DNA of 64,000 bases, from the NCBI GenBank assembly GCA_002269645.1, contig NIVC01000434.1, positions 310,001-374,000 of the forward strand, given 5' to 3'. The position numbers and the translations under genes are program-made. This DNA comes from Macrostomum lignano (lineage: Eukaryota). This document shows, piece by piece, positions 1 through 64,000 of this stretch. The notes under the pieces are model-generated. The model did no database searches and was not told the origin of the DNA. It saw only the letters and a program-made list of their open reading frames with translations. Within the stretch, counting starts at the first letter, position 1. Each line of letters starts with the position of its first letter.

Positions 1-439
1 GGTGAGTGAGACCCTGTGACTGCGGCAGCGGTCCCACCAGATCCACGTGGACATAGGCAAAACGCTGTCCGGGGACCCGGATGCCTTCGATGGGTGCGGC
101 GATGGACTTTAGCTGTCTGGCAAGCGACACAGGTCCGGGTCCACTGGGTGACGTCTCGGTTCATTTTCACACAAATTTTTTCGGCCACCAAATGGCGCAT
201 GCTGCGAACCGATGGGTGCGCGAGGCCGTGAATTGCGTCAAAAACAGCGCGGCGAAACTCCGGAGGTACGAATGGGCGCGGTTGACCGGTAGAGGTAACG
301 CACAGTAACACCAGCCCGGGGGCTGATCTCCACTCGCGCCAGCTGAAGGCTGCTGCTTGTGTGAGCCATTGGGACCGCCTGTTGCCCCTCGCCATCTCCT
401 CGAAGTTCACGCCAGGGAGTCACTGCAACCGAACTGCTG

Positions 440-896
440 CCGCCATACACCGAGAAAGTTGACGCTGTCGCTCGTTTTGCACCGCCCGCCACCGTCAAGG
501 GCCTGCAGGAGTTCGCCTGCATGGTAAACTTCTACCATCGCTTTATGCCGCGAGCCGCCCAGCTACTGCGCCCCAATCATGTGGCTACTGCTGGAAAAGG
601 CAAACTGGTCCGTTGGAAACCCGAGCTGACGGCCGCGTTAAACAATGCTAAGCAGGCCCTGGCAGGTGCGGCAATGCTGGGGCACCCACTGCCAAAGGCG
701 CCGATCGGCCTGACCGTGGACGCTTCTGACATCGCGATTGGTGCCGCTCTGGAGCAGCGAGTTGGCAACGGCTGGCAACAGCTGGCTTTCTTCAGTCGCC
801 AGCTCCGTGCTCCGGAGCAGAAATACAGTGCTTTCGACCGCGAGTTGCTAGCCTTGTACCTGGCTGTCCGGCACTTTCGCTACTTTCTAGAAGGTC
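440..896 (+). mobile_element. Gypsy/Ty3 LTR-retrotransposon pol fragment (RT connection + RNase H), truncated
   Basis: Reads PYTEKVDAVARFAPPATVKGLQEFACMVNFYHRF...LTVDASDIAIGAALEQ...LAFFSRQL...KYSAFDRELLALYLAVRHFRYFLEGR, typical Ty3/Gypsy RNase H; breaks off at GGTCGG repeats near 896. Confidence 0.88.
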
Positions 897-1037
897 GGGT
901 CGGAGGTCGGAGGGTCGGATATAAAAAACAATTGATAGAAATATTAAACCAGCTTTAAGATTGCTTTGTGCATCTCTGTGTACATTGAATGATTCTTGCC
1001 ATAGACAAAAGCAACTTTAATGCTGTGGTTATGTATC

Positions 1038-1138
1038 AGATTAAACATGCCTTTTGAGGGAGTTATTTGTATATATCACGAGGGCCTGAGGCCCGAGGGA
1101 TTTATGAAAATAACTCCCGAAAAAGGCATGTGTAATCT
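1038..1138. repeat. Imperfect palindrome with inner hairpin (probable non-autonomous element core)
   Basis: Arms AGATTAAACATGCCTTTTGAGGGAGTTATTT (1038-1068) and AAATAACTCCCGAAAAAGGCATGTGTAATCT (1108-1138) are near reverse complements; inner GGGCCTGAGGCCC at 1082-1094. Confidence 0.7.
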
Positions 1139-3197
1139 CGTATAAACCATAGACATAAAGACTTTACGGGATATTATTGAATATTACCAAATAAAATCCC
1201 GGAGAACGCAAATATTGTCACGGAAAGTCTTTATTTCTATGGATTATAAATGGTTTCATTTATCCACAGTTGGGGCCTCTCACAAGAAAAAATGCACACG
1301 TGTGAGATTTCATACGTTCGAAACCTCGCTAGCAAAACAATTCACGTCGTCGAAATCCTGATATTTTTAGCCATCGCATGTGACGGGCAACACATATCTA
1401 GGTTGTGAATTTTTTACTTTATAAATTTTACTATCCTCGAAGAATTTACATGACTGTTTCTTTCGACGAAAACCTGAACTCAAAAAAGTTAGTTGCTATT
1501 TGAAGCAAGAAATATAGCTCGTAAGATCAGTATCTTGCAAAGCGTGCTTCGACGAGAGCAATCTTCCGTCGATACTACGAGATCCTGAGTAACAATTAAT
1601 GAGGAGACGTTTTCCGACCTACAACGAGGTGAAAAATGGATTTTTTTATTGTGCGTTTAGAGTCGCGATTACTATGAGCTAATAACCCCCACAAATTTAG
1701 GCAATGCAGATTGTACGAGTATACCCAGATGATACTGTCTTCTTGTCGATTGTTTTGCTATTGCTTCACCCAACTTTATATATATGCTGCTATTTTTAGA
1801 AACAAAATTTAACTATTGTTTTGAACAGCATGCGTCACAAAGTACAGTGTGGAGGCAAATCCAAGGATTTGCCGCCGTGACTTAATTTAATATACCAATA
1901 GTGAAGTTACATTTTAGAAATTTTTGTAGCTTACTATGGTGCGTTGCTTTTGCAAAGCTTTGTGGCCTTAATCGGCTTAGAGCTCTACTCACCCAAAGAC
2001 TAAAGATGAGAACTGGTCGAAACGATCTACAGTCCTCTTCTGCAGCTGACTCGGTGTGGATAAAATCGGCAACCCACGAGCATTATCCAAGGCTGTGCGT
2101 CAGTAACTGCTATCGGGAAGAGGTAACGCTGAAAGAGAACTGAATTTCTAAGATTGTTATTAACCATATTAAATCTATCTAAATTAGTTGTTATTTAGTC
2201 ATGGAATTTAATTCAACTCTCAATCAAGTGGTTTACTACAACCATGGAGGAAAGAATAGAATGGATCTATGGAGGGGCGCAGATTGTCATGTCACGAGCC
2301 AATAGGAAGGAACGTGGTGGAAAGAAAGGGATGCTAAAGTAAAGATCGAGCGAGACAAAAATAACTGGCTCAGATTAGCACTCCATTCTATTTTTCCTGT
2401 ATAACTACAAGCCTTAAATAGTTGTCTACGTGGTTTTAAAGAAAACTCATAAAATGAAGTTCTATTTTTAGAGCACTACTTTTAGTAGCAAACTACGTGC
2501 TGTATTTCTGCTTCTACCTGAATTTAAACAATCCGGCAATCAAACGCTTTGGGAATAAAACAAAAAAATTAAATGGTGGCGCCAGTTTAAAATGTGAATT
2601 TCTTAGAACTGAAAGGCACGAATTTAAGTTTAAACTGCTTAGCAATTGCGAAAGCAGAAAATTGAAAAAGCCAGACACATTATTTAAATTTTACGAGCCT
2701 AAAAGTAAGCAACTTACTCATCTCATCTGAGTCTCATCTGATAAGCTAAAACCTTATTTATCAACCGATATTTGCTGTTTTCCTGATCCGATAGTCAAAT
2801 AATGAAGTTTGCATTGCACTGCATGTACCTAATGGTCATGGTAGCTTGCAGTTTCAAGCCCACGTAAGCCTCTAGACAAATTTAATTACTAATTAATTTT
2901 GCATAGGATGTCACAGTCATGGCTAGGATATCACAGTCAGTGCTTAAACTAAGAACCACTAGTCTAGACGTTTTTGACTTAACTAAACATGCGCTAATAA
3001 GGCTAGGTCATCAGTCGTGCTAGTGGTATTATAGTTAATGCTTGGACAGTGACAGGGCACTAAATACAGTGCTGAGCATATGGCTTTTGTAACGATGCAC
3101 GGCTATAGGTTATTTCAAATCTTCAAATCCGACTGACACTTTAATCGTGTTCGCTGTTATGCATTTTTACTTCCACAACTGATTTTCAACCATCCAG

Positions 3198-14250
<11,053 letters not shown>

Positions 14251-15249
14251 AAGAGGAACTACCACTATTCACTGAATCGGAGGTGGCGCAACTTAAAACT
14301 ATTGTTTAATAACTACAGCTGGAATAGTCCGATTCTCTTTACGTTTATTCAGTGTAAAGTTGTTTTTTACTAAATAATAATTATTTGAAGTCTCAAGTCT
14401 GATTGAGGAAAGTTTTGTAACCGCCCAGGGCAGGGGGTTTTGGCCTCGGGATCCCCGATCATTGTGACATGCCACTGCCTCGTTTAGAGTGGGAAATGAC
14501 AATGCTCATAAGGGTGGTGGCATCCTTCATGGTATCTTTCAGCGTCCAGGAAGACCAGCAAAAGCACCTTTCCATGGCCAGACGGGTTCCTTGCCTTAAG
14601 GCCCAAACACTGTCTTACAGGTCTGGACGGGTAGAGTAATCTAGAAATTAGTTTTTTCAGAATTGCCAACTTGACTCGTTAAAATATTCTCTCATCTTGT
14701 CTGTGAGGCATTTTTTTAGAATTTACAATCTATATAAAGCGAAAGTGAAAAAAATCCTAAACTTAACGATATTAAAAATCTTTTTTAACAATTAGTGAGA
14801 TCTTTTTGTTAACTTTTTCACCAGCGTTGCATGTACTTATCCCAGACTTCCGCATTTTGCTTGGGCTGCATGTATCAGGTGCGAAAGCAAAGGGACTCGA
14901 ATAACCTTAAAAAATTTATTTGTTTCCAACGAACTCTAAGATTCTGCACCGCTTCGAATAGCAGGGCTGTACTAAATTTTTGCTGATAGTTGCTGTACAT
15001 TTTACAATGTTAAAACGGCCCTTCTTTAAGTGCTGCATTCTGTGCTTTTGTGAATCAAATCGTGTCAACATGGTGGCAATCAAGCACCAACTGTCTCAGC
15101 AAGTACAAGTCGATTCAGTTTTCTCAGTTGTGCTCGGTTTTCATTCGCAAACTGCTTTGTGCTTTACTTTTCGTAGCTCGTACTTTATTACTTTACTTTA
15201 AAACAACAACAACACAACAAAATACGCGGCACTGCGAGCAAAGATCACA

Positions 15250-16014
15250 GTCCACGTACCGACGGGTTCGGGCCTGACCCCGCCTGAACGGACCCTGCAA
15301 GGTGAGCAGCAGGACGTCCTGAACAGGTTGGGGGCAGTAGCCCTCGGCCCGGATCACGTGGCCCGCCAGTTGAAGTCGCCGCCGACGCAGGATGATGGAT
15401 GGGCGCTGCAGCTTGGCCCGATCGTACAGGCCTCGGTCCCGACGCTCTCGTCAGCTCGAAAGGCCGCACGGAGCAGCCCTGAGTGCGCCGAGTCCAGCTG
15501 CCGCTCTAGCGTAGCCGTCAGCGTCCACGTCTCGGCGTTGTAGAGCAGGACGGTTTCGACCACCGCCTGCCAAGTCCGCCCAGGCTGCCCAGGCAAAGGC
15601 CGCCCAGGCAAGTCATCTGCGCCGTCGGAGGTCCTCTTCCACGTGGGGCACCAGACCGCCGAGGTAGGTGAACCGCTGGCAGCGTGCGAGCCAGGTCGTC
15701 TGCCCATCTGCGCCGCGGCACGTCAAGTCCGCTGGGATGTCGGCCGGCACAGTCAGCACCTCGGTCTTCAGCGTGTTGACGATCAGACAAACGCTCGATG
15801 CCACCTCGACCAGCCTGTCGATCTGGCGCTGGGCGCCTTCAACGGACGAGGACAGGAGGGCGAGGTCGTCGGCGTAGCCAAGCACGCTTAGGCGCTTTTC
15901 GCCGTGGCGGCGACCGATGCGTCTGCGCAGCAGGAAGCCGTCATTAGCCGAGGGAGTGCGGTCCGAAGCACCCAGTCCAGCAGCAGCACGAAGAGGAACG
16001 GCGCTAGCGTGTCG
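15250..16014 (-). mobile_element. RTE-clade LINE reverse-transcriptase fragment, frameshifted, truncated at both ends
   Basis: TLAPFLFVLLLDW...LGYADDLALLS...FTYLG...AVVETVLLYNAETWTLT...LDSAHSGLLR...RLQLAGHV motifs. Confidence 0.9.
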
Positions 16015-16105
16015 TAAAGTAACTTTACTTTATTACTTTATCCCCCAGATACATCGTTCATATGCTACACCAAGTGACTTTGAAAATGAACTAAATGAGT
16101 GCTCG

Positions 16106-16957
16106 AATATAGCTTTTGGCAGCCTATTTGGGCCTACGCGCATTGAATTTAATCGAAGATACGTTTGCCAATGTAACGGAGCTTTTGTCTATGGTAGCAA
16201 GGCTGGCACCGCGGCATTTAATTTAATCCAAGATACGTTTGCCAATGTAACGGAGCTTTTGTCTATGGTAGCAAGGCTGGCATAGCAGCATTGGATTTGG
16301 TCCAAAAAGCATCAATTTGATCCAAACGCTCGTGAGCCATTCGGCAAACTCCTGCCCTCTCGCAACCGCCTGCGGGTTGTTGCGTACCGCTAGAATGTCA
16401 GCGTCTCTACCGACAATTTTCAGTCGCTTTTCCAGAGCTCTGCTGATAGCCGAACTCTGATAACCAACTGGAACTGTTCCCTCAACTTCTTTCCTTCAAC
16501 TTCTGCTGCATTTTCTGCACCGTCAACAAAGGGTTCGTATCAATTGCATCGAGTAGAAGTTGGACCTGAAGCTCTCGAGCAACTTGCCTTGGCGATTGCC
16601 ACCCTTTCGCAGGCGATCTCTGCCGCCAGTGGTTTCAACGCGCTGATGGATGCTGTAAACCATCTTTTATTTTACATTCAGCAGCCTTTGGGTGTTCTCC
16701 TCTGTCGAGTGCTTCGATCACAAGCCTAATGGCATTTATTCGACAGCCTAGCATATGGTCCACAATTGTGGGGCTGATCTTGCTCCTCCACAGCAGTTGC
16801 AAATGAAGAAATGGACCAAATTGAATGCTTGTTGGACCAAATTAAATGCCGCTGTGCCAGCCTTGCTACCATAGACAAAAGCTCCGTTACACTGGCAAAC
16901 ATATCTTGGATTTAATTAAATGCCCGCAAGCCCAAATGGGCTGCAAAAAGCTATATT
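16106..16957 (-). mobile_element. IS630-Tc1-mariner-like deletion derivative with ~150-200 bp TIRs and a remnant transposase HTH region
   Basis: Inverted arms ~16106-16310 and ~16810-16957. Interior translates with frameshifts as MVYSIHQRVETTGG...KGGNRQGKL / LLDAIDTNPLLTVQKMQQKL / SSAISRALE...RNNPQAVARGQEFAEWL. Confidence 0.6.
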
Positions 16958-16987
16958 TAAATTAGTTAGATTTGTTGCCCTTGGTTT

Positions 16988-17633
16988 GGACCATAGACTA
17001 CTGAGAAATGTATCTGGGTTTCACCACTGATTATTAAGTTGCTTGCTCGTAGTATTGGTTTTTGCGAGCTATCTCAGCCAAGGAGCAAGCAAACTCATCC
17101 ATGTCATAGATTTCAATACGACGAAGGAGGTGGTTTGAACCATAGACTATCACGTTTTTTCAACCAAACTCATCCAACGGGCGAGCAATCTCAGCCATAG
17201 CTTGTTTATTAAGCGAAAAATTTAATTGGTTCGTATATAAGAGACTTTATGATAGAGCAGCACATCAGAACACAGGAAATTGACTAACGGAACAAACAAA
17301 TGACTCACTAAATAAGCACTGGTTGCATCTGATGCACGGTGTCAATTTGTCAGCTGGATGTTTGTCGCAACTGAGCCATCGGAGGAGGAGGAAAGAAAGA
17401 AGGGAAGAGGAAATGAATGGGCAGACAAGCTATGGCTGAGATTGCTCGCCCGTTGGATGAGTTTGGTTGAAAAAACGTGATAGTCTATGGTTCAAACCAC
17501 CTCCTTCGTCGTATTGAAATCTATGGGATGGATGAGTTTGCTTGCTCCTTGGCTGAGATAGCTCGCAAAAACCAATATCAGATGACATGCAAAAAGCTGT
17601 ATATTAACCCCGTTTATCTTCTGTCTATGGTCC
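16988..17633. mobile_element. MITE-like long inverted repeat
   Basis: Outer GGACCATAGAC...GTCTATGGTCC; near-perfect 153-bp inner arms 17053-17205 / 17425-17577; no TSD seen. Confidence 0.7.
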
Positions 17634-17811
17634 AGAGCCAAGGATTCGAATTTTCTTCTGGTCTTTGCCTGGGCCATGAGACAAATCCGTAGCTTCAAGT
17701 CCATTGTTTAGCAATTTAACGATCATTATTTACATTTTTAGTGCAGAACAATCCATTACTACAAACAATGCATTGTCTGTAGGATTGTCAAACAGAAAAA
17801 CAATGCAAAGA

Positions 17812-17904
17812 ATCAGCGGTCGCAGCACGTGACAACGATTTGTCTATGGCTAGCGCCTACCGTCGCTCGCCAGACAATCGTTGTCACGCACTGGGACCGC
17901 TGAT
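17812..17904. repeat. Short imperfect hairpin
   Basis: ATCAGCGGTC...GTGACAACGATT pairs with AATCGTTGTCAC...GACCGCTGAT. Confidence 0.7.
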
Positions 17905-19074
17905 TTATCCATTATGATTTTATTATTCGTACGCTCGTAAGACGCTATTTTAGAACTTATCTCATTGTTACGTCTTAACTAATGGCTTTAGCATATAGGC
18001 TATATTTTAGTTCCATGTTGCTATAATGTGCGGCGAGAGTAAAAAGAAGCTCGGAAGTCTTAAATGGTATAGAGACGAGGGGAGAGAGAAGCACTGTGGC
18101 AAAAGTCGAAGATAGAAGTAATACAGCGCTATTCCTGAGCGGTAGGTCAGAGCACAGAGCTTGAGAAGAATAGCTAGCCAAGCCTTTATCTCTCACTAAG
18201 TCTGCACCGGCAGCCAATCAGAAATATCTCAGCTGGAGCAGACGCTCCCTCCAACTTAATATATTTGCTTGTCTCGTACTGCACGGACATTTTCAACCGA
18301 TCAGTTAAGCTCTAACTGAAGCTTGAATTGAAACGCGTGTGGTTGGCTTAGCTATTGTTGGAATTGAAGCAAATAAACTGAAAACATTTATCATGAAAGC
18401 CTCATTTTGTAAAATTGTTTTAATCGCATGGATGATGCTTCCATTAATCTGCGAATCGTAAGTCTCTCGGTGTTTTGTGTGTTTTTTTGTACTTTTAAAA
18501 CACATTGCACATAATTTGTTACTTACCTAGATATTAAACGCTTTCTTTTTAAATATAGCTCAAGTTTCTACTTAGTCATACTTGAACTTGTCTAATATTT
18601 TCCTTAATTACAGCATCAAATAAACGGTCATTATAATTGTGCTAAGTTTGCTAGGATTTTATATATGGTGTTTTGTGGCGGTCAACCAAACACATACGTA
18701 AATATTAATATACTGGAAGATTAATTTATCTATAGCGTATAACAGTAAAACTTCCAGTTAGGGGGGGGGACTGATAATGTTTTGTTGCGCCAGAAACAGA
18801 GCAACGAAATTCAAGAACACCGGCAACTTTTTTGTTGCGCACCTTCTCAGACAAGAACCAAGTCGCCAACCTTCTGAGTGTTGAGATATCCAACGATACA
18901 CCCCTGTGCGCCAATCAGCACTGCGCCTCAGTGCAGCCTTGCCAAGCCTCCAAATTTCACCAGCACGTCGACCACATGTGTCTGCATCAGCTCTGACTTC
19001 GTTGGTCACACTCTTTCACCCAGGCGGAACTTCTGGAACTTCAACAGTTGGCACCAGGTGACCATAGACTTGAC

Positions 19075-19720
19075 TCAGCTGCAGGGAGTTCCGGGCATCC
19101 GGATGCAGCGAGAAGGAGTTGCCGCCCCATTCCTCTCTAACCCCTGGCGATCACGGGCAGCTAGTGCTGCGGTGTCGCGCAGGGAGATCCGGTGGTGCCG
19201 GTGTCCGCAGCGCGGTCCCCCTCCGGAAAGTCCAGTAGATGTATGGTCGCTCGCCCGGTAGCCCTTAGGTAGCGGACGAGCTGGCAGAGATTCTCGGGCT
19301 TGAAAACGTCGGAGAGGTCCGGGTTTGGGCCGAGGAAGGTGAGCCTGTCCTGAGTAAAGGCGGGGCATTCACAGATAAAGTGCTCCGCATTCTCGACACC
19401 GGAGAGGCAGTATGGGCATTCCTCACTGTGGATTTAACCCTGGAGGTGACAATACCTGGCAAAACAGCCATTCCCCGAGAGGGCCATGGTCACCACCCTG
19501 ATGTCCCTGCGGTTGAGTTCAAGCAGGGCTATGGGCAGGGCGGAGGAAGGACAGGGGACAGCCGTGCGGGATCGCCGGCAGTCGGGGGCGTTAGCCCACC
19601 TTTCCCTGTGCAGGTGACTATAGACATCCTGATGCGAATTTCTCGAGTTTCGCTGATCCAGCTTCAACTTCTGGGCATCATCAACTAGTCCCTCAAGCAT
19701 TCCGTCATCATTCCGTCACA
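19075..19720 (-). mobile_element. 3' part of an I/LOA/R1-group LINE ORF2 with C-terminal CCHC zinc knuckle, one internal stop
   Basis: [55 protein letters not shown] matches the CX2CX7HX4C knuckle following the RNase H region of I-group LINEs. Confidence 0.8.
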
Positions 19721-19963
19721 CATTCCTGCAGAATTGTTGAATTGTTCCAGCATGATGGCGACTTGATTTGTTTTTGAGAAGCTGGCCAACAAACAAGTTA
19801 GCCCCGTGTTCTGGAATTTCGTGAGCCTGAGTTGCTCCATTCTTGGTAGTTCTACTGTCAAGTGTCAACAGATACATGCAGATGTTCAGAAAAAAGAGAT
19901 TAAGTTGATCGTATTAAGGTTCTCGGTAACTACTTCCACATTTCGTTTCCTCCAACCCCAAAG

Positions 19964-25421
<5,458 letters not shown>

Positions 25422-25470
25422 TCATGACCATGACAGTAGAAGTCATTTAATAATCGTTTCTTGTTAACTA

Positions 25471-25720
25471 GGGAGTTGTAGCCAAGTGGTCAGAGCTTCG
25501 GACTCACGACTTGAAGGTCGGGGGTTCGATTCTCGACTCACCCGGAACAATTTGTGTCTTTGAGCAAGACATACTTAACTCTGCATTGCTTCAATTCACC
25601 CAGCTGTAAAACGGGGTGCCAGGGGTAATTGAGGGTGTGTGGCGATCCCCCAGTTCTTGGACTGAACAGCCTTCAGATGCGCCGCGGCTGAGCTGTCGGT
25701 TGCACTTCTGGCCCAATTGG
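25471..25720 (+). mobile_element. tRNA-derived SINE with a conserved-type central domain
   Basis: A box TAGCCAAGTGG, B box GGTTCGATTCT, then TGTGTCTTTGAGCAAGACATACTTAACTC...CACCCAGCTGTAAAACGGG, resembling CORE/V/Meta-type SINE central domains. Confidence 0.75.
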
Positions 25721-26774
25721 GGCAGGTGTAATCAATTATTATCAGTGTTAAAGACTAGATAGATACCGACAAACCATTTTAGTATACGAACTAACTTTTA
25801 CGAACCTATTTTTGGATTATCACTATTATTAGCTCGTATTATTAGTATTATTACTACTAGCGTTACTAATATTATTATCATTATTCTTATTATTTCTATT
25901 ATTAATATTAAACAGTTTACAGTGGAAGTTGGCATTACAGCTAAAATAATGAATAGCGAAATACTGTGAAACTGTCAGCATGGACGATTAGCGAAATCAA
26001 TCAGAACACACAAAGCTGGTTTTGAACTTTGAACTCTGCAAAGCTAAGACAATATTTTACTAGAACTTCAAATGGTATGTCCTAGAAATTCTCAATCTTG
26101 AATTGAAGCGCACTTTAGCAAAACTATAAACTGGTGTGCAAAACAATGAGGACTGCGAGACCTTGGTTGTGCGCATTTAATAATAACAATAAAAACGTGT
26201 ACATGTAATTCACAAAATTGCGCATGCCAATAGCATACCGCTAATAATTGATTCCTGTTCTTTCATACTGGTGTGTAAAATCAATTCTTCTTAAAGGAAT
26301 TCTAGTGTTAAATTAGCAAGTTTTTGAATCAAATCAATATTATTTTTCCTGAATCGTTACTTTTGTACCCCATAAGCATATCTTTTTGTATTTTAATTGA
26401 TTGTTTATATTTATTTATAACTGTGACTCACAATTCACAAATTTAAACAACTTGTAATAACTGGGAAAATATGTCTCTTAATTGTTATCGTAATAAGCCC
26501 TTTTTGTTGATCTCAAGGCACTTTTGCCGAAAAATGACTTCACCAAAATAGACAAATTTCGGTATGAGTATGCGAAAAATGATGACTGGCATTGCGAATG
26601 AGCTCAATAGTGAAGAAACCAATCAGGGCGTGCAGTTAATATAGTGGATTGTTGTTGTTACATTCACCAAGTTATAATATTGTTGCGTACTTAAGTACAC
26701 TTGAACTTTTAGTTTACAGTACTTAAACCATTGTTTAATACGTGGAAATCTTCCACAACGGATGAGTTCTCTTA

Positions 26775-27610
26775 TTAGATTCGCTTGAATCTTCCGAGGA
26801 TTTTGTGGCAATTCGGGCACCTGTGCAACACATCTTTGCAGCCGTCGATGCAGAACGGGATCAGGCAGCAGCCGAGAAATCCTCCCAGAAGACAGATGGA
26901 GCCGCACAGCAGCCAGGTAAGAATGCCGCTCTCATAGCCGAGCTGAGTCACCACAGCTTGCTGGCAGAACTGGCAGGTCACCGCTTGTGGCAGCGCCTGC
27001 AGCAGCACTGGGCGCGGGCCGGGAGTGCCGTAATTGGCCGCAAATCCGGGCGGCGCTGCGTGATAATTTTCCGGGTTTATTCGCTTAAAGTTAACTTTTT
27101 AAAACAGATTGTTGCTAAACTGATTGATAAATTTATCTGCGATTAAAATAGTCCCATTTAAACTTAGTTCGTATATGAGAGGTAATCCTTTTTGGATTGA
27201 AACTACGAGAGTAAATTACCGTGTCGTGATAATAACACCGGAATTTTTCGCTAATAACCTAGAAGCTAAGAATTCCGGCATGTACTTATGACAGGTTCAA
27301 GGAGACGTAGGTTTTTGAAGTTTTGACAGCTTTTTTGTACATGTAATTCTAAAAAGTGAAAGTTAAACTCACGCTGATTTGGATAGGGAGCCGGAGGCGG
27401 ATACTGCGGTTGGTACTGCTGCTGGTGTGGGTATTGCTGCGGGTATTGCTGTGGGTATTGCTGCTGCGGTTGCTGCTGCTGCGGCAGGTATTGCTGCGGT
27501 GGGTATTTAGGCTCGCCAGTGAGTTGGCCGGTTCCGCTGGCACCCTCGGCATTGCCGGAGTATGGTGGCGGAGCTTCGTTGGGTGGATAAATTGGCTCCT
27601 TCTCGCTCAT
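26775..27610 (-). CDS. LITAF-domain (LPS-induced TNF-alpha factor-like) protein; exons 27610-27373 and 27055-26775
   Basis: ATG, PPPY motif and P/Q/Y-rich N-terminus; phase-1 intron GTGAGT...CACGCAG; C-terminal CQFC...hydrophobic GCCLIPFCID...HRCPNC is the LITAF zinc domain. Confidence 0.92.
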
Positions 27611-28179
27611 GCCTGCAGGCTGTCACCTTGGAAACGAGGGAAAATTTGAAATGGTTTTAATAGCTTAAAACCTGGTTTCAACTGAAAGTTAGAACGTCCA
27701 CCCGTGCATGTGTGTCAAATACTCGTATTTATAAATAAATTTCCACTGTACTATGGTCAAATCTTATCAGAAAGATTTTTCTGTACATTGGAATTCAGCT
27801 TCAAGTGCAAGTGGAATCTTGGCAAAATTCTGTAGCTCCGCGCATATCGATGCGTCATCGGTGTGCAATACAGATTTAATAGTGATTAATTCACTGCCTT
27901 ACTGTTGTCTGAGTCACGTGAGTGTTTAAAGTTTAGCCTGATTATAGAAAGTTTCTAAAAGAGAGTTATATGTACATGCACCACCCAATTTTGACGTTGA
28001 CGCGAGCGCGGAATTAACTTGTACTGCATATGGGTGACGCGCCCCCCTCTACAAGCACCTGGTACAGCTGGATTTATTAGAATTTTTTATTTACGAGTAA
28101 CTTGTATGTATATCAAATTAATCTGTTTTCAAGCTACTTTCTTCATGAGAACCAATCTACTGCTTGATGATAATCAATG

Positions 28180-28810
28180 AACAGCTTCAGGGTCTTCAAA
28201 CTAGAGCTTTAGATTCTTCATCCTCTAGAGCTTCAGGATCCTCCATCTAGAGCTTCAGGGCTCAATAAAGAGTGCTTCAGGGCTCAATCTACAGCTTTAT
28301 GATAATCAATGACAGCTTAAGGGTCCTCAATCTAGAGCTTCAGGATCCTCCCTCTAGAGCTCAAGAATCCTCCCTCCATCTAGAGCTTCAGTGCTCAATC
28401 TTACAGCTTCAGGGTCCTCCGTCTAGAGCTTCAGTTCTGAATCTAGAGCTTTAGTGTCATAAATTTAGGGCATCAGGATCCTCCATCTATAGCTTCAAGA
28501 TCCTCCATCTCTAGAGCTTCAGGATCCTCTAGAGATTCAGCTGGGGCTCAATCAAGAGCTTCAGGGTCCTTAATCTAAAGCTTCAGGATCCTCAAGGATC
28601 TAGAGCTTCAGGGTCCTTAATCTAAAGCTTCAGGATCCTCAAGGATCTAGAGCTTCAGGGTCCTTAATCTAAAGCTTCAGGATCCTCAAGGATCTAGAGC
28701 TTCAGGGTCCTTAAACTAAAGCTTCAGGATCCTCAAGGATCTAGAGCTTCAGGGCCCTTAAACTAAAGCTTCAGGATCCTCAAGGATCTAGAGCTTCAGG
28801 GGGTCCTCAA
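28180..28810. repeat. Minisatellite, ~23-bp subunits forming a 47-bp higher-order unit
   Basis: CTAGAGCTTCAGGGTCCTTAATCTAAAGCTTCAGGATCCTCAAGGAT repeated at 28600-28800; degenerate upstream. Confidence 0.85.
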
Positions 28811-30961
28811 TCTATACTTTAAGACAATTCAGGCCCATATTGATCAACATTCGTCTTCCTGTTCCACAATTTAAGACTTTAGTCTAACAGCTGAATTTTC
28901 ACAAAGAAGTTATGGTACGAATGGTAGAATATTAAGAGCACACATTTTAACAAACATTCAGCAACAGCAAAGGCAACTTATACTCACTCGCGAAGCTGAA
29001 TAATAAACCTTGCACTTGGTCTATCTGATTTTTTGCCTGTTTTGTACGCTTGGGCTCCGGTTGGAAATCGATTTTCTACCGCCGAGATTAACTTTTGTAG
29101 AGAAAATTTTAGCTGTAGAGCATGCGTGCACGATTCTAGAAAGCTAGCTAAACGCTCTTATAGCTAACGAATGAAATTTGCTTTCTGGGCCAGAGGAAGA
29201 CTAAGTCAGATAAGACGAATGCAGTTGGCACACTAGCTGTTACATGCATGAAATTCTGCATGTACATTCTAGGATAGGAGAGAAGGGAGAGAAATCGTGG
29301 TAGTCGGGGTACGCTCGTACGGCGATTTCGCTGTGTTTCCGCACAGTTGATTGTCAGGAAAGTGTATACACTTGTAGACGCAAGAGAGAGATTATTAAAG
29401 AGAGACTATTTACCACCTGCACGTAGAACGCTCTGCAATTCAAGACATTGCTCGCATATGTGCATTTGGAAACGCTACAGATTGTATAAATCTGGATTTT
29501 TGAATATGAAGTCACATTTATGTGCTTAATTGCATGATTATTGATTGTTTCTAGATAAAAAATCAAATTGCTAGTTTACATGCAGTTTCAAATTTTACCT
29601 GAAAAGGAAATGTGTGACTACGGACGGCGAAAAATGTCCTAAATGTACTTTTAACAACGTTTTTAGAACAGCAGCTTGTGACGTATAATGTGGCGGCGAG
29701 AATAATCGGCGAAGGCAAATAAATACGGCAGAGGCAATTTTGTAGCGGTAGCACTTGGCAATAATGGCGGCTAATGCGATCAATGACCGCAGACTTTATT
29801 TATTGTAACGTTGTTATTGTCAACAGAGACAGGTCAAAGTACTAGTTGGATTCGTAACGATGCACTGGCGGCTACACAACAATGAGTTAGATAGTAGAAG
29901 GCAGAGTGGGTTGATGAGTTGAGGCAGTGGCGACGAGGTGATGGCGGTGAACGTATGGCGGCGGTGCTCGTAGTGAGAGCTCGAACAGACAGTAGGATTG
30001 GCGTGACTGAGAGTGGCAGAGGCGTGGTCTAGAACCGTGGCGGAGTGAGGCAGGAAGAGAAGGCAAACAAACAAGAGTGCCGGGGCGGCAAAGGTCTACA
30101 GGAGGGGACGCAAAACCGGCCAGACAGGACTGATAAGGAGCGGGCTGGGGGTGGGCGCGCGAGGAGAACTTAGTATAATTAATGCGCGGCTTTTCTATTG
30201 GCCGGCTGGGAAAAACAGAAAACAGAAATTATCGATCGCGCACTGTACGTACGCAGCCGATTAAAATTCTTTGGGCACTAATTTAAGCAGACGTTGAGAG
30301 AACGAAACCAATAATATTATATATTGGTACCGCGTATGTCAAAACGGCCCTTGCGGGGCTACTTAAACGTCTGACAACGTCACAATAAGCTTTTCAACTA
30401 TTCTACGTTTAAATGTACATGGGAGAGTATACATGTGTATATATGTATCTGTGTTCACGTAGATGTACAACAAGTGACTAAAGTCATCCTCGCGGCCGTT
30501 CAAATGCATGGCCAAAGTAGGCACACCGAAGCAGAACATTAAGAAACATTGGAACATGTAAATATGTTGGGGGATTTCTATGATGTAGCAACTTTTCTTA
30601 GTCTACGAGCGTAAATTACGAGTTCTGGGACAATTTTAAATATGATCTTGATTTTCTCTTTACAATTAATTGAATGCATTAATTGGTGGTGAGGGCATTA
30701 ATTCAATCAATCTGAATAAGTGTTTCTGAATAATCTGAATAAGTTTTCTCATTTATTTGGGAATTCTTAAACCATCCATATAGTATAGCAGAACGAATTT
30801 TGTTTAAATGGTTAAAAATTCAGTCACTTGGATTCAATCTAAAGCTACACTTTGGTGTAATAGCATGGTGTTGTTGAATCACTGACACAAATGTACAGAA
30901 TGGATTGTACATGTAGCTACTATACATCAATGTGCATGCATGTCAACTTTTTATATGTTCT

Positions 30962-31230
30962 CAGTGGCGGCGCAGGGCCGGGAGGGCAGGGGGCTGGTGC
31001 CCCCGGGTGGACCACCCTCCTACCCCCTCTGGGGGGGGTGACACCCGGCCTTCCATCCCTCCATAGGGTGACCCATGCTGCCTTAATTTTTTTAGTACGA
31101 GAATTGTTATATGCATTTTTGTGAGATTTTAGCGTAACGCGCTGCTCTAATTCTAAAAATTCGCTTGGGGAGGGGGGTGACCATCACCACCGCCCCCCCC
31201 CCCTATTCGGAGGTTACTGCGCCGCCACTG
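30962..31230. mobile_element. hAT-like MITE, 269 bp
   Basis: Perfect 14-bp TIR CAGTGGCGGCGCAG...CTGCGCCGCCACTG; TATATGTTC occurs on both flanks but offset, so the TSD is imperfect. Confidence 0.7.
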
Positions 31231-32294
31231 TGTATATGTTCGTTAATTTTTTCTTTAATTAACTTGGACCATGACTCGTAGACAACGCGCGCCTTAAGTC
31301 CATTTTCATATACACTCTCGTGTATAAGGTTGTTAAAATCACATAATACACATGTATTCTGAAGCATTTTTAACTGCTTTAGTTGGGAAAAACCGAATAT
31401 TTCTATATAGGCCTATAAGAGCTGCTTAACCATCTCCTAAAATATACTTTCCTAAATATGAGTGTAGCAGGCGTGATTGCTCTCACTGAAATTATCCCAC
31501 CGCTGAGTTACCAAAGTTGTGCTAGCGGTAAACTTCTTTCTATATTAAATGTCTTAATGTTGGTAGCTGCCACCAAGACTATTCTATTAATAAATTATGA
31601 GTTTATTAATCTTAGAATAAGTCTGAGAAATGTTTCTTGGAATTAGTCTGAGTATATATCTGAGTAGTTGTCTGAGTATATATTTGAGAATTTGTCTGAG
31701 TTATATTGTTCTTAGAATACTATTTAGCCCTTACAAGTATCGTTCTACTGTTATTCCGATAGCGTTTACTATTATTCTGGTAGAGTTTGCTGTTATTATT
31801 CTGGCCTGAGCGGTATATTAGCTTACTGCTGGTATATGTATTGCATGTACTTCCAATCCTGGGCGTTACCGAGATCAGAGTGTCACAGCCTCCGGTTATT
31901 CTTACATGTATCGATTTAGGATCTACTTCGTATTCTCTTACTACTTCCACTTCTCAGTAGAATATACTGTATGTGTTCTCTGCCACTTCACTTCTCTTCT
32001 GCAAATGAATTGAATAACTCGGAAAACAATCTTCAATAACGTTTACTCGGAACTCTTACTATTCGCTATTAACTGTCTTGTTATCGAACCGCGATGCGCG
32101 AGGTTGGTCTCTCCGAGTCTCCTCCGCCGAAAACGTTTCTATTATTTATACTAAAATTTACTGCTAGTTTAAAAAAAAATTAATAAGTTCGCGTAAAATA
32201 TTGTGAAAATACGTGTATTATAATTAACAAATGTGTTTTCCTAGATTCGGCACGCATTCAAAATGAGTTATACGGTTATCAATTTTATAATAAA

Positions 32295-34258
32295 CGAGGC
32301 CAACTCCTCCTCTGGAGGAGAAAGGGGAAGAACTCCCATCACCGGAATTCCATTCCCTGAAATCCATCAGCGGAAATTCCATGACTTGAATCCCATCTTC
32401 CAAATCATCTCCAAATCCTCTGTAAAGCCTTTCAAATACCATATCTTGTTTTCCCTGTTCGCAAAAACTGACTGCCATTGTCCAGACTCAGATTCTTCTG
32501 TCTCCTCTCTTCTCTTTTCTCTCCTCTCACGTCTCTCATCTCTACCACCTTATTTATCTCTTCTCCCTCGTCTTTCGTCTTTCTCTCCTGTCTCCTTTAT
32601 CCCCTGTTTTTTCCTCTCTCCTCTCTTCTCTCCTCTCTCATCCCTCATGCCTCATCTCACTATTTCTTTCTCCTCTACTCTCAGCTCCTCTCTTCTCTCT
32701 CCTCTCATCTCTCCTGTCTCCCTCTGCTATCTCATATCTTCCCTCTCATCTCCTCTCTCCTCTTTTCTTCTCTCTCCATCTTCGTTCCCGCCTTACTCCC
32801 CTCTTCTCTCCCATCTGTCATGTCTAATCTGTCCTCTCTCATCTCTACTCTCTTTTCTATAATCTCTTCTCTCTTCTCTTTTCACTCTTCTCTCTTCTCT
32901 TTTCACTCTCCTCTCTTCTCTTTTCACTCTTCTCTTTACTCTCTTTACTGACTGACTGAAGATACCAAATCCATCAAAATCCCTCCATGAAACAGAAATC
33001 CTCTCCGCGAAACAGAAATCCTCTCCGCGAAACAGAAATCCTCTCCGCGAAACAGAAACCCTCTCCGTGAAACTGGACTCCTTTCGAAATCCAATCCGCC
33101 AAACAGAAATCCTCTCCGTGAAACTGGGCTCCATGGAAATCCTCTGAGTGAAACTGACATCCATCAAAATCGTCTCCGTAAAACAGAAATACATCTAGAT
33201 TCTCTCCACGAAAAAGAAATCCTCTCCGTGAAACCGAAAACCATCAGAATACTCCGTGAAACTGGACTCAATCGAAATTTTCTCTGTCAAAAAGAACTTA
33301 ACTCTCAGAATTCATTGGTTAGGGTTAGGGTTCGAGCTGCACAGAGCTGCGTGTTGAATTAATTGAATCAATTAATTGCGCAAACCATTTCTCAGTCAGA
33401 CAGTATCAGTCTTATTTAAAGTTAAATAAACGGTTGCGCAATCTAAATCAACCCTCCAATACGCAGCGGCAGACCCCCTTCCAATACGCCCAACTTTATC
33501 TATTACGTCTCGCAAAACTGAGTACAATCTTTGCAGAAAGTTAAATTATGGAAATAGTTTTTCAAATGCTGTGCTTTTTCTTTTCATATTTAAAGCAAAC
33601 AATTTATATCCCCGAACTCAGCGTTGCAAGATCTTTCCAGCAATATAAGTCTCTCCTCTCAAAGTTTAAAACTCGAGGAACAGTTAGCGTTTGAAATTTA
33701 CCGATTTCCCGACTGCTTGCTAGAGAAGCTCGCAATTCATTGAATTTCACTGCCAAACTAATACACAGGGCTGCCTATGGAGAAAAAAGGCGCCAATAAT
33801 AAAACCAAATGAATCTCGACACAGTCCTATCTATCTGTTTACACTGTACAACTGCTATGTACAAACAGCCCAAGCCCAACCCCCGTTCTGGGGAAGCATT
33901 AAATTTAACTGAACCCCCCAACACGCGGGGGGTTTTATTTGCATTGAACCCAGAACACGCGCACCCACCACCCCTCAATACACAGCGGCCCGCGGGCGGA
34001 GGTTGGGGTGGCTATTTTTACAAACTGGCTTCAGCCCCAGGCAGAGTAGCCAAAGAAGGTTATTGGGGGTTAAAAAAGCAGTTTTCTGCTTTTTTAGGGA
34101 TGTTAAAATGTGAAAATTAAAAATTAAAATAGCCTAAAGCCTGATCCGGAAAATTTGCAGTTTTCCCATATAAGTTTCGACGCTGACTTGCCAGAATTGT
34201 AGGAGTTCACTTACAACATACATACACACAAACAACGCACCAACTTTAGTATTAGGGG
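32295..34258 (-). mobile_element. Non-autonomous Helitron-like family B, copy B1
   Basis: Minus strand starts ...CTAATACTAAAGTTGGTGCGTTGTTTGTGTGT and ends in hairpin CTCCTCCAGAGGAGGAG + TTGGCCTCG|T; same modules as B2-B4. Confidence 0.7.
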
Positions 34259-34615
34259 AAGGAAGAAGGAGAGGAGAAGAGAGAAGAAAGAAGAATCGGG
34301 AGGGGCCCTGCACAGTAATAGTGTAAAGACTTTAAAAGCGCAAGCATGAACCCGATACCTATTATCAACAAACAAAGCTGCGACCACACAGTCTGGGGGG
34401 TTTACATGTACACTATACATGGAAAACTGATGGAGAACTAACAATATACATACATGTACATACATGTACATGTATGTTGCAGGGAAAAAGTAATTAATTT
34501 ATTGGTGCCATTTCCCGCGGTTTCTCATCACACAGCTAGGTCTTAACTGTGCCATAGAATTATCTTCAGCAATTTTAGAGATGAAAATTTGTATTCTATA
34601 CTTAGATCACGGACT

Positions 34616-37510
34616 TCCTATATACTAAAAATGGTCTGTCTGTGTCTATGTGATCGATTAGAGAAAAAATGGCTGGACCGATTTTCTTCGAACTTGCACT
34701 GTTCGATCAGAAATTTTCTTGTGACGGTACATGCATCGTGGCTAAGAAATTGCTCGATGCTAAAGGCATTAAATATTCGAAAAACATGCTTTTTTGCAAA
34801 GGTCAAGCAAACTTTTCGACTTGAAATGCATTGTAAGAATGCTAGAGAAAAAACTGACTGGTTGAATTCTGATTCTGAAATAGATTGCATCATCACAATA
34901 GGCTTTTATTTATCGTTTGTGTACTGGCTGAATTTTGACACTGAATTGAATTACGTCACAGTATCGAAAATAAAGTGTGGAAGCATAGCACAATACTTGA
35001 TTTATCTTGCGTAACCAAATTGCTAACTTTAATAGACTGGTACTGACTTGCCTAAGAAATTGATTATGTCATAACTGCTTCGTGTGACTTTTTACTCTAC
35101 CTGACTTGGTGTGAGTGTTGAATTATATAAGTTGTACAAATTCACTGATAACTTCGATGAGAGCTAGCCTAGAGCTGAACAGACCAGACTGCTAATGTAG
35201 CGACCTGGGTTCAAATCTAATCTAAGTAGTTTAAAAGTAGTAGTGTAAAATTTTTTATTAAAAGCTTTTATTAAAGGACTAAATACTGCACTCGATAAGC
35301 CAAGGATTATTGCTATTAATAAACCAAGGATTACTGCACTCTATAAACCAAGGACTATTGCTCTTGGCAAACCAAGGATTACTGCACTCAAGAAGCCAAT
35401 GATTATTGCTATTAATAAACGAAGGATTACTGCACTCAAGAAGCCAAGGATTATTGCTATTAATAAACGAAGGATTTCTGCACTCAATAAGCCAAGGATT
35501 ATTGCTATTAATAAACCAAGAATTAATGCACTTGATTAATCAAGGATTATTGCTATTAATAAACCAAGGATTACAAGAAGCCAAGGATTATTGCTATTAA
35601 TAAACCAAGGATTACTGCACTCGATAAGCCAAGAATTATTGCTATTAATAAACCAAGGATTAATGCACTTGATTAATCAAGGATTATTGCTATTAATAAA
35701 CCAAGGACTACTGCACTCGATAGACCAAGGACTATTGCTCTTGGCAAACCAAGGATTACTGCACTTGATAAACCAAGGACTACTGCACTTGATAAACCAA
35801 GGATTATTGCACTTGATAAACCAAGGATTATTGCACTTGATAGACCAGAACTTACTGCACTTGATAAGCCAAAGATTACTGCGCTTGATAAACCAAGGAT
35901 TATTGCAATTGATAAACAAAGGATTATTGCACTTGATAAACCAAGGATTATTGCACTTGATAAACCAAGGACTACTGCGCTTGATAAACAAAAGATTACT
36001 GCACTTGATAAACCAAGGATTATTGCACTTGATAAACCAAGGATTATTGCACTTGATAGACCAGAACTTACTGCACTTGATAAGCCAAAGATTACTGCGC
36101 TTGATAAACCAAGGATTATTGCACTCGATAAGCCAAGGAATATTGCACTTGATAAACCAAGGATTATTGCACTTGATAAACAAATATTGCACTTGATAAA
36201 CCAAGGATTATTGCACTTGATAAGCCAAGGATTACTGCGCTAGATAAACCAAGGAATATTGCACTTGATAAACCAAGGATTATTGCACTTGATAGTAAAG
36301 AATGTTGCACTTGATAAGCCAAGGATTATTGCACTTTGATAATAAGGAATATTGCACTAGATAAACCAAGGAATATTGCACTTGATAAGCCAAGGATTAT
36401 TGCACTAGCTGAGAAGCTGATTACTGTGCTGTCTAAAAAAGAGATTATTGCGCTCGCTGAGACGTGGATTGTTGCACAACCTGAGGAAGCGATTATTGCA
36501 TTAGCGGAAGTAACATTTGCACTAGCTACTTGCTGTCTCGTGGTTGCTTGCTCTCGAGGGGGGATACTTGCTATTTGGGAGAGGGGGTACTGGCTACATG
36601 TATGGGATTCTTTCTATCCAGGGATGCTTGCTATTCAGGGATTCTTGCTATCTGCAGGATGCTTGCTATTTGGGCGGATGCTTCTATAATATCTGGGGTG
36701 TGCTTGCTATCTGCAGGATGCTTCTATAATATCTGGGGGGTGCTTGCTATCTGCAGGATGCTTCTATAATATCTGGGGGGTGCTTGCTATCTGCAGGATG
36801 CTTCTATAATATCTGGGGTGTGCTTGCTATCTGCAGGATGCTTCTATAATATCTGGGGTGTGCTTGCTATCTGCAGGATGCTTCTATAATATCTGGGGTG
36901 TGCTTGCTATCTGCAGGATGCTTCTATAATATCTGGGGGTGCTTGCTATCTGCAGGATGCTTCTATAATATCTGGGGTGTGCTTGCTATCTGCAGGATGC
37001 TTCTATAATATCTGGGGGGTGCTTGCTATCTGCAGGATGCTTCTATAATATCTGGGGTGTGCTTGCTATCTGCAGAATGCTTGCTATCTGGGTGGATGCT
37101 TCTATCTGGGGGATGCTTGCTGTCTGCAGATGCTTGCTATCTGGGTGGATGCTTGCTATCTGGGGGATGCTTGCTAATCTGCAGATGCTTGCTATCTGTG
37201 GTGATTCTTGCTATGAGCATTAGAGGATGCTTGCTATCTGCGATTGTTCACTTTTGGAGGGGGTTGCTTGCTGTATTGGGAATATTTTCTATTTAGGGAA
37301 ACTATATTTCGTTGTATGTTTGTTAATTTTAGAGAAAAAGTGATTCTTTAATTTTGCAAACATCTTAGTCCGTGACAATTTTACACGAATAAGGTGATTT
37401 TTTAAATGTGAAGAAGGAATTGGTGTTTAAGAAAATGTGTTTTTTTATTGTTTTCCATGAACTATTTTTGCTCCTTTCTTATTGGGCGCCCCGAAGGGGG
37501 GCCGCACTAG
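34616..37510 (+). mobile_element. Non-autonomous Helitron-like family A, copy A1 (24-bp minisatellite 35285-36400; 40-bp array ~36680-37075)
   Basis: 5' TCCTATATACTAAAA + GTCTGTCTGT + GGCTGGACCGATTTT, like known non-autonomous Helitron heads; 3' hairpin GCCCCGAAGGGGG then CTAG. Confidence 0.75.
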
Positions 37511-37527
37511 ATTGCTTCCTTCCTTCT

Positions 37528-38983
37528 TCTTAATACTAAAACTGGTGCGATGTTTGTTTGTGTGTTGCAATTTTTCTCCTAAACTACTGGCAAGTCAGCG
37601 TTGAAACTTATATGGGTAAACTGCAAATTTTCCGGACTGGGTTTATAGCAATTTTAATCTTTCATTTTTACATTTTAAGATCCCTAAAAAAGCAGAAAAC
37701 TGTTTTTTTAACCCTCAATAACCTTCTTTGGCCACTCTGCCTGGGGCTGCAGCCAGTTTGTAAAAATAGCCACCCCAACCTCCGCCCGCGGGCCGCTGTG
37801 TATTGAGGGGTGGTGGGTGCGCGTGTTCCGCGTTCAATGCAAATAACCCCTCCCGCGTGTTGGGGGGTTCAATTAAATTTAACGATTCCCCGGAATGGGA
37901 GGGGGTTGGGCTTGGGCTGAGTGTACATAGCAGTTGTACAGTGTAAGGAGATAGCTAGGACTGTGTCGAGATTTAATTGGTTTTATTATCGGCGGCATTC
38001 AATAGGCAGCCATGTGTATTTGCTGGGCAGTAAAATTTAATGAATAAACTTGCGAGCCTCTTTAGCAGGCTGTGAACGTACACTCGATACTTTAATGCTT
38101 TAAATCAGGAAATTTCAAGCGCTAACTGTTCCTCGAGTTTTAAACTTTCAGAGGAGAGACTTATATTACTGGAAAGATCTTGCAATACTGAGTTCGGGGA
38201 TATAAGTTGTTTGCTTTAAATGTGAAAACAAAAAGCACAGCATTTAAAAAACGATTTCCATACTTTTAACTTTCGGCAGTGTACTCATTTTGGAGTTCAA
38301 TGGGGGTTCGACCAACCCCCCAACAGTTGGTGGGAGGGGGGGGTTCAACTTTTAATTGCCACTGCGTATTGGAAGGGGGTCAGTCGCTGTGTATTGGAGG
38401 GTTGATTTAGTTTGCGCAATCTTTTTGTTAACTTTTACCGAGACTGATACTGACTGACTGTGAAATCGGTTGCGCATTCAATTAATTCAATTGGTTCAAC
38501 ACGCTGCTGCGTTGTAGCTCTAACCCTAACCCTAACCCTAACCCTAACCACTAAATCCTGAGAGTTGATTCTTTTTTACGGAGAAAATTTCGATTCAGTC
38601 CAGTTTAATGGAGAGAATTTCTGTTTCGCGAAGACGATTTTGATGGATGTCAGTTTCACGGAGAGGATTTCCATGGAGTCCAGTTTCACGGAGAGGATTT
38701 CTGTTTCTCGGAGGGGATTTTGATGAATGTCAGTTTCACGGAGAGGATTTCCATGGAGTCCAGTTTCACGGAGAGGATTTCTATTTCTCGGAGGGGATTT
38801 TGATGAATGTCAGTTTCACGGAGAGGTGTTTGATGGAGTTTTCTTTTACGGAGAAGATTTCGATGATGTTCAGTTTCGCGGAGAGGAGTTGGATGATGGG
38901 ATTCAGGGAATGGCATTTCAGGGAATGGAGTTCCGGTGATGGGAATTCTTCCCCTTTCTCCTCCAGAGGAGGAGTTGGCCTCG
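37528..38983 (+). mobile_element. Helitron-like family B, copy B2 (contains (CCCTAA)n)
   Basis: 5' TCTTAATACTAAAA, 3' hairpin + CTCG|T. Confidence 0.75.
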
Positions 38984-40465
38984 TATATACTAAAAATGAG
39001 TTGTTTGTTTGTACGCAATCGATTAGAGAAAAAATGGCTGGACCGATTTTCATGAGACTTGCACTGTTCGATCAGAAATTTTCCTGGGACGGTACATGCA
39101 TCTTGGCTAAGAAATTGCTCCATGTTAAAGCGATTAAATATTCGAAAAACATGCTTTTTTGCAAAGGTCAAGCAAACTTTTCGACTTGAAATGCATTGTA
39201 AGAATGCTAGAGAAAAAACTGACTGGTTGAATTCTGATTCTGAAATGGATTACATCATAACTGAATTGTAACTCCGAATTGAATTGCGTCACAGTATTGA
39301 AAATGCAGTGTGGAAGCGTAGCACCAGACTTGATTTAGATTGCGCAACCATATTGTTAACTGATACTGACTGACTGAGAAATTGATTATGTAATAACTGC
39401 CTCGTGTGATTTACTCTATGCTTGGAGTTTTGAAACTTATAATTATAAGTGCTGAATTCATGTTATCAAAACGATGAGAGCTAGCCTAGAGGTAAACAGA
39501 CTGAACTGCTAAATGCAGAAACGATGGTTCGAATTTTTAGAGAGTAGAGTTTTTTAATTAAAGCTTTTTAACGCCAAGAAAACTAAAAAAATCATAAAAG
39601 CGTCATGTAAAAAATCATAGAAGCGTCATGTGAAAAATCGTGGAAGTGTCATGTAAAAAATCGTGGAAGCATCATGTAAAAAGCATAGAAGTGTCATGTA
39701 AAAAATCATAGAAGCGTCATGTAAACAATCATAGAAGCGTCATGTAAACAATCATAGAAGCGTCATGTAAAAAATCATAGAGGCGTCATGTAAACAATCA
39801 TAGAAGCGTCATGTAAAAAATCATAGAAGCGTCATGTAAACAATCATGGAAGCGTCATGTAAACAATCATAGAAGCGTAATGTAAAAATCATAGTAGCGT
39901 CATGTAAAAAATCATAGAAGCGTCATATAAACAATCATAGAAGCGTCATATAAAAAATCATAGAAGCGTCATGTAAAAATCATAGAAGCGTCATGTAAAA
40001 ATCATAGAGGTGTCATGTAAAAATCATTGAAGCGTCCTGCAGAAATCGTAGAAGCGTCATGAAATAATTATAGAAGCGTCATGTAAAAAATCATACAAGC
40101 GTCATGTAAAAAATCATAGAAGCGTCATGTAAAAAATCATAGAAGCATATCGCTATAATGCTGTAGTAGTGCTATAATGACTCTTAGAGAGAATTACTGA
40201 AATTTCAATGCTTTAGGGTTAGGTTAGGGTTAGGGTTAGGGTTAGAAGGTTGACAGATATTTTTAGATTTCCAAGGCTTATTGGGGGCATTGCTGAGATG
40301 TCAAGGGGGGAAGTTGATATGTTAAAGCTGGGGGGGGGAATTACTGACATGTCAAGGCTTACAAGGTTTGACAGGAGATTTTTTAAGATTTCAAGGATAC
40401 ATGTAGCTTATTAAAAAAACGTGTATAGCATTTCTTTGGCTCCCCAACGGGGGGCGTAGATTGCT
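38984..40465 (+). mobile_element. Helitron-like family A, copy A2 (23-bp minisatellite 39590-40145; (TTAGGG)n)
   Basis: TATATACTAAAAATG head homologous to A1; ends CCCCAACGGGGGGCGTAGATTGCT. Confidence 0.72.
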
Positions 40466-43098
40466 TCTTAATACTAAAAGTGGTGCGTTGTTTGTTTGTG
40501 TGTTGCAATTTTTCTCCTAGACTACTGACAAGTCAGCGTTGAAACTTATATGGGAAAACTGCAAATTTTCCGGATTGGGTTTATAGCTATTTTAATCTTT
40601 AATTTTCACATTTTAACATCCCTAAAAAAGCAGAAAACTGCTTTTTAAACCCCCAATAACCTTCTTTGGCCACTCTGCCTGGGGCTGCAGCCAGTTTTTA
40701 AAAATAGCCACCCCAACCTCCGCCTGCGGGCCGCTGTGTATTGAGGGGTGGTGGGTGCGAGTGGAAATAAAAACCCCCGCGTGTTGGGGGGGGTTCAGTT
40801 AAATTTAATGCTTCCCCCAGAACGGGGGGTTGGGCTTGGGCTGAGTGTACATAGCAGTTGTACAGTGTAACCAGATAGATAGGAATCAGGACTGTGTCGA
40901 GATTCAATTGGTTTTATTATTGGCGCCTTTTTTCTCCATAGGCATCCCTGTGTATTAGCTTAGCAGTGAAATTCAATGAATTGCGAGCTTCTCTAGCAAG
41001 CCGTCGGGAGATCGGTAAATTTCAAACGCTAACTGTTCCTCGAGTTTTAAACTTTGAGAGGAGAAACTTATATTGCTGGAAAGATCTTGCAACGCAGAGT
41101 TCGAGGATATAAGTTGTTTGCTTTATATATGAAAACTAAAAGCTTTTCATTGGGAAAACTATTCCCATACTTTTAACTTTTTGCAAAAATTGTAATCAGT
41201 TTTGCGAGACGTAATAGATAAAGTTGGGGGAGGGTTCAACTTCTCACTGCTGCTGTGTATTGGAGGGTTGATTTAGATTGACTGACTGACTGTGAAATCG
41301 GTTGCAGAATGAATTGATTCAATTAGTTCAATATTTTTATCAGTGCCTTTTAACACGAACCTGTGCGTAGTTCTAACCCTAACCCTAACCCTAACCCTAA
41401 CCAATGAATCCGGAGAGTTGAGTTGTTTGACGGAAAAAATTCGATTGAGTCCAGTTTAGCGGAGACGATTTCAATGTTTTAATTTTGACGGAGAGGATTT
41501 CTGTTTCGTGGAGAGGATTTCGATGGTGTTCAGTTTCACGGAGAGGATTTCGATGATGTTCAGCTTCACGGAGAGGATTTCTGTTTCGCGGAGATAATTA
41601 ATGATTGATTTCTGTTTTATGGAGACGATTTTGATGGATTTAAGTTTCAAGGAGAGGATTTCGAAGGAGTCCAGTTTCACGGAGAGGATTTCGAAGGAGT
41701 CCAGTTTCACGGAGAGGATTTCGATGGTTTTCAGTTGCACGGACAGGATTTCTGCTTCGCGGAGAAGATCTTGATAGATTTGGCATCTTAAATCAGTCAG
41801 AGAAGAGAGTGAAAAGAGTGAAAAGAGTGAAAAGAGAAGAGAGATGAGATGATAGAAAACAGAGTAGAAATGAGTAGAGAAATTAGACATGACAGATGGG
41901 AGAGAAGAGGGGAGTAAGGCGGGAACGAAGGAGAGAGAAGAGAAGAGGAGAGAGGAGATGAAGGGAGAGGATATGAGAGAGGAGATATGAGATAGCAGAG
42001 AGGAGACAGGAGAGAGAAGAAAGGAGGAATAAGAGCGTACAGAGGCAATAGAAGAGAGGAAAGAGAGGAGAGAGGTGAGAGGTGAGAGGAGAGAGATGAA
42101 AGATCAGAGATTTAAGAGAAGAAAGTAGTGAGGAGAAAGAAGAGGGTAAAGATGAGAGTGCAGAGAGGAGAGAAACGAGAGGAGACAGGTGGTAGAAAGG
42201 AGTGTAAAAACAGCAGATAAGAAAGGGGAGGGTGAGAGTGAGAGCATATAGGAAAGTGTAAAAGGGGAGCAGAGGAGAGAGAATAGATAAGTGAGTAGAG
42301 AAGAGATATGAGAGAGGAAAGACGAGGGGAGAGAGGAGACAGGAGAGAGTAAATTTGAAAGACCTGGGAGAAGAGATAAATAAGATAGTACAGATGAGAG
42401 GAGAGAGAGAGGAGAGATGAGAGATGCAATGAGAAGAGATGCGTGAGAACATAAGAGAGAAGAGATTAGAGATTAGAGAAGAGAGGGGAGAAGATGAAAG
42501 GAAAAAGGAGAGGAGAAAAGAGAGAAGAGACAGGGAATAGTGGAAAGGAGGAAAGAAAGATAGGAGACAAGAAAGTAGAGTGTGAGAGCGTATATGAGAT
42601 ATGAGAAATGAGAGCAGAGAGGAGAGAGAGGGTAAAGAGAGATGATAGATAAGTGAGTAGAGATGACATATGAGAGAGGAGAGAAGAGGGAGAGATAAGA
42701 GTGAAGAGAGGAGACAGAAGGCAGAAGTGAAGAGGAGAGATATGAGAGAAGAGAGGAGACAAGAGACAGGAGAGGGTACAGACGAAAGACGAGGGAGAAG
42801 AGATACATAAGGGAGTAGAGATGAGAGGAGAGAGAGGAGAGACTAGATATAAGATAGCAAAGAAGAGAGAGCAGAGATGAGAGACTAGAGATGGAAAGCA
42901 GATTAGAGAGAAGAGATAAGAGACTACACTGTAGAGATGAGAGGGAAAAGAGGAGAGCAAAAAGGCTTTACAGAGGATTTGGAGATGATTTGGAAGATGG
43001 GATTCAAGTCATGGAGTTTCAGCTGATGGATTTCAGGGAATGGAATTCCGGTGATGGGAGTTCTTCCCCTTTCTCCTCCGGAGGAGGAGTTCCACTCG
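40466..43098 (+). mobile_element. Helitron-like family B, copy B3 (with (CCCTAA)n and 1.1-kb AG-rich tract)
   Basis: TCTTAATACTAAAA head; hairpin CTCCTCCGGAGGAGGAG + CCACTCG|T tail. Confidence 0.75.
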
Positions 43099-44201
43099 TC
43101 TTAATACTAAAAGTGGTGCGATGTTTGTTTGTGTGTTGCAATTTTTCTCCTAAACTACTGGCAAGTCAGCGTTGAAACTTATATGGGAAAACTGCAAATT
43201 TTCCGGATTGGGTTTATAGCTATTTTAATCTTTCATTTTTACATTTTAAGATCCCTAAAAAAGCAGAAAACTGTTTTTTTAACCCTCAATAACCTTCTTT
43301 GGCCACTCTGCCTGGGGCTGCTGCCAGTTTGTAAAAATAGCCACCCCAACCTCCGCCCGCGGGCCGCCGTGTATTGAGGGGTGGTGGGTGCGCGTGTTCC
43401 GCGTTCAATGCAAATAACCCCCCCCCCCCGCGTGTTGGGGGGTTCAATTAAATTTAACGATTCCCCCGGAATGGGAGGGGGTTGGGCTTGGGCTGAGTGT
43501 ACATAGCAGTTGTACAGTGTAAGGAGATAGCTAGGACTGTGTCGAGATTTAATTGGTTTTATTATCGGCGGCATTCAATAGGCAGCCATGTGTATTTGCT
43601 GGGCAGTAAAATTTAATGAATAAACTTGCGAGCCTCTTTAGCAGGCTGTGAACGTACACTCGATACTTTAATGCTTTAAATCAGGAAATTTCAAGCGCTA
43701 ACTGTTCCTCGAGTTTTAAACTTTCAGAGGAGAGACTTATATTACTGGAAAGATCTTGCAATACTGAGTTCGGGGATATAAGTTATAAGATATAAGATAT
43801 AAGGATTTCCATGGAGTCCAGTTTCACGGAGAGGATTTCTGTTTCTCGGAGGGGATTTTGATGAATGTCAGTTTCACGGAGAGGATTTCCATGGAGTCCA
43901 GTTTCACGGAGAGGATTTCTGTTTCTCGGAGGGGATTTTGATGAATGTCAGTTTCACGGAGAGGATTTCCATGGAGTCCAGTTTCACGGAGAGGATTTCT
44001 ATTTCTCGGAGGGGATTTTGATGAATGTCAGTTTCACGGAGAGGTGTTTGATGGAGTTCTCTTTTACGGAGAAGATTTCGATGATGTTCAGTTTCGCGGA
44101 GAGGAGTTGGATGATGGGATTCAGGGAATGGCATTTCAGGGAATGGAGTACTGGTAATGGGAATTCTTCCCCTTTCTCCTCCAGAGGAGGAGTTGGCCTC
44201 G
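43099..44201 (+). mobile_element. Helitron-like family B, copy B4 (internally deleted near 43790, otherwise near-identical to B2)
   Basis: Sequence tracks B2 until ...GGATATAAGTT, then jumps to the CACGGAGAGGATTT repeats. Confidence 0.75.
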
Positions 44202-47200
44202 TATATACTAAAAATGAGTTGTCTGTGGGTATGCGATAGATTTCAGAAAAATTGGCTCAACCGATTTTCTTCAAACTTGCACCATTCGATCAGAAATTTT
44301 CCTGGGACGGTACATGCATCTTGGCTAAGAAATTGCTCAATGTTAAAGGGATTAAATATTCGAAAAACATGCTTTTTTGCAAAGGTCACGCAAAATTTTC
44401 GACTTGAGATGCATTGTAAGAATGCTAGAGAAAAAACTGACTGACTGAATTCCGATTGTGATAAAGATTGCATCACAACAAGTAGAAAACAGTGCCGAAG
44501 AAATGCACACACGACATGATTTAGATTGCGTAACCATATTGCTAACTTGAAGTGAGACTGATACTGGCTGACTGAGAAATTGATTATGTCATAACTTTTT
44601 ACTCCAATTGACCTGCTGTAAGAATTGAATTATAAGGGCCACAATTCATGTTCTCCAATTGAAAAGAGATAGCCCTGATGCGAACAGACTGGAATGCTAA
44701 TATAGCGACCTGGGTTCGAATCTTAGTAGTGCAAAAAGATTTTTTTATTAAAACACCTTAAAAACACAACAAAACTGCTAAACATCAAAGAAGCGCAATG
44801 TCAAACATAGAAGAGCCAACATATCGAACATAAAAGAGTTACCATGTCAAACATAGAAGAGCCACCATGTCAAACATAAAAGACCCACCATGTCAAACAT
44901 AAAAGAGCCACCATTTCGAACATTAAAGAGCCACCATTTCGAACATTAACGAGCCACCATTTTGAAAATTAAAGAGCCACCATGTCAAACAATTAGGAGC
45001 CACCATGTCAAACATTAAAGAGCCACCATGTCGAACATAAAAGAGCCACCATGTCGAACATAAAAGAGCCACCATGTCAAACATATATGTGACTTTATGT
45101 CAAACATTAAAGAGCCACCATGTCGAACGTTAAAGTGCCACCATGTGTAACATAAAAGAGCTACATCATGAAGAACATTAAAGAGCCACCATGTTAAACA
45201 TAAATCTGGCATGATGTCAAACATTAAAGTGCCACCATATTGAACATTAAAGAGCCACCATGTCTAACAGTAAAGAGCCACCATGTCGAACATTAAAGGG
45301 CCACCATGTAGAACATTAAAGAGCCACCATGTCGATCATTAAAGAGCCACCATGTCAAACATTAAATAACCACCATGTCGAACATTAAAGAACCACCATG
45401 TCGAACATTAAAGAGCCACCATGTCAAAAATAGAAGAGCCACCATGTCAAACATAGAAGAGCCACCATTTCTAACATTAAAGAGCCACCATGTCGAACAT
45501 TAAAGAGCCACCATGTCTAACATTAAAGAGCCACCATGTCTAACATTAAAGAGCCACCACGTCGAACATTAAAGTGCCACCATGTCAAACGTAAAAGAGT
45601 CACTATGTCGAACATTAAAGAGCTAGCATGTCAAACATTAAAGAGCCACCATGTGGAACATTAAAGAGCCACCATTTCGAACATGAAAGAGCCACCATTT
45701 CGAATATTAAAGAGCCACCATGAAGAAAATTAAAGAATCACCATATCGAACATAAAAGAGCCAGAATGTAGAATATTAAAGAGCCACTATGTCGAACATT
45801 AAAAAGCCACCGTGTCAAACACTAAAGAGCCACTATTTCGAACATTAAATAGCCACCATGTCAAACATAAAAGAGCCACCATGTCGAACATTAAAGAGCC
45901 ACCATGTAGAATATTAAAGAGCCACCATGTCAAACTTTAAAGAGCCACTATGTCAAACGTAAAAGTGACTTTATGTCAAACATATCAGTGACTTTATGTC
46001 AAACATATAGGTGTTTTTATGTCAAACATTAAAAAACCACCATTTCGAACATTAAAGAGCCACCATTTCGAACATTAAAGAGCCACCATGTCAAACATTT
46101 AGGAGCCACCATGTCAAACATAAAAGAGCAACCATGTCGAACATTAAAGAGCCACCATGTCGAACATTAAAGAGCCAGCATGTCAAACATTAAAGAGCAA
46201 CCATGACAAACATTAAAGAGCCACCATGTCAAACATTAAAGAGCCACCATGTCAAAAATTAAAGAGCCACTACGTCAAACATTAAAGAGCCACCATGTCG
46301 AACATTAAAGAGCCACTATGTCAAACATTAAAGAGCCATCATGTCAAACATTAAAGAGCCACCACGTCAAACATTAAAGAGCCACTATGTCAAACATTAA
46401 AGAGCCATCATGTCAAACATTAAAGAGCCACCACGTCAAACATTAAAGAGCCACCATGTCGAACATAAAAGAGCCACCATGTGAAACATACACGTGACTC
46501 AATCTCAAACAGTAAAGAGCCACTATGTCAAACATAAAAGAACTACCATGTCAGACATAAAAGAGCCACCATGTCAAATTTACAAAAGCCATCATGTCAA
46601 ACATAAAACAGCCACATATACGTGACTTAATGTCAAACCTTAAGGAGCCACCATGTCAAACATTAAAGAGCCACCATGTCGAACATTAAAGAGCCACCAT
46701 GTAAAATACAAAAGAGCTACCATGTAAAATATAAAAGAGCCATCATGTCAAACGTGTACGTGACTCAATGTCAAACATTAAAGAGCCACCATGTCGAACA
46801 TTAAAGAGCCACCATGTCAAACATAAAAGAGTCACCATGCCAAACATAAAAGAGCCACCATTTTAAACATATACGTGACTCCATGTCAAACATTAAAGCG
46901 CCATCATGTCAAACGTATACGTGACTCAATGTCAAACATTAAAGAGCCAAATGTCAAACAACTTAGCCACCATGTCAAACAAAGAAGAGACACCATGTCA
47001 AACATAAAAGAGCCACCATGGCGAACATTAAAGAGCCACCATGTCAAACATAGAAGAGACACCATGTCAAACATAAAGAGCCACCATGTAAAATATAAAA
47101 GAGCTACCATGTAAAATATAAAAGGGCCATCATGTCAAACATTTACGTGACTCAATGTCAAACATTAAAGAGCCACCATGTCGAACATTAAAGAGCCACC

Positions 47201-48167
47201 ATGTTAAACATAAAAGAGCCACCATGCCAAACATAAAAGAGCCACCATGTCAAACATATACGTGACTCCATGTCAAACATTAAAGCGCCATCATGTCAAA
47301 CATATATGTGACTGCATGTCAAACATAAAAGAGCCACCATGTCAAACAACTAAGCCACCATGTCAAACAAAGAAGAGACACCATGTCAAACATAGAAGAG
47401 CCATCATGTCAAACATAACAGAGACAACATTTCAAACGTAAAAGGGCCGCCATGGTAAACATAGAAGAGCCACTATGTCAACATTAAAGAGCCACCTTTT
47501 TAAACATAAAAGAGACACCGTTTCAAACATAAAAGAAGTTTCATGCCAAACAAAATTTAGCCACTATAAATCTAAGGAAATTGTTGCACTAGCTACTTTC
47601 TCTGGTGGATGCTTGCTATTTAAGGATGGATACTTGCTATCAAGGGGATGCTTGCTATCGGAAGGATGCTTGCTACTGGGGTAACTTGCTATTGGGAGAT
47701 GCTTGCTCTTGGGGGGTGGAGGGTACTTGCTATCTAAGAGGGGGCTGCTAGATATCTATAAGGTCTCTTTGTATCCAGGTTAATGCTTGCCATCCGGGGT
47801 TGCTTGCGGTCTGGGGGATGCTTGCTATCTGGAGGATGCTTGCTATCAGGGGTTGCTTGCAGTCTGGGGGATGCTTACTATCTGGGGTCTGGGGGATGCT
47901 TGCTATCTGGGGGATGCTTGCTATCTGGGGTTGCTTGCTATCGGGGAGATGCTTGCTATCTGGGGGATGCTTGCAGTCTGGAGGATTTCGCTATTTGGGG
48001 ATCGATGCTTGAATGCTTTCTGAGGATGCTTGCTGTCTTGGGATGTTTTGTTTTTAGAGGGAATGTCTGTTGTTTTTTATGAAGGCTTTATTTTGCTGTC
48101 TATTTGTTATTTGTAAAGAACAAGGATTCTATCCAGATGTCCCCCATCGGGGGGCGAAGATTGCTAG
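44202..48167 (+). mobile_element. Helitron-like family A, copy A3 (23-bp minisatellite 44785-47530)
   Basis: TATATACTAAAAATG head; 3' hairpin CCCCCATCGGGGGG + CGAAGATTGCTAG|T. Confidence 0.78.
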
Positions 48168-48691
48168 TATTTAACTATTTTTTGAGTAATCACTCTGAAG
48201 TCTGAGACTGTGGGTTCTGGCACGGCGTGTGCACTACAAGTAAGATGTCCAAAAGAAACATAATAAAAAAATAAATACTAAGAGTCTAACAAAGTAAATT
48301 ATACTTTTAGTATATAAGACGTATGCTTTAGAAAGAAACCTAATAAAGCTTAAAATTAAAGTCCTTTTAACAATAAGTGACAAGATAAATAAAACAGTAA
48401 TTATGCATATCGTTTTCTCTCTGACCGGTCATTTCGCAGAAATGACTTTTCGCCGAAATGACCATAACTCCTCCTACCGACCGACACTTGACAACTGGAC
48501 TGGACACCTATTATTACTTACTTCTGGCGAGGGCCACAGTCACAGACGCTGCGATTGCCTGCAAGGCTCCTATCACAGACATCCAAGGCAAACAGTTTTT
48601 TTCTCCAAAACTTTTCTTACAATCAATTTTGATTAATTTCAAAATCAAAAGTCCTAACCCTAGCCTAGTTAAGTTAAAATAAGTCCAGACC

Positions 48692-49369
48692 GGATTACAG
48701 TCGTTTCGGTGACAAGACGTTTCGGTGACAGTCCTTTCGGTGACAAGCAAAGCTAGTCATTTCGGTGACAAGAAAAATACAATTTTAGTTATAGCCATTC
48801 TGTTTTTAAACAGAAAATTACTTAGAAAATCTTAAGGGATATTGAGCCTAAAATTTTATATGTTTTGTATTTATTTTGTATTTTGTATTTTTTTTGTATT
48901 TTTGTATTTAATTTTGTTTATTTACAATTATAGAGTTGCGGTCTTTTGAATTATGTTTTCCAATTTAAACATGCAAAAGCGTCGACGAGTGATTATCTCC
49001 GCATTTCTAGTGGTCTGCATTTCATGAGGATTCTCTGTAGGTTTATGGTTTATGTGTCTGAATACTCTGGGACAATTTAAAACGATCTGCACAGGAAGAA
49101 AACAATATAATTAGTTTGCTTTCTTTTCTTAAATATATTCTTTTGACGAAAATTTTTAAATATATTACGAAACATAAATCTTAACAAAATAACTACAACC
49201 GAATATTATGAAACGCCTCTTATCACTAAAATAACAATACTCATGAAATCTTTGATTTTTCATTGAAAAAGAAGTGTGTCTATCACAATTGCAACTTGTC
49301 ACCGAAACGACTATTTGTCACCGAAACGTCTGTCACCGAAACGTCTTGTCACCGAAACGACTGGTACCC
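48692..49369. mobile_element. Mutator/foldback-like MITE, 678 bp
   Basis: Exact 9-bp TSD GTCCAGACC (48683-48691, 49370-49378); termini GGATTACAGTCGTTTCGG / CCGAAACGACTGGTACCC; inverted subterminal TTTCGGTGACA repeats. Confidence 0.85.
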
Positions 49370-50099
49370 GTCCAGACCTGCCCTTAGGTGGATCAGTCTA
49401 GCGAAAGTCCTGTAGGCCTAGAAGCCTAATAATTCAGCCTGGATGTTACTTTTAATTTTATGCAATTTGATTTTAATGATTTCTCAATTCGTTTGAAATT
49501 ATTTTTCTTCAACATGTTCAATTTTAAGCCAAAGCATGCTAGGGCGCTAGGCTAGGCCTATTTGCTATATTCTTTGTGCATAACCATCAAGCCATGCCCA
49601 GGTCAATAGGATGCTATCTGCATTAACAAATAGGCCTATGACAAAGATGTAGATTGTAGATGATAAATCCCATCGGCATCTTCTTTAAATGTAGGCCTAG
49701 GCTAGGCCTTTATTTATTGTTTTACAAATTAAAAGTAGGCCTACTATGATGAAATATATAACTACAAGTACAAGCTGTTAAAAGCCACAGATTTTAAACC
49801 TGTGGAATTCCAATCCCTATAACTATTTTTGCATATATTCTGAAATCTAAGGCCATAATCAAACAAAAACTTGTTAAAATTTTAAATTTTGTTAAAAATT
49901 TTAAACATAAAATGGAGTAAATTTATATAAAATTATTATTGGAGGCAAGTATTTATCTTGCTGGCTGGGGTGCTGCGGAGATTGTCGGGCAATGTCTATT
50001 ACTTTATTGACTCTAAAACATATATATATATATATTGGCAAACTTTGGCCTTTGCCTTTGACTCTCCCTATGTCTTTTGGATCCTTTGAAATTTCTATA

Positions 50100-50980
50100 T
50101 GTTACAGGGGTCTTGGGGGAGGGAAATTATCCTATTGCTGACACCAAATCTGTTGTGGGGGAATTTATGGGATTCTTGGGATTTCTGAAAGATATACTAG
50201 TTTTATTTCTAATAGGAGTAAGCCAATGGTTGCTCCTAGTGGCGTGAGTGTCCGAGCGGCAAGACACTGTCTATATATTAAAACTTCCAAGGGAGGGCTG
50301 CGCGGCAGATCAGAGTTGCCTGGGGAATTGTCGCATAATGGGATTTTCTAATGGCTAATAGGAAATGCTGACATGGGGAGGATATGCCTTAATAAGGAAT
50401 TAGATAAAGGCAGGGCGCCTAGGCAGATAGTGCGTCTAGATGGGGAGTTGGCAGATTGCCAGGTTACTCAGAGATCTGGGGAAGGGAGGCCACACGCCTG
50501 TCCAACTGATAAAGGAAAGGGGGGTTTGAAGTGTTACTCAGGAAGAGACTGTACGTTCTCTAGGGGGGGGGAGGGAGAAAGGTTGTACGCTTATAGCTGA
50601 ACAAGACCTCTCAGGGAAGGGGAAAGGCGGGCGCCTTCAAAGGAATAACTCATAGACGGATCTATTTTTAGAACAACTGTTCAATTTGGCCGAAGACAAA
50701 GCCTGTTACTAGAGGCGGCCACAGAAGTCTAGGCTCTCTACAGATTTACTTGCTCATATTTATAGTAACTTTAGCAAAAATGGCGGACAATTCATAACAA
50801 AACTTTAAAAATAGGAGGCACTATAAGCATATTTGAGACAGAAAAACGATAGTTAGGCTACTTTTTTTTAATGATCAAATAAATAGAAATATTTTGCTAA
50901 TAAAGGGATATATAATTTTCATAACGCATTTAACGAGTAATATACATAATATAAGCAATTATTACTATATCACTATATCA
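50100..50980 (-). repeat. 3' LTR
   Basis: Direct repeat of 58340-59215; roughly two dozen differences counted by eye; preceded on the minus strand by purine-rich AGGAAAG. Confidence 0.95.
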
Positions 50981-51295
50981 ACTGGCTTTCCTGAACGAAT
51001 TTTGCGAATATATTTATTAGTGAGACAAAATTATTAAAAACGCATTTACATGGATTACAGTAGTATGAAAAGAATAGTTGAATTTAATGCAGAGAATAAG
51101 TGGCACAAAATTTATCAGGTGAAGAATGCATGCTAAAAGAAAAAATGCAAAATTACAAAAGTTTACTACAAAATGATTCATGACTATAACATTTATTAGG
51201 CACAAAGATGTTAAAAAAATGACGTAATGGTTAGTTATTATTTCGCAAAAATAAATGTTCAAAATTGTCATGCAATATTATTGCTTATACTTCAG

Positions 51296-52198
51296 TTAAT
51301 TCCATCGGAACTCGCAAGGTAGACCATCCGGGTCGGGCCAGCCGCAGCTTTGGCCGATCCAGAGTACTTTAGTGGCCACGTTCTCGCAATTGTACTGACG
51401 ATTGCCACGGGACAAGTCTTGTAAAGCGTAGACGGTGGCGCGGCGCCAGGCAGCTATAGCTTGCGCCTGCTGCATGCGCAGCAGGTCTTCGAGGGCTGCC
51501 GAGACTTCCACCCTTTGGGGAAACATCCTTCCATCAAGGCGGAAGCAACCAACCTTCACTAGATAATGCTTCAGGATGACGATTTGCTGCCGGAATTGGG
51601 CACGGCGGAACTCAGGGAGACCTGATACGATTTGGTTGAAATCTCTGCCTAACTCTTGGAGTGGGAGCCTTCGTGGCTCTGCATTAGCCATCAGGGGCGG
51701 AACCTGTACGCGTAGATCGATTGGCATTGGGTTGGAGAGGCTGGGCCTCGCTTGGTGGGGCGGCCTGATGCCATACTAGGGCGGTGGCGTAACTAAAGGC
51801 TTCGCCAGAGATCTTGAACGCTCTCTGGGCTCTTGCTTGACAGTCTGATTTTCGCGTACTTGGCGCATGATGGGCGGTGCCTCACTCGGGGGTAGGACTT
51901 GGGCGGCGCGAGAGCCTGAAGGTTGACGGCGGACGATGTCGGCCGAAGGCTCCACAGGGGCGGCAGCTTGTTGCTCTAGTAGACGCTTGCGTTCTTGGGG
52001 CGAACTGCTGACTGGTTTAGCTGGCGGGCGAGTCACGACTGACGCAATCTTCTTAGGCTTAGCTCCAGGCTTATTGGGACGAGTTGGCTGACGCTCAGGA
52101 GGGCTGGGGTCATTCTCTTCCTCGTGATCGAACTCGCTAGCATTACTATCCGAGAGGGCAAGTTCTTCTAATCGTTGAAGCTCGTCTCCAGAGGTCAT
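51296..52198 (-). CDS. Gypsy accessory ORF3 (~300 aa, one in-frame TAG), unknown function, not env-like
   Basis: ORFs 52198-51776 and 51727-51296 are in the same frame, separated only by TAG at 51776-51778; lies between pol and the 3' LTR. Confidence 0.65.
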
Positions 52199-52514
52199 TT
52201 TAATCTTTTCGAATCAGATTAAATTGGGGAGTAAAAATCTTATAGATAGTTTGGGAAGGCTTGAGTCAAGCTAGCTGTTGAATTTGGTTGTGCAATCTCG
52301 ATTTCGAGTGTTTACTTATTGGTCCCTTTTGTTCTTGTTTTCTGGGATTCTTATTTTCGTAACCCACCTCATTTTCTGTCTTTTTTGGGGTCTAGTTTCG
52401 CTTTGGATCGATAATTTTAGGGGGTCTTTGTACATTAGCATTGTTCAATACGCGTTCTTCCTTTATCTAAAATTTGGGGTTCATTGTGCAATCGGGGACG
52501 GCGAGAGGGCTAAA

Positions 52515-55500
52515 ATTCGAGGTTACGCAACAAATTGAGGGCTTTCAATAGACGTTTCAGATGGCAGTCACATCTTTGTTTGGCTTGGGATGGGCGCCTC
52601 AGATTGTAGGGGTGGGTGTGCGCGGGCTCGGGATCTTGCGGGACAGGAGAGGGGGGTAGGGGTTGAGGGTCTTCTTCATTCAATGCTTCGTTTTCTGACT
52701 CATCGGTCTCTTCATTCTCTGTCTGAGCTTCAGACCATTCTTCAGCTATTTATCCTTCATTATTCTCTTCTCTTAGTTGGCATCGCCAATTGATTTCTTC
52801 TTCGTCAGATGACTCTTCAGATTCGATAGGGTTGGGCTGATTTAATTCTGGGATTTTCCAGCGGGGGTGGCTTTCCTTAATTGGGAGTTGTCTCTTCGGT
52901 TCAGTTGAAGTGGGGGTAGGGGCGGAAGTAGGGGCGGAAATAGGAATAGGAGCGGGGTTAGGGGCGGAAACATGAGCGGGAGCGCTCTCCTGGCTTTCCT
53001 TAGTAAAAAGTTCTGTGGTTGAATTGGGCACGGGCGTTAAATTGTCTCGGTGCACTAACATTTCTTTGCCAATTAATTTTCCATCTTCTTCCTTTTGAAC
53101 TTTAAAAACTACTTCAGAAATTTGAGCTATCACTCTAAATGCTGATCGCTTCTTTCTATGAAATTTGTGGGACTCTTCGGTGTCTAATTGGAGATTGTTA
53201 ATTAAAGCTAAACAGCCTATGGGGACTCTGGGGGGAAGTTTATTAGTTTCAGCGGCGATTTGTCTTTTCTCTGTCACTTTTTCTAATTTCCTCTTAACAA
53301 TTTTGCTAGCTTCTTCTAATCTTTCAGCATGTTTGGATATATAGGCGGGATAGTCGGCATGCTCTGCTGTACTTCGAATTTGAGTGTCTAAGGGTAGAGT
53401 AGCTTCTCTTCCAAATAGTAGAAAGTGCGGGGAAAATCCTGTTGTTGCATTTGGGCTGGTGCGAATGGCTACTAAGGCTGCGGGAATTAGTAAATCCCAA
53501 TCACCGTGATCCTTATTGATCAGGCAGGTGATGATCGATTTAACTTGCTTATTAAAGTGTTCTACTAATCCGTTAGATTGGGCATGATAGGGTGTAGTGA
53601 AGGTGTGGCGAATATTATATAATTCACAAAATGCCTTAAACTGTTTACTAGCAAAGGTTTTTCCTTTGTCCGTGTGAATCCACGTTGGCTGTCCATACTC
53701 TGCTACTATTCGTTCAAGTAGTATTTTAATGACTGTGTCTGATTTTTGATTTCTAATGGGAAAAGCAAAGGGATATCTAGTTGTGCTGTCAACAACTGTT
53801 AAAACATATTTGTGACCTCGTTTACTCTCTTTTGAGATTGGGCCAATAATGTCTATGTGCAGGTGGCTGAAAGCTTCGCCAATGGGGAACGATTGTATAG
53901 GAGCTTGCACAAAGTGGCCTTTCTTACTCTCGAGACAGGGGATGCACTCAGCAATCAATTGCTCAACTGAGGTACTCAATCCGGGTCGCCAAAATCTTTC
54001 TCTGATTCTTTGGAGTGTCTTATCCCTTCCTAGATGTCCTGCGAGGGGGCTGCAGTGTAGGTCAGTAAAGACTGCTTTGTCTAGGGATGGGGGCAAAACT
54101 ACTTTGTTCTTTCCATCTTCGGTGATTATTAATAATTCGTTATTGATTCTCATCAGTTCGAAATGTTTACTGATCTTTTCTGGCACGTCCGGTGTTTTGG
54201 GAAATTGGCTCAATTTCTGGGCTTTAGCTTCTAATAAAGCTTTAATGATGGGGTCAGCAACTTGGGCTTCTATAATCTGTTCTTTCTTCAGGGGGCTGGG
54301 AAGATAATCAGTTAATAGTTTCTCACACTTTCCTGTCTCCTTTTCTTCTTCTGCTTTTACTTCTCTACCTGAGACATTCAGCATTGTCCTAAATTCGGGA
54401 CATTCAGTCTGGGTCTCACTTTCTGTCAGGGCTTCAGGTGACTGGGACATGGGGTTGTCCTTAGTTTCAGCGGGAGCACTCTCATCTCTCAGGGGAACAG
54501 GGGTCAGCTTCTCAACTTTCTCAGGGGTTGGCTCAGTTTTCTCAGGAATTACTTCAGATACTTCAGGGGCTTCAGCTATCTCAGCTGGTCTTCTCGACAA
54601 TCCGTCGGCATTGGAATGCTTTGCGCCGCTTCTGTGTTCAATGTCGAACCTGAATTCGTTCAGACGCTCTATCCATCTACCTAGGATTCCGGTTGCTTCT
54701 GTCTGTCTCATGAGCCAAATTATCGCTTTATGATCAGTTCGGGCTAAGAATTTCTTGCCGATCAGATAAAATCTGAAATGCCTCATAGCGTCGACAAGGG
54801 CTAACAATTCTTTCCGTGTAATGGGGTATCTCTTCTCTGATTCCTTCATTGCTCTACTAAAGTAGGCTATTGGTCGCTCTATGCCATCACTCTGGATTTG
54901 GCCAAGGCATGCGCCAATCCTGTCGTCACTGGCATCTGTGTGGAGCACCATTTTCACATTTTCATCTTCGACATATTTGGGGTAGGCTAACACTTCAGTA
55001 GACATCATTCGCTGCTTCAGGGACTCAAAGGCTTCATCATGCACTTTGTTCCATTTAGATTGGAAATTCTGGACTCCTTTTCGAGTCAATTGGAATAGGG
55101 GGTGAGCCACTTCGGCATAATTTTTCACAAATTGGCAATAATAATTGCATAGGCCAAGAAAACTGCGGAGTTCTTTTATGTCTTTGGGATGGGGCCAAGT
55201 TTGGATTGCTTCAATCTTCGTCTTGTCTGTTTGAATGCCTTGGCGGCCAATCACGTGTCCTAGATATTTTAACTCGTGATGGAAAAGGTTGCACTTTTTT
55301 TGGTCTCAACTTCAGACCTGCGGCAATTAGTCGCTTAAATACTTCTCTTAAGTGCTCTAAATGGTCGGCAAAAGTTTAGGAGTAGGCTATTATGTCGTCT
55401 ATATAAGACATGGCGAATTTATGTTGGATTCCTAATAGGACTAAATTCATTAGGCGTTAGAAGGTTCCGGGGGCATTGGAAAGTCCTTGGGCCATTACTT

Positions 55501-55915
55501 GGTATTCAAATTGGTCTCTAGTTAGGGTGGAGAATGCGGTTCGATGTTTATCTTCCTCTTTGATGGGGACTTGCCAGTATCCTGAGTTTAAATCAAGGCT
55601 GCTAAAGTATTGGCTACCAGTTAGGTGGGAGAAGGTCTCTTGAATATTAGGGAGGGGGTAGGGGTAGTAATTAACTCTTGAGTTGAGCACTCGGAAATTG
55701 CTCACGATTCTAATAGAACCATCTTTCTTGGGGACAATTACTAGGGGAGTGGAGTAGGTTGAATAGCAGGGTCTAATTAGGTTTTTGGCTAACATATCGT
55801 CTAATTGGGCGTCAACTTGCTTTTGCAAGTGTGGGGGGATGCGTCTGGCTGGGATTCTAACGGGGGTGGGGTCTTTGATGGAGATTTCGTGGGTTACTAA
55901 GTGTATCAGGCCCAT
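52515..55915 (-). pseudogene. Gypsy pol: RT (YIDD), RNase H, integrase (HHCC, D,D-35-E); frameshift/stops
   Basis: SSLDLNSGYWQV, MAQGLSNAPGTF, YIDD near 55400, HTDASD, ELLAL, GHLG...C..C, HIDIIGP, HTDKG, SNGLVE. Confidence 0.95.
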
Positions 55916-55921
55916 GTCTAA

Positions 55922-57088
55922 TTAATTCTGGGAAAAAGCTTCACGGTTTTCTTTTATTAAGTCGATGACTGCTTTTCGCTGTTCATCTGACAGTTCAGGG
56001 CCAAGACTCACTTCATTAATCCATGAATCTTCAGTACATTGAGTCTGGTTGACTCTCGCAGGGGGTTGGGGGTTGGGAGTTGGGGTTTGCCAATAGGTTA
56101 AGTCTTTAGCTTTCATGGGTCTGGCTAGGCCAATTAGGGAAGTTTTGGTTAGGTTCACATCTACTGGGTGACGGTTAATAATTTCAACAATTCCTTTGCC
56201 TTCTTTCATGGTTACTAAGGTCGGAACCATTTCTAATGAGAAATCACAGGTTCGAATAGTATCGCCAATGGCTTCAATGGTCATGGGAGTGCCATAATTC
56301 GATTCACAATTTTTGGCTAATTTCACGGGTATTCGGAGAGCACTATTAGCTGGGATGATTGTTCTTTCTTGAGTATAGACTCGGCAAACTTTCACGGGTA
56401 GGTGGGTATACTGCATGGGTATACAGGTACCTTCATTAAGCACTAGCATTCCTTTGGCTAGCTGAATGCTTTCGCATTGGGATAGGAAAAATTCCATACC
56501 TAGAATATTGTCACAGTCATGTCGGCATAGGAGAAAATCAACTTCGATTTGGATATCGCCAAACTTCACTTGGGCGGATACTTCTCCTTCTAATTGGACT
56601 GGGGTACCGTCAAATGTACTAATGCTTTTGCTAGTGTCTCGGATTTGATCAGTACGGAATAGCTTAGACCAGGTTGAGCGGCTCAGGAAATTATTTCTGG
56701 CGCCTGTGTCTAGCAAGAAATCAATCGATTCTTTCTGGATATCGCCAACTATTACAGCTTCATAGCCTTCTAGCTTGGTCAGGTCGATTCGGGATGGGGA
56801 ATTGGGTTTTGGCTTTCGTCGCTTCCTTGAGCGGGTTTCAGCACTGAATAAAGCATTATTGGTTTTAATCGCATGGGATACATGGGGTGCAAGCGCAGTG
56901 GGTACACGGGGTGCGGATGCATGATGTACATGAGCTTTGGTCGCATTGGTTACATGAGAGGCAGTCGCATTAGGGGAATTGTATACATGGGGGTCATGGG
57001 GGGCATTTGGCATGGCATCGTCGGCATCATCAAAGGCAAGAAGTGAAAAATTATTGGGGGAGATAGATATCGCATTATTCACAGGCAT
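55922..57088 (-). pseudogene. Gypsy aspartic protease region
   Basis: FLLDTGARNNFLS...ILGMEF retropepsin motifs. Confidence 0.9.
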
Positions 57089-57243
57089 TGGCTGTACATG
57101 GGAGGTTTTGCGGGGATAGCGGAAACCGTACTAGGGAGGTTGCCGGTATTTTGGTTGGGGAGCATTTTCGAATGATGGGGAGACTAGAGAGTAAGCGGAA
57201 TTTTGGCCTGAGGGGCGTGGCCTCTTAACTCGACCCTGGCTTC

Positions 57244-58257
57244 TCAGTTTCCCAACTTCTGGGAGTCACGGGGGTTACGGAACTTCAGCGGCTCATATCT
57301 TGGGTTAGGGGGCTGACGCTCATTTCTTCTTGGGGGTTCACGTCTTAGCGGTTGGTTCATCAGCTGGGGCCTGTACTGCTGCTGAGGTTGCAGTCTGTAC
57401 TGCTGCTGGGGTGGCTGTCTGTACTGCTGCTGGGGAGGCTGTCTGTACAGCTGAGGGTTTGGCTGTCTGTACTGCTGAGGAGGTGGCTGCCTATACTGTT
57501 GCTGGGGGAACACCTGAGATGGCGGGGTGCATTGCGCTGTTTCAGCCAGTTGCTTCTGCAGGTTCTGAGTAAGCCTTTCTTGGTGGTCAATCTTTGTCTG
57601 CTGGTCAATGATCAACTGGTCAGTTCTGCCTTTATACTCCTCTTTCTCATCTTTAGTCACTCGGATTCCACCTTTGTGGGACATCTGGTAAGCAGCTTCA
57701 ATTCTGCGCAGCATTCTACGGGCGGCTTGGAGACTAGCAGGTTGGGCAAAAATTAGCTTTTCACGGGTGTCGGGAGGGGTTCTCACACCTTTGATGAACT
57801 GTTCAACCAGTTCTTCTTCTCTCTGCTCAGCATCCATGTTCAGGAATGCGCGGGAGGCTAATTCAATCAGGGCATCGGCAAAGCTGTCAGTGGATTCGTT
57901 TCTGCCTTGGCAGCGATTCCTAAACTCTTCGCAAAATTCGGCGGAGCTACCTACTTTTCCAAATCTTTCGATTAGTCTTTCTTTGAACTCTTCATAGGGG
58001 AGATTAGCTGGGAGGTTGAGGCGTTGAACTGCTGCAAACGCAGTACTCAGGTCTAAATTGGTAAGCAGTTCCTGCTTCCGGTTTTCTTCTTCTATGCCTT
58101 CATTTTCACATCTCTGGTCAAATGCGGTAAGCCAGATTCTAATATCTTGGCTGGGAAGGTACTTCTGAATCTTCACATGTCTGAGGGGACCTAATTCTAG
58201 TCAATTACGGAGCTCTTCAGCTAAGAGTCCTAGGGCTTCATTGATTCCTGCGGCCAT
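57244..58257 (-). pseudogene. Gypsy gag (ATG at 58257, one internal TGA), Q/P-rich C-terminus
   Basis: DIRIWLTAFD...LIERFG...FRNRCQGRNESTDSFADALIELASRAF...LVEQFIKG retrotransposon-gag pattern. Confidence 0.88.
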
Positions 58258-58323
58258 TGTACTTCAGGGATGGAAAATTATACTGGGGTTGAGTGCGCGT
58301 TTCACTAGATTCCAATCCTTTAC

Positions 58324-58336
58324 CGCTGCCACCAAA
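58324..58336 (-). promoter_or_regulatory. Primer binding site, probably tRNA-Leu
   Basis: TGGTGGCAGCGG a few bases after the 5' LTR, complementary to the ...CCGCTGCCACCA 3' end typical of eukaryotic tRNA-Leu(AAG/UAG). Confidence 0.75.
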
Positions 58337-58339
58337 ATC

Positions 58340-59215
58340 TATTACAGGGGTCTTGGGGGAGGGAAATTATCCTATTGCTGACACCAAATCTGTTGTGGGG
58401 GAATTTATGGGAGTCTTGGGATTTCTGAAAAATATACTAGTTTTATTTCTAATAGGAGTAAGCCAATGGTTGCTCCTGGTGGCGTGAGTGTCCAAGCGGC
58501 AAGACACTGTCTATATATTAAAACTGTCCGAGGGAGGGCTGCGCGGCAGATCAGAGTTGCCTGGGGAATTGTCGCACAATGGGATTTTCTAATGGCTAAT
58601 AGGAAATGCTGACATGGGGAGGATATGCCTTAATAAGGAATTAGATAAGGGCAGGGCGCCTAGGCAGACAGTGCATCTGGATGGGGAGTTGGCAGATCGC
58701 CAGGTTACTCAGAGATCTGGGGAAGGGAGGCCACACGCCTGTCCAACTGATAAAGGAAAGGGGGTTTGAAGTGTTACTCAGGAAGAGACTGTACGTTCTC
58801 TGGGGGGGGGAGGGAGAAAGGTTGTACGCTTATAGCTGAACAAGACCTCTCGGGGAAGGGGAAAGGCGGGCGCCTTCAAAGGAATAACTCATAGACGGAT
58901 CTATTTTTAGAACAACTGTTCAATTTGGCTGAAGACAAAGCCTGTTACTAGAGGCAGCCACAGAAGTCTGGGCTCTCTACAGATTTATTTGCTCATATTT
59001 ATAGTAACTTTAGCAAAAATGGCGGACAATTCATAACAAAACTTTAAAAATAGGAGGCACTATAAGCATATTTGAGACAGAAAAACGATAGTTAGGCTAC
59101 TTTTAATGATCAAATAAACAGAAATATTTTGCTAATAAAGGGATATATAATTTTCATAACGCATTTAACGAGTAATATATATAATAGAAGCAATTATTAC
59201 TATATCACTATATCA
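58340..59215 (-). repeat. 5' LTR
   Basis: Direct repeat of 50100-50980; TATATA-like (~58515) and AATAAA (~58445) on the minus strand. Confidence 0.95.
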
Positions 59216-59390
59216 TATATTCTCTTCTGTTCCTCTCTCTGTCTCTTGTCTTTCATCTTTTCTCTTTTTTCTCTTTCCTTCTCTTGTATCTTATCTCTCT
59301 TCTTTTCTGTCTCCTCTTTTCTCCCTTCTCTCTTTCTCCCTTATTTTTTGTTTTTTTATATTGTCATTTTCATGGTTTATATTTTGGGGT

Positions 59391-59423
59391 CTTTCTCTCT
59401 CTCTCTCTCTTTCTCTCCCTGCC

Positions 59424-59503
<80 letters not shown>

Positions 59504-59518
59504 TCTCTCTTTCTCTCT
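59391..59518. repeat. (CT)n microsatellite within a CT-rich tract
   Basis: Directly visible. Confidence 0.95.
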
Positions 59519-60724
59519 GAACATGAAAAACATGAAAAAGCAGACAAACTTCACATGCTTACAGTTTCTGTCCTAATTGAGTTACAAAGTTGAGAGTTTA
59601 CATTTAGAGAGAGAAATGAAGGGATGCCCAAAATGATAAAAAAAGTTATGTAGGTAATCAATCATAACATAAATATCTATAGTAGGCCTATTCAAGTTTT
59701 AAAAAAATCAACCTACATAAAGAATCTTTTTATCACCCTAAAACCCTCATCTTATTCCCCATGTCCCAGTAGTGCTCATTGACCTTTTTGGTTGGGTAAA
59801 CCCTTCCCAGTCTAGAATTTATCAACATAATTGTGAATACGTCTCTGCCTCTATTCAAGTTTACATCAATAAAATAAACCCCCATAAAAAATCTCCCTAT
59901 CCTAAAACCCCCATTTCTAATGCCCAAGCAATTAGTTTTAAGCTACATATAGTTAGATTGAAGCTATCAAAAATTAGAGCTAAAATTTGATAAATCAGCA
60001 CAATTAATAACCCTTAAAAAGACAAACTTTTGATCCTTTTAAAACCACAATTAATCTTAAAAGGTCCCAAATATCTACAAGGGGCCTACTTAGAGTTGCA
60101 ATACTAAATACTAATATAATAAAGTTGCTAAATTACTATAATTTAAAATTGTATTTGCATTATTATATAACTTAGCTATAATTTTACAATTTTTTGTCTC
60201 AATAATTTCCTATAAAATATTGACTATAGCTTTAATTATAGTAAAAGGTTATAGGATTTATAGGAAATTGTTATAGGATTTTTGCTTCTCTCATAAAATA
60301 TCCAATTGTTTCTAAGACTTGTTTGTAAAATATAGTTTGTTCCTTAGTTTTTATTATTATAGGTACATATTTCTAGTATCTTGTATCAGTTCTGCTAGCA
60401 TTTCTTCTAATATAATTTAGTAGCATTTCTTATAATCTTATTGAATATTTGTAGATAAGTGAGGTCAATGTTAAAGGCACAATAAAGCATTGGTCACATT
60501 AATGCTACTAGTATATCCTATATCTAAAGCTAAGTGGATTGATCAACTGGCAGGCTAGGTTTAATGTGTATCTCTTCCTAGATGGCTACCAACTCGAATG
60601 TGGGACTTTTCCTATGCAACAAAAATGCTATTTTAATGTTGAAAATTTGAAAATTAAGTTTGTACAAAAAGCAGAGAACACTTTTCTCTGCTTTTTGAAT
60701 AGGAAGCCTTTCAATAAGAAGCCA

Positions 60725-62213
60725 TGTATATTAGCTGGGCAGTGAAATTCAATGAATAAACTTGTGAGCCTCTTACTGTAGCAGGCAATAAATGCACACT
60801 TGATACTCAATGCTTTAAATTGGGAAGTTTCAAATGCTAATTGTTCCTCAATTTTTAACTGTGAGAAGAGACTTATATAGCTGGAAGGATCTTGCAATGC
60901 TGAGTTCAATGATATAAGTTGTTTGCTTTAAATATGGAAACAAAAAGGAAAGCATTCAAAAAACAATTTCCATACTTTTAAATAAGTATGGTCTCAATTT
61001 AGACAGACTTTTAAGATCTCAATTTAACAGAGAGTCTTGATTGACTGCAATTTGATGGAGATAATATGGATTGATGGATTGCAGCTTGAAAGAGATTATA
61101 TATGATGGATTAATATTTTATGGAGAGAATGAAATGGTGAAATAAGAGGGAATGAAGAAAAGAGAAAAGGAAACAACATAAGAAGAGAGAAATAAGGGGA
61201 CAGAGTATAAGAGCAGAATGAGACATAAGGACATGAGGAGATATGAGACATAAGGACATTGGAGATATGAGACATAAGGACATGAGGAGATACAAGACAT
61301 AAGAGCAGAAAGGAGAAACAAAAAAAGAGAGACGACAGAGTAGAGGAGAGACAATTTAGATAAGAGAGCTAGAGATAAGACATGAGAGAAGGCAGAGGAT
61401 AAGGTAGAGAGGAGACAGAAGAGCTTTTTGATTTATGCTACTACAATGTATTTATACTGTACAATTTTGACGAACGCTAAATAAATTTCCAACAACCTGA
61501 AAATGCCTAATGTTAAGCGAAACATGTCGTTTGAATGAAAGAGAAAAAATGCTCGCAATTTCCTTCCTTCTATTAATCCTTATCAAGCGTGCTGTTCTGC
61601 AAGAGAGTAGAGATGAGAATGCAGAAAGGAGAGATGATAGAGAAGAGAAGAGAGGAGAGATGGGAGATAAGAAAGAGGAGAGGGAGAAAGTACAAGATAA
61701 AACAGGATAGAAGAGAGAAAAGGGAAAAGAGAGACACGAGACAGGAGATAGTAGAAAGGAGAGAGGAAAGATGAGAGATGAGAAAGGAGAGGATAGAGAG
61801 AATATAGGAGATATGGGGAAACGAGAGCAGAAAGAAAAAGAAAAGAGAATAGAAGACAGGGTACAGAAGAGACAATAGATAAGAGGGATGAGAGTGCAGA
61901 GGTGAGATAAGAGATGATAGATAAAGAGGAGAGGAGAGATAAGAGCAGATAGGAGAGCTGAGAGGTGAGAGAGCAAAGAGGAGAGAGGAGATAGGAGAAA
62001 GAAGAGAGTCTCAGTCTGGACAATGGCAGTCAATTCGTGCGAACAGCGAAAACAATATATGGTATTTGAGTTTTTTATAGTATAAAGGATTTGGAGAGGA
62101 ATTGTTGGATGATAGGATTCGGGTCATGGGATTCAGCTGATGGATTTCAGGAAATGGAATTCTGGCAATGGAAGTTCTATTCCCTTTCTTGTCCAACAAA
62201 GGAGTTGGCCTTG
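60725..62213 (+). mobile_element. Degenerate, 5'-truncated Helitron-like family B copy with AG-rich tract
   Basis: Homologous modules GGGCAGTGAAATTCAATGAA, GATCTTGCAATGCTGAGTTC, GTCTGGACAATGGCAGTC, GGAGTTGGCCTTGT. Confidence 0.65.
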
Positions 62214-62660
62214 TATATTATATGTATTATCTTCTCTAGTCTTAGGCATTGCTGAGAAAAAAGATCATACTATTATTCTTACCTTTGTATAGATTCCTAT
62301 GTATAGATTCTCTAGCTCTCATTCTTAGCAAATGTCTCCAAATATTCTTGGAAATCCCTATTAAATAAGTAGCTTATTTTAATCTCAAAGTTTTTATTCA
62401 AAACCAAGTAAGTGTGGGACTTATGACTATTTGAGATTGAGTTTATTTGGAATGAAAATTGCTCCTATCTATAGGCCTAGTCATTCCCCCTTCATGCATT
62501 TATAACAAAAGCCATTCCCCAATTTATTTGCACATTCAAACAAAAGAGCCTGTTTTTGCATTTACACAAATTGAATTTCTATAATTTGAGTGAAATAAAA
62601 TAGCACTGCCTCATGGTCATTATTTAGCCCTAATATTTTAGTACATCCTTCCTTCCTCCT

Positions 62661-63010
62661 TCTAAATATACTAAATCTCTAAGGTTTGTATGTTTGAATG
62701 CTTGTCCATAACGCTCTAGAGATCGCAATTCTTCACCGATTTTGATCGCGTTTTCGCCAAAAGATTCAAAATTGTCTGGAAAGAAGACGGTTAAAATTTC
62801 TTTAATCTGCTTCAATGCTAAAGGGATTAAATATTCGAAAAACTGTTTTAAATGGCCTTTTTCAATGCAAATTTTATCAGCCAGAAACTTCACTGCCAAT
62901 CTTAATTGATTGCGCCAGAGCCAACTGATAAGAAAACTCACTCCGCTCCACTTAAAGGGGGGCAATAAAAACATTATTCTGGCTGCTGGCAGCCAGCTCT
63001 AATTAGCTAG
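62661..63010 (+). mobile_element. Short A-related Helitron-like element (C), 350 bp
   Basis: 5' TCTAAATATACTAAA + GTTTGTATGTTTG; 3' hairpin GGCTGCTGGCAGCC then CTAG|T. Confidence 0.6.
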
Positions 63011-63011
63011 T

Positions 63012-63440
63012 TTATATACTAAAAATGAGTTGTCTGTGGGTATGCGATAGATTTCAGAAAAATTGGCTCAACCGATTTTCTTCAAACTTGCACCATTCGA
63101 TCAGAAATTTTCCTGGGACGGTACATGCATCTTGGCTAAGAAATTGCTCAATGTTAAAGGGATTAAATATTCGAAAAACATGCTTTTTTGCAAAGGTCAA
63201 GCAGCTCTTTCGACCTGAAATGCATTGTAAGAATGCCAGAGAAAAAACTGACTGACTGAATTCCGATTGTGATAAAGATTGCATCACAACAAGTTGAAAA
63301 CAGTGCTGAAGAAATGCACACAAGACTTGATTTAAATTGCGTAACCATATTGCTAACTTAAATTGAGACTGATACTGGCTGACTGAGAAATTGATTATGT
63401 CATAACTTTTTGCTCCAATTGACTTGCTGTAAGAATTGAA
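63012..63440 (+). mobile_element. Helitron-like family A head (A4), truncated
   Basis: Near-identical to 44202-44630. Confidence 0.75.
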
Positions 63441-64000
63441 CTAGCAATCTTCGCCCCCCGATGGGGGACATCTGGATAGAATCCTTGTTCTTCACAAATA
63501 ACAAATAGACAGCAAAATAAAGCCTTCATAAAAAACAACAGACATTCCCTCTAAAAACAAAACATCCCAAGACAGCAAGCATCATCAGACAGCATTCAAG
63601 CATCGATCCCCAAATAGCAAGCATCCCCCAGACTGCAAGCAACCCCAGATAGCAAGCATCCCCCAGACTGCAAGCAACCCCTGATAGCAAGCATCCCCCA
63701 GATAGCAAGCTCCCCCCAAATAGCAAGCATCCCCCAGACCGCAAGCAACCCCAGATAGCAAGCATTAACCTGGATACAAAGAGACCTTATAGATATCTAG
63801 CAACCCCCTCTTAGATAGCAAGTACCCTCCACCCACCAAGAGCAAGCATCCCCCAGACCGCAAGCAACCCCAAATAGCAAGCATTAACCTGGATACAAAG
63901 AGACCTTATAGATATCTAGCAACCCCTCTTAGATAGCAAGTACCCTCCACCCCCCAAGAGTAAGCATCTCCCAATAGCAAGCATCCCCTTGATAGCAAGT
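63441..64000 (-). mobile_element. Helitron-like family A 3' end (A5), inverted, runs off the window
   Basis: Reverse complement of 47700-48167, including the hairpin and CTAG. Confidence 0.8.

Follow-up and report, generated by a model that had tools for sequence, protein, structure and literature searches.

A conserved non-env third open reading frame in a Ty3/Gypsy clade of Macrostomum lignano: a candidate activator of its own long terminal repeat

The window analysed here is the whole of a 64,000-nucleotide stretch of Macrostomum lignano DNA, to which all coordinates refer. It contains a Gypsy element with a third open reading frame (ORF3) after pol, and the question raised is whether this frame is a gene and, if so, what it contributes to the element. 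Complex retroviruses are distinguished by encoding regulatory proteins of their own. Within the literature covered, CERV of the C. elegans element Cer1 is the one characterised case in an animal LTR retrotransposon (PMC10309623). ORF3 is a real, old and selected accessory gene of a large Gypsy clade, with no Pfam family.

Structure of the host element

ORF3 lies within a decayed 9.1 kb copy of an LTR retrotransposon on the minus strand. Pfam domains follow the order protease, RT, RNase H and integrase, preceded by gag, and the element is therefore a member of Ty3/Gypsy; an LTR pair, primer-binding site (PBS), polypurine tract (PPT) and target-site duplication are all present, as expected of that group. 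The features are as follows.

58340..59215, minus strand: 5' LTR, starting TG, 97.0% identical to the 3' LTR (19 mismatches, 4 gap openings)
59025-59016, minus strand: YY1-like motif in the 5' LTR
59004-58996, minus strand: TATA in the 5' LTR
58386-58377, minus strand: relic PBS-like unit in the 5' LTR
58323..58334, minus strand: PBS, tRNA-Leu type
57244..58257, minus strand: gag, broken by an in-frame stop at 58203-58201; weak Retrotrans_gag match below the cut-off
52510..57130, minus strand: pol (protease, RT, RNase H, integrase and a low-complexity tail), broken
50981..50992, minus strand: PPT
50100..50980, minus strand: 3' LTR, ending CA, with TATA at 50765-50757 and AATAAA near 50205

Damage to pol consists of stops at 55924, 55459 and 52752 and a frame change near 55300-55380. 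The target-site duplication is of 4 bp on both flanks, and the positions of TATA and AATAAA give a long R region of roughly 500 nt. The PBS is presumably of tRNA-Leu type, and the factor names attached to U3 motifs, including the YY1-like motif of the 5' LTR, are likewise assumptions. From its RT motifs the clade of the window element is presumed to resemble the Gmr1/Osvaldo clade. The LTR families of M. lignano have been classified, with 40 families in Gmr1/Osvaldo, and the available part of that paper describes no third ORF (PMC12801592); no motif match by which to place the clade was found in its supplement.

The U5 ends of both LTRs (50146-50100 and 58386-58340) carry arrays of approximately 2-5 units, which also occur at the 3' LTR ends of loci L038, L039, L042, L060, L109, L115 and L123. 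In each unit a relic PBS of tRNA-Leu type precedes a motif resembling the end of U5, and the units vary by subfamily. The arrays may be a record of serial mis-priming or U5 capture.

ORF3 in the window copy

An earlier note, made from the sequence alone, had described a sense frame of about 300 codons after pol with a clear ATG. This frame and the peptide stretches quoted for it were found on the minus strand at 52198-51296, starting approximately 310 nt past the pol stop. The 'single TAG' of that note is an internal in-frame stop (51778-51776); the frame ends at 51296.

51296..52198, minus strand: ORF3, 300 codons, a pseudogene here; ATG at 52198, final stop at 51296
52150..52198, minus strand: acidic amphipathic helix at the N-terminus, a candidate for an activation domain or an export signal
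51900..52100, minus strand: middle motifs, namely P.R..T.P, a basic K/R-P patch and an R..LL..QA..PV helix (residues 68-80)
51776..51778, minus strand: in-frame TAG breaking ORF3 ahead of the folded C-domain
51299..51660, minus strand: C-terminal five-helix domain, net basic (mean pLDDT 85.3, pTM 0.78)

The ORF3 of this copy is a pseudogene, a point that the earlier note had left unclear. A DNA search located seven places: the window itself, three at 96-97% identity and three at 73-74%. The TAG is absent from all three close sister copies, one of which is open throughout (301 codons) while two are broken nearer the start. In the closest sister family, at 73-74% DNA identity (copies L068, L069 and L070), the 7 kb upstream of ORF3 contain neither gag nor pol in any of the three copies; downstream, a PPT and LTR follow in L068 and L070.

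Distribution and homology

Related ORF3s occupy well over 100 places in the genome. The C-terminal half of ORF3 gave at least 126 matches at 28-100% identity (150 of 207 candidates scored), and a distant member, P0004, gave at least 143 (116 of 2947 candidates scored, with some matches falling in two pieces). Eighty ten-kb stretches, chosen by the author among the ORF3 matches, were inspected: 52 had pol upstream on the same strand, 17 had gag only, 8 had only a downstream PPT and 3 had none of these, placing 77 of the 80 in the context of an LTR element. The conservation among sister elements on which the earlier proposal depended was found genome-wide, together with purifying selection on the C-domain (below).

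A HMMER scan of 1.84 billion representatives yielded seven hits: five M. lignano proteins, one Logan cluster at 38-46% identity to copies in the M. lignano genome and one repetitive ENA protein, regarded as spurious. A named M. lignano protein from NCBI is 100% identical to sequence of the genome under study, in agreement with that host. The Pfam family cut-off was passed by no ORF3 member examined. Word-index protein searches returned nothing, at a sensitivity low enough that P0004 was missed as well. PDB sequence matches to Crov588, PNMA2 and TINCR (E 0.008-0.6) were rejected as weak, as was a PNMA_N Pfam match in 1 of 33 domains; the folds of PNMA and TINCR are also unlike the all-helical ORF3 model. 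No DnaJ domain was found in 33 C-domains or 7 full-length proteins, in which the conserved HPD column is absent. Foldseek searches of PDB and BFVD gave no match at E 0.001 or better, the best VIA match (Gle1 CTD, Z 7.7, rmsd 5.4, 119 aligned) lay within the helical-bundle background and was set aside, and an Atlas fold search with P0004 gave no usable match; these fold-search negatives do not establish a new fold. The possibility that P0004 is a gag-ORF3 splice product was dropped, since it is contiguous in the genome. Neither a captured host gene nor a known env is indicated, as the anatomy of env is absent and the credible relatives are the Macrostomum proteins and the one Logan cluster. No account of the ORF3 protein came up in searches of the full-text literature, and an earlier mention is possible.

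Three deep groups appear on the ORF3 tree and on the RT-RNase H tree alike, which suggests that the gene is likely as old as its clade. At L040 (6559-7632) the last helix and tail of ORF3 are tandemly duplicated. Decayed matches of the group 1 type, to which the window belongs, adjoin or overlap decayed P0004-type matches on contigs C1403, C4426, C4884, C2082 and C1424, representing either nested elements or tandem ORF3s.

Predicted protein and selection

Full-length members (n = 27) range from 275 to 454 amino acids. All begin with an acidic amphipathic helix and end in a C-domain of approximately 120 residues; the part between is basic and disordered and contains three short motifs that are conserved. 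The start of L117 was probably mis-set, and the automatic start search was wrong for L043 and L052/L071. The AlphaFold2 model of the C-domain has five helices with the scores listed above; that of the full-length protein includes helices at residues 4-15 and 68-80, at an overall pTM of 0.47. These models agree with the earlier description of an acidic, then Pro-rich and basic disordered N-terminal half and a folded C-terminal half. Net charge over the first 30 residues lies between -7 and -11 in 26 of 27 members; in all 27 the middle, which is RS- and SP-rich, is at +5 to +29 and the C-domain at +1 to +9. An Asp, a Leu and two Trp residues of the C-domain are invariant in both alignments, and an R-x-D...P loop is conserved.

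The highest 19-residue Kyte-Doolittle mean ranged from 0.27 to 1.11 across all 27 members and the N-terminus is acidic, consistent with the earlier statement that a signal peptide and transmembrane helix are lacking. The cysteine-rich appearance of the window copy did not extend to its relatives: two of the four cysteines are missing from sister copies and Cys is conserved in no column of 33 rows, and a zinc-binding Cys motif was dropped. A class-1 export-signal pattern occurs in the N-terminal helix of 15 of 27 members, against 3.3 expected from shuffles, in related rows and with a degenerate pattern; in the group of the window it occurs in 8 of 9. The helix of group 3 is presumably more like an acidic activation helix.

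Close autonomous pairs gave C-domain dN of 0.09-0.13 against dS of 1.7 or saturation, and the pol-less pair L107/L109 gave 0.11 and 2.8, respectively. Unsaturated pairs between subfamilies gave dN/dS of 0.26-0.48, and one very close pair with few changes 0.73. An excess of amino-acid changes was not seen in pairwise dN/dS, and positive selection was dropped. Judged from these comparisons, ORF3 is functional, old and under purifying selection across the clade.

Region upstream of ORF3

A pyrimidine tract at 52205-52240 had been put forward as a splice acceptor for an env-style subgenomic mRNA. Acceptor-like patterns, defined as 10 or more pyrimidines among the 13 nt preceding YAG and within 200 nt of the ATG, were rarer than chance: 3 of 28 sequences had one, where shuffles predicted 8.0, and the window copy has none. 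The interval instead resembles a promoter. An alignment of eight group 1 sequences delimited the following.

52280..52509, minus strand: predicted internal promoter of ORF3, containing the next five features
52505-52494, minus strand: conserved GC-rich motif
52413-52406, minus strand: DRE-like motif
52363-52354, minus strand: motif
52320-52311, minus strand: weak TATA-like site
52296-52287, minus strand: conserved motif

The non-coding motifs between the pol stop and ORF3 are fixed in 8 of 8 group 1 rows. Using a matrix built from the LTRs, with a mark of 10 or more within 260 nt of the ATG, a strong TATA was found upstream of ORF3 in 12 of 28 sequences, against 1.1 expected. In ten of these 12 the TATA is 80-115 nt upstream of the ATG, and CCAAT or GC boxes often precede it. 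Canonical TATA boxes belong to the other two groups; no group 1 sequence, the window included, reached the mark (0 of 10). Taken together, the TATA, CCAAT and GC motifs and the scarcity of acceptors suggest that ORF3 is likely transcribed from its own internal promoter between pol and ORF3. No joint between leader and ORF3 was seen for the window element or L118 in contigs of runs guessed to be RNA, but contigs drop rare forms and this negative was given no weight. A step in depth near the predicted start of L118 coincides with a contig junction and was discounted.

The U3 regions of 28 ORF3 types carry differing host-factor-like motifs at fixed distances before TATA: group 1 has a YY1-like motif at -19, group 2 CCAAT or GC, and group 3 forkhead-like motifs at approximately -26 and -68. 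These resemble host-factor sites, and uniform private arrays are absent from the 28 types. Tandem arrays in non-coding parts are confined to a few types such as L047 and L074, being clear in approximately 2 of 28, with only short AT-rich repeats elsewhere. Heat-shock elements were absent from U3 and R in the 49 LTRs screened. With L112 omitted, each U3 shared slightly more 8- and 9-mers with its own internal promoter than with non-cognate ones (within-group P 0.016-0.024); for 6- and 7-mers P was 0.06-0.07, the words being AT-rich and the rows related.

Inheritance of ORF3 with the LTR promoter

Nine elements from other group 1 subfamilies were compared with a reference, L057. Protein identity was 96-98% in gag, 97-100% in RNase H and 94-97% in integrase, but 41-53% in the ORF3 domain; synonymous distance rose from 0.09-0.17 in RNase H to above 1.8 or saturation in ORF3. 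Ten other subfamily members are 78-98% identical in DNA to the window element from gag to the integrase core and 52-65% in ORF3 where it can be aligned, with U3 mostly unalignable. Along the DNA, identity drops from the integrase tail into ORF3 and recovers at U5 in most rows. Elements forming a star on the RT-RNase H tree, with end branches of 0.01-0.02 (0.06 for one truncated row), are deeply split on the ORF3 tree.

Among 49 elements (1176 pairs; loci without a recognisable PPT or TATA were omitted), none of the 1110 pairs with ORF3 identity below 0.7 had a proximal U3 or 5' R more than 80% identical. Where ORF3 identity exceeded 0.9, U3 was above 80% in 28 of 34 pairs and 5' R in 33 of 34. 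TATA calls were wrong for L060, L070 and L085, and the single discordant pair, L068/L070, is such a mis-call. These alignments indicate that ORF3, U3 and 5' R pass on together as one block, whereas gag-pol is exchanged freely beneath it. Such co-inheritance fits functional coupling but is no proof of it: the parts are neighbours, and adjacency alone could maintain it once they are too diverged to recombine. L041 and L042 have the same promoter and R, yet are only 79% identical in the C-domain; any specificity between ORF3 and promoter must therefore be coarse.

Elements lacking pol

Sixteen of 20 stretches around P0004-type matches had no pol. In 15 of these 16 the LTR pairs are 98.6-100% alike. 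Most of the elements span 5-6 kb, and ORF3 is open in 15, that of L106 being broken. Most keep a conserved gag derivative of 190-197 amino acids. The LTR and ORF3 region of L118 is 97-98% alike to that of autonomous L121, L120 and L116 have much of the LTR and pre-ORF3 region in common, and pol-less elements are interspersed among autonomous ones on the ORF3 tree.

The gag derivative (L118:4822-5397, L120:4067-4651 and others) is internally shortened with a C-terminal Cys/His motif and occurs in several pol-less families; no Pfam match to it passed the cut-off. It may be a protein for packaging or interference that is peculiar to these parasites. The pol-less element L122 has been invaded by another mobile element, whose ORF of 701 aa lies within 3850-5950, and a related ORF adjoins L005.

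The extra ORF of Athila is env-like, unlike that of Macrostomum. Athila otherwise offers a parallel, with recombining lineages in which non-autonomous copies keep ORFs under purifying selection (PMC2410132). Retention of ORF3 in pol-less elements is therefore not proof of a benefit in cis.

Possible functions of ORF3

Tentatively, and with a little under even confidence, ORF3 is read from these comparisons as an element-encoded nuclear activator of its own LTR, expressed from the predicted internal promoter in a layout like that of foamy-virus Tas. An activator is the best fit to the combination of a predicted LTR-independent promoter, an acidic helix, basic nuclear-type motifs, a small basic domain and the strict association of ORF3 with that half of the LTR which holds the promoter. 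The weak TATA-like sites of group 1 and the resemblance of U3 motifs to host-factor sites count against it. Host factors would fire the internal promoter independently of the LTR, and basic K/R-P patches would bring the protein into the nucleus. There the basic five-helix domain would engage the cognate U3 or 5' R RNA, either by itself or via a host factor, and the acidic helix would recruit co-activators and raise or de-silence genomic transcription. ORF3, U3 and 5' R would then form a specificity cassette, swapped onto a shared gag-pol backbone by recombination.

Foamy-virus Tas (Bel1) combines an acidic segment with a basic region, as does ORF3. Tas is driven by an internal promoter (PMC12789967), and both are accessory ORFs near the 3' LTR, the promoter of ORF3 being predicted from motifs. 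Unlike Tas, ORF3 belongs to a Ty3/Gypsy retrotransposon without env, its acidic segment is N-terminal, no member passes a Pfam cut-off and its transactivation and DNA binding are proposals. A wider interpretation is possible but held more loosely, namely that the clade independently evolved a foamy-virus-style circuit with an early activator from a new protein family and cassettes exchanged over a shared gag-pol. Dozens of activator-promoter cassettes would then exist, and pol-less parasites would, again as a possibility only, carry their own.

An adaptor similar to Rev or CERV is unlikely but credible. The basic domain would bind genomic RNA at an element within its 3' or R part, which is specific to the subfamily, and the N-terminal helix would act as a CRM1 export signal, the protein carrying or protecting genomic RNA. 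The frequency of the class-1 pattern, above all in the group of the window, favours this over an activator, and the basic RS- and SP-rich middle and long R region agree with it. The precedent is Cer1 CERV, also a lineage-restricted, divergent Gypsy-type accessory protein with candidate nuclear import and export signals (PMC10309623). However, the pattern is absent from 12 of 27 members, including 10 of 13 in group 3, any amphipathic helix inflates the match rate, and the failure to find a conserved acceptor lessens the need to rescue unspliced RNA. According to the same source, CERV has 517 aa, a Cys loop and a G-like domain and arises from a spliced mRNA sharing exons with gag, whereas ORF3 stands as a gene of its own behind pol, with a single small domain of helices and no conserved Cys. 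An unlikely role is that of a host-defence antagonist or adaptor, whose short motifs would recruit or sequester host silencing factors of the piRNA or chromatin type. It would do so across the genome or, in the manner of VANC, at its own element, and an arms race would maintain diversity. Short conserved motifs in a disordered chain and the coexistence of many deeply diverged variants are in keeping with it, as is VANC of Arabidopsis VANDAL elements, an element-encoded factor diverging with its cognate non-coding DNA (PMC5735166); the targets of ORF3 are putative. VANC, however, comes from a plant DNA transposon and targets tandem arrays, which are found here in few types such as L047 and L074, the divergence of ORF3 is old and purifying with no amino-acid excess, and a general suppressor is a shared good that need not track U3.

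Quite improbable is a role in the particle or in integration, such as that of a cofactor bound to Gag or of a chromatin tether, with a purely physical link to U3. Pol-less elements do keep ORF3 along with the gag derivative, and the C-terminal tail of integrase diverges in the same block as ORF3, but Gag identity of 96-98% where ORF3 domains are 41-53% identical is unexpected of a tight Gag partner. It is very improbable that the frame does not code at all, as a by-product, or that it was captured from the host in recent times. The broken window copy and the three stretches without an LTR-element feature accord with this, against which stand purifying selection with saturation at synonymous sites, conservation of both start and fold, and the recurrence of three deep groups on both trees. 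The non-env ORF3 with no recognised family proposed in the earlier note is supported across the clade.

Two further animal systems are close parallels. The ORF3s of bdelloid Juno and Vesta are likewise non-env genes in that position, but are recognisable enzymes (DEDDy and GDSL), whereas Macrostomum ORF3 has no Pfam match or obvious catalytic motif (PMC5408684). The env of Oikopleura Tor3b/4b is, like ORF3 as predicted, an unspliced third ORF with a promoter in or after pol; its product is a membrane glycoprotein, unlike ORF3 with no membrane segment (PMC4402516). If ORF3 is an activator, it would show how retrotransposon subfamilies keep separate identities while gag-pol stays common and how parasitic deletion derivatives persist, and would supply a set of natural activator-promoter pairs. 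M. lignano is ready for transgenesis and LTR reporters already work in it (PMC12801592), and the claim is therefore directly testable.

Other repeats in the window

RT-like fragments lie on the minus strand at 3766-5046, with an upstream ORF that enters a long tetranucleotide array; the region as a whole (3766-9693) is probably the remnant of an element of non-LTR or Penelope type. The intervals 44680-47100, 47600-48170 and 63440-64000 hold a satellite array with a 23-bp unit and an inverted repeat pair. The inverted repeats have 17-18-bp subunits and flank the LTR element approximately 15 kb apart.
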